A stretch of 64,000 nucleotides of DNA from contig CAWKHF010000001.1 of NCBI GenBank assembly GCA_963849325.1, forward strand, positions 384,001 to 448,000, read 5' to 3'. The stretch is from an uncultured Planctomycetota bacterium. Lineage in GTDB: Bacteria > Planctomycetota > Planctomycetia > Gemmatales > Gemmataceae. The notes under the pieces were generated by a model that saw only the letters and a list, made by a program, of their open reading frames with translations, ran no database searches and was not told the origin of the DNA. Shown piece after piece: positions 1-64,000 of the stretch. The position numbers were made by a program, and so were the translations under genes. Positions within the stretch are counted from its first letter, which is position 1, and every line of letters starts with the position of its first letter.

Positions 1-639
1 GAAGCATCCGGCGCGACGGCCCTGTTCTGGATGGGCTGCGGCGGCGACGCCAACCCGCTGCCGCGCAGCAAGGTCGAGCTGTGTAAAAAGTACGGCCACG
101 AACTGGCCAACGCCGTCGAGGGCGTCCTCACCGGCCGTCGGACGCCCATCGCCGGCGACAATGCCGCGCGGTACGCGACCATCGCCCTGCCATTCGACAA
201 GCTGCCCGGCCGCGACAAGTGGGAGGCCGACCTCCGCAGCAAGCAGCACAGCGCTCGCAATCGGGCCGCGCGCTACCTGAAGCTCCTCGATGACGGCGGC
301 AAGATCGACGATCACTATCGTCATTACCCGGTGCAGGCGTGGCGCCTGGGCGAGCTGACGTGGGTGACGCTGGGCGGCGAGGTGGTGGTCGATTACGACC
401 TGCGCCTGAAGCGCGAGCTGGGCCGCGAGGGTCCGCTGTGGATCGCCGGCTACGCCAACGACGTGATGGCCTACATCCCCTCGCGGCGCGTGCTCCAGGA
501 AGGCGGCTACGAGGGCGACACGTCGATGATTCCCTACGGCATGCCGGCGAAGTGGGGCCCGACCATTGAAGAGAAGATCGTCGCCAAGGTACACGAGCTA
601 GTCAAGGAAGTGCGGGCCGACTCGCGCCGGCGTCCGTGA
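1..639 (+). CDS. Neutral/alkaline ceramidase-like protein, C-terminal part (5' end outside window)
   Basis: Open frame from the window edge; motifs GCGGDANP, LGGEVVVDY and GYANDVMAYIPS...EGGYEG are typical of planctomycete ceramidase-like proteins. Confidence 0.65.
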   Translation, partial: EASGATALFWMGCGGDANPLPRSKVELCKKYGHELANAVEGVLTGRRTPIAGDNAARYATIALPFDKLPGRDKWEADLRSKQHSARNRAARYLKLLDDGGKIDDHYRHYPVQAWRLGELTWVTLGGEVVVDYDLRLKRELGREGPLWIAGYANDVMAYIPSRRVLQEGGYEGDTSMIPYGMPAKWGPTIEEKIVAKVHELVKEVRADSRRRP

Positions 640-667
640 TTCCTCATCTCCTTCGCTTACAGGCTGC

Positions 668-750
668 AACATTCTGGCGAACGGCCGGCGTAAGCCGGCT
701 GGTAGAGGCACAAAACCAGCCGGCTTACGCCGGCCGTTCGCCAGAATGTT
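668..750. repeat. Perfect REP-like palindrome (36-bp arms, 11-nt loop)
   Basis: AACATTCTGGCGAACGGCCGGCGTAAGCCGGCTGGT followed by its exact reverse complement. Confidence 0.9.
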
Positions 751-929
751 AGTGCCTCTTACGCTTCCCGCTCGGATCGTTAACCGTCCCCACGAGCCAA
801 ACGCGCCGATTGTGCCAGCAAGGACAGGAGCGGCCCTCGTTGCATTCCTTTCCGGGCCGTTCCTTCCATTGATTCACCCCGGCGAATTCAGATAAAATGC
901 GTAATATGGGTGGTCTCGCTAGGATGCAA

Positions 930-945
930 TGGCATACAATTTGCT
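930..945 (+). promoter_or_regulatory. Putative sigma-54 (-24/-12) promoter
   Basis: TGGCATACAATTTGCT matches TGGCAY-N5-TTGCW with exact GG-N10-GC spacing, about 175 bp upstream of fabF. Confidence 0.55.
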
Positions 946-1119
946 TCATGGATGAGTTTCAGGCAGGGGGGAGTCGGGATGGCTCTCCGAGGATCCAGCA
1001 GCCGTTGGCAATGCGGAGGTCAACGGGCTGTGCCCATACGGAAGGAAATGCCGTCTCTGCGTTGCAATCGGGGAGCGGGGAGCAAGCCCCTCCTCCTCGG
1101 CTTTCAGTGGAGAGAGGCC

Positions 1120-2413
1120 ATGCGTAGAGTGGTGGTGACCGGGGTGGGGGTGGTGGCCCCCAACGGGGTCGGCAAGGAGGCGTTCTGGTCGGCCTGCGTC
1201 AACGGCAAGAGCGGCGTCGGGCCGATCCGCAGTTTCGACACGTCGTCGCTGCCGGTGCAGGTCGCCGGCGAAGTGCCGGACTTCGACATCACGCCCGTTC
1301 ATGCCCAGCGTCCACCGCAAGAGCCTCAAAATCATGGGCCGGGCTGCCCGCTTCGGCGTGGCGGCGGCGGGCCTGGCCGTGCACGACAGCGGCCTGGACC
1401 TGTCGCGCGACAACCCCGAGCGCGTCGGCGTCGTCATGGGCGCGGGACTGGTGCCGATCGAGCTGCCGGAGGTGGCGCCCCTCGTGGCCGGGGCGCTGCA
1501 ACGAGCGACGGCCAGCTGCACCTGGACCGACTCGGCCACGCCGGCAAGGACACGCTGTTCCCGCTGTGGATGCTGAAGTATTTGCCGAACATGACGGCGG
1601 CGCACATCTCGCTGATCCACGGCGCCCAGGGGCCGAACAGCACGATCGTGACGGCGTGCGCCGCCAGCACGCAGGCGGTCGGCGAGGCGTTCCGTCTGAT
1701 TGCCCGCGAGGACGCCGACATCGTGCTGGCCGGCGGCGCCGACAGCCGCCTCGATCCGCTGCTGATCCTGGCCTACTCGGCGCTGGGCGCGCTCAGTCCG
1801 GCGCAGCGTCGCCCGGCGGAAGTGTCGCGGCCATTCGACGGCCAGCGCGACGGCTTCGTGCTGGGCGAGGGCGCGGGCGTGCTGGTGCTGGAGGAGTTGG
1901 AACACGCCCGGCGGCGCGGCGCGGTCATCTACGCCGAGGTGCTCGGCCTGGGCAGCAGCTTCGACGCCTACGCCGTGACCAAGCCCGACCCCGAGGCGCG
2001 CGGCGCCGCCCGCGCCATCCGCTGGGCCTTGCGCGAAGCGCACGTCGATGCCGGCGACATCGACTACATCAACGCCCACGGCACCAGCACGCGGCTCAAC
2101 GACCTGATGGAGACGGTGGCCGTCAAGCGCGTCTTCGGCCCGGCGGCGCGGACGCTGCCGCTGTCGTCGATCAAGTCGATGGTCGGCCATCTCATCGGCG
2201 CCTCCGGCGCCGTCGAGGCGGCGGCGCTGGCGCTGACGCTGCATCGACGGCGTGCTGCCGCCGACCATCAACCAGACGCACCCCGATCCCAGCTGCGATC
2301 TCGATTACGTGCCCAACTGCGCCCGCGAGATGCCGGTGCGGACGGGCCTGTCCACCAGCTTCGGCTTCGGCGGCCAGAACGCCGCCCTGGTCATGCGCCG
2401 CTATGCCGGCTGA
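1120..2413 (+). CDS. fabF: Beta-ketoacyl-ACP synthase II family protein (frameshifted in this read)
   Basis: RRVVVTGVG start, TACAAST catalytic Cys, NAHGTST and GHLIGA His motifs, SFGFGGQN near the end; split over frames near 1300, 1500 and 2245. Confidence 0.85.
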
Positions 2414-2419
2414 CCCGTT

Positions 2420-2482
2420 TAGCCGCGAACTGTCGCAGCGGAGCGCTGCCTCGGCTCGCTCTCGCTGCGCGGTTCGCGGCTA
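2420..2482. repeat. REP-like imperfect palindrome (TAGCCGCGA family) between convergent genes
   Basis: TAGCCGCGAAC...GTTCGCGGCTA; same family as 28121-28185. Confidence 0.75.
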
Positions 2483-3039
2483 TAATCCTTGCTCCTGCTG
2501 CAGCGCCTCGGCATTGTCGGTAAACCCTGTTCCAGGCGGATACGGTCCACCTCGCCCATCACCTCATCGATGACGCCGGCGTTGATCGACACGTTGCGAT
2601 ACTCGACGACGAACGCCCACAGGTTGACGAGCAGCGTGACGGTGGCCAGCGTGGCGTGGATCGTCCACGGCCATTCCTGTCGCTGGGCGGCGGCGCCGGC
2701 GGCGGCCGTGGCGATCGGCACCAGCATGGCCAGCAGAGCGATCGGAAACGTGCGCCGCTTCAAATCGCGCGTCAGGCGCGGCAGCGGTGCGTCCGGCAGA
2801 CGATAGGCGATCGCCACTTCCTTGACCCAGCGGCCGGTGCCCAGGAAGTAGATGAAGATCAGGCAATGCACTCCGAGTGTCAGCAGCACCGCGAACAGGC
2901 CAGGTAGAAGTGGATCGGATAGAGCGGATCGTCGAGGTTCGCGCAGGCTGCCGCGCCAGCGCGACAGCCAGCCCACCGCGAAGGTCAACAGCAGCACAAA
3001 AAAATTGAACGCCGCCAGGCGCGCCAGGATGCGTGACAT
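2480..3039 (-). CDS. Hypothetical multi-pass membrane protein (3' end approximate, probable indels)
   Basis: About four hydrophobic segments; motif HCLIFIYFLGTGRWVKEV. Confidence 0.65.
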
Positions 3040-3361
3040 GGAACTCTCACAGGCAGGAAGGAACTCGAAACGGGTCGGCGAGCCCTGCCGTCTGCGCCGC
3101 TCGTGCCGAAGACCGGCGGATGTTCAGGACGATGACAAAGAGGGCGGTCCCGCCAAGGCAACCCGTCTGTGCGTCCTGTATCGTTGCGCCTCCGCCTTCG
3201 GCCGCCACGGAGGCAGAAGGATTTTGGTTCCCGTCTTGAGCCGGGCGCTATAATAGAGGGCACGAGGCGAGCCGCGACCGTCGAGTCGCGAGCGGAAGCG
3301 AACTCCGCTCCCTCACGATCGCAGCTCGGAAGGCCACAGTCGCGGAGCGTGCGAGGCGGGC

Positions 3362-3743
3362 ATGGCCGCTCTTGAGGCGACGGTTTCTTCCTTCCTTCTG
3401 CTGGCCGACGCGCCGAGGATGCAGTTGCTCGTGACGGGCCTGTGTCTCGCCGCGGCGCTGCTTCTGGGGCGCCATCGTCATCGCCCTCGTTCAGTCGCTG
3501 GTGGCAGCGGCGGACTCGAAGGATGATCTCTCGCCCAGTGCGCAGCTGGCCCATTTTCGCTCATTGTACGAGGCGGGAGCGATCAGTCAGGAGGAATTCG
3601 AGCGCCTTCGGTCCTTGCTGGGCGGCCGGATGCGCGAGGAATTCGGGGTCCCTTCGCCGGCGCCGAACGCGGCGGCGAATCCGCCCCCGGGAGACAACGG
3701 GCAGCCGCCCGACAATCCCGAGACGGGCGTCCGCCCAGCATGA
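3362..3743 (+). CDS. Small membrane protein with SHOCT-like domain (frameshifted)
   Basis: N-terminal hydrophobic helix, then LAHFRSLYEAGAISQEEFERLR (SHOCT-like). Confidence 0.55.
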
Positions 3744-3974
3744 CACGGCGAAAGTCCTTGCGGATCTTTCCGCCGCCCCGTAGAATCCGGAACGAGAAAC
3801 GAATCTGAACCTGTTACGAGGCAACCACTTCAACGGACCCCGGCGCCGCCACACCCACGACTTCTTTCTCCTCTGCATTCCGCGCTGAGCCGTTGATCGG
3901 CTGTTCTCGCAACCTATTTGCTGGCAACCGTTTCCCGACCTCTTGGCAGGTGGGGCCGACGAAAAGGAGACCGC

Positions 3975-5278
<1,304 letters not shown>

Positions 5279-5364
5279 GGCAATCCGAATCCGGCGAAGG
5301 CTCGGAGGGCGCGAACCCACGTTCTCCGGGCCTTTCTTGTTCCTGCTCTCAACGGCCCTCCGTA

Positions 5365-5416
5365 TTCGCAAATTGCGAAGAAAGCGCTTGACAATTTCGC
5401 AATTTGCGAATACGCT
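5365..5416 (+). promoter_or_regulatory. Sigma-70 promoter overlapped by two palindromic operators
   Basis: TTGACA (5388-5393), 17 bp, TACGCT (5411-5416); TTCGCAAATTGCGAA at 5365-5379 and TTCGCAATTTGCGAA at 5396-5410. Confidence 0.75.
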
Positions 5417-5554
5417 GACTTGCAGATGCCGATAGGGACAATAGTTTTGAGCCCCGTTGTTACAAGTTCTATGCTGTTAGACCATACGCAAAACCATTCA
5501 TGAAATACCCTGCTGAAACTATTCCGTTAACCTGATCGGTCGAAAGAATATGTG

Positions 5555-5950
5555 ATGCGAGTCATTTCCCCCAAGAAACTCCGCCACTTCTGGACGGATC
5601 CCCGAAATCCCGACTCGGAATCGCCTCTTCGAGCATGGAATCTGGTCGTAAGGGCAGCCGATTGGACTTGTTTTGCCGATGTCCGCAACACTTATGGCAC
5701 GGCGGATCTCGTCGGCAACCGCGTGGTTTTCAACATAGGTGGCAACAAGTATCGGCTAGTCGCCGTAATCGATTACGAAGGACACAAAGTATTTATCCGA
5801 TTCGTCCTCCGCCACGAGGATTACGAAAAAGGGCACTGGAAGAGCGATACGTTTGGTCAGGACTGGAAGCCAGGTTCACAACAGGCTCCCGCAAGTCCAG
5901 CGCCAGGCAAAGCAAAAGGACGCCACCGGAAAGGCCGTCCCAAGAAGTGA
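5555..5950 (+). CDS. higB: HigB-family toxin
   Basis: MRVISPKKLRHFW...VFNIGGNKYRLV...FVLRHEDY signature; toxin-first gene order. Confidence 0.9.
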   Translation: MRVISPKKLRHFWTDPRNPDSESPLRAWNLVVRAADWTCFADVRNTYGTADLVGNRVVFNIGGNKYRLVAVIDYEGHKVFIRFVLRHEDYEKGHWKSDTFGQDWKPGSQQAPASPAPGKAKGRHRKGRPKK

Positions 5951-5959
5951 GATCGAGCC

Positions 5960-6382
5960 ATGAAAACGACTCGCAAGGTTGACGACCACCGAGATGCTTA
6001 CATGGAGCTGATCCGGCGATTTCCCCTCCGCCCGATCCGCTCGGAGGAAGAACTGGACCGGGCGATGGAAGTTATTGACGAGCTAATTGATCGAGACAAT
6101 TTGGATCAGTCGGAGAAAGATTACCTAGACGTGCTCAGCGACTTGACTGAGCACTACGAATCGGCGCACCATCCCATCGAACCTGTCTCGGACGCGGAGG
6201 TGCTGGCGCATTTGATCGAGGCGAAGGGCACTACCCAGGCGAAACTCGCCCGCGAAACCCGGATTGCGGAATCGACGATCTCCGAAGTTCTCGCCGGCAA
6301 GCGAATCCTCAATCGCGTTCAGATCGGCCGGTTGGCCCGGCACTTCAACGTCGGCCCGACGGTCTTCCGCTTCAACGAGTAA
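5960..6382 (+). CDS. higA: HigA-family HTH antitoxin
   Basis: PLRPIRSEEE...YE N-terminus and XRE-type HTH (TQAKLA...STISEVLAGKR). Confidence 0.9.
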   Translation: MKTTRKVDDHRDAYMELIRRFPLRPIRSEEELDRAMEVIDELIDRDNLDQSEKDYLDVLSDLTEHYESAHHPIEPVSDAEVLAHLIEAKGTTQAKLARETRIAESTISEVLAGKRILNRVQIGRLARHFNVGPTVFRFNE

Positions 6383-6650
6383 TCCCGTTTCGGCGCGTCA
6401 ACTCCTCGCCGGTCGCTCCTCCGGCCTGGTCCGCAGGAGTGCGCTCGTTCGCGTTCGCCACATTTATCGGAACTTGCTTGACCGAGCCGTTGCCGACGTT
6501 TACGATGCGTGAATAGATTGTTCCGCTGGCTCATCGGTCGCCTACCTCCCGATGGGTCTGGCCCGCCGTTAGCTGCCAACCGCTGCCCGCCGTCGCGCTC
6601 CCGCCGACCGACTGTTTTCAGGAATTCGGATTGCTCAGGAGTATCTTGCC

Positions 6651-8932
6651 ATGGTCGTCTCCCTCCGTGCCCTGCTCGGGGTTCGTCGTTGCCTGGCTCT
6701 GCTGCTCGTCGGCGCCGGCCTGTTACTCACCAGCCGCACTGATGCCCAGCAACAGATCGGTTCCAACCTGCCCGCCCCGCGCCTGTTGACCGTCATGCCG
6801 CCGGGAGGCAAGATCGGCTCCACGGTCGAAGTGACCTTCACCGGCACCGACCTCGAAGAACCGGAGCACCTGCTCTTCAGCCATCCCGGCATCAAGGCCG
6901 AGATGGTCGCGGCCCCCGAGCCGCCGCCGACGCCCCAGCCGACGCCCAAAAAGGGACGACGGCAGGGCATGATGGGCAAGCCGAGCGTCAGCCGCTTCAA
7001 GGTAACACTCGCCGCCAACGTGCCGCCGGGCATCCACGATGTCCGCTTCGTCAACAAGTGGGGCGTCAGCAACCCGCGCGCCTTCGTGGCCGGCGATCTC
7101 AACGAGGTGCTCGAAAAAGAGCCGAACAACGACGTCGAGCAGGCCCAGCGCGTCGAACTGAACGCCACCGTCAACGGCTCGATGGCCGCTCCCACCGACG
7201 TGGATTACTACGTCTTCGCCGGCAAGAAGGGCCAGCGCGTCGTCTTCAGCTGCCTGGCTTCCAGCATCGACAGCCGTTTCCACGCCGGCCTGGAAGTGTA
7301 CGACAGCAAGGGCAAGCAGGTGGCGTCCGGCCGCGATTACCACGACAACGACGCCCTGGCCGACTGCACTCTGTCCGCCGACGGCGATTACTACGTTCGC
7401 CTGTTTCACTTCACGCATACGCAGGGCACCGCCGAGCACTTTTACCGTCTCCGCATCAGCACCGCTCCCTGGATCGACGCGGTTTTCCCCTGCGCCGTTG
7501 AACCCGGCAAGACGACGGCCGTGACCGTCTATGGCCGCAACCTGCCCGGCGGCAAGCTCGACCCGTCGGCCGTGGTCGAGGACCGCGTGCTGGAGAAGAT
7601 CACCGTCAACGTCACCGCTCCGACGGACGCCGGCCAGCGTCTGACGTTCGGCGGCCTGGTGGCGCCGCGCATGGCCGCCCTCGACGGCTTCGAGTACCGC
7701 CTGCGCAACGAGACCGGCTGGTCCAATCCGTTTCTGATCTCGCTGGCCCATGCTCCCGTCGTACTCGATAAGGACGGCAACGACACACCCGAGACGGCCC
7801 AGGAAGTCCCTGTTCCCTGCGAGATCGCTGGACACGTCGAGAAGCGGAGCGACCGCGACTGGTACGCCTTCGCGGCCAAAAAGGGCGACGTGTACAACAT
7901 CGAGATCCTCAGCGATCGCCTCGGCGCGCCGACCTACATGTACTTCATGCTCCGCGACCAGAAGACCGAGTTGAAGGAATCCGACGACAATCCGGACATC
8001 CTGAGTCGTGCATTCTACGCGCGGACGGAAGACCCGCAGGCGTATCGCTTCACGGTCCCGGCCGACGGCAAGTATCAGCTTCTGGTGAGCAGCCGGCTCG
8101 CCGACACGGTAGCGGGCCCGCGTCACTTCTATCGCGTCCGCATCACGCCGCCGCGGCCCGACTTCCATCTGGTGGCCCTGCCGCCGGACGACCATCGACC
8201 GGCGGGCATGACGGTCCTGGCCGGTGGTCAGCAGGCGTTCACCATTCTCGCCGTCCGCCAGGACGGCTTCGTCGGCGACATCGCCCTGACGGCCGAGGGG
8301 TTGCCGCCGGGCGTGACGGCCGCACCGCAGACTGTCGGCGGCGACCTGCGCGAGACGCGCTTCGCCGTCTCGGCCGCTCCGTCGGCCGCCGCCTGGACGG
8401 GCGAGATCAAGGTCGTCGGCACCGCTGTCATCGAGGGCAAGAAAGTGGTGCGCGAGGCTCGTTCCGGCAGTGTCGTCTGGCCGGTGCCGCCCAACCAGAA
8501 CATCCCCACCATCAGCCGCGCCGATCACAGCCTTATGCTGGCCGTGCGCCCGGCGCTCCTTACAGTCTGACCGGCACTCTCGACAAGCCGGCGCTGGCGC
8601 CAGGCGAAAAGGGCACGCTCAAGGTGAAGCTGGCTCGTCTGTCGCCGGACTTCAAGACGCCCTTGACCGTGCAGGCGCTGCAAGCCGAATTGCCGAAGGG
8701 GCTGACCTTCAACAACAATCAGCCGCTCACCATCGCCGCCAACCAGGCGGAAGCGTCGCTGGCGATCAACGTCGCCAACAACGTACCGCCGGGCACTTAC
8801 ACCATCGTCCTGCGCACGCAAACGCAGATGCCCTACAGCAAAGACCCGGCGGCCAAGCAGAAGCCGAACACTCCGGTTGTCCTGCCGTCGGCGCCGGTGA
8901 CGCTGACCATCCTGCCCAAAAAGAAGAAGTAA
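6651..8932 (+). CDS. Secreted PPC (pre-peptidase C-terminal) repeat protein (indel near 8555)
   Basis: Signal peptide; repeated EKEPNN / DVDYYVF / DRDWYAF motifs; continues in the 8624-8932 frame. Confidence 0.8.
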
Positions 8933-8945
8933 GCAACTTCAATGC

Positions 8946-9047
8946 AAAGAGAACCACGGATAACACGGATAACACGGATAAAAACAAAAAGAACAATGGG
9001 CCTCTCTTTCTTTATCCGTGTTATCCGTGTTATCCGTGGTTCTCTTT
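8946..9047. repeat. Inverted arrays of the 9-mer AACACGGAT
   Basis: CCACGGAT(AACACGGAT)x2, AT-rich core, then (ATCCGTGTT)x2 ATCCGTGG. Confidence 0.9.
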
Positions 9048-9071
9048 TTTTGATGTAAGGAGATACCTGCA

Positions 9072-10490
9072 ATGCGTTCCCTGTTCTCCCTTGGTGTCCT
9101 CGCACTGCTGCCGGGACTCGTTCTCGCCCAGCAGAAAAAATCCAAACCGCCGCAGCCGATCAAGGTCGTCGAGCTGAAACGCACCGAGCCGGTGCTGTAC
9201 GACAAGGACGTCGAGCCGATCCTGGTCAACAAGTGCGCCTTCTGTCACAGCGACAACATCAAGGAAGGCAAGCTCGACATGGGCAACTACGAGGCGCTTC
9301 TCAAGGGCGGCAAGCGCGGCGCGCCGATCGTGCCGGGCAAGTCGGGCGAGAGCTTGCTGGTCAAGCTGGCCGGCAAGACGCAGCGTCCAGCTATGCCGCC
9401 CAAGAGCGAGGAGCCGCTGACGCCGGAGGAGTTGGCCCTCCTCAAGCTGTGGATCGACCAGGGCGCCAAGGCGCCGAGCATGAGACGAGAACGCCCCAAG
9501 GTGATCGTCAGCGGGCCGCCCGCCAACGTCCATCCCGTGCTCGGCGTCGCCGTCAGCCCCGACAAGTCCGCCGTCGCCGCCTCGCGCGGCAACCAAATCC
9601 ACATTTACAACGCTGCCTCCGGAGCACACCTGCGTTCGCTGATCGACCCGCAGCTGACCGGGCCGGACAAGAAGCCGGTCAAGGCCGCTCACCTGTCGCT
9701 GGTCGATTCGCTGGCCTACAGCCCCGACGGCAAAACGATCGCCTCGGGCGCCTTCCAGGAGGTCATCCTGTGGGACGCTTCGAGCGGCGCCATTCGCCGC
9801 CGCCTGACCGGCTTCGCCGACCGCGTCGTGGCCCTGGATTTCTCGCACGACGGCAAACTGCTGGCCAGCGGCGGCGGCGCTCCGACGGCCGACGGCGAGA
9901 TCAAGGTCTTCGACGTGGCCGACGGCAAGCTGATCGTGGACATCAAGAACGGCCACAGCGACACCGTTTTCGGCGTCAGCTTCAGCCCCGACGACAAGAA
10001 GTTAGCCACCTGCGCCGCCGACAAGTTCGTCAAGACGTTCGAGCTGCCTTCGGGCAAGTTCCTCAAGTCGTTCGAGGGCCACACGCACCACGTCCTCGGC
10101 GTCGGCTGGAAGGCCGACGGCAAGCTGCTGGCCTCGGCCGGCGCCGATAACATGGTGAAGATCTGGGACTTCGACAAGGGCGAGCAGGTCCGCACCATCA
10201 CCGGCCACGGCAAGCAGGTGACGCGCCTGTTGTTCGTCGGCAAGACCGATCAGTTCGCCACGTGCAGCGGCGATCAGACGGTGCGCTTCTGGAACGTCAA
10301 CGGCGGCAACACGCGCAACTTCAGCGGCAACACCGATTACCTCTACGCCCTCGGCGTCAGCCCCGACGGCGCCCTCGTCGCCGCCGGGGGACAGGAAGGC
10401 ATCGTGCGCTTGTACAACGGCACCAACGGCCAGCTCGTCAAAACGCTGCTGCCGCCGGACGCCGAACCCGCCGCGCCGACGAAGAAGTAA
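9072..10490 (+). CDS. Planctomycete cytochrome c domain plus WD40 beta-propeller protein
   Basis: Signal peptide, CAFCH heme motif, MPP...WIDQGA, then about seven WD40 repeats. Confidence 0.88.
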   Translation: MRSLFSLGVLALLPGLVLAQQKKSKPPQPIKVVELKRTEPVLYDKDVEPILVNKCAFCHSDNIKEGKLDMGNYEALLKGGKRGAPIVPGKSGESLLVKLAGKTQRPAMPPKSEEPLTPEELALLKLWIDQGAKAPSMRRERPKVIVSGPPANVHPVLGVAVSPDKSAVAASRGNQIHIYNAASGAHLRSLIDPQLTGPDKKPVKAAHLSLVDSLAYSPDGKTIASGAFQEVILWDASSGAIRRRLTGFADRVVALDFSHDGKLLASGGGAPTADGEIKVFDVADGKLIVDIKNGHSDTVFGVSFSPDDKKLATCAADKFVKTFELPSGKFLKSFEGHTHHVLGVGWKADGKLLASAGADNMVKIWDFDKGEQVRTITGHGKQVTRLLFVGKTDQFATCSGDQTVRFWNVNGGNTRNFSGNTDYLYALGVSPDGALVAAGGQEGIVRLYNGTNGQLVKTLLPPDAEPAAPTKK

Positions 10491-10503
10491 TGTCTCTAAC
10501 CTA

Positions 10504-10617
10504 AAGAGCCTCACGCAAAGAGCAGCAAAGAACGCAAAGGAAAACAAAAAATAGGCGTAAGTCGCTTTGGTCTTCCTTGTCTTTCCTTTGCGTCCTTTGC
10601 CTTTGCGTGAGGCTCTT
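10504..10617. repeat. Inverted arrays of GCAAAG-type short repeats
   Basis: AAGAGCCTCACGCAAAG...CTTTGCGTGAGGCTCTT with internal GCAAAG units. Confidence 0.8.
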
Positions 10618-10924
10618 CTAGGGAAATCTTCTAACACTCAAATCCAGTATCGAATTTGATTCGGCGTTGTATTTTTATCGCCCTCCTTCTGTCAACTTTT
10701 CCTTGCCTCTTTTTCGTATTTTTCCGGCGCGATTGCACTTCTTACAATGGTTGGAGCGCTTGTATCATCGCGCCTCCGACTTTATACAAACCACAACTGC
10801 TGAACGGATCGCAGATTACAACAATGTCTCGGCGGAAGTTTTCGGCCGCGCCGGCTCGTGGCTCAGCTTTTGCGTGTAGAGTTGAGCGTTCGGGACTCGG
10901 CCCCTCTTCGCTGGAGGCAATGGC

Positions 10925-11977
10925 ATGGCTGCACGCCCCTCGATCCTTCTCGTGCTGGCCGGGCGCTGGCATCCCTCGCCGCGTCCTATCGCACGCAAAA
11001 CTTCGTCGTCGAGGCGCCCACGCCCGAGTTCGCCAAGCAAGTCGGCGATTGGGCCGAACACTACCGCCGTCAAAAAGCGATCGACTGGCTCGGCGACGAA
11101 ATGCGGCCGTGGGGCCAACCCTGTCCGCTGCGCGTCACCGTGACGATGAACGGCTCCGGCGGAGCGACCTCGTTCGCCTTCGACCGCGGAGCGATCCTCA
11201 GCATCGACATGCACATTGAGGGCCGGGCCGATCGCCTCGTCGCCAGCGTCCTGCCGCACGAGATCACGCACACCGTCTTCGCCTACTACTTCCGCACGCC
11301 GGTGCCGCGCTGGGCCGACGAGGGCGGTTCGGTGCTGTCCGAGGACGACCAGGAGCGCGCCGTCCACGACCAGATGGTACGGCAAATCCTGCAAACGCCG
11401 CAGCCGCATGATCCCACTGCGCCGCTTGTTCGACTTGAAGGACTATCCGCGCGACGTGATGGTGCTGTACGCCGAGGGCTACTCGGTGACGAACTTCCTG
11501 GTCAGCCAGAGCAGCCGCTCGGTGTTCCTGGCGTTCGTGGCCCAGGGCATGCAAGGCAACTGGGATCGAGCGTTGCAGACGCACTACCGTTATCGCAGCG
11601 TCGAGGACCTGGAAGCGGCGTGGGTGCAGCACGTCTACAGTAATCGGCCGCAGCCGATCGAAGTGGCCAGTACGCGCGGACGAGGCGAAGTATCGCCAAC
11701 ATCGCGCGTGGTGGTGCGGCAGACCGCTCCGCCGGTGCAGCCGCTGCTCGAAGCGCCGCAGCCGATCTATCGCGGTCAGGCGCCCGGGGAGGATGAGGGC
11801 GTCGATCCGCGCCGCGAGTATCGACGGACGCCGCCGGCGCAACCTGTGTCGCGGCCGCCGCAGGGCTACCGGGTGCCGCCGCCGCCGACGGTATCGCTGG
11901 GAGCACCGGAATTCGAGCAGGCGCCGCCGGCCATGCCGCAGTTCGGCCCGCGTTCGCCGGTGGGATATTCGCCGTGA
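10925..11977 (+). CDS. Secreted zinc metallopeptidase-like protein (peptidase MA-like; frameshifted)
   Basis: Signal peptide, LPHEITH (HExxH) plus WADEG third ligand, Pro-rich tail. Confidence 0.7.
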
Positions 11978-11988
11978 TGTCACCCACC

Positions 11989-12045
11989 GACCAGCCCGGA
12001 GCGTCCGCGACGGTTCTCACCCGTCGCGGACGCTCCGGGCTGGTC
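11989..12045. repeat. Perfect palindrome between convergent genes (REP or terminator-like)
   Basis: GACCAGCCCGGAGCGTCCGCGACGG, loop, CCGTCGCGGACGCTCCGGGCTGGTC. Confidence 0.85.
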
Positions 12046-14740
12046 AAGATCCGCCATTCAATTTCTCCATCGCCAACTTCTTCGCCAACTGCAGCGCCTC
12101 GGCGAGCTTGCCGGCGTCCTTGCCACCGGCCTGGGCGATGCCCGTCGGTGGACCACCGCCCTTGCCGCCGACCACCTTCGCCACCTCGCCGACCAGCTTG
12201 CCCGCATGCAGCCCCTTTTTGCCGAGGTCATCCGTGACCAGACTCATCAGCCCGACCTTGCCTTCGTCGGCCCAGCCGACGACAACCACGGCGCTTTTGG
12301 CCTTCTCGCGCAGGCGGTCGAGCTGCTGTCGCATCTGCTCGACGGGCGCCGCCGGCATCTCGCCGACAATGATCTTCGAGCCGTCCGCCTCGACCGCCTG
12401 CGCCAGCAGACGATCGCCGGCGCCGGCCAGGTCGCCGGCCGCTCCCTTGCGCAGCTGGGCCTGCAACTTCTTCACTTCCTCCTGCAAGACCTCGACTCGG
12501 CGCGGCAGGTCGTCCGGCTGGCAGTTGAAGCGCCCGGTCAGTTCGTCCACCACCGCCGCCAGGCGCTGCACGGTGGCGACGGCCTCGCGGCCAGTGACGG
12601 CGACGACGCGGCGCACACCTTTGCCGACCAACTCCTGGCCGACGATCTTGAAGAAGCCTGCCTGTCCGGTGTGGTTCAGGTGCGTGCCGCCGCAAAACTC
12701 GACGGAGTCCTCGCGCGTCGCATCCTCCGGCTTCTGCGGCCCGATGAGCAGCACGCGCACGGGATCGGGGTACTTCTCGCCGAAGACGGCGCGGACGCCG
12801 GGCAGCTTCTTCGCCCCCGCCAACGGCATCGTCACCGCACTTACCGGCAGGTCGAAGTAAATCTTCTCATTGACCAGCCGCTCCACGTCCGCAATCTCCT
12901 GGACTGACAACGGCTTGTCATGCATAAAGTCGAAGCGCGTCTTCTCGGCATCGACCAGCGAGCCGCGCTGCTCGACGTGCTCGCCGAGCACTTTGCGCAG
13001 CGCCCAATTGAGCAAGTGCGTGGCCGTGTGATTGCGCATCGTATCGTAACGCAAACTCCCCACGTCCAGCGTCGCCGCCTGATCGCACTCCAGATAACCT
13101 TCCTTGACTTCGCCGAGGTGCAGTACCGCGTCGCCGAGTCTCTGGGTATCGTAGACCCAAAACTCCCCGGTGGGGGTATCCATGACGCCGTGGTCGCCGA
13201 CCTGGCCGCCCTGCTCGGCGTAGAAGTTCGTTTGATCCAGCAACAGCGCCGCCTCCTCGCCCTCCGGAAGCTGGCCCGAGCGGATAACGACGTTGTCCTT
13301 GACCCAGCCGAGGATCTTGCCATAGGCGGTCAGGCTGCCGTACTTGGGCGCATCGTTCGTCGCCGGCAGCTCGCCGTGGAGGGCGGAGAGGACGATCTTC
13401 GCGCGTCCCTGGCCCGACTTGCGGCGGTGTTCTTCCATCGCCTCCTCGTAGTCCGGCCGGTCCACGTGCATGCCGACCTCGGCCGCCATCTGCTCGGTCA
13501 GGTCGATGGGGAAGCCGTAGGTCGTGTGCAGGTTCGCCGCCTCGTGCCCACCGATGAGGCCGCCATGCTGCTTGCCGCGCTCCACCGCCTCGGCGAAGTG
13601 CGACAGGCCGCGCTGGATCGTCTTGAGGAACTCCGCTTCCTCGGCGCGCAATATGTCCGCCGTCCGCGCCGGATTCGCCTTCAACTCCGGGAACGCTCCT
13701 CCCATCTGCTCGACGACGACCGGAACCAGTTTATAGACGAACGGTTCGCGCAGATCGAAATACTGGTAGCCGAAGCGCACCGCGCGGCGGATGACGCTGC
13801 GCAGCACGGCATCGCGCTTCTTGTTGCCCGGCCGCGCTCCATCGGTGATGGCAAACGTCGCCATGCGCAGGTGGTCCGCGATCACCCGGAAACCTACGTC
13901 ATGCACGTCATCGAGCCGGCCGCCATACTTCTTGCCCGTCAGGTGGCCGATCGCATCCATGATCGGCGTGAACACGTCGGTGTCATAATTGCTCGTTTTG
14001 CCTTGTAGCACCGCGCAGATGCGCTCGAAGCCCATGCCGGTATCGACGTGTTTCGCCGGCAGCGGCGTCAGCTTCTTGTCCGGCCCGCGATTAAACTGGA
14101 TAAAGACGAGGTTCCATATCTCGATTACGTCCGGCGTGCCCTGGTTGACGAGCTTGCCGCCGCTCTTGTCCGGCGTGCGGTCGATGTGGATCTCGGTGCA
14201 GGGACCGCACGGACCCGTCTCGCCCATCTCCCAGAAATTGTCCTTCTTGTTGCCCTTGTGGATGTGCGACGGATCGATGTCCGTCTCGGAGCGCCACAGC
14301 GCCGCCGCCTCGTCGTCGGGCGCCAGGCCCAGTTCCGAATCGCCCTCGAAGACAGTCGCGTGCAGCCGGCTTTTGTCCAGCTTCCACTCTTTCGTTAGCA
14401 GTTCCCACGCCCAGCGGATCGCCTCTTTCTTGAAGTAATCGCCGAACGACCAGTTGCCGAGCATCTCGAAGAAGGTGTGGTGATAGGTGTCCTTGCCAAC
14501 GTCTTCGAGGTCGTTGTGCTTACCGCCGGCGCGGATACACTTCTGCGTGTTGGCCGCGCGCTTGTACGGCCGGGTGCCGGTGCCGAGAAACACGTCCTTG
14601 AACTGGTTCATGCCAGCGTTGCTGAACAGCAGCGTCGGGTCATCGTGCGGCACGACACTGCTGGACGGCACGAACGTGTGACCGTGCTTCTTGACGAAGA
14701 AGTCGAGGAACTGTTGACGGATGTCGTTGGCGGATGGCAT
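12044..14740 (-). CDS. alaS: Alanine--tRNA ligase
   Basis: Intact 898 aa; NAGMNQFK, HHTFFEMLGNWSFGDYFK, DTGMGFER, HTATH and CGGTH editing motifs. Confidence 0.99.
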   Translation of the reverse strand: MPSANDIRQQFLDFFVKKHGHTFVPSSSVVPHDDPTLLFSNAGMNQFKDVFLGTGTRPYKRAANTQKCIRAGGKHNDLEDVGKDTYHHTFFEMLGNWSFGDYFKKEAIRWAWELLTKEWKLDKSRLHATVFEGDSELGLAPDDEAAALWRSETDIDPSHIHKGNKKDNFWEMGETGPCGPCTEIHIDRTPDKSGGKLVNQGTPDVIEIWNLVFIQFNRGPDKKLTPLPAKHVDTGMGFERICAVLQGKTSNYDTDVFTPIMDAIGHLTGKKYGGRLDDVHDVGFRVIADHLRMATFAITDGARPGNKKRDAVLRSVIRRAVRFGYQYFDLREPFVYKLVPVVVEQMGGAFPELKANPARTADILRAEEAEFLKTIQRGLSHFAEAVERGKQHGGLIGGHEAANLHTTYGFPIDLTEQMAAEVGMHVDRPDYEEAMEEHRRKSGQGRAKIVLSALHGELPATNDAPKYGSLTAYGKILGWVKDNVVIRSGQLPEGEEAALLLDQTNFYAEQGGQVGDHGVMDTPTGEFWVYDTQRLGDAVLHLGEVKEGYLECDQAATLDVGSLRYDTMRNHTATHLLNWALRKVLGEHVEQRGSLVDAEKTRFDFMHDKPLSVQEIADVERLVNEKIYFDLPVSAVTMPLAGAKKLPGVRAVFGEKYPDPVRVLLIGPQKPEDATREDSVEFCGGTHLNHTGQAGFFKIVGQELVGKGVRRVVAVTGREAVATVQRLAAVVDELTGRFNCQPDDLPRRVEVLQEEVKKLQAQLRKGAAGDLAGAGDRLLAQAVEADGSKIIVGEMPAAPVEQMRQQLDRLREKAKSAVVVVGWADEGKVGLMSLVTDDLGKKGLHAGKLVGEVAKVVGGKGGGPPTGIAQAGGKDAGKLAEALQLAKKLAMEKLNGGS

Positions 14741-14759
14741 GAAGGCTTCTCGCTAGGCT

Positions 14760-15143
14760 TCACTTGATAAAGCGGATGTTCAAGGGATAACGATAAACTT
14801 CGCCCTTGTTGGCGGCCACGCCGCCCAGGATGCCGAAGACCAGGGTCAGCACCCAGACGGCGAGGTTGAGGGCGCCGAAGGTGAAGCAGATGGTCAGGCC
14901 GCCGAGAAAGTGACCGATCATCATGGTCAGATGGAAGTTGACCGCTTCCTTGCCCTGGTCGTCCACGAAGCGCGACTCGTCTTTCTTCAGGAGCCAGATG
15001 AGGAGCGGGATGAGGAAGCCGAAAATGCCGCCGAGGTGGGCGAACATGGCCATCTGCCGCTCTTGCGCGTTGGAACGGATGCTCGGTAGCCCCGGGGAGT
15101 CGTCCGGTAAGGGGTCGCGGTCGTTGTCCTCGTAGTCGGTCAT
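14760..15143 (-). CDS. DUF4870-like membrane protein
   Basis: AMFAHLGG...PLLIWL...FVDDQGKEAVNF...GEVYRYP. Confidence 0.85.
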   Translation of the reverse strand: MTDYEDNDRDPLPDDSPGLPSIRSNAQERQMAMFAHLGGIFGFLIPLLIWLLKKDESRFVDDQGKEAVNFHLTMMIGHFLGGLTICFTFGALNLAVWVLTLVFGILGGVAANKGEVYRYPLNIRFIK

Positions 15144-15428
15144 GGCTGCTTCTCCGGGAGGTTGCCCTGTCCCCGGCGGGCGGAGGGTTGCGACAGCGGA
15201 CACAGCGATTCGCAGCGGATTATTCTCCGACCTGGCGCCGCTCCCGTCAACGTGACGGCGACCAGAAGCCTCGCCCTCCTCCTCGACACGGCACGCCTCT
15301 CCTCGGTTCGACTCGCCGTCGGCCGCGAAAAACCCGCCCTTTGTGGTTGACTTGCTCCCATCACCCGGCTTTGATGTATCTTTTGTTCCCCTTCGCGTGA
15401 GGTTGACCGAAGAACGTCCTCAAGGAGA

Positions 15429-15899
15429 ATGCGCGTGTCCGCCCATCACCTGGTTCGCCTGGCCCTCGTCCTGTTGACGTTGACATCGCTGTCTCTGCCG
15501 GCCGTGGCGCAGCCGGGCCGGCCCGGACAACCGGGTCGGCCGGGGCAGCCGTTCCAGCCTGTTCGGCCAGGCCAGCCGTTCTCCTCCGGCCCAAGCGACG
15601 CGCAGAAAGCGGGTGCCGCCGCCTGCGGCGGCGCGGCCATCTTCTTCGTCATCGTGATGGTCGCCATCTCCATTGTCACCACGGTTATCTGGGTCTTTGT
15701 CCTGATCTGGGTGGCCAAGGACGCCAGGTCGCGCGGCATGGACAACGGCGCCATGTGGGTGGTCCTCATCCTGTTTACCGGCGTCATTGGCCTGGTTATC
15801 TACATCGTCTCCCGGAACCAGGGCGATCTGGTGATCTGTCGGGAGTGTGGCAACAAGCGTCTGCGCGAGAGCCGTCGATGCCCTCACTGTCGCGCCTGA
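15429..15899 (+). CDS. Membrane protein with PLDc_N-like segment and C-terminal zinc ribbon
   Basis: Signal peptide, PGQ/PGR repeats, WVAKDARSRG transmembrane hairpin, CRECG...CPHC. Confidence 0.7.
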   Translation: MRVSAHHLVRLALVLLTLTSLSLPAVAQPGRPGQPGRPGQPFQPVRPGQPFSSGPSDAQKAGAAACGGAAIFFVIVMVAISIVTTVIWVFVLIWVAKDARSRGMDNGAMWVVLILFTGVIGLVIYIVSRNQGDLVICRECGNKRLRESRRCPHCRA

Positions 15900-16234
15900 G
15901 AGACCCGCGGACCTGGTTGGTGTTGTTCGCCGGCCTCGCCTTGCTGGCCGTGCTGGACTCGTTCCGCGCGCCCGAGCAACAGCGAACCGCCCGGGCCTAC
16001 GTCGGCGCGGTTCATCTTTATCAGAGGGCTGGCCGCCCCGTGCTCCGGGGCCGTGTCGTGTGCCGGTTCACGCCGAGTTGTTCGGATTATTCGATCGAGG
16101 CGGTCGAGCGGCACGGCATTCGTCGAGGGCTGGTCCTGACCGTCAAACGGCTGGCGGCGTGCAACCACGGCACAGCACCGGGCACCTACGATCCGGTGCC
16201 GCCGGAAGAACCAAACCACAAATCACACGAATAA
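15878..16234 (+). CDS. yidD: Membrane protein insertion efficiency factor YidD-like
   Basis: CRFTPSCSDY...RLAACN...YDPVP motif. Confidence 0.85.
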   Translation: MPSLSRLRDPRTWLVLFAGLALLAVLDSFRAPEQQRTARAYVGAVHLYQRAGRPVLRGRVVCRFTPSCSDYSIEAVERHGIRRGLVLTVKRLAACNHGTAPGTYDPVPPEEPNHKSHE

Positions 16235-16332
16235 CACGAATCAAAGACAAAAAAGGCGTCTATAGTGCGCATGTTTCCACGGGCATTCTTTCTTGTCTTT
16301 TATTCGTGTTATTGTCGTGTGATTCGTGGTTT
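16213..16332. repeat. Inverted arrays of ACACGAAT-type short repeats
   Basis: CACACGAATAACACGAAT...ATTCGTGTTATTGTCGTGTGATTCGTGG between convergent yidD and larC. Confidence 0.75.
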
Positions 16333-17502
16333 TTCTCTTGATGAGCACGGCGGACGGCGGCGTAGACCTCGCGCAGGGCGACGCCGTGTTGGCGGGCGAC
16401 GCGGGCGCAGTCGTCGTATTCCGGCGTGAACACGCTCGGCCCACCCTCGCGCCAGCCGCGCTTGCCGCGGACGGGGCCCCACGGCGTCGAGACCGTCACC
16501 GCCTCGCGCTGCAGCTTGCGGCGCTCAACCGGATAACGGCGGATGCCGAACGTCTCCGTCTCGCGGAACAGCACCGCCTCCAGCACCGGCAGAGCGCTCT
16601 CGACGGCCAGCACGCTCAGCAACACGCCGGGCCGATTCTTCTTCATCTGGATCGGCGTGCTGAATACGTCCAGCGCCCCCGCCGCGAACAGCTGATCGAA
16701 GCAGTAGCCGACAACCTCGGCCGCCACATCGTCGAGGTTCGTCTCCAGTATCCAAACGCGGTCATGCTCCTCCGGGTTCGCCGGGCCGGACACCTCGCCG
16801 ACGAATACGCGCAGCAGGTTCGGCTGTTCGAGAAAGTCGCGCTGGCCGGCGCCGTGGCCGATGCGCTCGATCGTCATGACCGGCTGCTCGATCCACTCCT
16901 GCACGATGGTCGTGAGGATGGCGGCGCCGGTCGGCGTCGTCAGCTCGGCCTTGATCGGCGAAGCAGCCAGCGGAACGCCCTTGAGCAGCGCCGCCGTGCC
17001 GGGCGCGGGCACCGGCATCAGGCCGTGCGCGCACTTCACCATGCCGCTGCCGGTCGGCACCGACCGGCTGGTGATGCGCTCGGCACCCAGCAGGTCCAGG
17101 GCGATGGCGACGCCAGCGATGTCGGCGATGCTGTCGAGAGCGCCGACCTCGTGGAAGTGGACTTTCTCCAGCGGCATGCCGTGGGCGGCGGACTCCGCTT
17201 CGGCCAGGCGGCGGAAGATGCGCAGGGCCAGGTCGCGCTGCGAGGACGTCGAGCTGGCCGCGACCCAAAATCTCTTCCACGTCCGGCAGATGGCGATGCG
17301 CGTGCTCCTCGGGAGCGTCGATGGTGACCTGCGTGGCCGCGAAGCCGCCCTTGCGTACTCGGGCCACGTCGAGACGGATCGGCAGGCCCAACGACGCGAG
17401 GCCGTGGCGGACGGACTCGACATCCACGCCCGCGTCGAACAGCGCCGCCAGCGTCATGTCGCCGCTGAGTCCACTGAAACAATCGAAATGCAGTCCACGC
17501 AC
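16260..17502 (-). CDS. larC: Nickel pincer cofactor biosynthesis protein LarC (frameshifted)
   Basis: FDCFSGLSGDM, His-rich segment, VHFHEVGALDSIAD, ELTTPTGAA, MKKNRPG, PEYDDC. Confidence 0.93.
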
Positions 17503-17583
17503 CGTAGAATCCTCCCGTGTCGGAGTGATTCTACAGCGCCGGAGAGAGGCGCCCAAGGGGCAGGGCGAGAAACCACCCAGCAG

Positions 17584-18590
17584 CTAGCGCAGAGGAATGG
17601 CGGCCGGCGTCGGCGCGACGAGCGGTTGCGGTGTGGAATGGCCCTCGACCTCGGCCGCGGCGCTCAGCGGAGGCAACGGAACGCCTGGCAAGACGGTGGT
17701 CGGTGCAGTCGGCGGCGTGCTCGGCGTACTCGGGACCGAAGCGGTGGCCGGGGCAACGGAAGGAAGCGGGCTGCCCTGGGGTAGCAGAGCCGAAGGCGTA
17801 GGCGCGGCGCCTGGGGTCTGGTAAGAGGTTTGCACAACCGTCGCTCCCGGCGCGGCCGGCAGCGTGCTCCGCTGGGCCAGCGACGTGCCCAGGTTCGGAT
17901 CCTTCTGCATGGCCACTTCCAGGTAGCGCCGACTCAATTCGGGTTGATGCAAATGGTCCAGCGTCTGCGCCAGCCGATAGTGTCCCAGGGCGTCGCCGCT
18001 GGAGCGGACGAAGCAATCCAGGCTCTCCGGATAGCGGCCGGTCTGGGCCAGCACGACGCCCAGCGTGTTGAGATAACCGCGGTTGGCCGGCTCCAGCTGC
18101 GCCGCTCGGCTCAGGCAGTCCGTCGCGGACACCCAGTCCTTTTGGCGGTTGTAGTTCACGCCCAGTTCGTACCAGAGGGAGGCATTACTGGGAGCGATCT
18201 GGAGGGCTTTCTGATAGGTCTCCACGGCGCCAGCGGATCTTGCATGGCCGTGTACAGGCGGGCCAGGGATTGATAGGCCGGCACGTACTTGGGATCGTTC
18301 TTGATGGCGCGCTCGTAATCCTGGCGTGCGGCCTCGAGGACTTGCTGCTGCCGGGCCGGCGGGAAGTCCGGCGCCAACGCCTCGCCCGCCTTGAAATCGC
18401 CCCACGACACCAGCACGGCGGGCGGCGGCTCTTTCACCGGCTGAGTCGCCGCTTTCTTGATCCGGCTGGGGTCGATCGGCGTCTGGTTGGCTACCTGCAC
18501 CGACGGCGGCACGGTCGTCACCTGATGCTGACAGCCCGCCGCGCCGCCCAGCAGGCACAAAGTCAGCCCCAACGTCCGGCGACAATCCAT
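17584..18590 (-). CDS. TPR-repeat lipoprotein with Pro-rich tail (TadD/pilotin-like candidate; indel near 18230)
   Basis: Lipobox-like AAGC, several TPR helix pairs, last gene of the tad run. Confidence 0.7.
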
Positions 18591-18611
18591 GTCGGAACCT
18601 CCTCGGGACTT

Positions 18612-19953
18612 CTACTTGAATTCGCGGATGAAGCTGGTTGCCGCCTCGGCGATGAGATCGCGCGTCAATTGAACCGGCTGTCGTCTGAATCGACAAATCG
18701 ACTGAACCGTCTCCAGCAAATCGCGGCAATCGCTGGCGCGAGGACAACGACCGCGATTGTAATAATTGTTCATACATGTAATCGATGGCGGCGGGACACT
18801 GGTTCATGCCCAGGCGCTTGGCGTAGCTGTGGAAGATGCGCTCATAGATGTCGCGCTTGGGAGCGGTGATCTCCAGCTTGTGCCTCATGCGGCGCAGGAA
18901 GGCGTCGTCCACCAGGTCCTTGGGATCGAGGTTGGTGGAGAACATGGTCAGCTGCTCGAACGGCACCTGGAACTTCTGGCCGGAGGCCAGCGACAGGTAA
19001 TCGATGCGGTTTTCCAGCGGTACGATCCAGCGATTGAGCAGCTCCTTGGGACTGCACAGCTGACGGCCGAAGTCGTCGATGAGGAAGACTCCGCCGTTGG
19101 CCTTGACGTGCATCGGCGCCTGATAATAGTTCGATTCGGGCGAATACTTCAAATCGAGCATGGACAGGTTCAGCTCGCCGCCGGTGATGATGACCGGACG
19201 CTTGATCTTGACCCAGCGCGCGTCCACGGTGCCGGTATTGAGCAGGCGGCGGATGGTCGCCTCGTTGTCCTCCAGGCGCGTCGAGGGCCCCTCCTCGGCC
19301 GCTTCGTGTACGGCCTGATCGTAGACGGTGACGATGTTGTTCTCGGCGAGGAAGGCGTAGGGCACGAAGATCTCGCCGCCCGAGGTGTTCATGAAGGCGC
19401 CGATGGACTGGGCCATGGCGGTCTTGCCGTTGCCGGGCGGGCCGTAGATGAACACCGACTTGCCGCTGACGATGGCCGGGCCGACCGCGTTGAACAATTC
19501 ATCGCTGACGACGAGATGGGCGAAGGCGGCGCGCAGCGATTCGGGCGAGACCTCGATGGCGGTGACGGCCTGGCGATAGACCTGCTCGACGTAATCCTCC
19601 AACGGCACCGGCGCCGGGCCGACGTAGGCGCACTGCTCCAGCGACTCCTGGGCGCGACGACGGCCCAGCTCGGTCAGGCTGAAGCGGTAGCTGATGCGGC
19701 CGATCAGGTCGCCGCCCAGCACCTCGACGCACTTCTCGTTTTTGAGGAAGGTCAGCGATTCTTCAACGATCTTGAACGGCAGGCACAGGACGCGCGACAG
19801 GTCCAGGCCGAGCATGCCGCCGCGCACGTACAGGGTGCGCAGGATCAGGTCGTTGAGAAAGCCCAGCAGCAGACCCGTCTGCTGCATGTTCTCCGGAGCG
19901 CTGGGCGCCTCCGGCAGTCCGCTGCTGTCCCAGTCCATTCCGCTTCGTTTCAT
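18612..19953 (-). CDS. AAA+ ATPase (tad-locus associated)
   Basis: GPPGNGKT Walker A, FLIDDFGRQ Walker B, STN sensor, AFLRR arginine finger; indel near 18765. Confidence 0.85.
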
Positions 19954-19997
19954 CGTTTGCACGTCACGAACCCCCCATTGGGCACGAGAGCCTTCCT

Positions 19998-20264
19998 TTA
20001 CTGTAGCTTGCGAATCATGACGAAAAGAGCCACGCACATGGCGCCGGCACAAAATTGCACCACGCGCGTTCGGCCGCCGCCGGCGAACCACTTGCCGAAG
20101 CTGAAACCCTCCGCCAACAGGACCGGAGCCGTCACGGCGTCCACGTCGGCGCGGACCACGGCGAACGATCCCGGCCGCTCGGACGCATCGGCCGGCGCCG
20201 CCGCCGTCGTCGTCAACAACAGCAGAGCGGTCAACAAAACCCGTCGGTGACAGGACATCGTCAT
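19998..20264 (-). CDS. Small hypothetical protein with signal peptide and C-terminal transmembrane helix
   Basis: GGAGG RBS; hydrophobic N- and C-termini. Confidence 0.55.
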   Translation of the reverse strand: MTMSCHRRVLLTALLLLTTTAAAPADASERPGSFAVVRADVDAVTAPVLLAEGFSFGKWFAGGGRTRVVQFCAGAMCVALFVMIRKLQ

Positions 20265-20374
20265 GGCGCTGCCTCCCATTGCTTCTCGATCTCTCGTCTC
20301 CGCACTGAACGGGACATCGGGGAAAAAGAAAAGGCCAGAGCGGGCCTGTGTAAAGCCCTCCCTGGCCCGTCGTT

Positions 20375-20460
20375 AGTTCTGAGTTCTGAGTTCTGAGTTC
20401 TGAGTGAAAAACGACAACTAGCGTCTTTCACTCAGAACTCAGAACTCAGAACTCAGAACT
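20375..20460. repeat. Inverted tandem heptamer arrays (GTTCTGA)n / (TCAGAAC)n
   Basis: Four units on each side of a short core. Confidence 0.95.
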
Positions 20461-20466
20461 TTGGGC

Positions 20467-21201
20467 TTACCGGCCAGCTCCGGCTCCGCCGCCGGTGCCG
20501 GTGCCGGACCCGCCGGAAACATTGGCGCCGCCGGTGCTACCCATGTTGCCGCCCATGCCGCCCATGCCGCCGCCCATGCCGCCGCCCATGCCGCCGCCCA
20601 TGCCGCCGGCCATGCCGCCCATGCCGCCCATGCCGCCACCCATGCCGCCGCCCATGCCACCCATCATGGGTAGACCGCCCATGAAGCGGAAGTACATCTG
20701 CGACACACTCTGGTTGACCGGCGTAGACGCCAGGTCCACCTGGGCCGGGTCATGCACGACGATATGGAACGCCAGCGGTCGGCCGGCGGTCTGGGCCGCC
20801 AGGTACGCCTGCACGGCCGCGATCCGTCGTCCGTCCAGCGTCTGCCGCATCTCGACCAGCTTCTCCGGCACCGTCTGATCGTAGACCAGATCCTGAGCCG
20901 TCTGCAGATACAACGCCGTGTCGGGGCACGGCCGGCGTCGCGCCAGGTTGGCCAGGCGCTCCAGCCCCCCGGTCGTCAGCTTGTCCGTACCCGGCTCGAA
21001 GTAGTAGTTCCAAACCGTCTGATCGAGCACGTGTCCGTTCTGCACCTGCGGCGCGATGGCGGCGTTGAGTTCCTGACGCGCCATGTAGTTGTAGCGCATC
21101 GGATAGCACGGATCGACACAGGTATCCGGCAGACAGCCCAGGCCGGCCGCCGACACGACGCCGCACAGGACGGCCGCCGACTTGTTGATGAATCCTTTCA
21201 T
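20467..21201 (-). CDS. Hypothetical lipoprotein-like protein with Gly/Met-rich tail
   Basis: GLGC lipobox-like, VDPCYPMRY...QNGHVLDQTVWN core, (GGGM/GGM)n C-terminus. Confidence 0.75.
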   Translation of the reverse strand: MKGFINKSAAVLCGVVSAAGLGCLPDTCVDPCYPMRYNYMARQELNAAIAPQVQNGHVLDQTVWNYYFEPGTDKLTTGGLERLANLARRRPCPDTALYLQTAQDLVYDQTVPEKLVEMRQTLDGRRIAAVQAYLAAQTAGRPLAFHIVVHDPAQVDLASTPVNQSVSQMYFRFMGGLPMMGGMGGGMGGGMGGMGGMAGGMGGGMGGGMGGGMGGMGGNMGSTGGANVSGGSGTGTGGGAGAGR

Positions 21202-21221
21202 CGTCCTTCACTCCTTTTTCA

Positions 21222-21309
21222 AGTTCTGAGTTCTGAGTTCTGAGTTCTGAGTGAAAAAACAATCCACTTGCTTCTTTCACTCAGAACTCAGAACTCAGAA
21301 CTCAGAACT
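21222..21309. repeat. Inverted tandem heptamer arrays (GTTCTGA)n / (TCAGAAC)n
   Basis: Four units on each side. Confidence 0.95.
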
Positions 21310-21313
21310 CTAC

Positions 21314-22264
21314 TTACTTCATCATCGTCTTCATGATGCTGATGGCCGCCGGCCCCACGAGGACCACGAAGATCCCCGGGAAGATGAACAGCACCAGCGG
21401 GAAGATCAACTGCACCGCCGTCTTGGCGGCCTTCTCCTCGGCCAACTGCTTGCGCCGCGTCCGCATCGAATCGGACTGCACGCGCAGCGCCTGGGCGATG
21501 CTCGAGCCGAAACGATCGGCCTGGATGAGGATGGCCGCCAGGCTGCGCACGTCATCGACGCCGGTGCGCACGCCCAGGTCGTGCAGCACCTCGCGGCGCG
21601 GCCGGCCCATCTGCAGCTGGAAGTTGGCCAGCGAAAACTCCTCGGCGATCACCTTGGCGTGGTCCTTCATCTCGTCGCACACCTTGCGCATGGCCGCGTC
21701 CAGGCCCAGGCCGCTCTCCACGCACACCACCAGCAGGTCCAGGGCGTCCGGCAGGGACAGGAAGATTTCCTCCTGGCGCTTCTTGCGCAGGAACCACAGC
21801 ACCAGGCTGGGCAGGTAAAAGCCGATGCCGCCGAAGATGCCGATCGGCTTCAGCGCCGCCATCGTGAAGCCGTGCTTGGGCAAGAAGATGGCCAGCGCCC
21901 AGCAGCAAGAAGCCGACCAGCACGGCCAAGCGCAGGCCGAGGTAGACCGCCACCGCCGAATCGCTGCGGAAGCCGGCGTTGGCCAGCTTGATCTTCAGCT
22001 CCGATTGCTCCAGCTCCGTCTGCGGCATCAGCGGCCCGGACAGGGCCTTGGCCGTCTCCATGACGCCCTGGAAGCGTTCCTTCTTCAGCTTGGGGTCCTC
22101 GATCTCGGCCAGCGAGGCCGGCCGGCTCGATGCGGTCCAGCCGCTCCTGGGCGCGGCTGTTGCGGTTGGAGATCATGCGACAGGACGGCGAAGACGCCGG
22201 CCACGAGCCCGCCGAACACCAGCAGCGGGATCATTTCCTGTAAGCCGACTAGGGCAAAGACCAC
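21314..22264 (-). CDS. tadC: Tad pilus inner-membrane protein TadC (T2SSF domain; frameshifted)
   Basis: LPDALDLLVVCVESGLGLD...QADRFGSSIAQALR...AEEKAAK. Confidence 0.92.
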
Positions 22265-22281
22265 GACGCACCTCCCACTTG

Positions 22282-22416
22282 AGCAATCAGCAATCAGCGA
22301 TCAGCAATCAGCAGCCCGTTCTCAACGATTACCGATGAAATCGACTTTTCGCATCTCTCAGCGTGAAAAACTTTACGCCGTCTTCGCTGATCGCTGATCG
22401 CTGATCGCTGACAGCT
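22282..22416. repeat. Inverted tandem heptamer arrays (GCRATCA)n / (TGATCGC)n
   Basis: AGCAATCAGCAATCAGCGATCAGCAATCAGC...GCTGATCGCTGATCGCTGATCGCTGACAGC. Confidence 0.9.
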
Positions 22417-22417
22417 T

Positions 22418-23383
22418 TTACACCTTGATGTTGACGATCTTGCGGATCACCAGCGCCCCGAGGATCTGGGCGATGATGGCGGCGACGCTCATCTTCTTGC
22501 CCAGCTCGGTCGTCCACAGCGACTCGACGTAGTCCGGCTTGGCGTTGAGCATGAAGCCGAACAGGGCGAACGGCAGGGCGATCAGCACGACGCCGCTGAG
22601 CCGGCCCTCGCCGGTCAGCGCCTTGACCTGGCCGAGGATGCGGAAACGCTCGCGGACGACGTAGCCGATCTTGTCGAGGATCTCGGCCAGGTCGCCGCCG
22701 GTCTGCCGCTGGATGGCGACCGAGGTGACGAAGAAGCGCAGGTCCAGGTTGGGCACGCGCTCGCACATGGCTCGCATGGCCTCCTCGATGGGGATGCCCA
22801 GGTTCTGCTCCTCGAAGACGCGGCCGAACTCGTCGGCGATGGGCGACGGCATCTCCTCGGCGACGACGTGCATGCCGGCGCCGAGGCTGTGCCCGGCCCG
22901 CAGGCGCCGGGCCACCAGCTCCAGGGCGTCGGACAGCTGGGCGGCGAACTTCTTCAGGCGAGCGCGCCGCTTGTTCCACAGCCAGACCCACGGCAGGGCG
23001 AACATCAGCAGGCCGTTGAGCGGCGCGAAGTAGACCGGCACCTTGACCAGCACGGCTGGCCGTCGCCCCGACCAGCGGCCAGCAGCAGGCCGATGCCGAA
23101 CAGCGTGCTCGGCTTGATGTGGCAGTCGGCCTGCTCGAACAGCCTCTGTCGGCGCTGAGGAACTTCGGCGTAATCGCCTCCAGGAAGTTCTTCTTGTCGC
23201 CCTCGAAGGCGCGTCTTGCGCAGGATGTCCTGCGCCTGATCGTGCCTCGCGGCTGCGCTTGCCGACCAGCATGTCCAGCCGCGTCGCCGTCTGCGGCGCG
23301 TTGTCGCGGAACACGAAGGCCAGCAGGCCGACCAGGGCCGCCACCGCCATGAAGACCATCGCCGAGATCAGCACGGGTGTCAT
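22418..23383 (-). CDS. tadB: Tad pilus inner-membrane protein TadB
   Basis: LRAGHSL...IQRQTGGDLAEIL...ALTGEGRLS. Confidence 0.92.
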   Translation of the reverse strand: MTPVLISAMVFMAVAALVGLLAFVFRDNAPQTATRLDMLVGKRSREARSGAGHPAQDAPSRATRRTSWRRLRRSSSAPTEAVRAGRLPHQAEHAVRHRPAAGRWSGRRPAVLVKVPVYFAPLNGLLMFALPWVWLWNKRRARLKKFAAQLSDALELVARRLRAGHSLGAGMHVVAEEMPSPIADEFGRVFEEQNLGIPIEEAMRAMCERVPNLDLRFFVTSVAIQRQTGGDLAEILDKIGYVVRERFRILGQVKALTGEGRLSGVVLIALPFALFGFMLNAKPDYVESLWTTELGKKMSVAAIIAQILGALVIRKIVNIKV

Positions 23384-23388
23384 GTTTC

Positions 23389-23508
23389 AGTTCTCGAGTT
23401 CTGAGTTCTGAGTTCTGAGTTTCGAGACCGGGTTCGGAGCTGAGGACTGCGCGATAAACACGCGGTTTGTCTCTTTTACTCAGAACTCAGAACTCAGAAC
23501 TCAGAACT
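23389..23508. repeat. Inverted tandem heptamer arrays (GTTCTGA)n / (TCAGAAC)n
   Basis: About four units on each side. Confidence 0.9.
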
Positions 23509-23515
23509 TTGGATT

Positions 23516-24894
23516 TCAGTCGCGCAACAGCACGCGCTCCTGGAACAGGTTGCGACGGCAGCTTGATGCCGGCCGCCTCCAGGCGGCTGACGAAGGACGG
23601 CCGCACGCCGGTCGCCTCGAACTGGCCGTAGGCGCGGCCGTTCTGGTCGATGCCCAGCTGCTTGTAGCGGAAGACCTCCTGCATGATGATCATGTCCTGC
23701 TCCATGTTCATCACCTCGGTGATCGACGTCACCTTGCGCGGGCCGCCCTGCAGGCGGTTGGCCTGGATGATGAGGTCGACCGCCGAGGAGATCTGCTGCC
23801 GCATGGCCTTCATGGGCAGCTCCATGCCGGCCATCATGATCATCGTCTCCAGCCGGGCCTGGGCGTCGCGCGGCGTGTTGGCGTGCAGCGTGGTCATCGA
23901 GCCGTCGTGGCCGGTGTTCATGGCCTGGAGCATGTCCAGCGTCTCGCCGCCGCGGCACTCGCCGATGATGATGCGCTCCGGCCGCATACGCAGGGCGTTG
24001 CGCACCAGGTCGCGCGTCGTCGACCGCGCCCTTGCCCTCGATGTTCGGCGGCCGCGTCTCCAGGCGGACGACGTGGTCCTGCTGCAGCTGCAGCTCGGCC
24101 GCGTCCTCGATGGTGACGATGCGCTCGTCGTGCGGGATGAAGCTCGACAGCGTGTTGAGCAGCGTCGTCTTGCCGCAGCCGGTGCCGCCGCTGATGACGA
24201 TGTTCAGCCGGGCCTTGATGCACGCCTCCATGAGCATCGCCATCTCCGGCGTGAACGCCTTGTAGTTGAGCAGGTCTTCCAGCTTCAGCGGGTTGGCGCC
24301 GAAGCGGCGAATGCTCATCGACGGGCCGTCCAGGGCCAGCGGCGGGATGATGGCGTTGACGCGGCAGCCGTCCGGCAGGCGGGCGTCCACCATCGGCGAC
24401 GTCTCATCGACGCGCCGGCCGACCTTGGACACGATGCGGTCGATGATCTGCAGCAGGTGGTCGTTGTCGCGGAACTTGACGTCGGTCTTCTCCATCTTGC
24501 CGCGGCGCTCGACGTAGATCTTGTGCGGCCCGTTGATGAGGATGTCGCTGATGGTCGGGTCCTTGAGCAGCACCTCCAGCGGGCCGAAGCCGAACGTCTC
24601 GTCGAGCACCTCGTCGATGAGGCGTTCGCGCTCCATGCGGTTGAGCAGCGGGTTTTCGGTGTCGCACAGGCGCTCGACGACCAGGCGGATCTCGCGGCGG
24701 AGCGTGTCGCCTTCCAGGTCGCTGACGCGCGACAGGTCGAGCTTATCGACCAGCTTGCCGTGGATGAGGCGCTTGAGCTCCTCGAAGCTCTTGGTGCCCT
24801 GGCGGTCGCCGCCCATGCCGGACATCGAGCCGCCCAGCCGGCTGACGGTGCCGTTGTTGCTCAGCCCGCTCAGGCCGCGTTGCAAACGGGACAT
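23516..24894 (-). CDS. cpaF: Tad pilus ATPase CpaF/TadA (frameshifted)
   Basis: GGTGCGKTT Walker [39 protein letters not shown]. Confidence 0.96.
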
Positions 24895-24924
24895 GATGCA
24901 TACTCTCCGCTGTCATTCAACTAT

Positions 24925-24986
24925 GGCGAGCGGGGGGCGTCAGCCCCCTGTTGCTTCGGAACAGGGGGCTGACGCCCCCGCTCGCC
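24925..24986. repeat. REP-like palindrome, GGCGAGCGGGGGGCGTCAGCCCCCTG family
   Basis: Near-identical to 26239-26301; related to 35624-35689, 39364-39437 and 668-750. Confidence 0.9.
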
Positions 24987-25000
24987 GGGAGTTTTGCCTC

Positions 25001-26203
25001 TCAGCGTCGCGAGAACAAGGCCCATCGACTGGCCTTGTCCTTGACGGCCGGTTGCAGCTGTTTGCCGGACAGGGCCTGGGCCAGGCCGGCGATAGCTCTG
25101 CTGCACCTTGCTCTTGGGCGCGTGCAGCAACAGCGGCACGCCGTGGTTGCGCGACTCGATCATCAGCTTGGCGTCGTTGGGCACCTGCCAGTAGATCGGC
25201 TTGCCGATGGTCTCCTCGGCCTTCTTCAGGGTGATGTCGTTGTCGCTGCCGACGCGGTTGAGGACGATCTTGCACCTTGTCGGCCAGGCTCTCGTCGGCC
25301 CCCAGGGTCAGCAACATGCGGACCACGTTGCGCAGGCTGGACAGCTCGAGCTGGGCGACCAGCAGGATCACGTCGGCCATGCGCAGGGCCGTCACGTCGG
25401 TCGGCGAGAAGCTCTTGCTCAGGTCGAGGACCAGGTGCGTATAGCTGGCCCGCAACAGGCCGATGACGCGCTGCAGGTGGTCCTCGCGGATCAGGCTGAC
25501 GTCTTCCATCTGCACCGGGTGCGGCAACAGCGACAGGCCGGAGGCGTGCTTGCTCAGCGAGCGCCGCAGGAAGTGCATGTCGAGGCGCTCGATGTTCAGG
25601 GCCACGTCGGCCAGGGTGTAGTCGGCCATCAGGTCGAGGGCGACGTCGGCGTCGCCCAGGGCCAGGTCGAGGTCGATGAGGGCGACGCTGTGCTCGGGTC
25701 CTGGGCCAGGGTGGCGCCGAGGTTGACGGCGAGGCTGGTGCAGCCGACGCCGCCGCGCGAGCCGAGGATGGCGACGACTTGCGACTCGGCCTCGAACCGG
25801 CGATTCGCTGCTGCCGCCTTCGCCGTTAGGCCGGCCGCGCTGCAGACGCTGCAGCGCCTTGAGCAAGTCTTCGAGCACGACCGGCACGGTCAGGAATTCG
25901 CGGGCGCCGTTGCGCAGCGCCTGCAAGATGGCCTGGCCGTCGCCGCGGGCGCTGATGGCCAGGATCGGCACTGCGGCGCCTCCGGCGTCAGCTGGGCGAT
26001 CAGGCAGCGCCTTGATCTGGTCGGAGTCCAGCGAGACGACGACCACGTCGGGGTTGGACTGCGCGATCACGTCGAGGAAGAACTCGTAGCGCGAGCACTC
26101 CGCCTCCAGCCAGACCGACTCCATGCCCAGCAGGACATTGCGCAGCTCCTCGCGGCGTGGAGTCGGAGGGATCGACGATCGCGATACGTTGCACGTCCCT
26201 CAT
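25001..26203 (-). CDS. cpaE: Tad pilus localisation protein CpaE/TadZ (receiver plus MinD-like ATPase; frameshifted)
   Basis: Receiver-like N-terminus (ALRNGAREFL), SRGGVGCTS deviant Walker A, IDLDLALGD, LSSLRN. Confidence 0.88.
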
Positions 26204-26238
26204 GAGCACCACCGATTCTTGGTAACTATCTTCCATCT

Positions 26239-26301
26239 GGCGAGCGGGGGGCGTCAGCCCCCTGTTCCGAAGTAACAGGGGGCTGACGCCCCCCGCTCGC
26301 C
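26239..26301. repeat. REP-like palindrome, GGCGAGCGGGGGGCGTCAGCCCCCTG family
   Basis: Perfect arms with a short loop. Confidence 0.9.
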
Positions 26302-26307
26302 GGGTTT

Positions 26308-28061
26308 TCACCGCGTTCCCGCCGTGGCGGACAGATCGTTCGTCGGAACCCAGCCGGATTCTTCTCGACCCAGCGCGGCCGGCCGCACCTGATTGTCGGT
26401 CCTGGTCTCGGCCGCCGCCGTCGCCGCCGGGGCCGGGGTAGCTGGCGCCGAGGTCGTCGGCGTCGGCGTCGAGGTCGCCGGCAGGGGCGCTGGGACCGAC
26501 ATCAAGCTCGCCGGCGGCTGCATCGTCGCGGCGGGTTCCGTCGGGCCGAAGCCGACCGGCAGCTCGCCGCTGGGGACACCACAGCCGCCGACGCCACAGT
26601 TGCCTCGGCCGGCACACGGGAACACCGCGGCCGACGGACTGCTCTTGTAGGGCGGCACATAGTGAAGTTTCTGCCATGCCTGGCGCGGTCCCCGCGGTGC
26701 CTCGATGATTCCTTCCAAGAATAGCTCAAAATCATCGGGCCGGCGCGTTTCCTCGCCCGGCAGCATTTTCGGCCGTTGATCGCACGATTCGGCATCGACC
26801 AGCCAGGGCGTGACGATGACCAGCACTTCCTGCTCGGTATCCTGGTACTGTGTGCTGCGGAAGAACGTGCCCAGGTAGGGCAGGTCGCCCAGGCACGGCA
26901 CCTTACTGGTGGTGGCCTGCGTCTCGTGCTGGATCAGGCCGCCGAGGACGAAGGTCTGGCCGGCCTCCAGCTCGACCGTCGTGTTGACGTAGGTGATCGT
27001 GCGGCCGGGGACGGACGAGCCGCCGACGTTGGCCAGGCCGGACGCCTGGTCCAGGTTGCTGACTTGCGGCGCAACTTCCAGGTGGATACGGCCGTTACCC
27101 AGGACGATGGGGATGAAGCTCAACATGGTGCCGAACGGCAAGAACTGCACGCCGGTGCCGCCGAAGCTGCCGGTCTGCGGGACGGCCTGCTGGCCGCCGA
27201 CGTTGAAGTAGGCGGGCCGGCCGCTCAGCGTCACCAGGCGCGGCTCGGCCAACAGCTTCGACATGCCGTTTTGCCGTAACGCCTCCAGGAAGTTCTGGAA
27301 GCCCCAGGCGTTGTGGACGATGCCCAGCAGCAGGTTGGTGGCCGAGTTGGGAGCGCCTGGATGTTGCCCAGCGAGGTGAACGTACCGCCCGTGCCGCCAA
27401 CCGCGCCCGGGTTGGTGGCCGCCCCACCGACGGTGCTGCCGGCGGCGAAGCCGCTGCCGCTGCCCAAAATGTTGAAGGTCAGGTTGCGCAGGTCGGAACG
27501 CGACACCTGGACGATGATGACGTCCAGCTGCACCTGCTGCACGCCGCCGACGCGCATGCCGTCGATGTACTTGAAGCCGACCGACTGCACCAGGCCGCGG
27601 ATGATGGCCACGTCCTCGGCTCGCGGGACCGTGCCGGTCAAGATGACCGTATTGTTCGAGGTCGGAATGGCCATGATGTGGGCCGTCGGCACGGCACGCT
27701 GCAGCTGCGTGCGCAAGTATTCGATGTCCGCCTGCACGATCACCTCGTAGGTCTCCTTGCTGCCGTCGTCGCCCTCCAGCTCGAGGCGCGTGACGTCCGG
27801 CTGCTGGCCGATGACCATAATCGTCGTCGGGTCGCCCACGATGGTACGGATGTTGATGGCGTTTTCTTTGGGATTGGTGACGGTACGAATCTTCTGCTTG
27901 TGGGACATCTGCAGCTTGACCGTGCCGTTGATGGGGACGATCAAGGCGCTGGGCTTGGGCGAAGGCTCCTGCGCGGCGGCGGGTCGGGGCCCGCCTGGGA
28001 CAATCAGGGCGACAATCATGCCCGCCAACAGGAGCGGGGGCCTGCCGATAGAGCGGTGCAT
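26308..28061 (-). CDS. cpaC: Tad pilus secretin CpaC/RcpA (indel near 27355)
   Basis: Signal peptide, BON-like region, LAEPRLVTLSGRPAYF, TTVELEAGQTFVLGGL, KVPCLGDLPYLG. Confidence 0.92.
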
Positions 28062-28120
28062 CCATTCACCTCGTCAGTAAGAGCGGGCGGGAGTCAGCCA
28101 CCCGTCAGGGTCCGTACTGT

Positions 28121-28185
28121 TCGTTTAGCCGCGACGCGCAGCGGAGCGCGGCCGCCGCGCTCCGCTGCGCGTCGCGGCTAAACGA
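28121..28185. repeat. Perfect REP-like palindrome (TTTAGCCGCGA family)
   Basis: TCGTTTAGCCGCGACGCGCAGCGGAGCGCGG, short loop, exact reverse complement. Confidence 0.9.
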
Positions 28186-28210
28186 GGGTTTCGACAGCGC
28201 AAACTGCCTA

Positions 28211-29305
28211 TCATTTGCCGTGCCCGCCGCGGGCGCCATTTCGAGCGGGGCCGGCAGGGGGAGCGATCGGGTCGTCGGGCGAAAGGACCGGCCCGGCGAG
28301 CCGGCGCGGCGGGGCATCTTCCCCGTTGCGGTCCAGGCCGCCGTTGGTCCACACCTTCTCCGTGGGATCCAACGTGAAAACGGCCTTCTGCACGTATTCG
28401 CCGTTGATGACGGTCATGGTGTGCGTCTTGGGCGGCGCCGGCGCTTCCGGCTCCACCTCGGGCGTCTTCTGCACCACCGGCGTCGGAGCGGTCTGCGGCG
28501 GGGGCGGCGGTGGGGCCGGCGGCAGCGGCGGCAGCGGCGGCACCGGCGGAGCGCTCGCCGTCTGCTGCCCATCATCATCGTCCTTGTTGCGGTTCTCGTG
28601 CATCGGCCGGCCGAGGTCGTCCCACTTCGAGCCGGGCAGGCGGACGATGCGCGTATCGTCGGGCGTCCGCAGCGTCAGCCGCAGCTCGCCCATCGACGCC
28701 GCCAGCGACAACCGCTGCGCCTCCTCCGGCGTGGCGGCCAGCGTCACGGTGCTGCCGAGCATGGACGTCGTTTGCGTATCGCGGGTCGAGTTGGTGTCCA
28801 CGGCCAGCACCAGCATGTTTTGCATGATGATCTTGGCCACCGACTCGTTGGCCCCGCCGCGCAGCGTGGACACCACGTCCACGCGCGAACCGGGCAGGAT
28901 GAATCCGCCGGCCAACGCCTCGGCGTTGACCTTCAGGGCGATGGCCCGCAGTCCCGAGGGCAGCTTGGCCAGCAGACCGACCTGTTCGGCGTTGACCAGC
29001 TTATCCGCCAGCACGTACTCGCCCTCGGTCAGCGCCTGGCTCAGCCGCTGGTTCTCCACTTCCTTCAGCTCCTTCAGCGCCTTCTTGGGCACCGCGCTCT
29101 CGGCGACGTCCTTTTCCTCGAAGTATTTCGCCGGGTCTTTGATCAGCACCCAGGCCGGCACTTTGCCCTTGGCCACCAGGATCTTGATCTTCGGCTCCTC
29201 GACCGTCGTGGTCGAGCGATCGGCCAGCAGGCGGCTGGTCATGTAGCTGGCCGCCAGGCCGCAGCCGACGGCCACGACCATCAGCATCATCGTCTTCGGT
29301 TTCAT
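28211..29305 (-). CDS. cpaB: Flp pilus assembly protein CpaB/RcpC
   Basis: N-terminal transmembrane helix, SAF region, GGFILPGSRVDV, QNMLVLAVD, GELRLTLR; Pro-rich tail. Confidence 0.92.
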   Translation of the reverse strand: MKPKTMMLMVVAVGCGLAASYMTSRLLADRSTTTVEEPKIKILVAKGKVPAWVLIKDPAKYFEEKDVAESAVPKKALKELKEVENQRLSQALTEGEYVLADKLVNAEQVGLLAKLPSGLRAIALKVNAEALAGGFILPGSRVDVVSTLRGGANESVAKIIMQNMLVLAVDTNSTRDTQTTSMLGSTVTLAATPEEAQRLSLAASMGELRLTLRTPDDTRIVRLPGSKWDDLGRPMHENRNKDDDDGQQTASAPPVPPLPPLPPAPPPPPPQTAPTPVVQKTPEVEPEAPAPPKTHTMTVINGEYVQKAVFTLDPTEKVWTNGGLDRNGEDAPPRRLAGPVLSPDDPIAPPAGPARNGARGGHGK

Positions 29306-29325
29306 GGTGCATACCTCAAGGTCAG

Positions 29326-29409
29326 AGTTCCAAGTTCGGAGTTCTGAATTCTGAGTGAAAGCAGGGCAGACCTTCTTCACTCCGAACTCAGAACTCCGAA
29401 CTCCGAACT
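29326..29409. repeat. Degenerate inverted heptamer arrays (GTTCKGA family)
   Basis: AGTTCCAAGTTCGGAGTTCTGAATTCTGAGTGAA...TTCACTCCGAACTCAGAACTCCGAACTCCGAACT. Confidence 0.85.
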
Positions 29410-29516
29410 ACCGTTTCATTCGACCGCCCGTGACGCGGAACTTCAACTTTATCGCTTGTAGCAAGCCTTCCGAGTTTGCCCAGGGAATCGGTTTGCCCGA
29501 CTCCCGCAGTTTCACC

Positions 29517-30120
29517 CTAGGCACCGTGCAGGTAAATCAGGTAACTGACGAAGCCCAGACACAAGCGGGATCCCGTAGGGCAGCAAGTGCATGCGCGGCT
29601 TGCGCTGGGCGGCCTTGTCCGCCGCCTTGCCCACACCCGAGCCGAGCAGATCGCGGAGGATCTCCGCCGAGTTGGCCATGTTGGTCTTCAGCTGACCGCG
29701 AAGGGCGATCATGCCCAGGGCCAGGACGCCGCCGATGAGGGCCGCCAGACAGAAGGCGGAAACCAGGATCCATCCGGCGCCGGGATGGATCTCGGTGGCC
29801 CGCATGCCATAGAAGGAGCCGACCCAGGCGCCGAAGCCCATCTGCATCTTGACGTCGCCGGCGCCCATGCCGCCGATGGCGTACAGCGGAAACAGCAACA
29901 GAAAGCCCAGGCCGGTGGCGAGCAGACTGGCGCCGAAGCCGCCGGAGCCGGTGGACTCCAGCCAGCCGCAGCTGTGCAGCGCTCCCAAGGCCCAGCCGCT
30001 CAGGATCAGCGGAAACGTCAGCCAGTTGGGCACCTTCAGTTTCCAGCCGTCGATGACGGCCGCCACGATCATCGCCGCGCACACGAACGCCAGCGGCCAA
30101 TTGTTGAGAATGAAGTGCAT
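29517..30120 (-). CDS. cpaA: A24 prepilin peptidase CpaA/TadV
   Basis: AAVIDGWKLKVPNWLT and GMGAGDVK aspartate motifs, LPYGIP; indel near the 3' end. Confidence 0.92.
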
Positions 30121-30254
30121 GAGACGGCATCCTCTCAGACGAGTGTCACCCGATCGTCAGGGAACGCGGCAAGCCGCGGCACCGTCGGGCGCCGCGGCTC
30201 ACCGTTCGCCGCCGGTCGAACCCGGCCCGGCGTTCCACTCCAGCCCTCGACCGT

Positions 30255-30440
30255 TCAGCTGCTGGTCTTGCCGACCTGCGTGCTGACGTAGCTGAAGGTG
30301 TTGTTGGCGTTGCTGCCCAGCGTGGTGATGGCGGTGATGCACACCACGATAATCAGGGCCAGCATGACGGCGTACTCGACCGCGGTCGGGCCGTCTTCGT
30401 TCTTGACAAAGTTCACCAGGCCGTTGGCAAACTTACGCAC
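30255..30440 (-). CDS. flp: Flp type IVb pilin (copy 1)
   Basis: EDG/PTAVEYAVMLALII Flp motif; GTG start. Confidence 0.96.
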   Translation of the reverse strand: MRKFANGLVNFVKNEDGPTAVEYAVMLALIIVVCITAITTLGSNANNTFSYVSTQVGKTSS

Positions 30441-30497
30441 GAGTCTCTCCTTTGTGGATGAAAGCTAAACCCCGTAGGTCCCGTCCCCCCAAAACGC

Positions 30498-30683
30498 TCA
30501 GCTGCTGGTCTTGCCGACCTGCGTGCTGACATAGCTGAAAGTGTTGTTGGCGTTGCTGCCCAGCGTGGTGATGGCGGTGATGCACACCACGATAATCAGG
30601 GCCAGCATGACGGCGTACTCGACCGCGGTCGGGCCGTCTTCGTTCTTGACAAAGTTCATCAGGCCGTTGGCAAACTTACGCAT
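30498..30683 (-). CDS. flp: Flp type IVb pilin (copy 2)
   Basis: Mature peptide identical to copy 1. Confidence 0.96.
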   Translation of the reverse strand: MRKFANGLMNFVKNEDGPTAVEYAVMLALIIVVCITAITTLGSNANNTFSYVSTQVGKTSS

Positions 30684-30741
30684 GTGTCTCCCCTTTGGTG
30701 GATGAAAGTTAAACTTGGGCGAAGCCCGTCCCCCGAAACGC

Positions 30742-30927
30742 TCAGCTGCTGGTCGCGCCGACCTGCGTGCTGACATAGCTGAAAGTGTTGTTGGCGTTGC
30801 TGCCCAGCGTGGTGATGGCGGTGATGCACACCACGATAATCAGGGCCAGCATGACGGCATACTCGACCGCCGTCGGGCCGTCCTCGTTCTGCAAGAAACT
30901 CACCAGACCGTTCGCAAACTTACGCAT
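30742..30927 (-). CDS. flp: Flp type IVb pilin (copy 3)
   Basis: Same motif; ends GATSS. Confidence 0.96.
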   Translation of the reverse strand: MRKFANGLVSFLQNEDGPTAVEYAVMLALIIVVCITAITTLGSNANNTFSYVSTQVGATSS

Positions 30928-31024
30928 GGGTCTCGACTTCCTCACAAGAAACCACAGACGAATTGAACGGACGGGAGACCGGATACCGCATCCGGTTGAG
31001 TGCATCCTTCCCCGAATGGGTTGC

Positions 31025-31216
31025 TCAGGAACTCTTGGCGCCGGCAGCGGCGTTGAGGGCGACGTTGCTGAACGTGCCGTTGGCGTTGCTGCCCAGCGTG
31101 GTGATGGCCGTGATGCATACCACGATGATCAGGGCCAGCATGACGGCGTACTCGACCGCCGTCGGGCCGTCCTCGTCGCGCAGGAATTGTTTCGTCCTGG
31201 CGATCCACTTGTTCAT
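31025..31216 (-). CDS. flp: Flp type IVb pilin (copy 4, divergent C-terminus)
   Basis: EDGPTAVEY; ends GTFSNVALNAAAGAKSS. Confidence 0.95.
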   Translation of the reverse strand: MNKWIARTKQFLRDEDGPTAVEYAVMLALIIVVCITAITTLGSNANGTFSNVALNAAAGAKSS

Positions 31217-31377
31217 AAACCTGTCCCCTTTCCCTGTTCGCGGAACACGGAGCCGGCCCGTGGCCCGGACGTGAGCCGCCGGCCTCTTCGTCTTCTCGCG
31301 CATGAGGAGGATCGAGCACCGAGAAATCGGCGGAACGAATGTCTGGGGCCGTCCGTTCCGGATTGGTGTGCGACGTC

Positions 31378-31464
31378 CTCATCCCTTCGGGAGCCTGGCG
31401 ACCCGCGAGGGGCCCATGGCTTTGCGTCCCCGCCTCGCGACGGGTTTGCCGGTATCGAGGATGA
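31378..31464 (-). ncRNA. Cyclic di-GMP-I (GEMM) riboswitch
   Basis: Minus strand TCATCCTCGATACC-GGCAAAC-CCGTC-GCGA-GGCGG-GGACGCAAAGC-CATGGGCCCCTCGCGGGTCGCCAGGCTCCCGAAGGGATGA: GGCAAAC and GACGCAAAGC cores, GNRA tetraloop, P1 TCATCC/GGATGA; about 160 nt upstream of the first flp. Confidence 0.9.
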
Positions 31465-31655
31465 AGAGGCGATTACCGAGGATTGTCCACCGCGGCTGGG
31501 ATCGTCGCCGACCCTCGCCGCGGGCATCCGCCGAACCGCTCGTGACAAAAAAGTAGATCGCACCAGGGCCATAGTCAAATGGTTGTGCCAAAATTCTCGA
31601 TTTTTCCGCAGAATTCTTGCCTCGGCAACGGCCGGCCCGCCGCGCCCTCAATCCG

Positions 31656-31765
31656 TCCCCCTCTCCCCCGTACTCGGGAGAGAGGGGTTGGGGGTGAGGG
31701 GGTGCCGGGCGATGACTCTCCCCCTCACCCCCAACCCCTCTCTCCCGAGTACGGGGGAGAGGGGA
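31656..31765. repeat. REP-like double palindrome (CCCCTCTCCC...GGGAGAGGGG family)
   Basis: Two inverted units, each a hairpin; same family as 42681-42780. Confidence 0.9.
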
Positions 31766-31842
31766 GACTCGCGCGCCCATCCACGGCCGTGAGTTATGCT
31801 CCCGACAGGGAGCGTCCGTGTCCGCCGACCCTGGAGTGCAAT

Positions 31843-33317
31843 ATGTCCCTGGTGTATCCGCAAACGATGTCGAAGCCGCGGCGGCGCGATCGCCTTTTCG
31901 CCGTCCTGCTGGTGAGCATCACGGCGCTGGCCGTGCTGCTGCGCCTGGGCGCCCTGCGCTCGGAGTTCTGGTTCGACGAGATCTGGTCGTGGGAGTTCGC
32001 TCGCGCCGCCGCGTCGCCGTGGCAGGTCTTCGCCGGCGAACACCATCACCACGACAACAACCACAAGCTGAACACGCTGTTCTTGTCACTCTACCCCGTG
32101 GGCGTGGGCTGGTGGTGCTACCGTCTGCACTCGTTCGCGGCGGGCCTGGTCGCCGTGGTCCTCGCCATGCGGACGGCGCGGCGGCGCGGCCGCGCCGAGG
32201 CCGTGTTCGCCGGCCTGCTCTTCGCCACCAATTACTGGCTGATGCGTCTGTTCCACCGAGGCGCGCGGCTACGCCCTCGCCGTCTGCTTCGCGCTGCTGG
32301 CCCTGGATGCGCTGCAAGACTATTTCGCCAGTGGCCGCCGCCGGGCTCCTGCTGTTTTGGGCCAGTGTGATTCTCGGCTTCTCCGCGCACCTGACTTTTC
32401 TTCACGCCTACCTGGCGCTGGCCCTGTGGTCGGTGTACCATCTCGCCCGCGGCCGGGCGTCGCCGAGCGACGAGGTCCGGCAGCTGCTGGCCTGCCACGC
32501 CGTCCCCGTCCTGTTCTTCGTCGCGCTGTACCTGGTGGACATCCGCCGCATGGACCTGGGCGGGGCGCCGCCCGCGCCGGTATACGTGGTTGTCGGCCGA
32601 CTGGTCAGCCTCGGGCTGGGCGGCTCGGACTCGGCGGCGTGGTCCCTTCCGCTGCTCGCGTTCGCCGTCGTCGTCCTCGGTCTCGGCCTGCGTCTGCTGG
32701 CGCGCCAGGACCGGCACTCGTGGCTGTTCTTCGCCGTCGCCGTGGTCGGCTCGCCCGCTCTCTTCCTGCTCGGCAAGCCGGTTTATCTCTTCGAGCGCTA
32801 TTTCTTGATCTCGTTTGTATTTTTTTTGCTGCTGCTCAGCTACGTCCTCGGCGCGTGGTGGCGACGTTCGCGCGGCGGCGCTTTGCTGGCCGCCCTGGCG
32901 GCGCTCGGCATGGTCATCGGAAGCATCGTTCAGGTCGTGGACTTCGAGCGCAGCGGCCGTGGTCACTTTCTCGACGCGCTGGCCTACGTCGAGCGCGAGT
33001 CACCGGCAGGGAAGGTCGATGTGTCGGGCGATTACGACTTCCGCGTCCACAAGTTTTATGATTTCTACGTCCCTTACGTGGACGGCGGCGGCCGGCTCGT
33101 CTACCGCGAACAGAACGCCCTGCCCGCGCACGGGGCGGACTGGCTGCTCGCGCATCGGTTGGACACCCGCCACCCACCGGAGCCGCGCCTGTACGACGCG
33201 GACGGCAACACCTACCAGCGCGTCAAAGACTTCCCGGTCACGGCGTTCGGAGGCTGGAGTTGGTACGTCTATCGGAATGTGCGCATCCGAGCCGCGAGCG
33301 CGACAGCCCCGCGCTGA
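31843..33317 (+). CDS. GT-C fold (family 39/PMT-like) membrane glycosyltransferase (frameshifted)
   Basis: First transmembrane helix followed by FWFDE, an EARGY-like motif across an indel, FERYF, many transmembrane helices. Confidence 0.7.
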
Positions 33318-33332
33318 CGCTCGCGGCTCGGA
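33286..33332. repeat. Palindrome between convergent genes (terminator or REP-like)
   Basis: TCCGAGCCGCGAGCG...CGCTCGCGGCTCGGA. Confidence 0.7.
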
Positions 33333-33337
33333 CGGCC

Positions 33338-34306
33338 CTAACTGACGCTCACCGTCACGCGCCGCACCTGCTTGGCGCAGGCGCCGCGATCGTTCTGACC
33401 GATCACGTATTGCATGCGGTCGCCGACCTTGAGGTCCAGAAAATCGATGCCCACCACGTCCTCGTGGAAGAAGAACATGTTCGGCCCGCCCTGGTCGGGG
33501 ACGATGAAGCCATAACCATTCTTGAGCGCCTGGATCGACCCGGTCAAGTCTCCTCCCTCCCCCCCATTCCCTCGCGGCACGGGAGAGGCGAGGGGCAGGG
33601 GTGAGGGGGACGTCGCCACGGGAGCAGCGGGACGCGCGATGGTCGGACCGAAGGCGAACTCCTTGCGCGGGACAAACAGGCCGTTGACGAGGGGATCCTT
33701 GAACCGCGCTCGGTCCTCGACAATGGGATGCATCATGATGGGATAGGTGACTTCATCGAGCAGCACCTGGGCCGTGCGCGTCTCGCGCTCGATGCCGTTG
33801 TGATCGACGTAGTGAAAGTCCCAGCCGAGGACCATGACGCGCGTGCCGAGCGTGTTCAGCTTGCGGACCAGCGGCAGGAAATCGCCGTCGCAGACGACGA
33901 GGACAACCACGTCGAACCGCTTGTAGATGGCCGTTTCGTAGGCTTCCAGGGCCAGCCAGACATCGATGCCCTTCTCGCCCTCACGTGTCAGGGGCAGGTA
34001 GTGCGTGGTCACGCCCTCGCGGACGAGCACGTCGTCGAAGACGCGCTCCTTGTAGAGCAGATCGCGGTCCTCGGCGTCGGCGGCGCGGAGGCGGCCGCGA
34101 AAGTAGTGGGCGTCCACGATGAGACAGTAGCGCGGGTCCGCCTTTTCGCAATCGGCCACCTGCTGGCGGACGAAGGCGTGCAGTCCGCCGACGCTGACGC
34201 GGGCGCGGCGCTCGTGGTGGTAGTGATAGTAGTTGCTGACGTGAAAAAAGAAATTACCGTCATAAAAGATACCGATACGGGTCAACTTCCCGTCGTTCGC
34301 GGCCAT
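33338..34306 (-). CDS. NYN (LabA/DUF88) PIN-like nuclease fused to a cold-shock domain
   Basis: IFYDGN, EKGIDVWLA, CDGDFLPL motifs; C-terminal NGYGFI...MFFF cold-shock RNP motifs. Confidence 0.88.
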   Translation of the reverse strand: MAANDGKLTRIGIFYDGNFFFHVSNYYHYHHERRARVSVGGLHAFVRQQVADCEKADPRYCLIVDAHYFRGRLRAADAEDRDLLYKERVFDDVLVREGVTTHYLPLTREGEKGIDVWLALEAYETAIYKRFDVVVLVVCDGDFLPLVRKLNTLGTRVMVLGWDFHYVDHNGIERETRTAQVLLDEVTYPIMMHPIVEDRARFKDPLVNGLFVPRKEFAFGPTIARPAAPVATSPSPLPLASPVPRGNGGEGGDLTGSIQALKNGYGFIVPDQGGPNMFFFHEDVVGIDFLDLKVGDRMQYVIGQNDRGACAKQVRRVTVSVS

Positions 34307-34399
34307 ACCCACACTCCTGAATGTTTTCGTGGCATTGTCTTCACCGTGTCAGCGGGCGACGGAGCATCCCCGGCAATTTATGGAAGAAAGGGCGTCGCG

Positions 34400-35594
34400 T
34401 CACGGGGAATCGGAACGGATCGAGGCGGCGGCGGATCGGCGGCGCAGAGCGAGATAAGCGAGCAGCAGGGCCGGCGTCATCCAGATAAAGCCGAAGTATT
34501 CGACGCCGCCAGACAGCTGCATCGAGGCCACACCGTTGATCGTCAGGAAAAGGGCAGCGGCGAACCCTTGGACGCCGCGCGCTCCGCGCTGGACCTCGGC
34601 AGCCACCTGCACGAGCGGCACCAGCAGCAAGACGAGATCGAACGGCCAGGCCCCGTAAGCCGCGGTCAGGAGCGACACCAACAGCAGCGGCGGCAGGCGC
34701 TCTTTCCAGTCCCAGGCGGTGCGATGACGCAGCCAGTAGGGTACGAACCACGCCAGACCGGGGAGCATCGCCAGAAATTGCAGGCGAAACCGCTCCTCGC
34801 CCAGCAGCAGGCGCAGCACCGTGCCCAGCGTCGGCGAACGGTACTGTGACGGCGGTTGGCTCGTCCACGTTTGTCCGTATTGGCCCAGCACAGACGGGTT
34901 GAACAGGAAGGCGATACCGAGGGCGCCCACGCCCGCCAGCACCCCTCCGCCGAGCACGGACCAGCGGCGCTCCCGCAGCGCCCAAAGGAGTAAAGCGATC
35001 CAGAAAAGATAAGAAAGGTGGGGTTTGACGGCCAGCAGCACGGTGGCCGCCCCGGCCAGCGCGTCGTGGCCCCGGTCGAGGCAGACGAGGAACAGCACGG
35101 CGCCGAATAGAACCAGCGGCGCGATCTGTCCGGCTGTGAGACTGAACAGCGTCGGCAGGAAAGCGAAGGCGAGCAGCCACGCCAGCCAGCGCCGCGCCGC
35201 GGGACCGCCGTAGAGGCGCCAGAGGGCGTCGGCGCACCAGGCGACGACGGCGAATTGCAGAACCAGCCAGAGTCAGATGCGCCGTGCGGCAGTCGAGCAA
35301 CCCCAGCGGCATGACCAGCGGCAACGTCCACGGCGGGTTCCACATGAGGATGCCTTCGCTGGTGCGGCCGGCCTCGTGTTCCAGCTGCTGGACGCGCTCG
35401 GGATCGTAGGGGTTGTCGCCGTGGACGTTGAGCCGGCCGGCCGCCCAGTATTCGACGAAGTCGTGCAGCGGCAAGGCGGGCCAACCGCGCGCCGGGTCGC
35501 CGAGGGGAACCAGCAAGACAAGGATCGCAATGGTCAGACCGAGAACCAGCAGCCGGAGACGCCGCGCCGGATGCGCCGCGAGGGGTTGGGACAT
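34400..35594 (-). CDS. GT87/DUF2029-like membrane glycosyltransferase (indel near 35270)
   Basis: DFVEYWAAGR...NPYD...NPPW, LAVKPH, WPFDLVLL. Confidence 0.8.
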
Positions 35595-35623
35595 GGGGAG
35601 ATTCTCTTTGCGCGGTTTCCAGA

Positions 35624-35689
35624 CGGGCGAGCGGGGGTGTAAGCCCCCTGTTGAGCGCCAACAGGGGGCTTACGCCCCCCGCTCGCCCG
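35624..35689. repeat. REP-like palindrome
   Basis: CGGGCGAGCGGGGGTGTAAGCCCCCTGTTG...CAACAGGGGGCTTACGCCCCCCGCTCGCCCG. Confidence 0.9.
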
Positions 35690-35758
35690 GTTCACGCCAA
35701 GCATAGGTCACGCCTCTCCGTAGGCACAAACTCGCCCCGCATGACCTATCCTTGTGCT

Positions 35759-37241
35759 ATGCGAGCGATTGCGTGCTTCTCCCAGCTGATCCGCGTCCTG
35801 TCGCTGCTGTGCGCCGTCGTCCTGCTCGTGTCGGCGGCGGTGCGCGCGGTCGTCCACCTGCGCGACCTGAGCGGCATCCAGCACATCGCCGGCATCTGGA
35901 TGGCGCTGGCCCAGTACGGCAACGCCGGCGTCCTGTACCCGCCGCTGGAGGCGGACGGCTTCTACGCCGGCACGCGCTACATGCCGCTGTGTTTCGGACT
36001 GATCGCCGGCCTGGTGCGAATCGTCGGCGATTACGTGGTGGCGGCGAAGCTGATGGCCCTGGCGTCGATGGTGCTGCTGCTGGCCGGCGTCTTCGTCGCC
36101 GTGCGACGCCTCACCGGCCGCGCGCTCGACGCCCTCCTCCTGACGGGGTTGGTACTCGCCTCGCCCGAGGCGAGGACGGCGCTGCTGTCGCCGCACGCCG
36201 ACGCCCTGGCCGCGGCCCTCACCTTGGCGGGCTTGTTGCTGATCGATCGTGGCCGGGCCGGCCTGGCGGCGCTGCTTTTCACGGCGGCATTGATGACCAA
36301 GTTCAGCGCCATCGCCGGGCCGGTCGCGGCCGGCGTCTTCCTGCTTCGCCATGACCGCAAGCGTGCCCTGGGACTGCTTCTCTCGTGGTTCGTCCTGACC
36401 GCGAGCGGACTGGTGCTGCTCGAACACTTCAGCGACGGCCGCTTTCTCGATAATTTCCGCAGTCTCGGCTCCGGCGGCATGAGCCTCGACAGCATCCGCA
36501 TCGGACCCGCGCGCGTCGCCTTCGCTCTGGGGCAATCGTTGCCCTTCAGCGCCGTCCTCGCGCTGGCCGTATTCGCGCTGCTCGGCGCGGCCGCGAACAC
36601 AGCTTGGATCTGTGGGACGGATACTTTCTCGCCACGGCCGCGGTCACGCTGGTCATCTTCACTTCGCCCGGCACCGGACTCAACCATCTCCTCGAACTGG
36701 AGGTCGCGGCCGTGCTCGTCGTCGCCCGGCTGTTCGCCCGGCAGTCCGGCAACGCGGCGATCACTCACCCTCTGCTGGAACCAGCGGCCGGACTCGTCGT
36801 TCTCGGCGTGCTCCTGGCAGGGACGTATGAAAACGTGAAAGCGTTCGATTCCTCAGCAGCAGGGCCGGGGATTGCGGGCGGAACCGTGATCGAGGCACTG
36901 CCGCCGGATGGCTCCCTCCTCGCGGAAGACGCCACGGTGCCGGTGCTGCTCGGCCGGCGTCCGGTGGTGATGGACCCGTTCGCCTTCCGCGTCCTGGCCG
37001 AACGCGGACGGGTAGACGACCGCCCGCTGGCCGGACGCATCGCACGCAGAGAGTTCGATGTGCTCGTGTTGATGGGCGCGTGGATCAACCCGGCGAAAGT
37101 CTGTGTCCGCGTTTTCATTTCGGGCCGCGCGTCACGGCGGCCATGCAAGAGGCGTATCGCTTCGACCGTCAGGTGGGGCCGTATTCTCTGTTCGTGCCCG
37201 ATGACCGAGGGCGACTTAGCGCTCGCCGCCCGGAGCGCTAA
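35759..37241 (+). CDS. GT-C-like multi-pass membrane protein (frameshifted)
   Basis: LYPP...YMPL, D in HAD, ALMTK, SPGTGLNHLLE; many transmembrane helices. Confidence 0.6.
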
Positions 37242-37253
37242 GCCGTCAGCGGC

Positions 37254-38499
37254 TCAGAATTGCAGCTGGAGCCGGCCCAGGCGCTCCACCGTCTCCTCCA
37301 TCAGGGCATCCTCTTCCGCCTCGTTCTTGGCCAGGTACGTCACCGAGAAGCGCAGGTACGGCCCGGCGTCGTCCCACGGCACGCAGCAGACCGACTGCTC
37401 GGTGATGAGGAACTGCGACGCCTCCTCGGCGTTGGCGAACGACCGGCCCGCGCAGCCGCTGCGGCGCACGGACGTAGAGGAAATAGGTGCCCGCTCGGCA
37501 TCTTCGCCTGGAAGCCGACCTGTCGCAGAGCGGCGACCAGCTTGTGCAGACGGCGGCGATACTTCTCGCGGACGCCGTCGGCGATCTCGGGATGCTCCAG
37601 CGCCGCTCGCGCCGCCTGCTGGATGGCCATGAACTGTCCCGAATCGCAGTTGTCCTTCACGTCGGCGAACGCCTGCACGATCTTCGGATGGCCGGCCACG
37701 AACGCCATGCGCCAGCCGATCATGTTGAAGCCCTTCGACATCGAATGGATCTCGACGCCGACCTCCTTCGCCCCCTCCACTTGCAGGAAGCTCAGCGGCG
37801 GGCCGTCGTAGCTGAGCAGGATGTGGGCGGCGTCCTGCACGACGACGATCTGGTTGGTGTGGGCGAAGTCGATGACGCGGCGGTAGAAGTCGCGCGTGGC
37901 CACGGCGCCGGTCGGGCTGTTGGGGTAGTTGAGGACCAGCAGCTTCGCCCGGCGGCGGACGTCGGCGGGGATCGACGCCAGGTCGGGATAGAAGCCGTTC
38001 TCCTCGCGCAGCGGCAGGTTGTAGACCTCGCCGCCGTAGTAGGCCGTGTGCGTGCCGGCGACGGGATAGCCGGGCACGGTCATCAGCGTGACGTCGCCGG
38101 GGTTGATGAAGACGGCCGGCAGCATGGCCAGGGCCGGCTTGGAGCCGATGGCGTGGTTGATCTCCGTGGCCGGGTCGAGCGTGACGCCGAAGACTTTGCT
38201 GCATGAAGCCGGCGGCGGCCTCCTTGAAGGCGGCGATGCCGTTGTCGGCGTAGCCGCGGTTTTCCAGCTTGTCCACCTCGCGCCTTGAGCACGTCGCGCA
38301 CCAGCGGATCGGCCATGTCGTCGTTCTCGCCGATGCCGAAGTCGAGCAGACGGCGCTCGGGATGGGCGGCCAGGGCGGCCCGCTTGGCCCGCTTGATCTT
38401 CTCGAACTTGTAAATCTTGGTGCCCTTGCCGTAGTTGGCGCCGCCGATGCGTTCGGCGAACAGCGACTGGAACCAGGGATCGGCCGGTGCGGTGCTCAT
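37254..38499 (-). CDS. dapL: LL-diaminopimelate aminotransferase (frameshifted)
   Basis: FAERIGG...YKFEKIK, DFGIGE, LNYPNSPTG, QDAAH, SMSKGFNMIGWR PLP lysine. Confidence 0.88.
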
Positions 38500-38508
38500 G
38501 GTCGTCCA

Positions 38509-38604
38509 AGTAGGGGTCAGGGGTCAGGGGTCAGAAGTCAGATTAGGAAGCAAAGGATAGATGACCAGTCGCTGACCCCTGACCCCTGACCCCTGACCCC
38601 TACT
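38509..38604. repeat. Inverted tandem heptamer arrays (GGGGTCA)n / (TGACCCC)n
   Basis: Three to four units on each side of an A-rich core, upstream of dapL. Confidence 0.92.
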
Positions 38605-38728
38605 CGATTCGATTTTTTCCGACGAGTGACTACCCCGGCCTTCTCGGCGTGGGTAAAATGGATGATTGAAGGAAATGAGTGAGGATGCCGCCCTGCCCCC
38701 AGGCAACTTCTCCGTAGAGGAGACCCAC

Positions 38729-39357
38729 GTGGCCCTGACCAATCTGGACCGCGATTTGCTGAAGCGATGCCTCGCTCATCAGCCCGGAGCGTGGAACGAT
38801 TTCGTCGATCGCTTCCTCGGCCTGATTTACCACGTCGTCCATCACACCGCCCATCTGCGCAGCGCGCCGCTGCGGCCCGAAGACACCGAAGACCTGGCCG
38901 CCGAGGTGCTGCTGCAAATCGTCGCCCACGATTACGCCGTCCTCCGCCAGTTCCGCGGCAACAGCAGCCTGGCCACTTACCTGACGGTGATCGCCCGCCG
39001 CATCTGCGTCCACGAATTGTCGCGCCGCAGCGCCGGCCGCGAAGTGCAGCCCGGCCCGGCCCATCCGGACCTCAACGAGGTCGAGGCCGACGATCTGCCG
39101 CGCACGCCCGGCCTGGAGAGCCTGGAAGAAGTCGAGAAGCTGCTCAGCAAACTGCCCGGCCGCGAGCGCGAGGTGGTCCGCCTGCACTACATCGAGGGCC
39201 GCTCTTACGAGGAGATCAGCACGGAGCTGAAGTTCCGGTCAACAGCATCGGCCCCATCCTGTCGCGCGCCCGCAAGAAGCTGCGTCAGAATGCAAAGGCC
39301 GCGCCGCCGGCGCAGCGTCCCGTCGAACCGAAGCGCGATACCGAACCACAAGCGTAA
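38729..39357 (+). CDS. ECF sigma-70 factor (indel near 39230)
   Basis: AWNDFVDRF, DTEDLAAEV, SSLATYL region 2; LPGREREVVRLHY...SYEEIS region 4. Confidence 0.9.
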
Positions 39358-39363
39358 CCATAA

Positions 39364-39437
39364 CCTGAGCGGGCGAGCGTCAGCCCCCTGAGCTTATCGT
39401 CTCGATACACTCAGGCGGCTGACGCCCTCCGCTCAGG
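39364..39437. repeat. Degenerate REP-like palindrome between convergent genes
   Basis: CCTGAGCGGGCGAGCGTCAGCCCCCTGAG...CTCAGGCGGCTGACGCCCTCCGCTCAGG. Confidence 0.75.
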
Positions 39438-39447
39438 CTCATGTAAC

Positions 39448-40369
39448 TCAGCGCTGATACGACGGAGCACTGGCTCCGGCGCGCTGCACTCCGGGACCAT
39501 CGAGCATCCGCGAGGCCAGGTCAAACGTCTGATACGTCAGTCGGTTGCGTGTGAAGACCAACTCGGCCTTCCGCGGGTCCATCTTGACGATCTCGACGCC
39601 GTTGAGTTGCAGCTTCATCTCGATCTTCTGGCCCGGCCAGGTGAAGAGGATCTCTTGCGGCCAGACGGTATTCGTCGTGCGCTCCACTGCACCCGGCGGA
39701 CGTTGGCCTGGCAGATGACCGTGCCCTTGGCGTCGCGGAGGACGTAGGCGATCACCTGCGGCGCCGGCGGCGCGGCTTCCGTGCGGTTGAACACCGTCAC
39801 CTTCTGGATCGGCTGGCCCTGCGGCGAGGTCGCCGACTCGATCAGCTCGATATAATTCTTCTCCGCCTTCAACTCGTACTTCTTGGCCGGATCGTACTCG
39901 GCCAGGCCGAGGGCGGCGACGACCATGTCGGGCTGGAAGGGGAAGGGAATGTTGGCGCCGCGGGCCAGGGCCTCGTAGGAGCAGTGGAACAGGTGCGGGC
40001 GGCTCGTTCTTGCTGATCCAGTACCAGAACTCCTTGTCGTTGGAGCCGATGTCCACGGCGGGCTGGCTGAGTACCTGGGCCGTCAGACGGAAGTTGCGCG
40101 GCTTCTGGCACATCATCCGGCCGCCCAGGCCGACCGACTGGCCGTTGGCCTTGGCGTCGATGGCCAGGTTGTTGCATTGCAGCGCCTCGCCATCGCCCAG
40201 GCGTTTGCGCGCTATCGTTGAGGTACTGCACCAGCTGCGCCGTCGTCGGCAGCTGTTGATCGGTGACGGCAACGCGCGGCGCGCCGTCGCGCCGGTGCGG
40301 CGAGACGACGTTGCAGCCCACGGCCACCAGCAGGACTGCCACGGCGATACCGGCGATGATTGAACGCAT
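39448..40369 (-). CDS. Hypothetical lipoprotein (frameshifted)
   Basis: VAVGC lipobox; KPRNFRL...DIGSNDKEFWYW motif. Confidence 0.7.
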
Positions 40370-40404
40370 GAACGTCCCCTGATCTCTGCCCGAAGGCGTG
40401 GAGG

Positions 40405-40889
40405 CTACTCCCAACCGAGCGCCTGGAACACGTCGTCCTGAACCGTCGCCAGTTCCTCGTCCGTGAGGCCCGGATTGACCACCGCGTGGCGGGCGCCGCT
40501 CCGGGTGCAGCGCATCGTGAGCACTTCGTCGGGACCGTCCTGCCGGGCCTGCTCGAACTTGAGCCGGCGTCGCCGCATCAAGAGCAGGGCGACGACGTAG
40601 CGGAAGCGGACGCGGCCCGGCTCCAGCTGGCCTTCCAGACGCTGAAAGCACTCCATCAGCATCTCATCGTCGATCGGCTGCCGTCGCTTGCCCTGCGGCG
40701 GCGTGAGCCGGCCCATCCAGAAGCTAAAGGCGCCGTCCGGGCGCCCTGCCAGGCTTCGACACTGTAATCCTTGCGGACGAACTTGCCGTCCTCTTCCATC
40801 AGGACGCTGTAGTAGCGTTCGCCCGGCCGCAGCTCGCGCCCGCTGGCACAGCAGCGGCGGGTGCTGGGCTGGATCTGATAATCGATCAT
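40405..40889 (-). CDS. Hypothetical protein (indel near 40745)
   Basis: MIDYQIQ..TRRCCASGREL.PGE..YSVL...RYVVALLLMRRRRLK. Confidence 0.7.
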
Positions 40890-41049
40890 GTCCGTGTCCT
40901 CCTGACCGCGGGACCGCAGCAGGAAACCGGCCGCAACCAATCGTATCGGCGCCGGTCAAGTTCCGGCAAGAGACAAGGGGGCCGACCCCTCATTTTACGG
41001 ATGGCGATGGTGCCGGCCCTAGCGTTTGGCACGAATCTACCGCTTGCGC

Positions 41050-42549
41050 TCAGCGCCGTTGTGGCGTCGGCGGCAGGGACACGCCGATCGGCAGCCAGCG
41101 CTTCAGCTCTTGCAACACTTCGCTCGGCGTCTCATGGCCCCAGCCGAGATAGGCGCCGCGGACGATGTTGGAAGCGTCGAGCAGGACCATCTTGGGCGTG
41201 GTCTCGACGCCGAAGCTGCCGCGCAGACCGCCGGCGCTGAGGACGGGGAACGTCAACCCCATGTCGGCGTGCTGCCGACGCACGGAGTCGGCATCCTCCG
41301 AGACGCACATGCCCACCACGTTGATGCGCTGGGCGTAGGTGATGAGCAGCTGCTGGGCGTAGCGGAGCACGACTGGCGTCGTCGCCGAGGCCGGGTGATA
41401 AAAGACAAGCAGGACCGGCTTGCCGGTCCAGCGGCGCAGCTGGGCGGTGCCTCCGGCGGTGAGGTTGCTGGCGATGAAATCGGGGGCCAATTGACCGGGC
41501 GTGGCCACGGCGGGCGTCGTCTTCGCCTCGCGGACCGGCTCGGGCGGCGTCTCGCCACGGCGGGCCGCCTCGGCTCGCCGTTTGATCTGGAGAATGGCCG
41601 GCCGATACGGCGTGTCCGGCTGATTGTCCAGGTGCAAGTCGATCTTCTTGAGCAAGGCGGTCAGGTGCGGACCATAGCGGGCCGGCTGCGTCAGCATCGG
41701 CTCCAGCGTGGCGCGGAAGGCCAGCGCCTGCGCGATCTCGCGCCGCCGCGTCTCGCCGGTCTCTCCCGACAGCTGGAAACTGCTCTCCATCTCCAGGCGC
41801 AGCAGGCTCCGCTGCGTCGGCTCGCGCTGGGCCGGCTCGCGCTGACGGATGTCGCGTTCGACGCGGTAGGCCAGGCCCAGGTGCGGCACCAACCAGACGG
41901 TATCCTGGCGGTGCCAGGCGATGCGATCGGCGCGCGGCCGATCCCAGTCGTCGGACTTTTGCTCGCCGATCAGCTTGAGGCAGTTGTTGCCGCCGACCAT
42001 CTCCATGCCGGCCGCTCGCCACAACAACGGCGGCCGATCACCCTCGGCGGCCGGCCATTCCTGACCGACGCAGACGCGCCCGCCCGGCAGGGCGACGAAG
42101 GCGCCGCCTTCGAGCGTCGGCGCTCCGTCCAGCGGCACGAGGACATCGACGCCCCGCTCGGCCGTGAGCTGGCCCTGCAAATCGACGCGGGCGCGTTCGA
42201 GCCGGACGGAGGCGGCCGGCATGTCGCCGCTCAGCGGCGGCTCGCCGGAGCCGGGCCGATGCTTGAGGATGGTGAGCAGGGCCACCTCGGCGCCGCCCGG
42301 CGGCGTGTCCAGCACGAAGACGCGCGTCTCGATGCGGTAGGAGCGACTGAACTGCACACGGCCGCCTCGGGCCTCCTCGCTGAAGGTGCCGCGATAGACC
42401 AACTCCTGCGACCGGCTCAGACGTGGCACGAGCAACCAGTCGCCGCCGACCGCCGGCCGGGCCGCCGACAGGCCCGGCGGCGACTGCGGCCGGGTCATCG
42501 TCTGTCCCGGTAGCAGGACGCAGCCGAGCAGGTACAGGGTCGCTACCAT
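41050..42549 (-). CDS. Secreted protein with C-terminal redoxin (AhpC/TSA-like) domain lacking CxxC
   Basis: GQLAPDF...GKPVLLVFYHPASATT...FGVETTPKMVLLD. Confidence 0.7.
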   Translation of the reverse strand: MVATLYLLGCVLLPGQTMTRPQSPPGLSAARPAVGGDWLLVPRLSRSQELVYRGTFSEEARGGRVQFSRSYRIETRVFVLDTPPGGAEVALLTILKHRPGSGEPPLSGDMPAASVRLERARVDLQGQLTAERGVDVLVPLDGAPTLEGGAFVALPGGRVCVGQEWPAAEGDRPPLLWRAAGMEMVGGNNCLKLIGEQKSDDWDRPRADRIAWHRQDTVWLVPHLGLAYRVERDIRQREPAQREPTQRSLLRLEMESSFQLSGETGETRRREIAQALAFRATLEPMLTQPARYGPHLTALLKKIDLHLDNQPDTPYRPAILQIKRRAEAARRGETPPEPVREAKTTPAVATPGQLAPDFIASNLTAGGTAQLRRWTGKPVLLVFYHPASATTPVVLRYAQQLLITYAQRINVVGMCVSEDADSVRRQHADMGLTFPVLSAGGLRGSFGVETTPKMVLLDASNIVRGAYLGWGHETPSEVLQELKRWLPIGVSLPPTPQRR

Positions 42550-42680
42550 CGAGTCCCCGACGGGTAAAAGATAGAGGATGCGCCAACCACGCCGCGAGGC
42601 AACGTCCCCGATGCGGAGGCGGATTATAACAAGGGGCCTTTCTCCCACAAGCGAGGTTTTGCCGAGCCGCGGATGTCTTT

Positions 42681-42780
42681 CTCCCCTCTCCCCCGCTTCG
42701 GGGGAGAGGGGTAGGGGGTGAGGGGGAGACGCTGCCCCCTCACCCCCTACCCCTCTCCCCCGAAGCGGGGGAGAGGGGAG
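42681..42780. repeat. REP-like double palindrome (CCCCTCTCCC family)
   Basis: Two inverted hairpin units between divergent genes. Confidence 0.9.
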
Positions 42781-42897
42781 TAAACCGCGCAAACGCCGGC
42801 AAAGCATTGACGCGGGCAGACGGGGCAGGCAGGATAAGAGCGACCCGACCCACCCAGGCAGCGGCGGGTCTCGACCTTCATCCTTGCGGAGTGGCGC

Positions 42898-43686
42898 GTG
42901 CTCAATCTTATCCTGATCGTGCTGGTAGTGTGGGTCGTGCTGATGGTGCTGCTGGCGGCGTGGACGTTGTTCTTCCAGGGCTACATTTACAGCGAGCCGG
43001 CCAGTGCCCTTCACTGGCGCGCCCCCGCCGCCGGCACGGCCCTGATCGTCTTCGTGCTGATCTGGCTCGTGTTCGATTACCGTAGCATCGTCGACCGCGG
43101 CGACGAGGGTCGCTATCAGCCGCTGCACAACTTCAGCACCTCCGAGACGGTGACGTATCAACACCTGTGGATCATCAATCGCGACGGCAAGGAGGAGCAC
43201 TACGAGCGTCGTGGCAACCAGTATGTGCGCAAGGACGGGCGAACGCTGCCGACACGGCCGAGCAAGATCGTGGCCGCCCAGCAGGTCAACGGCGACAAGC
43301 ACGTCTTCGAGCCGGAGCGCGACGCCAAGGGCAATTTCAAGGTCGAGAAGGAGCAGCCGCTGCGCTACTACGATCAAAGCAACAAGTCGCGCTACATGGA
43401 CGAATCGTCTCTCGGCCAGGTCAGCATCTTTCACTTTGGCTGGCTGCTGCTGAACCTGGTCCTGAACTTCGGCCTTCTGGTCGTGTGGTTCGTGGTGCTG
43501 TGGTTGTTGCTGCGCTTCCAGTGGCCGCACGCGCTGGGATTGGCGGTCGTGTTCTGGTTGGTCATGCTGCTGTTCGTGATGCCGCCGGTACTCAAGCAGG
43601 CCGAGAATGTGCGCAAGGAGCGCCTGCCGGCGAAGACGACGGCGACGGCGCAAGCCGCTTGCAGCTTAGCGTTCGGAGACACCTAG
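42898..43686 (+). CDS. Hypothetical membrane protein (two plus two transmembrane helices around a soluble loop)
   Basis: Intact 262-aa ORF with high-GC codon usage and a GGAG RBS. Confidence 0.75.
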   Translation: MLNLILIVLVVWVVLMVLLAAWTLFFQGYIYSEPASALHWRAPAAGTALIVFVLIWLVFDYRSIVDRGDEGRYQPLHNFSTSETVTYQHLWIINRDGKEEHYERRGNQYVRKDGRTLPTRPSKIVAAQQVNGDKHVFEPERDAKGNFKVEKEQPLRYYDQSNKSRYMDESSLGQVSIFHFGWLLLNLVLNFGLLVVWFVVLWLLLRFQWPHALGLAVVFWLVMLLFVMPPVLKQAENVRKERLPAKTTATAQAACSLAFGDT

Positions 43687-46170
43687 TCGCCCGCGGCGAA
43701 CAACTCGCACAGCGCCTCCAAGGTCGAGCGCGAGACGTGCATATCGTATCGGATGTTACCCTGACCGTGGACGCTCCAGCGCATGCTCTGGAGAGCTTGC
43801 CGGACCTGCGCCAGCGCGTCCGACTTCTTTCGTAACCTGGGATATTTTCTCTCCAGGGAGTCGATTCCTTGCCGCCGCCACTTTTCGAGATCCTGCAAGA
43901 GGAGGTTCACATTCGCCCCATCCACGTGCGGGTTCAGCGACAGGAGGAAGCCATCGCCTTCCTTCTGGATGTGGAGAACGAAGGTGCGCGGACACACCCG
44001 AAGCTGGAGAGTCTCGATCAGCATCTTACGCCATTCGGTGGGGATTTCGCCGAGGAAAAAACCATAGGCATCCAAGGGGATACTGCTCAGGGCGCTCTTG
44101 ATCCAGGGAGGATTGTAGCCGGCCGGAAGGGGTGTTGCCGACGAGACCTGCTCGAGTATCTTCCGATGCTGAGACGTTCTGGCGTCCCGAGCCAGAGAGG
44201 CGGCCAGGTACGCCCGCTGGTCATCGAGGATCTTCACAGCGAAAGACAGTTCGGGACCGCTGACGCGAACCGGCCCGTTGGCCGCCAACCGCGCATCCAG
44301 TTCCTCGACCCGCACGCTTTCTCCGGCATTACGGCGGATAAAGTCGATGATCCGCTTGTGGCCGTCCAGCGCCGTCCCGGAGACGTGGACGATCACACGG
44401 CGATCCTCAGAATTCGTCCCCTCGTAGTAGCCCAGGACGATACCGCGGAAATCGAGGCGTCCCAGGTTCTCCGACGTCAGCGGCTCGACCGTTCGGCCCC
44501 TCATGAACAAGCGGAGCAAGGCTTGCGTGCGAGCGTCGCCGAGAGTAAGGGCTTCCTGATCCGGGAGCTGGATGGCGCCGAAAAGAGTCGCCCCGGAGGG
44601 GAGCCAATTCAGCTCGTCCTTCGCCATCGCCCTTATGCCCCCAGGCACACGCGCTTCCGACGTTGACTGGACAGGCGGGGCGATATACCGGCTTTCGCGA
44701 ATCGCAAAAAAAGACACGAAAAGAGCAAAAAGGAACAGCAGCATCAAGGCCGCACCTCCGCAGGTAATCCGCACCCCGCGCCGAAGCTTCCCACCAGCGC
44801 GGGGCGCGGCCCGAACGGCGGCGGCACCGCGCGCCACCTGGATCACCGCCGAGCCTTCCTCGACGTGAAACGGCTTGCCGCACTCCTCGCAATGGACGAT
44901 GGTCCCCACCATTGCCTCGGGGACGTGCAAGCTGGCGCCGCAGGTCGGACAGAGGGTCACACTCGTCGGCAGTCCGGCCTCGGCGACCGGCGGCGGCACG
45001 AAGGCCGCACCCTGGAGCGCGGCGAGATGTCGGCTGAGCACGTCCACCACCTCGGCGGCCGACGAAAAGCGCTCGGCCGGCTCCTTGGCCATCAGCTTGT
45101 TCACGACGGCGGCCAGCCAATCGGGCACCTCGGGATTGGTCTCGCGGATGGGCGCGGCGCGTCCTCGGAGACGCGGCGGAGCACGGCCAAGGTGTTGACG
45201 GCCCGAAACGGCGGTCGGCCGGTACACATCGTATACAGGACGCTACCGAGGCTGAACAAATCGGCGCGATGGTCCATCGCTTCGCCGTGCGCCTGCTCCG
45301 GGGCCATGTACAAGGGCGAGCCGGCGACGAAGCCGCTCTGCGTCAGGCTGGCGTCGTCCATCGCTCGCGCCAGGCCGAAGTCGGTGATCTTGACGCGCTG
45401 CACACCCTCTTCGAGCAGAATGTTGGCCGGCTTGATGTCGCGGTGAACGATGCCGTGGCCGTGCGCCGCCGCCAGGCCGGAGGCCGTCTGCATGCCGATG
45501 CGGAGGATGTCCGCCAGTTCGAGCGGCCCGTCCTTGTCGATGCGCTGTTGCAGCGACAGGCCGGCGACGTATTGCATGACCAGGTAGGGCAAGCCGTTGG
45601 CCTCGTCCACGGCATGGATGGTGACGATGTGGTCGTGCGTCACGGCGGCGGCGGCCTTGGCCTCGCGCAGGAAGCGTTTGCGGGCGACGCCGCTGGTCGC
45701 CAACTGCGGCGCCAGCACCTTGATGGCCACGACGCGATGCAGCGTCGGATCGAACGCTTTCAGCACCACGCCCATGCCGCCGCGGCCGATCTCCTCCAGC
45801 ACTTCATAGCGTTCCAGTCGGCCGAGCTGTCCCGGCTTGTCGGACGGACTGAGGAAACCGAGAGGCAGGTCGGCGGCAGAACGACGGCTCATCGCGCGTT
45901 GCCTCGTTCCGTTTTCCTCTTTCAGTCTCTCCATGAGTTTTTGCAAGGCCGGCTCAGGGGAGGGCGGCCGTTCGCTCAGCTTGCTGGCCATCCCCGGCCA
46001 GGAATGATCGTCCCGCCGTCAGTCCTTCCACGCGATGCTGGCAGGCCGTGCAGAGTTCCAGATGGGCGGTCAGCCGTGTCTGCTCTCCGAGAAGGCAGAC
46101 GCTCGGCCAGCAGATCTTTCAGACGGCCGACAGAGGGACAGGCGGACGGGCCGTTTGCCCGGATGATGCC
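43683..46170 (-). CDS. Membrane Ser/Thr kinase with N-terminal ZAS-like zinc finger and internal zinc ribbon (frameshifted; start uncertain)
   Basis: HLELCTAC (46041-46064), GRGGMGVV, VAIK, HRDIKPAN, DFG, APE; CPTC...CEEC; transmembrane helix; C-terminal extracytoplasmic domain. Confidence 0.88.
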
Positions 46171-46784
46171 GAGCCGGATCGAGCCAGAACGCCCCCCAGA
46201 CGAACAGAACGAAGTGTCCAGAACTGAGGAGAAAATAAAATCGCGAGGAGTTCCGAAGCGAGTGTCCTGGGGCGTGCCTTCAAGGCCGCCAGTACCATGA
46301 ACGGATCAGCAGAACCGCCGGCAGAGGGAGACCAGGAGCAAGTACAGAGCCGGAAGTACGGCGAGGCGAAGGGGAGTCCACCAGCAAGTCTTTTACGCGG
46401 CCAGACGGGCGAGGACGGGCACCGCGCGCTACGGCCGCGAGGCGGGCCGGAGCAACCGCGTTATCCCCCAGACGAAGAGTAAGCTAATGCCGGCGAGAAG
46501 GAAAAAAATCCAGAACATCCACCTCAGGGCACGGATAACTCACGATCCCGTAGGGCAGTAACGCCCGAACAGAGCACGAGCAGGGGCCAACAGCAAGACA
46601 GGCACCGATTGCAGGACCTTGCGCGAGAGGCGGCGGGTGCGGACAGACAGAAGTTACCGCCCCGACGAGTCCCAGCAGCAACAGCAGTCAAAGAGACCCT
46701 AAACTGACAGCCATGACTCCCCTCCCTATCTTCATTTCCGGACTTCCGCAGCGCGATGTTCCTGCGCTCGCTAGAGCTCCGCTG

Positions 46785-47387
46785 CTAAACTGATTCGTCG
46801 AGCGTTTCGCGGATGAGTTCCTTCAAGCGGGCCATCACCCGCCCCTTGGCGAGATAGACGGCGGCCACGCTCATGCCCAGGGATTTTCGCAACCGCCGGG
46901 CCGGTCTTGCCCTCGACGGCGGTTTGCCAGAATGCCTGCCAGGTCGATTCCGAGAAGTGGCCGCGCACCTGCTCGGCGGCCCAGGCGAAGACCCGCTGCT
47001 CATACTCCTGGTCCCACCATGCCGGTTGATCTTCCTCCGGGCGGGCAATTCCTGGAGCCGGTGCTGGGCGTCGCTGTCGCCGCTGCCGCGTCCGGGGCGT
47101 TTCTGGGCGGCGAAGAAGTTGCGCAGCTTGTTCCGCACCACGGTGAACAGCCAACCGCGGAAGGAGCCGCGCCGCGGGTCGTAGTCGAGCCGGCGAATGC
47201 CGCCCGAAACAGCTTGCAGAACGTCCTGCGTCAGGTCGGCCGCATCGGCGTCCTGCAGTCCATGCTTCCGCGCAAAGCCGTAGACCAGCGGGGCATACAG
47301 CTCCACGAACTGCGACCACGCACCGTCATCGCGGGCGTCGCACAGACGGACCAGCAGGCTGAGCCGGGTGGCTGGCGCGTCGCTCAT
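46785..47387 (-). CDS. ECF sigma-70 factor, kinase-associated planctomycete type (indels in 3' half)
   Basis: TRLSLLVRL...AWSQFVELY...DAADLTQDV...GSFRGWL...AVYLAKGRV. Confidence 0.9.
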   Translation of the reverse strand: MSDAPATRLSLLVRLCDARDDGAWSQFVELYAPLVYGFARKHGLQDADAADLTQDVLQAVSGGIRRLDYDPRRGSFRGWLFTVVRNKLRNFFAAQKRPGRGSGDSDAQHRLQELPARRKINRHGGTRSMSSGSSPGPPSRCAATSRNRPGRHSGKPPSRARPARRLRKSLGMSVAAVYLAKGRVMARLKELIRETLDESV

Positions 47388-47545
47388 GCGGCAAATCCCT
47401 CCCTCTACAAGTACCGGCGATCGGCGATACCTTATCGCGCTGCGCGCGAATTTTTTTCGATTGTCGGTTCATCGGAGGGCGGTCGAGAGGATCACAAACC
47501 GCAAGGAGGCAGTGGAGAAAAAGGATTCGCCAGGGCAAAAGTTCG

Positions 47546-47854
47546 TCATGCGTCGGATTTGGGCAAGAGTATGGGAAGTGCTCCTACGATCACCAGCCGT
47601 CTTTCCTGGTAAAGGCCGTAACGCATGGTCAAGGGGCGGACAAACCCGATGCGAACTTGACCCTCCTCGCCTTCCAGATCGTACAAGGCTTCCCCAAACT
47701 GAGGGTAGATGCGTAGGCGGCGGTCGAATTCTTTGACGGCGGCGAGAAATGCTTCGCCATCGCCGCGAGTTGTTGCTCGGTCACCCAACACCCGAAGTTC
47801 TTGCAGAACTTGAGCGGAATACACTACGCCGTAAGGAGTCGCGGCATCACTCAC
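47546..47854 (-). CDS. RelE/ParE-like toxin candidate
   Basis: 102 aa; YGVVYS...RLRIYPQFGEALYDL...PLTMRYGL; overlaps the upstream partner by 8 bp. Confidence 0.5.
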   Translation of the reverse strand: MSDAATPYGVVYSAQVLQELRVLGDRATTRGDGEAFLAAVKEFDRRLRIYPQFGEALYDLEGEEGQVRIGFVRPLTMRYGLYQERRLVIVGALPILLPKSDA

Positions 47855-48281
47855 GTCCCCTTACCCTCTGCTCCAGCTCATCGATAAAGTCTTCCAGCCG
47901 CAAGCCGCCCGTTTGCTCAATTTCCCGCACACCGGCGAGAAATTCTTCCTTGTTAAAAGTCCGGCGCGCCCACTCCATTATCTCCGGTGGAACCGGCTCG
48001 GACTCCGGAGCGTAGTGGCGGTGCGCCCATTCCCGCAACTCCACCACCTCCGGCGAATAAAGCTGCGGGTGGGATGCTCGCTGCGCCTCGACCTCGGACT
48101 CGCGCGTGCGAGCCACGACGTAGGTGAAGATGGCCCGCTGCTCCGGCGATTCGCCCTGGCCATTGAGCGTAGCCGTCAGTCGAAGCACCTGCGCGTCCAG
48201 ATCGCGGGCAGATAGGTTCAGCTGCTTGCGTGCCTCGGCCGGCGTCAAACGCATCAACACGTCGAGAAACTCGGCGTTCAT
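47847..48281 (-). CDS. Hypothetical protein, possible antitoxin partner
   Basis: AGGAGG RBS; acidic C-terminus LEDFIDELE; coupled to the downstream ORF. Confidence 0.5.
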   Translation of the reverse strand: MNAEFLDVLMRLTPAEARKQLNLSARDLDAQVLRLTATLNGQGESPEQRAIFTYVVARTRESEVEAQRASHPQLYSPEVVELREWAHRHYAPESEPVPPEIMEWARRTFNKEEFLAGVREIEQTGGLRLEDFIDELEQRVRGRE

Positions 48282-48529
48282 GATGGAATACCCTCCTTCT
48301 CGCGGCGAAGAGGACTTGCCCTGGCAAGCAACTATTATAACCCCCCGACGGGGCCGATGCGAAGCGGAAGGCGAGAATTGAACGATCACGTACTCGCCAG
48401 AATGTGCATAATGTCGCGCTAGATTTTTCATATCGCTTCTGTTGTCTTGTACTTACGTCATGCGAAGAATGGTAATGGACACGGAATTCTCCACGGAATG
48501 GTCTTTTACCTCTGTACGGGAGAACACGC

Positions 48530-48968
48530 ATGGCCAGACGCGCAAACGTGCGATATTGGGAGAGCCGAAAGGCATACTGCTGCTGCTTCCGGGGCAAGCA
48601 GCATACCCTCGCCGAGGGACCGGACGATTTCCCCAATGGCCCGACCTACCAAGCGGCCCTTCGCAAGTTCTCGGAGATCACCGCCCTCGCCGACGCCGAC
48701 GTCGCCAAAGATCAGAAACTCTTGTCGCGTCGTTTGCGAGATGTATCCGCGTTGGATTTCTAGCCGCCGTCATCAACTCCCCGTCAAAATCCGCCAGAAA
48801 ATCTATGTCGCCTTCACCGACGCCCTCGGCGAGGTGATGGTGAAAGATTTGACGCAGCACATGGTCTATGGATGGTTCGACCAGATGCGCCAATGGCGTA
48901 GGCATCCAGGCACCGGCCATCAAACCCGGTGGACGGATGGCAGCGTGCGTAATGCCTGCACCAGCTGA
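48530..48968 (+). pseudogene. Phage-type tyrosine integrase, N-terminal fragment
   Basis: MARRANVRYWESRKAY arm-type start and core-binding-like helices; stops before any catalytic domain. Confidence 0.55.
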
Positions 48969-48969
48969 G

Positions 48970-49454
48970 AGGCACGAACCGAATGTGGCGGCACGTTTGT
49001 AACGTGCCGTACAATCCAACACGTTGAAAACGTGTTGCCACATTTTGGTAGGGCCTGTTGGCAAGCCGAAGTGCTTCGGTGAAGTAACGGTTGAAGTCAC
49101 GTTCTAGACGCTTCAGGTAGCCGGTAATCGTCGGTTGGCTCCTTTTCATCCTCAAGGCAATGGTCTTTTGCCGAAATTCAACGGAGTTTTCTTGCTCGCA
49201 GAGATCGCCGATGAGGGCGAGAGCGATCAGGGCGTCGTGAAGTTGGGGAGAGATTTTCCGGATAATTCGGACGAAGCCGGGCGTTTGTTCTACTACCAGG
49301 GGCTTGTCGGCCACAGTCTCCGATGGCGGTTGCGACTCAGTCGGAGCAATTTCCCCGAGGGTCCAGGCGGCATCGCGGCGGACAGATTCGGCGTGGTCGG
49401 CCAAAGCAACGGTGAGCGCCGGCAAGGCCTCGCGGGCGGCCGGCCCGATCCTGC
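48970..49454 (-). pseudogene. Fragment of HEAT-repeat plus HTH-like protein
   Basis: RIGPAAREALPAL...VRRDAAWTLGEI (HEAT), QKTIALRMKRSQPTITGYLKRL (HTH-like); no start of its own. Confidence 0.5.
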
Positions 49455-49688
49455 GTTGACCCAGCGCATCGCTTCCGCAGTGGTCAGGAAGTCCCCGCGC
49501 GCCACCGCCGCCTCGCCGAGGGCGCCCCAGTAGGCGTCCTCGATCGCCTGCAAATGCTCGTACTCGTCGCGGGAGAGGAACACCCCCACGGGCTTGCTGC
49601 CGCCCAGCACCTCGATGGGCTCGTCGCGCACCCGATCGACGAACTCGCCGAAGTGAGTCTTGAAATCCGTTGAGTTGACTTGACGCAT
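49455..49688 (-). pseudogene. Phd/YefM antitoxin, 3' end fused to unrelated sequence
   Basis: MRQVNSTDFKTHFGEFVD...EPIEV...KPVGVFLSRDEYEHL. Confidence 0.75.
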
Positions 49689-49781
49689 AAATACCTGTGA
49701 GACGGTTGATTGATGTGATTGACGTGAGAAGCGTACATCAAGCGAGCCGTCGTCTCCCGCCACAATGTATCCCGCTCCTGG

Positions 49782-50026
49782 GTGGAGGAACGCATCTTGC
49801 GGGTGTTCTCCGAGCTTGTGCCGTTCGACCGCGAGCAGGCTTATCTCTGCGGTGCCCTGGAAACGGTCACACGCCCCAAGGGTCTGTCGCTGGGCGACCG
49901 TGCCTGCCTCGCCGCCGGCATCTTGCACGGCTGGCCCGTCCTCACCTGCGAATCCAGATGGAAGGAGATCGATTGGAAAGCCCACGGCTACAACCTGAAG
50001 ATTCACCTGATCCGGGAGAAGAAATC
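49782..50026 (+). pseudogene. VapC/PIN toxin, C-terminal fragment
   Basis: VPFDREQA...GLSLGDRACLA...PVLTCE; N-terminal PIN aspartate motif absent. Confidence 0.75.
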
Positions 50027-50520
50027 GTGCGCGTCCCTTCCCTCATTCCGCAACCCAAGGCCGGAGCCTTGCCCGCCCTCATTGCGTCAGCCGGACCCGC
50101 CGCCGGCTTCGCCTGGGGCGAGTTCTTCGGCGCCAGCCTCCGCAACCGCCACACCCGCGCCGCTACCTCCACGCCGTGCGGCAATTCCTGCACTGGTTCG
50201 CGCCGCAGGGCGTCGCCCTGCACGACATCACCCCGGCCCTCGTTGGCGCCTATTTCGACAAGCACACCGGCAGCCCCCCGACCCGCAAGCTGCGCCTGGC
50301 GGCGCTGCGCCGCCTGTTCGACCTCTTCGTCACCCGTCACCTGATGGTGCTCAACCCGGCCGCGTCAGTTCGCGGCGAGCGCTACCAGGTCATCGAGGGC
50401 AAGACCCCGGAAATCACTCTCGACCAGGCGCGCACCCTGCTCCTTTCCATCAATAAGCTGACGACGGTTGGCCTGCGCGACCGGGCAATCGTGGCCGTAT
50501 TGCTGTTCACGGCGGCTCGG
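50027..50520 (+). pseudogene. Tyrosine recombinase (resolvase-type), truncated at the first catalytic Arg
   Basis: EFF...RNRHTRAA, LAALRRLFD, NPAASVRG, GKTPEI, GLRDRAIVAVLLFTAAR then an abrupt junction with IS630 DNA. Confidence 0.8.
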
Positions 50521-51180
50521 GGTGAGCCGCGAGCGGCCGCGTGTACAGATCACAGACCTCTTGGACCTGGGCGGCGAAAGCCGCATCGCGGGGCACCTTG
50601 GGGGACAGCCACAAGTGGTGGCGCCACGGCTGGAGCCGGTGGTTGTTCAAGATCCGGCCGACGGTGTCGGCCGAGATGCTCTCGACCAAACCGTCGTTGA
50701 CCAGTTGGCGGGCCAGTTCCTGGCAATCCCACTGGGCCAGCGAGCGGCCGTAGCGATCGGGCCGTTCGCAGGCGACCTTAACCAGATGCAGCGCGACCTC
50801 GGGGGGAAAAGACCGGCCGGCGTCCGCGCCCCGGTTGGTCGTCTCAGCCCCGCGGTCCCCTGTCCGAGGAAGCGGCGCACCCACTTGCGGGCGTTGTTGG
50901 GCGCCAGGCCGGCGATCTGGGCGGCCTCCGTCACGGAGCGGCCCTCGCTCAAGGGCAGGATCAGTCGCCCCCGGCGAACGAGACCTGCGGGGAGGGTGGT
51001 GGAGCGCTGCCAGCGCAGCCGTTCCGCTCGTTGGGGATCGGTTAATTCTACGGAGAACATTTTCTTGCGGCCGCGCATGGGAACACCGGGGAAAGAAAGC
51101 CTGGAATGCTCGTAACCCCGATTGTCCTTCTTGCCCAGCTGATGTCAATTAGCGCTGCTTTCAATGCCTAGCTGTACTTA
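50521..51180 (-). mobile_element. IS630-family element, 5' half only (HTH region, DDE domain missing)
   Basis: ORF from 51078 (RRGRLIL...KWVRRF), TTTTCCCCCC frame switch, ACERP...SADTVGRIL...LQPWR; end reads TA|AGTACAGCTAGG on the minus strand. Confidence 0.8.
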
Positions 51181-51191
51181 GGAGTTTGCGT

Positions 51192-54100
51192 GCTTCAATG
51201 CGGCCACGGCCCGAAGACCGTGGAGAACTTCCACCCTGGGGAGAAATGAGAGGGGCAGTCCGAGCTTCAATGCGGCCACGGCCCGAAGACCGTGGAGAAC
51301 GAGCACTGGTTCCATCCGTCCTTGGGGAGGTCTAGCGCTTCAATGCGGCCACGGCCCGAAGACCGTGGAGAACCAAGGGCCTAGCCTTCCACGATCCGCA
51401 AGAGGTCTGGCTTCAATGCGGCCACGGCCCGAAGACCGTGGAGAACGATTATGGCTGCGGACGGGAGAGGCGTCGGCCCGTTAAGCTTCAATGCGGCCAC
51501 GGCCCGAAGACCGTGGAGAACATGTGGCAGAGCGGCTTGGTCTCGCACTCCATAAGTGGCTTCAATGCGGCCACGGCCCGAAGACCGTGGAGAACGCTGA
51601 GCGTCCATCACGATTGTCGGCGCTGTACACCGGTGGCTTCAATGCGGCCACGGCCCGAAGACCGTGGAGAACAGCGGAGTGAGAGCGGCTGCCATCGTGG
51701 CCGGCGATCGCTTCAATGCGGCCACGGCCCGAAGACCGTGGAGAACCGTCTTTGAGCTGCTCTCCTCGCGGACATGACGTGCTTCAATGCGGCCACGGCC
51801 CGAAGACCGTGGAGAACGCCACATGACGACTTTTTGCTGCGTAGTCTTCAGTGCTTCAATGCGGCCACGGCCCGAAGACCGTGGAGAACGACCTACAACG
51901 CGACGACGATGGAATTCGGTCAGTGCAGCTTCAATGCGGCCACGGCCCGAAGACCGTGGAGAACAAGACCGCCGAGGACGGACTCGGCTGGAGCAAGAGG
52001 GCTTCAATGCGGCCACGGCCCGAAGACCGTGGAGAACGAAAGGAAGTCCCACGGCGCATGACGCAACCCACGAAGCTTCAATGCGGCCACGGCCCGAAGA
52101 CCGTGGAGAACCGGCTATCCGAGGAGGACCTACCTCTGGAGCCGATGGCTTCAATGCGGCCACGGCCCGAAGACCGTGGAGAACCTCACGACGAGAGAGG
52201 AGCTTGCCCCAGGACATCGCCATGCTTCAATGCGGCCACGGCCCGAAGACCGTGGAGAACTTGATAGCTGGCACCCCATGCGTTCTTTCACGAGACTGGT
52301 GCTTCAATGCGGCCACGGCCCGAAGACCGTGGAGAACAACTCGCACACCTAGAATGATTCAGCCGAGGACGTGTGCTTCAATGCGGCCACGGCCCGAAGA
52401 CCGTGGAGAACCGGACCGAGTGACGGCACTCCTGATAACCTCGTCGGCGAGCTTCAATGCGGCCACGGCCCGAAGACCGTGGAGAACGGGGCTCACAAGC
52501 CACAAATCAGGCAGGCCATGTCCGCTTCAATGCGGCCACGGCCCGAAGACCGTGGAGAACCAACTGACTGGGCGTCGGGCGACTTCAAGACGCTGAGGGT
52601 GCTTCAATGCGGCCACGGCCCGAAGACCGTGGAGAACCCTAGCACTCGTCGCATCCACCTGGCACTGAGCTTCAATGCGGCCACGGCCCGAAGACCGTGG
52701 AGAACTATCTCGGCCGGCGTCGGCATTTCGCGACTGCCATGCTTCAATGCGGCCACGGCCCGAAGACCGTGGAGAACAAATCCTCGGAGGCAACATATAC
52801 ACTCGAACTGGATAGCTTCAATGCGGCCACGGCCCGAAGACCGTGGAGAACCCGGCCGTGGCGGCTAACCGTCGTCCGGCCAAGCTTCAATGCGGCCACG
52901 GCCCGAAGACCGTGGAGAACGGGAAGTGCGCCGAGTGAGGTTGTGCCCTCGACAAGGCTTCAATGCGGCCACGGCCCGAAGACCGTGGAGAACAGGCCAT
53001 CCTACGCTTCTTCCACCTTGGCCAAGGCAGCTTCAATGCGGCCACGGCCCGAAGACCGTGGAGAACCACGCTGACCGGCCTGTTCCGGCGGCGGGGATGA
53101 CAGCTTCGATGCGGCCACGGCCCGAAGACCGTGGAGAACGGCAAGAACTGTGATCCTCAAATAGCTTTGGCAAGAGCTTCAATGCGGCCACGGCCCGAAG
53201 ACCGTGGAGAACCCAGTATTGGATAACCTGAAGAGAGTTTGATTTCCCGCTTCAATGCGGCCACGGCCCGAAGACCGTGGAGAACCTTTAGCTGGCGGAG
53301 ACTCACTGTCCTGCCTCCGAAGCTTCAATGCGGCCACGGCCCGAAGACCGTGGAGAACGAGATTTCAGCTATCTCTTTTGCGTGCGCAGCTCCTGGCTTC
53401 AATGCGGCCACGGCCCGAAGACCGTGGAGAACTCTCCTCGGGCTGGAGCAGCCCTTGCCCACGCAGGCGCTTCAATGCGGCCACGGCCCGAAGACCGTGG
53501 AGAACCTATCACAAGGAAGCCGTCGTCACGCTCGGCAAGGAGCTTCAATGCGGCCACGGCCCGAAGACCGTGGAGAACTCCTCGCTCGCCGCCGTCGGCA
53601 ACACGGCCGACACGCTTCAATGCGGCCACGGCCCGAAGACCGTGGAGAACAGGTCAGTCGGAGAACCGCAAACGGCGCAGGGAACTTGGCTTCAATGCGG
53701 CCACGGCCCGAAGACCGTGGAGAACGCCGTCTCGGGCAGCGGATTTCCGCGAGAGCGTGGTGCTTCAATGCGGCCACGGCCCGAAGACCGTGGAGAACCT
53801 TCGCCGAAAAGGGCACAACCGCCTGGGCCGATTGGGCTTCAATGCGGCCACGGCCCGAAGACCGTGGAGAACGCCTGTGCTGAGGCCAGGCTGGAGAAAC
53901 CAATGAGAGCTTCAATGCGGCCACGGCCCGAAGACCGTGGAGAACGAGAAATGCGCCGAGTGCGGTTGTCCCCTCGACAAGGCTTCAATGCGGCCACGGC
54001 CCGAAGACCGTGGAGAACTGAAGATGGGCGTGGTCCTAAGTCGGCAAGGAAACATTGCTTCAATGCGGCCACGGCCCGAAGACCGTGGAGAACTCGTAGG

Positions 54101-57100
54101 TCATCGCTCCGTGAGGTCGAAAGACAGGGCGCTTCAATGCGGCCACGGCCCGAAGACCGTGGAGAACCTCAAAGATGTCGTCCGGTTTCGTTATAAGCGA
54201 TCGGAAGCTTCAATGCGGCCACGGCCCGAAGACCGTGGAGAACCTCGGTATCCCCATCCGGCGACATGCCGAAATAACGACGCTTCAATGCGGCCACGGC
54301 CCGAAGACCGTGGAGAACCACGCCGGACTGTGGCGGCATGGATGCCGCCACAAAAGCTTCAATGCGGCCACGGCCCGAAGACCGTGGAGAACAGTCTGCG
54401 GGAGACGCCCATCGCTCAGAAGCAAGCGGCTTCAATGCGGCCACGGCCCGAAGACCGTGGAGAACGACCGTGCGCATCGCCGATTGGGCCTACAAGGCGG
54501 GGAAGCTTCAATGCGGCCACGGCCCGAAGACCGTGGAGAACGGGTTGCCCTTTTCGTCAACGTACTCCAGCTTGCGACTCCCGCTTCAATGCGGCCACGG
54601 CCCGAAGACCGTGGAGAACACCTTGGCCTCGGCCTTAACCGCTTCGTCGCGCGCCCGAGCTTCAATGCGGCCACGGCCCGAAGACCGTGGAGAACTGACT
54701 CCGCTATTTTGACATCCTCCGCAGCGATTTCGCTTCAATGCGGCCACGGCCCGAAGACCGTGGAGAACCTTCGCCTCGAAGGTGCTCAACGACCTTCACC
54801 TGTTGCTTCAATGCGGCCACGGCCCGAAGACCGTGGAGAACGTGACGTGGACTGCGGGACCGATGGGCTGGGCATTGCTTCAATGCGGCCACGGCCCGAA
54901 GACCGTGGAGAACACGCTCGGCGTCCTACCTGGACGACGACGCCTGGCTTCAATGCGGCCACGGCCCGAAGACCGTGGAGAACATCGACCAAGACGCTTG
55001 GTACGACTGGGACGAGCTGCTTCAATGCGGCCACGGCCCGAAGACCGTGGAGAACACAGCCGCAGGCGCCGGCGCCGACGCCACCGGAGCTTCAATGCGG
55101 CCACGGCCCGAAGACCGTGGAGAACGGTCGGTGTCGCCGGCCGCATGGCGGGCCTTCATTGCGCTTCAATGCGGCCACGGCCCGAAGACCGTGGAGAACC
55201 CGGAAATCCTCGTCGCCACGGAAACGGCGATGGCTTCAATGCGGCCACGGCCCGAAGACCGTGGAGAACCATATCTAAGAATCGTAACCGCACGGGCGGA
55301 GCCGGCGGCTTCAATGCGGCCACGGCCCGAAGACCGTGGAGAACCCGCCTACGTCGTCCTGCATCCGCCGGCTCGAGACGGTGCTTCAATGCGGCCACGG
55401 CCCGAAGACCGTGGAGAACCGCCGGGCCGAAGTCGCTCCGTCTGGAGAGGATCGCTTCAATGCGGCCACGGCCCGAAGACCGTGGAGAACAATCGTTGTA
55501 CGCTCCGCCATGATTATCCGAGCAAGCGCTTCAATGCGGCCACGGCCCGAAGACCGTGGAGAACCGAGTATCGGTTGTTGGAAAGACAGTCAGGCAACAA
55601 GCTTCAATGCGGCCACGGCCCGAAGACCGTGGAGAACGATGCCGAGGCTGACGAACTAGCGACCTACATAATGCTTCAATGCGGCCACGGCCCGAAGACC
55701 GTGGAGAACGCCGCGCGGCTGCAGGGGGGCGAAGAAAAAGGAGCTTCAATGCGGCCACGGCCCGAAGACCGTGGAGAACGCGCTCGGGCAGGGTTCCACA
55801 GCCGCCGTGTCGATGCGCTTCAATGCGGCCACGGCCCGAAGACCGTGGAGAACCGGATGGAGACGTGATTGACTATGCCTTCATCCGTGGCTTCAATGCG
55901 GCCACGGCCCGAAGACCGTGGAGAACCCCTCCTCCGTCCCCAGAGGTCGCTTTTGTCGAGGCACGTCGGGCTTCAATGCGGCCACGGCCCGAAGACCGTG
56001 GAGAACGTCGAGTACCACCGATCCTACCGGGTCGGCGGCGAGCTGGGCTTCAATGCGGCCACGGCCGAAGACCGTGGAGAACCCGTGCACGGCGCTGGTG
56101 GATGCTCGATACCGTGCTGCTTCAATGCGGCCACGGCCCGAAGACCGTGGAGAACGATGACCAGCGGGCCATCGTCCGCATGGCCCTCGACGCCGCTTCA
56201 ATGCGGCCACGGCCCGAAGACCGTGGAGAACCCGTCTTGCATTCGAGAATCCGCTCCTCGCCGTGCTTCAATGCGGCCACGGCCCGAAGACCGTGGAGAA
56301 CGCAACCCGGAAATAATCCTACTCAGCCATCTCCGAAGCTTCAATGCGGCCACGGCCCGAAGACCGTGGAGAACTCTACTGTGGGGCGGATGGTGGTGGC
56401 ATACGCACAGTGGCTTCAATGCGGCCACGGCCCGAAGACCGTGGAGAACCCTACGCCCGCACAACCCCAAAGGAAGAGACAGGACATGCTTCAATGCGGC
56501 CACGGCCCGAAGACCGTGGAGAACATGGCGGCGGTCGGAGGGAATGGCGGCGGCCCTCGGCTTCAATGCGGCCACGGCCCGAAGACCGTGGAGAACCACC
56601 CTCTCTTCGTCCGCACCTCCGATCAAAGAAAATGCTTCAATGCGGCCACGGCCCGAAGACCGTGGAGAACTGCTCACCACCGGGGCCACGTTGACGCCCG
56701 CGACGTGCTTCAATGCGGCCACGGCCCGAAGACCGTGGAGAACCCGAGCATGTAAAAAGAGCGGGGTAACGCATGGACTCGATGCTTCAATGCGGCCACG
56801 GCCCGAAGACCGTGGAGAACCGCCGACGGCGAGTTGCCCGAGCCGAAGGACGACACGCTTCAATGCGGCCACGGCCCGAAGACCGTGGAGAACCTGAGCC
56901 GCACGCATCGGCAACCGCTTTTCGGCATGCTTCAATGCGGCCACGGCCCGAAGACCGTGGAGAACCACATCTTCGCATCCGCCCGCGCACTCCGCGCGAG
57001 CTTCAATGCGGCCACGGCCCGAAGACCGTGGAGAACCAGCCGAACCGCGCAGACTCGATCTCAGGCTCTCCGCTTCAATGCGGCCACGGCCCGAAGACCG

Positions 57101-60100
57101 TGGAGAACCATCATCCAGGCCGGCAGGCCGCGCAGGTAATGCGGCTTCAATGCGGCCACGGCCCGAAGACCGTGGAGAACGCATCCGTGGCAATGCGAAC
57201 ATGCCGAGGTCCACTCGCTTCAATGCGGCCACGGCCCGAAGACCGTGGAGAACCAGGACTTGACGCGCCGATTTCGTGCTGACGCCGCTTCAATGCGGCC
57301 ACGGCCCGAAGCCGTGGAGAACGACCTCGCCTTCATGTCTCTGAGCGTCGGCGAGAGAGGCTTCAATGCGGCCACGGCCCGAAGACCGTGGAGAACGCCT
57401 GCCGGTGGTGCCGTTTGCGGAGCCGCGAAAAGCTTCAATGCGGCCACGGCCCGAAGACCGTGGAGAACTACGAAATCATCACGGGCCGCGACGTGGAGAA
57501 CAAGGCTTCAATGCGGCCACGGCCCGAAGACCGTGGAGAACTCATCGCGGCGGGCGAGTTCGCCGCTACGCCGCGCTTCAATGCGGCCACGGCCCGAAGA
57601 CCGTGGAGAACCGGAATCGGCCGACGTGCTCGCGTGTGCGCCTCGAGCTTCAATGCGGCCACGGCCCGAAGACCGTGGAGAACTGGGCCACGAACCCGGA
57701 CTCTTGACGCCGCAGGAAGGCTTCAATGCGGCCACGGCCCGAAGACCGTGGAGAACGCGACTGGCGGCGACAGGTGAGACGACGGAGATGAGGAGCTTCA
57801 ATGCGGCCACGGCCCGAAGACCGTGGAGAACCCGGCGTCGCCGTCACCACGCGTACGCCGCAAAGAGCTTCAATGCGGCCACGGCCCGAAGACCGTGGAG
57901 AACCTCCGGCTCCGGCTCCGGGGCCGTCGCCGACTGGAGCTTCAATGCGGCCACGGCCCGAAGACCGTGGAGAACTCTACGTCGGATTTGCAGTCAAGGA
58001 CGAAGCCAGGGCTTCGATGCGGCCACGGCCCGAAGACCGTGGAGAACGAAAACGCCACGCTGCTCTTTGGCACGGCCTTGAGCTTCAATGCGGCCACGGC
58101 GAAGCCGTGGAGAACTTCTAGGAATCGGCCTGAAGCCGTGCAGCGATCGGGCTTCAATGCGGCCACGGCCGAAGACGCCGTGGAGAACGTGCCATCACGG
58201 CCTTGTTGCGCGAGGCCGTGGCTTCAATGCGGCCACGGCCGAAGCCGTGGAGAACCCGCCGTGCCGAGGAGCTGGCCCAGCTGGACGCCACGCTTCAATG
58301 CGGCCACGGCCCGAAGACCGTGGAGAACCGCCACCCCGCCGGGCGGAGGCCGTATCCGACGAAGCTTCAATGCGGCCACGGCCCGAAGACCGTGGAGAAC
58401 CCGAGGACTCGGCCCCCTGACGGTCCCCGCCGACGTGGCTTCAATGCGGCCACGGCCGAAGACCGTGGAGAACATGATCCTCCGATTCGCGGATACCCCG
58501 TACGGTAGAGCTTCAATGCGGCCACGGCCCGAAGACCGTGGAGAACCTCTTCCTTTGTGCCGGTGTCCGCTCTGCCGAAGTGAGCTTCAATGCGGCCACG
58601 GCCCGAAGACCGTGGAGAACATTACGTCCGCCAGGCCATGCGGCAGGTCTGGGTGTCTTGGATCCGGCCACGGCCCGAAGACCGTGGAGAACTGCAGGTG
58701 ATGCTCTGGGGTTGCTGCGCCGGGACAAGCACTTCAATGCGGCCACGGCCCGAAGACCGTCGAGAACATCGGATGAGACTCCATGTCACTAGCCCGCGAT
58801 GTGCTTCAATGCGGCCACGGCCCAAAGACCGTGGAGAACAGCGGCCAGGCTATGGGAGCAGATGACGCGAGAACGAGCTGGATGCGGCCACGGCCCGAAG
58901 ACCGTGGAGAACAGCACGACTTCAACGATCAAGTGTTAGCGGGGTTGTGGCTTCAATGCGGCCACGGCCCGAAGACCGTGGAGAACTATGTTCGATGGCT
59001 TTCACGACCGTATGGACTGGCTCGGCTTCAATCCGGCCACGGCCCGAAGACCGTGGAGAACTCGTCCGGTTCCTGCCTTCAGTGGCCTTGCTCCGCTTGG
59101 CTTCAATGCGGCCACGGCCCGAAGACCGTGGAGAACGGTGAAGCCGACGACTGGCCCAGCCACTTGATGACGCTTCAATGCGGCCACGGCCCGAAGACCG
59201 TGGAGAACGAGGCCGTACAAATCCGTTTGGGGCGGCGGTGTCAGGCTTCAATGCGGCCACGGCCCGAAACCGTGGAGAACTCGCCTTCGAGCAAGTAGAG
59301 GAGCACATGTCACAGCTTCAATGCGGCCACGGCCCGAAGACCGTGGAGAACGCAGTATATCGGATTTTTTCTGTGACAGACTATTAACGCTTCAATGCGG
59401 CCACGGCCCGAAGACCGTGGAGAACCCATCCATGCCGACCGGGAATAGCCGACTGGTGCTGAAGCTTCAATGCGGCCACGGCCCGAAGACCGTGGAGAAC
59501 ACCAGCCTCACCATCAAGCTGTGCGACAACAAGAAACCGCTTCAATGCGGCCACGGCCCGAAGACCGTGGAGAACCAACCAGCAAGCCGCCGAGCAAGCC
59601 AACCCCTATGCATTCAATGCGGCCACGGCCCGAAGACCGTGGAGAACATTATGAGGAGCGTGCCACCACTTTCCCCCAGCACGCTTCAATGCGGCCACGG
59701 CCCGAAGACCGTGGAGAACCCTCAGTCATTTTCTCTATCCTCTCGACTATGGTTGGCTTCAATGCGGCCACGGCCCGAAGACCGTGGAGAACGCGGCATG
59801 GCGGCGAAGAAGCAAGCAGCGCAGCGCGGAGCTTCAATGCGGCCACGGCCCGAAGACCGTGGAGAACCTCGACGACCTTGCCGGCGAGGGCCACACCTGG
59901 GTGCTTCAATGCGGCCACGGCCCGAAGACCGTGGAGAACATGCCATGAGGGACGAATCCATCTGGGAACACCTGCTGCTTCAATGCGGCCACGGCCCGAA
60001 GACCGTGGAGAACTTACGAGTGGATCATCTCCAAGCCCGAAACGGTGATGCTTCGATGCGGCCACGGCCCGAAGACCGTGGAGAACCCTCAGCACCAGAC

Positions 60101-60162
60101 GCCGAGAGCTTCCGCGTGCTCTCGGGCTTCAATGCGGCCACGGCCCGAAGACCGTGGAGAAC
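51192..60162 (-). CRISPR. CRISPR array, block 1 (about 120-125 repeats); type I-G/I-U-like repeat
   Basis: 37-bp repeat, minus strand GTTCTCCACGGTCTTCGGGCCGTGGCCGCATTGAAGC with a CCACGG/CCGTGG stem; spacers about 31-42 bp; count estimated from length at about 73.5 bp per unit; orientation inferred from the 3' ATTGAAGC. Confidence 0.98.
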
Positions 60163-60354
60163 ACGGCTCGACGAGTTCGGCCGGATGCAAGCCCCAGGAA
60201 CTTCCTCGGAAGGTGACGCGACGGTGACGTAGCTCCCTGCTGCGATGGGCCTCCGCCGCGCGCACCGTCTCCGCTCCCTTCCGCCCTTCGCCCTTGTCCT
60301 CTCCGCTGTTTCCGTCTCACCTCACTGTCAATGACTGCCAACGCCAACGCGAAT

Positions 60355-61835
60355 CTAGGTCACCGCCGGCATCGGCGGCGCCTCCACCTTCCGCAGCTCG
60401 AAGCCCAGCTCCATCGCACGACGACGCAACTGCTTCTCCAGACGCGCCCGCACCTGCTCGGCGTAGACCGCCTCCGTTTGCTTGACGTAGGCCATGCCGT
60501 AACGCACCAAGTGGTACACGATCCGCGCCAGCTTGTGCGCCGTCGCCGTGATCGCCTTGGGCGCACCCAGACGCGAACGCTGACGACGCAGATAGGCTCC
60601 CAAATAGCTCTTGCTCCGCATCAGACTCCAGGCCGCCAAACACAACGTCCGCGCCGCACGCCCCTTGCCCTTACGCGTCGCGCTGGACTTGACCTTACCC
60701 CCGGTCTTGTGCCAGTTGGGGCACAGCCCCAGCCAGCAGGTGAACTGCTTGACCGTCGGCCATTTCGTGAAGTCCCAACCCAGCTCACTGACCAACGTCA
60801 ACGCATGCACCTCGTCAATGCCTTCGATCGCCGTCAGGTCTACGCCCGTGGCCAAGTACAACGCCTGGCGCACGTCAAAGCGTGGGTCGTGCGGCTTGCG
60901 GCCACGCATGCGGGGCTTGGGCGGCAGTGGGGGCAACGCGGTCTGCCGACGCATGCTCCGCAGGTGGGCGTCGATGGCTTCGTCCAGCTCACCGATCACC
61001 TCCTGATACTTCTCCCACAAGGTCAGGCAACAGCGCAGCTCGGTTATATGCTCGGGGCGATAGCGGCCATCCAACGCCTGGGCGATGTCCGCAACGCTGT
61101 GCCGGCAGCGGCGGTCGCGCAGCCTGGCCAGTTGCTGCGGGTCGCGTTGGCCGGCGAGGATGGCCCGGATGATCTTTAGCCCCGTTACGCCGGTGACGTC
61201 GCCCAGCACGCCGGTCAGCTTGAGGTTCATCAGTTGCAGCGCCTTCTGCATCCTCTGGATGTGCTGGCCGGACAGGCGGACCAGGTTCGTGCGTTGGCGG
61301 ACGTAGTCACGCAGGGTCTGGGTGGCCTCGTCGGGCTGGAAGATGGCCGGCAACAGGCCGTGCTTGTGCAGGCGTTGAATCCACTGGCAGTCACGCTTGT
61401 CGGTCTTGGGCCGGCCCTTGATCTGGCGGGCAAACTGCGGTGCGGTCATCACCACCACGAAGCCGGCTTCCAGCAGAGTCAAAAACAGGACGTGGGCGTA
61501 GACGCCGGTGGCCTCCACGGCCACGGTGGTGACGCCGCATTGGCGTAGCCAGGCGACCAATTGCCGCAGCCCGGCGGTATGAGCGGGAACGCGCGGACGG
61601 CGTTGCTGTCGTCGGGGGTGGATTCGACGCAGGCCCAGTGGCTGACGTCGCCAGCGTCGATGCCGGCGGCGTGAGCATGCTGCACCGGCATCGAGACCAG
61701 CTTGGCGCACTCCTGGGCGTCACGTCGGGTCTTTTCAGCGTGGCGGGCGGCGCGGCGTAGTTCGTTGGCGGTCGCGGCCACCGATGGCGTTTGCGGTTTA
61801 CGGGCGTCGCGTGGTGGGGTCTTGCAGTCGGACAC
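60355..61835 (-). CDS. IS110-family DEDD recombinase/transposase (one indel near 61586)
   Basis: GGAGG RBS plus GTG; AGID, VEATG and KTDKRD (DEDD); WLGLCP...TGGK; KAITATAHKLAR. Confidence 0.93.
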
Positions 61836-61869
61836 GGGAGCCTCCACAATAGGGGGATTGGGGAACCAG

Positions 61870-62058
61870 GGTGTCCGGTGGGGGAGTCGGCACGGGCACC
61901 AGCCGTCCCAACGGGATCGACCGCGACGGCGTTGAAGGCCGTAGGCGGTCGTCACCAAACGAGTGGGCCGAAAATCGCTCCCCGGTCCAGTCGAACCAGC
62001 GGGCGGAGCGCAAAGCCTCTCAGCACCAGAAGCATGTCGGACATCGACACCGGACACC
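61870..62058 (-). ncRNA. Candidate IS110 bridge RNA
   Basis: 11-bp closing stem GGTGTCCGGTG/CACCGGACACC enclosing two modules of the form guide-TGGTG-hairpin-CCCG-guide, directly upstream of the transposase. Confidence 0.65.
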
Positions 62059-62158
62059 GGAGGTAGGATAAGCGAGTCTCGCCCCAAGTTCCTGGCATTG
62101 TGGTGCAGGGGAACCCTGCGAGGATGCGAACCAGGCGCAGGGCAGGCCGAGCTGCAAG

Positions 62159-64000
62159 GCTTCAATGCGGCCACGGCCCGAAGACCGTGGAGAACGCAGG
62201 CCAAGTCTGGCGTCGGACTGGCCCTGCCGAATAGCTGGCTTCAATGCGGCCACGGCCCGAAGACCGTGGAGAACTATTGGCGCGTTGTGTATCCCGAGGC
62301 GTCAATGTGAGCTTCAATGCGGCCACGGCCCGAAGACCGTGGAGAACTTCACCCTGGCATTCAGCAGTGCCGTAGGGATGGAAGCTTCAATGCGGCCACG
62401 GCCCGAAGACCGTGGAGAACCGTGGGTGCCGGTCTACACGAGCTTCTTCCAGGACCAGCTTCAATGCGGCCACGGCCCGAAGACCGTGGAGAACGGGGAA
62501 CTTCAACATCAACCCCGCCGGGGGAGCAGGGGCTTCAATGCGGCCACGGCCCGAAGACCGTGGAGAACCCTCCCGGTAGATCGCATCCAAAACGCCCACG
62601 ACAAAGCTTCAATGCGGCCACGGCCCGAAGACCGTGGAGAACGTGGTGCCGTCCTTCTTGGACAACTTGGTAACGGTAGCTTCAATGCGGCCACGGCCCG
62701 AAGACCGTGGAGAACCGGGGCCATGAACAATGAAATTCAAGCCTTCATGCAGCTTCAATGCGGCCACGGCCCGAAGACCGTGGAGAACACGATTGCAGTT
62801 AATTTGGACATCCATTGGCAAAACCGCTTCAATGCGGCCACGGCCCGAAGACCGTGGAGAACTAGGCCGTGAAGCGAGCCGGCCAGTATTCCACGAAGCC
62901 GCTTCAATGCGGCCACGGCCCGAAGACCGTGGAGAACCATCGTTGGCGGCTCCAAGAGGTGGCGTGAAGCGCTGCTTCAATGCGGCCACGGCCCGAAGAC
63001 CGTGGAGAACAACGACCTTCTCCGCCTTCGTGCAGCGCAGGCCGTCTGCTTCAATGCGGCCACGGCCCGAAGACCGTGGAGAACCCCACGCCTCCTCGGT
63101 GTCCTCCTCGCCGAGCAGGTGGCTTCAATGCGGCCACGGCCCGAAGACCGTGGAGAACACCCCACATCGAGGTTAACTGCCTTCCCGTTGTGGGCTTCAA
63201 TGCGGCCACGGCCCGAAGACCGTGGAGAACACGAGCCGGACCAAGGTGATCCCCGGTCTGGACCAGGTGCTTCAATGCGGCCACGGCCCGAAGACCGTGG
63301 AGAACGTACAATCGCCCAGGCGCGACTTCGTTCCGGATCGCAGCTTCAATGCGGCCACGGCCCGAAGACCGTGGAGAACTCCACAGGCGGCCCGTCCTCC
63401 GGCTGTCCGATCCAGGCGCTTCAATGCGGCCACGGCCCGAAGACCGTGGAGAACCGCTGCCCCGTCATCGTGACGTAGCGCTTGTCGTCGTGCTTCAATG
63501 CGGCCACGGCCCGAAGACCGTGGAGAACCGCCGGGTCCGGGGTTGGCGCAGGCGGCGAGGAACCGGGGGCTTCAATGCGGCCACGGCCCGAAGACCGTGG
63601 AGAACTCCTTGTGGACACCAATTGCAGAGAGCCGCCGCGCAGCGCGCTTCAATGCGGCCACGGCCCGAAGACCGTGGAGAACACGGACCTGAAGCAATTC
63701 GTGGAGGTCTGGCAAACGGGCTTCAATGCGGCCACGGCCCGAAGACCGTGGAGAACCACGCAATGCCAAGGGCAAGATCGATCCCGTGCCTATGCTTCAA
63801 TGCGGCCACGGCCCGAAGACCGTGGAGAACCCCGGAAAAATGGCGTGCGGCTCTCCGGGAGTAATGCTTCAATGCGGCCACGGCCCGAAGACCGTGGAGA
63901 ACCGTGGAAACGTGGCCGTACTGCGAACGGCTCCGGCCGCTTCAATGCGGCCACGGCCCGAAGACCGTGGAGAACGATAGAGGGCGTGCTCGCCACACTG
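62159..64000 (-). CRISPR. CRISPR array, block 2 (25 repeats; continues past the window end)
   Basis: Same 37-bp repeat, all copies apparently consensus; last repeat 63939-63975 followed by a partial spacer. Confidence 0.98.

Follow-up and report, generated by a model that had tools for sequence, protein, structure and literature searches.

A CRISPR array in the window (the whole stretch of 64,000 nucleotides analysed, C1:384001-448000 of genome G000) contains, in a gap between two of its repeats, an insertion sequence of the IS110 family (IS110 group). The explanation that we favor, with a probability of roughly 70%, is an accidental insertion in a spacer region of the array, with a canonical left and an aberrant right junction. 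An IS110-group element would have landed in one spacer region of the 260-repeat array, in the orientation of the pre-crRNA, and a second event or an aberrant recombination would have shaped the right junction and the 61 nt of flanking sequence. Candidates are a half-matched insertion, or a recombination between two copies with loss of the repeats between them. Insertion sequences are already known to occur in CRISPR arrays, as the presence of IS6110 in the CRISPR locus of Mycobacterium tuberculosis indicates, and the present one belongs to a known element family.

The array and the repeats that border the gap are located as follows.

51192 to 64000 within the window, on to C1:456175 (window-equivalent 72175), minus strand: CRISPR array of 260 repeats of 37 nt, with spacers of 31 to 43 nt
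62159 to 62195, minus strand: leader-proximal intact repeat, 0 mismatches to the 37-nt consensus, with hairpin and AUUGAAGC tail
60126 to 60162, minus strand: leader-distal intact repeat, 0 mismatches to the 37-nt consensus

Repeats were counted by means of a 13-nt anchor. The spacing between anchors was 68 to 80 nt throughout, and the sole interruption among the 260 anchors was the gap, 1,996 nt long. It leaves 123 repeats on the low-coordinate (distal) side, with 122 spacers, and 137 on the high-coordinate (proximal) side. An earlier note on this DNA had described both flanking repeats as intact and the distal spacers as roughly 120 in number, and both statements hold. The 37-nt repeat reads GCTTCAATGCGGCCACGGCCCGAAGACCGTGGAGAAC on the plus strand and GTTCTCC...ATTGAAGC on the minus strand, with an 8-bp hairpin closed by a UUCG loop and the tail AUUGAAGC. 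A repeat end of the form ATTGAA(A/G)C is the usual 8-nt crRNA handle in many type I and type III systems. The same repeat family was found in 9 of 200 sampled genomes of the host's family, and the repeats listed there are regularly spaced.

Just past the high-coordinate end of the array lie the cas genes, each of them on the minus strand. The row comprises Cas4/Cas1 pieces, Cas2, Cas8b pieces, Cas7/Csh2, Cas5b, Cas3'' and Cas3' pieces, and a Csb2-like piece that adjoins the leader; several of these genes (Cas8b, Cas3, Cas4/Cas1) are fragmented in the assembly. Profile matches reached 287.8 bits for Cas7/Csh2 (cut-off 171.55) and 98.2 bits for Cas5b (cut-off 97), and Cas2 was present. With its regular repeats and spacers and its adjacent cas genes on the same strand, this is a type I-B-like CRISPR-Cas locus. 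A non-coding, leader-like gap of about 275 nt separates the cas genes from the first repeat, and a decayed repeat remnant (CATTGAAAGC, 51157-51166) lies past the last repeat at the low-coordinate end. The position and strand of the cas genes, the leader-like gap, the repeat end with its hairpin and the decayed trailer repeat all argue for the same direction: transcription of the array most likely proceeds on the minus strand, from a leader at the high-coordinate end, and this is the strand that the earlier note had proposed.

Other features were observed around the array. In its leader-proximal half, a block of 36-nt loop-variant repeats (window-equivalent 67517-70930, L006:3517-6930) carries CCCGAAGCC or CCTGAAGCC in place of CCCGAAGACC, which suggests either a composite history of the array or a systematic sequencing error. 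Two mini-arrays of 2 degenerate repeats each, opposite in orientation to the main array, are found at C1:463599-463710 (L006:15599-15710) and C1:469835-469946 (L007:1835-1946), the first within the row of cas genes, beside a PIN-domain gene (L006:16004-16390). They call to mind CRISPR-repeat-like regulatory or toxin-antitoxin RNA modules. Directly behind the array trailer, an open frame on the minus strand (window 50700-51080) looks by eye like the helix-turn-helix N-terminus of a transposase.

The gap itself is occupied by the following features.

About 60192 to 62126, minus strand: IS110-family element proper, CATCCTCGCAGGG...GTTCCTGGGG, delimited by comparison of filled and empty sites
61836 to 62126, minus strand: left-end non-coding region
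61873 to 62055, minus strand: conserved structured RNA, candidate bridge RNA, with a long-range stem around two domains
61991 to 61999, minus strand: candidate left target guide, CUGGUUCGA, in the same sense as the target left half plus core (CTGGTT-CG)
60355 to 61835, minus strand: transposase gene, with a GTG start (61835-61833) behind GGAGG and a stop at 60355-60357; the frame is broken at the G-run 61585-61587 as assembled
60192 to 60354, minus strand: right-end non-coding region, ending in GGAAGTTCCTGGGG

The transposase gene matched PF01548 (N-terminal DEDD, RuvC-like domain; 67.4 bits, cut-off 29), PF02371 (C-terminal Transposase_20 domain of IS116/IS110/IS902; 54.7 bits, cut-off 21.3) and the family model NF033542, 'IS110 family RNA-guided transposase' (242.5 bits, cut-off 140). 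The product predicted from this sequence is a DEDD/serine recombinase. The GIDAG motif, which forms the first part of the DEDD domain, lies upstream of the frame break, and the likely start codon is kept, as ATG or GTG, in the relatives. These comprise 51 related loci, mostly from metagenome-assembled genomes of Gemmataceae and other Planctomycetes. Both the transposase and the structured RNA upstream of it lie on the minus strand, so that their placement on the array-transcript strand, already claimed in the earlier note, is borne out.

A second copy at G000:C5:67226-69176, separated from the window copy by three indels of 1 nt each and a small number of substitutions, indicates that the element is a discrete mobile unit. 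The genome also contains one internal fragment, one right-end fragment of 86 nt and one relative of 68% identity. Identity with the C5 copy had at first placed the element at 60191-62138, a delimitation that was revised when empty sites showed the first 12 nt to be target sequence; the boundaries remain uncertain by 1 to 2 nt, as the core is common to target and donor. The description of the element as a 2-kb 'spacer' therefore needs correction: an IS110 element does sit between two intact repeats, but it covers about 60192-62126 and not the whole 1,996 nt, which include flanks of 32 and 29 nt.

Compared to the C5 copy, the window copy is short of one G at 61585-61587, and an extra base sits elsewhere in the C5 copy; the reading frame is broken once in each of the two, though not at the same place. 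Indel errors seem to occur about once per kb in this assembly, in which rpoB falls into four pieces in several frames (C1:334967-338611) and cas genes are split as well. In such an assembly the frame breaks prove nothing safe about the activity of the element. That of the window copy is likely an assembly error; a reading of the element as dead (a pseudogene) was dropped, rpoB being broken too, and single-base details in general are unsafe. The same quality of assembly bears on the idea that a misjoin of repeated sequence placed the element in the array, an idea that would also draw on the existence of two element copies with few differing positions. Against it, both junctions join unique sequence to perfect repeats in the right orientation, the array copy and the C5 copy disagree at several positions, and the array is regular on both sides; we regard such an artefact as highly improbable. 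Among public sequencing runs, no run contained more than 0.10 of the sampled words of the locus, and no RNA run is listed as containing it. Contigs from runs X1, X2, X3 and X24, from soil, held relatives of the element at 90 to 95%, and none of these contigs spans the array junctions or the frame break. One soil-metagenome contig of run X3 joins window position 60220 to 62091 in a related element, skipping 1,870 nt, and may be a mini-element without transposase.

The normal target of the family could be read from filled and empty sites, and it is the flank of a REP-like hairpin, ...GCAGCGCC-TGGTT-CG-GC[G/C]. In one genome, five identical copies (L009, L010, L011, L017 and L048) are bordered by different sequences, in which CTGCAG-CGnn-TGGTTCG recurs on the left side and GGC(G/C) on the right side. 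Leaving aside that of the window, GGC[G/C] follows 17 of 18 right ends, the eighteenth match to the right-end motif (L053:2192) being of uncertain nature, and the rule also fits the C5 copy and many distant relatives. In the host genome, 12 of 67 pattern matches are empty REP-like sites of the form GCAGCG-nnnn-GTTCGGC, the 3' side of the hairpin reading GTCTGCTGCAGCG-nnnn-GTTCGGC; one more empty site is TGCGCCTGGTTCGGC. Overlaying empty and filled sites places the crossover in TT-CG-GC, with ...CCTGGTT-CG-GC(G/C) as target and CATCC...CCTGGGG as element, so that the left halves of target (CCTGGTT) and donor (CCTGGGG) are two bases apart. At canonical sites (the C5 copy and relatives) the core is common to both junctions, and there are neither terminal inverted repeats nor a target duplication.

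The REP-like family that serves as landing site has the general form AGCAGCCGGCTCACGCGG...CGCGTGGCCG-GTCTGCTGCAGCG-nnnn-GTTCGGC, with examples at C2:809974, C5:713204, C8:199997, C12:67861 and C12:1173474. At least one other IS110 family in the genome uses the same sites, with inserts that start with cctggatactcatgaagg at C5:954886, C7:540416 and C12:879954. At C6:47643, on the minus strand, GCAGCG-CCTGGGG-CG-GCAC presents a REP-like left context followed by what appears to be the tip of an element right end, the core and the right target.

The left-end non-coding region could be aligned in 14 of the 51 related loci, and its predicted fold consists of a hairpin at the 5' end together with two domains enclosed by a long-range stem. 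In a structure test on these 14 sequences and 50 pairs, 95.1% of the cells were paired, compared to 37 to 50% in slid controls; compensatory changes occurred at 18 pairs, and 0 of 500 shuffles reached the observed values. An Rfam scan of 60100-62250 (E up to 1) matched no family, and a RAGATH-5 match in that scan was set aside as chance (22.4 bits, cut-off 50). Judged from this alignment, the upstream RNA is of the bridge-RNA type, conserved and structured. It carries CUGGUUCG (61991-61999 and the next A), which corresponds to the target left half plus core, CTGGTT-CG, in both filled and empty sites, and guide and target covary in L008, where UUGUUCG goes with a flank TGTTCG. In the available text on IS621 (PMC11208160), the left target guide reads in the same sense as the top strand, and the same rule makes CUGGUUCG the candidate left target guide.

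With the target rule in hand, the junctions of the array copy can be read. On the minus strand the order is: proximal repeat, CTTGCAGCTCGGCC-TGCCCTGCGCC-TGGTT-CG, element, CTTGCATCCGGCCGAACTCGTCGAGCCGT, distal repeat.

62127 to 62158, minus strand: left-end flank, 32 nt, CTTGCAGCTCGGCC-TGCCCTGCGCC-TGGTT-CG, the last 12 to 13 nt being canonical REP-like target plus core
62145 to 62158, minus strand: direct-repeat copy 1, CTTGCAGCTCGGCC, directly after the proximal repeat
60163 to 60191, minus strand: right-end flank, 29 nt, CTTGCATCCGGCCGAACTCGTCGAGCCGT, with a non-canonical junction
60179 to 60191, minus strand: direct-repeat copy 2, CTTGCATCCGGCC, directly after the right end of the element

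The left junction is canonical: it shares 12 identical nt with the C5-copy flank and 13 with an empty site of the chromosome, TGCGCCTGGTTCG. At the right junction, CCTGGGG-CT-TGC stands in place of CCTGGGG-CG-GC(G/C), the bases after the right end being TTGC, and a canonical CG-GCCG sits 8 nt beyond the right end. Both flanks start with an imperfect direct repeat of 13 to 14 nt, CTTGCA(G/T)C(T)CGGCC; by our own rough estimate, made without any tool, the two flank starts would match by chance with a probability below 1e-5. Together the flanks amount to 61 nt (32 + 29), compared to spacers of 31 to 43 nt. The length of the flanks, the non-canonical right junction and the direct repeat exclude a simple one-step insertion into one ordinary spacer.

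From the canonical left junction it follows that REP-like DNA was present in the spacer or that an old flank came along with the element. The match of the left flank to REP-like sites exceeds the bases that the guide seems to need, which hints at a more specific history, for example a REP-derived spacer as landing pad. A spacer acquired from REP-bearing DNA would in that case have held the full RNA-specified target, and the insertion would have been on target. Dropping 8 nt (TTGCATCC) at the right junction restores the canonical CCTGGGG-CG-GCCG and leaves an uninterrupted spacer of 37 nt, among the commonest spacer lengths, which would contain CCTGGTTCGGCC. Besides this length, the proposal can count on the 12 and 13 nt shared by the left flank with the C5-copy flank and the empty site, and on the CG-GCCG 8 nt past the right end. 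However, it leaves the 14-nt CTTGCAGCTCGGCC beside the proximal repeat and the extra 8 nt unexplained, and its protospacer was not found: a search of both flanks against viral contigs gave 0 matches, and a search of the own genome gave no donor site or duplicate for either flank. Eight metagenome matches to a 21-mer of the right flank were taken as chance, as none extends into the rest of the flank. On balance we hold a landing-pad spacer to be rather unlikely.

For the direct repeat and the right junction, several other histories were considered: a long target duplication of 13 to 14 nt, a Campbell-type entry of an aberrant circle carrying an old flank, the remnant of a tandem copy, and a deletion between two copies in two spacers. 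Each fits some of the features, and none fits all. Deletions driven by IS6110 are known from the M. tuberculosis CRISPR locus, as reported in the available part of PMC7820667. A preprint on IS621 describes, in the part available, half-matched recombination at sites that resemble one donor arm, and such recombination may be relevant to the aberrant right junction.

An association of the family with arrays was sought next to the single case. No CRISPR array surrounds any of the 51 related loci, and of the 19 IS110-family matches in the host genome 1 is in an array. Among these loci, the enrichment of homologous IS110 copies in arrays, which the earlier note had suggested looking for, is thus not seen, and neither is recurrent targeting of arrays at a fixed place relative to the repeat. 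In a Poribacteria genome (L047), an IS110 relative of 47% identity was observed 1.4 kb from the end of an array with a different repeat (L047:4001-5191 and 6589-9173).

The insertion is probably accidental, and its main effect, if there is any, would be a polar one on the 122 distal spacers. Substitutions in the handle region affect 8 of the 123 distal repeats and 0 of the 137 proximal ones (Fisher p = 0.0022), and six of the 8 substituted repeats lie within 1.5 kb distal of the element, in a cluster at window 58656-60086. This skew could reflect relaxed selection after silencing, and the age of the repeats would explain it equally well. Were pre-crRNA synthesis halted or strongly reduced past the insertion, the distal spacers would be silent; a 2-kb foreign insert within an untranslated transcript, together with the exclusively distal handle substitutions, is consistent with such a block. 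Yet a consensus scan in and around the element found 2 terminators where 1.8 are expected, a consensus that may not suit this phylum, the distal repeats are otherwise perfect up to the trailer end, older repeats decay anyway, and internal promoters are beyond what a consensus scan can judge in this phylum. A block of this kind is possible, although we put it forward tentatively.

The earlier note had also raised a closer relationship, in which the CRISPR leader would drive transcription of the element, and processing at the repeats would free a discrete RNA comprising bridge RNA and mRNA. Transcription would in that case run about 10 kb through 137 repeats, and the RNA of about 2 kb freed by the repeat-cutting enzyme, bounded by repeat halves, would supply an element that is otherwise promoterless while integrated. 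In the available text of PMC11208160 the IS110 promoter is rebuilt only on the circle, and in that of PMC13626964 integrated IS621 expresses its bridge RNA only weakly, so that an outside promoter could matter. Element and array are also co-oriented, both flanking repeats are intact, and the consensus terminators do not exceed chance. Against these points stand the singularity of the case (0 of 51 relatives in arrays), the distance of about 10 kb from the leader, the aberrant right-end junction, a transposase frame that is broken as assembled (possibly by error), and a sequence with no array adaptation. A scan of the element and the leader for promoter consensus gave nothing above chance, again with a consensus that may not suit this phylum. 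At the level of sequence we found no sign of a working partnership between the two RNA-guided systems, and nothing in the element looks adapted to the array; we consider it unlikely that the array feeds the element. The combined proposal, in which a REP-derived spacer served as landing pad and leader read-through with repeat processing now provides bridge RNA and mRNA to the integrated element, appears more improbable still.

Returning to the accidental insertion, its reversal by IS110 excision, another suggestion of the earlier note, has become doubtful. Neither the canonical core nor the right-target bases are present at the right junction, and the two flanks do not sum to one spacer, so that excision at these junctions would not restore a normal spacer. 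Moreover, two recent preprints report, in the parts available, that IS110 elements are copied out on excision while the donor site stays unchanged.

The element can be compared to systems already described, as far as the available text of the respective reports goes. It shares with the IS621/IS110-group bridge-RNA elements (Durrant et al. 2024, PMC11208160; Hiraizumi et al. 2024, 2026) a two-domain recombinase (DEDD and Transposase_20), a structured RNA within a long non-coding left end, a guide segment in the sense of the target left half plus core, insertion beside REP-like repeats, and, at canonical sites, the absence of terminal inverted repeats and of target duplication. It differs from them in its core, which is apparently CG (or xC) and not CT, in about 47 additional N-terminal residues that precede the conserved GID motif of the transposase, and in the non-canonical right junction of the array copy; as for the guides, a candidate was assigned for the left target guide, and inspection of the alignment by eye did not reveal the right-target, left-donor and right-donor guides. 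As with IS6110 in the direct-repeat (CRISPR) locus of M. tuberculosis (PMC7820667), an insertion sequence splits the array, and in the IS6110 locus secondary IS-driven deletions reshape it. IS6110, however, is an IS3-family element that interrupts a repeat and generates a 3-bp duplication, whereas the present element is of an RNA-guided family and lies between intact repeats. ISPpu10, an IS110 element with a REP-type intergenic target (10.64898/2026.03.19.712850), is similar in that all its insertions are at copies of one conserved intergenic sequence; the CRISPR context found here has no counterpart in the available text on ISPpu10. Tn7-like transposons that target CRISPR repeats (10.1101/2024.10.13.618069) are likewise mobile elements inside arrays, but theirs is a recurrent array targeting, compared to 0 of 51 loci for the present family.

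Since insertion sequences in CRISPR arrays are well known, the basic finding is an ordinary one. Should reads confirm that the array copy combines a canonical with an aberrant junction, it would offer a natural case of the half-matched or secondary recombination that laboratory work is now describing for IS110 elements. Should the landing-pad and read-through proposal prove true, a CRISPR memory would have made the landing pad, and one RNA-guided system would feed the other. For the family, a natural target read directly from filled and empty sites, together with a matching RNA guide, makes this a well-defined new bridge-RNA element of Planctomycetes (with Gemmataceae-like relatives).

Follow-up and report, generated by a model that had tools for sequence, protein, structure and literature searches.

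The closest described systems to the locus analysed here are found in the IS110 family, whose RNA-guided recombination has been known in principle since 2024. In IS621, going by those portions of the two reports that are drawn upon here, the two loops of the RNA read the target and the donor, with the right guides lying on the 3′ side, where they pair with the top strand, and the left guides (LTG and LDG) lying on the 5′ strands (PMC11208160, PMC11208158). In the seekRNAs of the IS1111 elements ISEc11, ISPa11 and ISKpn4, the bottom-strand match is positioned 3′ of the top-strand match; IS1111-type elements possess sub-terminal inverted repeats, and their RNA is usually located downstream of the gene (PMC11187229, likewise cited from part of its text). 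The criterion used here for such elements is sub-terminal inverted repeats of 7–17 bp, with extensions of about 7 bp on the left and 3 bp on the right. Within the family, Durrant et al. note 'considerable mechanistic diversity' in the part of their report cited here (PMC11208160).

We interpret a region of the window (the whole stretch of 64,000 nt that was analysed) as the bridge (seek) RNA gene of a Gemmataceae IS110-family element, and put the probability of this reading at roughly 80%. The lineage does not represent a new principle, and may already be contained in the supplementary catalogues of predicted bridge RNAs of PMC11208160. What it offers is a known principle at work in a soil lineage that is very abundant and uncharacterised, together with a natural experiment, since several classes of guide occur, each beside flanks of its own.

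An insertion sequence that splits a CRISPR array

A CRISPR array with 148 copies of a 37-nt repeat (GCTTCAATGCGGCCACGGCCCGAAGACCGTGGAGAAC) occupies window positions 51186–64000 and runs past the window end. Its spacers are 31–43 nt long, lengths which include 6 nt per spacer absorbed by the fuzzy repeat match. A single repeat-to-repeat interval (60163–62158) has a length of 1,996 nt and contains an insertion sequence on the minus strand, by which the array of this host is split. From the reading of the array, the repeat to the left of the insertion is at 60126–60162 and that to the right at 62159–62195, both on the plus strand; all features described below are on the minus strand.

The element proper covers 60192–62126 (1,935 bp), with its left end (LE) at 62126 and its right end (RE) at 60192, as delimited by a sister copy, empty sites and homologues. 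This second copy in the same genome (contig C5, locus L002) has window positions 62138 to 60191 in common with the first. As it is present in the sister copy, CGAACCAG (62127–62134) was considered as element DNA, an assignment that is ruled out by natural empty sites, which read ..GCGCCTGGTTCGGC. According to uninterrupted target sites and about 25 homologues, the boundaries lie between TT-CG and CATCC on the left and between CTGGGG and CG on the right. The junctions of L002 read TT-CG-[IS]-CG-GCC and the corresponding empty site TTCGGCC, so that there is no target-site duplication and the same short core is found at both ends. With a target ..CTGGTT-CG-GC and a donor junction ..CCTGGGG-C(N)-RD, the crossover falls at C(G); the second core base may be G, A, C or T at the left junction, and the right junction is nearly always CG.

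The right end reads GAAGTTCCTGGGG, followed by CG-GC. In an alignment of 34 right ends, GTTCCTGG is followed by GG in 27 rows, about 22 of which continue with CGGC or CGGT; the remaining rows come from truncated contigs or from elements that are more distantly related. The RE terminus at 60191–60203 consists of the right sub-terminal inverted repeat AAGTTCCTGG, a 2-nt extension (GG) which separates it from the right tip, and the core C, and on the basis of this alignment is proposed to be the left donor (LD). The reverse complement of AAGTTCCTGG, the 10-bp left sub-terminal inverted repeat CCAGGAACTT (62086–62095), lies about 31 nt inside the left end; all 25 of 25 homologues have an unchanged GGAACT, and the bases 3′ of ACTT are variable among them. 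Fold and homologue alignment place a 5′ stem-loop (GCAGGG/CCCTGC) at the LE terminus (62105–62119), and in homologues this stem is exchanged for other complementary pairs, such as GCGGCG/CGCCGC and CCAGCA/TGCTGG. The non-coding part at the right end is about 165 nt long and is weakly conserved except for its tip.

The transposase gene (60355–61835, from Pfam matches and comparison of copies) begins with a GTG codon at 61835–61833, preceded by GGAGG. The window ORF matches the Pfam domains DEDD_Tnp_IS110 (PF01548, 67.4 bits) and Transposase_20 (PF02371, 54.7 bits). An intact orthologue from a genome of the same genus (L006) scores 268.7 bits on the NCBIfam model NF033542, 'IS110 family RNA-guided transposase' (cut-off 140), and shows a distant match (E about 1e-9) to the IS621 and ISCro4 chains. 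The element is thus an IS110-family insertion sequence, of a kind common in Gemmataceae. As to the abundance of the soil lineage, E <= 1e-10 is reached by 7,820 of 8,000 candidates that were scored, with identities of 77–100% among the best 120. Relative to L002, the window gene is broken by a 1-nt deletion near 61588, and L002 carries a different 1-nt insertion at element position 1436; the two copies also differ by 6 substitutions and by one indel in the right end. Both frameshifts may mark pseudogenes or may be assembly indels. The window copy is consequently not the new programmable recombinase pair that the original prediction had seen in it, and tool building would have to start from the intact orthologues that are present in relatives.

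The right junction of the window copy is aberrant. Eight extra bases (TTGCATCC, 60183–60190), absent from the sister copy and from homologues, separate the C and the G of the core (CTGGGG-C-TTGCATCC-G-GCC), and these are similar to TT(C)GCATCC, the left junction. Between the two CRISPR repeats, the DNA that is not part of the element amounts to 61 nt, which is over-long for one spacer; both flanks start CTTGCA..CGGCC, and a search of the own genome for a second copy of either flank found none.

L002 and most homologues from other Gemmataceae genera interrupt a palindromic repeat after ..TGGTT-C(G). This repeat is an imperfect palindrome of about 100 nt with some 25–30 copies in the own genome (e.g. 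L131, 195–325), beginning with GCCGAAC and ending with the complementary ..GCCGGTCTGCTGCAGCGnnTGGTTCGGC (layout GCCGAAC...CTCAGCAGCC...GGTCTGCTGCAGCG..TGGTTCGGC). It folds as a long hairpin (DNA fold z = -3.3), is common to many Gemmataceae genera, and two copies of it matched no Rfam family at E <= 1. Uninterrupted target sites end ..GCGCCTGGTT-CG-GC, which is the 3′ end of the repeat. Against 84 CTGGTTCGGC sites in the own genome there are no more than 2 element copies, so these 10 nt cannot be the entire specificity. The right target (RT) starts with GC even at sites outside the repeat (L149, L007, L066, L062, L109), which implies that something reads the right half-site.

The same palindromic repeat is also occupied by another IS110-type element, unrelated to the first (L133, 558–1607; a DEDD-like ORF of 349 aa, with ATACTCATGAAGGCTCTTGAAGCAC as left end), at a site 4 nt upstream of that of the present element, after ..CCTGG, at no fewer than three loci (the C12:879953 region, C7:540415 and C5:954887). 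The palindromic repeat is a natural landing pad for at least two IS110 lineages.

A conserved, probable RNA structure upstream of the transposase gene

The long left end contains a structured region about 35 nt upstream of the GTG start, which the original prediction had recognised as bridge-RNA-like, with an outer stem enclosing two modules. In the window, the outer stem is formed by GGTGTCCGGTG (62058–62048) and CACCGGACACC (61880–61870), and the modules read GACATGCTTC-TGGTG-hairpin-CCCG-CTGGTTCGAC and CCCACTCGTT-TGGTG-hairpin-CCCG-TTGGGACGGC on the minus strand. A consensus fold was computed with RNAalifold from an alignment of 25 homologues, which represent at least 15 genera and were compared between the conserved GCCAGGAACTT and the point where the outer stem ends. 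According to this fold and to pair counts, the core ncRNA occupies 61871–62057, with an outer stem of 10 bp (62057–62048 with 61880–61871) around the two internal-loop modules. In module 1, a lower stem is followed by an internal loop with 9 nt in its 5′ strand and 10 nt in its 3′ strand, and UGG(U)GC/GCCCG forms the upper stem, which closes a hairpin. Module 2 has a lower stem CGGCC/GGCUG, loop strands of 8 and 7 nt, and an upper stem UGGUGAC/G.AUCCCG with a variable hairpin. There is also a long-range helix between GGGGAGCG and CG.ACUCCCC.

This consensus structure consists of 6 helices with 46 pairs, and 94.6% of the cells of the 25-homologue alignment are paired. A compensatory change is found in 22 of the 46 pairs, compared with 10.0 +/- 1.7 in shuffled alignments (none of 500 reaches this value) and with 8–12 pairs in controls where the partners had been slid by 1–3 columns. 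Conserved G-U pairs (for instance 78/128, 88/117, 148/222 and 160/211) would be A-C on the plus strand, which assigns the fold to the transposase-sense transcript. Covariation of the type expected for an RNA structure is thus observed, and the outer stem and both modules of the original prediction are borne out; together with the domains of the transposase, they fit a bridge-RNA-like ncRNA of an IS110-family element. The single-sequence fold by itself is unremarkable (z = -1.9).

By homology with IS621, ISEc21 and ISEc11, the region is probably transcribed. Rfam returned nothing for window positions 59500–63000 at E <= 1, and a sigma-70 promoter scan of 61700–62200 found 0 sites. GGAACTT..TATCCTA was considered as a -35/-10 pair and dropped, as its spacing ranges from about 5 to about 31 nt among homologues; TATCCTA is conserved directly upstream of the outer stem. 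None of the sequencing runs listed is recorded as RNA. A 263-nt contig from a soil library labelled RNA-Seq covers 61870–62129 with 9 differences, but is given no weight here, as its RNA nature is a guess and transcript ends are not revealed by contigs. Twenty soil runs contain only a fraction of about 0.1 of the words, and four of them, when compared, show related copies that are 90–99% alike and do not come from the organism of the window.

Several related arrangements were encountered. A soil-metagenome contig (run X2) joins position 60220 to 62091, combining the last 29 nt or so of the RE with about the first 36 nt of the LE of a related element, and may be a miniature derivative or a remnant. 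In a sister element of 68% identity in the own genome (L004, C4:316608-320656), the non-coding DNA upstream is much shorter and contains just one UGGUG...CCCG module, which reads CATTCG-TGGTG-hairpin-CCCG-TTCGGAAGTT; this element adjoins GCCGAAC, the 5′ start of the same palindromic repeat. The 19-nt motif of loop 2 was also met outside the planctomycetes, in contigs assigned to Dehalococcoidia, Selenomonadales, Sphingomonas and others (L059, L061, L077, L084, L107, L111), and these records gave no ncRNA match at E <= 1e-5. Several short contigs with a full match that are binned to unrelated phyla (Mycobacteriaceae, Gemmatimonadota, Dormiibacterota) look like mis-binning of a multi-copy element.

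Internal loops and the DNA at the element ends

In the following, a and b designate the 5′ and 3′ strands of loop 1, and c and d those of loop 2. Loop a is ACATGCTTC (62029–62037, from the consensus fold) and loop b corresponds to CTGGTTCGAC (61990–61999), within which CTGGTTCG equals the left flank of the element plus the crossover C(G). The left target flank with the core (CTGGTT-CG, 62127–62134, from the sequence and from empty sites) is identical to loop b in 8 of 8 positions, read from 62134 to 62127. Since loop b has the same sense as the left target (LT) and core, the RNA would pair with the bottom strand. As an isolated 8-mer, CTGGTTCG carries little weight: it occurs 5 times in the window with 3.0 expected, and 16 of 100 shuffles reach 5. 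Its position at the element boundary, together with covariation with the flanks of homologues, is far beyond chance.

In 54 entries, the mean identity between loop b and LT plus core is 6.43 of 8, compared with 5.82 +/- 0.07 after permutation (0 of 5000 reach it), although such shuffle counts overstate the significance and should not be taken as probabilities, because related sequences are not independent. The signal forms a same-sense diagonal at LT positions -5, -4, -2 and -1 (z = 4.3–7.7). Mutual information on the 54 entries was too noisy. When the set was enlarged by 120 metagenome contigs, 253 loci were obtained, corresponding to 151 distinct element/site entries with at least 70 nt of upstream sequence. 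Among entries with a minority guide, the own hexamer is present in the junction window in 31 of 39, and the majority hexamer in 4 of 39. The individual classes are GGGTTC (12 of 17), TTGTTC (8 of 8), TGGGGC (7 of 7), TTGGTC (2 of 2), TCGTTC and CGGTTC (1 of 1 each), TAGTTC (0 of 2) and TGGGAC (0 of 1). The majority guide TGGTTC is accompanied by its own hexamer in 85 of 106 entries and is without it in 21. Two close relatives of the window element with the same left-end sequence (L149, L173) have CTTGGTCG as loop b and are inserted at two unrelated sites outside the repeat, both ending CTTGGT-CG. Exceptions to the correspondence between guide and flank are L040/L072 and L109 (guide TGGGTTCG adjoining TTGGTT), L221, L092, L179 and L134.

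The covariation between loop 1 and the flank is an observation, which answers the check on flanks of other insertions that accompanied the original prediction and upholds its proposal that module 1 reads target DNA on the spacer side. That loop b recognises the left half of the target by pairing with DNA is what we infer from homology with IS621, ISEc21 and ISEc11. The 5′ loop strands (ACATGCTTC, CACTCGTT) were compared column by column with LT, core, RD and RT, and show no antiparallel diagonal and no consistent partner. There are single-column leads only, namely a column of loop a that is complementary to the second core base in 31 of 54 entries, and a column of loop c versus LT-1.

We consider it improbable, if less so than the explanations that follow, that the xTGGnnCG motifs found in the target, both loops, the RE end and the LE interior are protein-binding DNA sites of the transposase instead of RNA guides, the conserved LE then being a protein-binding end. 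The motif does recur five times at the DNA level, and the 10-bp inverted repeat CCAGGAACTT / AAGTTCCTGG flanks the ends as it does in IS1111-type elements (PMC11187229, in the part cited). Compensatory pairs and conserved G-U pairs are, however, what an RNA fold of one strand would leave behind, and loop b shifts with the flank while the protein stays at least about 80% identical; the family model NF033542, moreover, is named for RNA-guided transposases.

An even smaller probability attaches to a cis-acting 5′ leader which would serve translation or stability of the transposase mRNA, the likeness to the flank arising because elements survive only beside the repeat. The structure does lie shortly upstream of the GTG start with its GGAGG, and most copies are in one palindromic repeat family. 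Leader function would not predict a base-for-base correspondence, and guide variants match sites outside the repeat (L149, L173, L143) as well as a second target class, CTGGGGC.

For loop 2, which has CACTCGTT (61958–61965, from the consensus fold) as its 5′ strand, the 3′ strand TTGGGAC plus G (61904–61911) is proposed to be the left-donor guide, based on 6/8 identity with the RE end CTGGGGCG. This strand (TTGGGACG) is nearly invariant in homologues and best fits the right end CTGGGG-CG, which is invariant too. Counting a U-G pair, 7 of 8 positions could pair, leaving one conserved A-C mismatch (A-for-G). As both partners are invariant, covariation is impossible, and the donor role is suggested by the 6/8 identity and by analogy. 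Variants of loop d (TTTGGAC, TTCGGGC, TTGCGAC, GCGAGAC) occur only in truncated copies without a recognisable RE. In one element (L106) the loop-2 string serves as the loop-1 guide, beside a flank ending CTGGGGC. Its position, the case of L106 and the analogy to IS621, ISEc21 and ISEc11 favour module 2 as the candidate donor loop, as originally predicted.

The donor site itself is probably another one than first proposed. Every string that had been quoted is at its place (CGAACCAG at 62127–62134, ATGC at 62124–62127 and 60185–60188, CGCCCCAA at 62080–62087, CTC at 62078–62080, GCCCCA at 60191–60196), including 11 contiguous bp at 62124–62134 and a 7/8 match at 62080–62087. The least probable reading of all is nevertheless that exact model, in which loop 2 would read 62078–62087 and loop 1 the left junction after integration, as LT-core-RD (CTGGTTCG plus ATGC). 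Homologues whose left end likewise starts with CAT (L007, L013/L056, L047) lack ATGC in loop a, and the supposed donor site is about 40 nt inside the element and not at a junction, overlaps the 3′ end of the left inverted repeat, matches TTGGGGCG (62087–62080) exactly in just 2 of the 25 homologues and has been lost by deletion from several. The conserved match is instead to the right end (60191–60198), which had been named in passing only.

For the bridge (seek) RNA that we favour, the following process is envisaged. A minus-strand transcript would form the outer stem around two pseudo-symmetric modules, each built from a lower stem and an internal loop, above which UGGUG(C/A)...(G/U)CCCG would form the upper stem with its hairpin cap. 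The 3′ strand of the first loop would form base pairs with left target and core on the bottom strand, and that of loop 2 (UUGGGACG) likewise with the right end CTGGGG-CG in its circular or junction form, and a DEDD/serine recombinase would swap strands at the common C(G), a chemistry presumed by homology with IS621, ISEc21 and ISEc11.

A second target class and relationship to known systems

All 7 elements that have TTGGGGCG as loop-1 guide are inserted after CTGGGGC; together with L106 (guide TTGGGACG) they lie directly after ..CCTGGGGC, and L102 (guide TTAGGACG) lies after ..CCTTGGAC. In L106, L101, L183 and others, the flank is the right end of another family member, so that these elements have gone into the right junction of a copy already resident there; at their own right junction, CG-GC is found once more. 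A resident right junction (CTGGGG-CG-GC) differs from the ordinary target (CTGGTT-CG-GC) in two bases.

Tandem duplications of the right tip (CTGGGG-CTGGGG-CG, or two to three copies of a 16–19-nt right end) are seen at the right junctions of L027, L011, L033, L075 and L081. They are possibly scars of repeated insertion or excision at the family's own right junction. One may speculate that they hint at abortive or half-site events, of a kind described for IS621 (bioRxiv 10.64898/2026.08.31.748434, in the part drawn upon here).

A tentative idea, to which we give well under an even chance, is that the bridge RNA is one-sided: it would read left halves only, by its 3′ loop strands, with the fixed CG-GC being recognised by protein or RNA structure, and a sub-lineage would have retargeted loop 1 to the family's own right junction (CTGGGG-CG-GC), leading to head-to-tail insertion. 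If true, this would account for the tandem right-end scars, and perhaps for the aberrant junction in the window. The guide classes make it testable what DNA strand each loop strand reads and by what means the right half-site is recognised.

The likeness to IS621 includes a recombinase with DEDD and Transposase_20 domains, an ncRNA that precedes the gene in a long left end, a 5′ stem-loop and, after it, a pseudo-symmetric pair of internal loops, of which the first would serve the target and the second the donor, and a palindromic repeat as natural target. Of the left and right guides that had been predicted, only those for the left halves (LT, LD) were placed, in both cases on 3′ loop strands, whereas in IS621 they are on 5′ strands; right guides were not found here. 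The core is C(G) as compared with CT in IS621, there is a 10-bp sub-terminal inverted repeat, and the transposase is larger (about 490 aa versus 326–341 aa), with a similarity of only E about 1e-9.

With ISPpu10, ISPpu9 and other REP-targeting IS110 elements, going by partial descriptions of these, the lineage shares the habit of inserting into a repeated extragenic palindrome, at one fixed position within it. It differs from them in its host phylum (Planctomycetota) and in the repeat and the guide.

Compared with IS1111, the RNA is upstream of the gene and not downstream as is usual there, the left inverted repeat is about 31 nt inside the end instead of following a left extension of 6–7 bp, and a top-strand match was not found. 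Shared with IS1111 seekRNAs are the 3′ position of the bottom-strand-matching segment within the RNA and a natural retargeting by guide change, and shared with IS1111 elements are the sub-terminal inverted repeats (here 10 bp) with a right extension of 2–3 bp. The lineage thus mixes the RNA placement of the IS110 group with a guide order and repeats that are IS1111-like.
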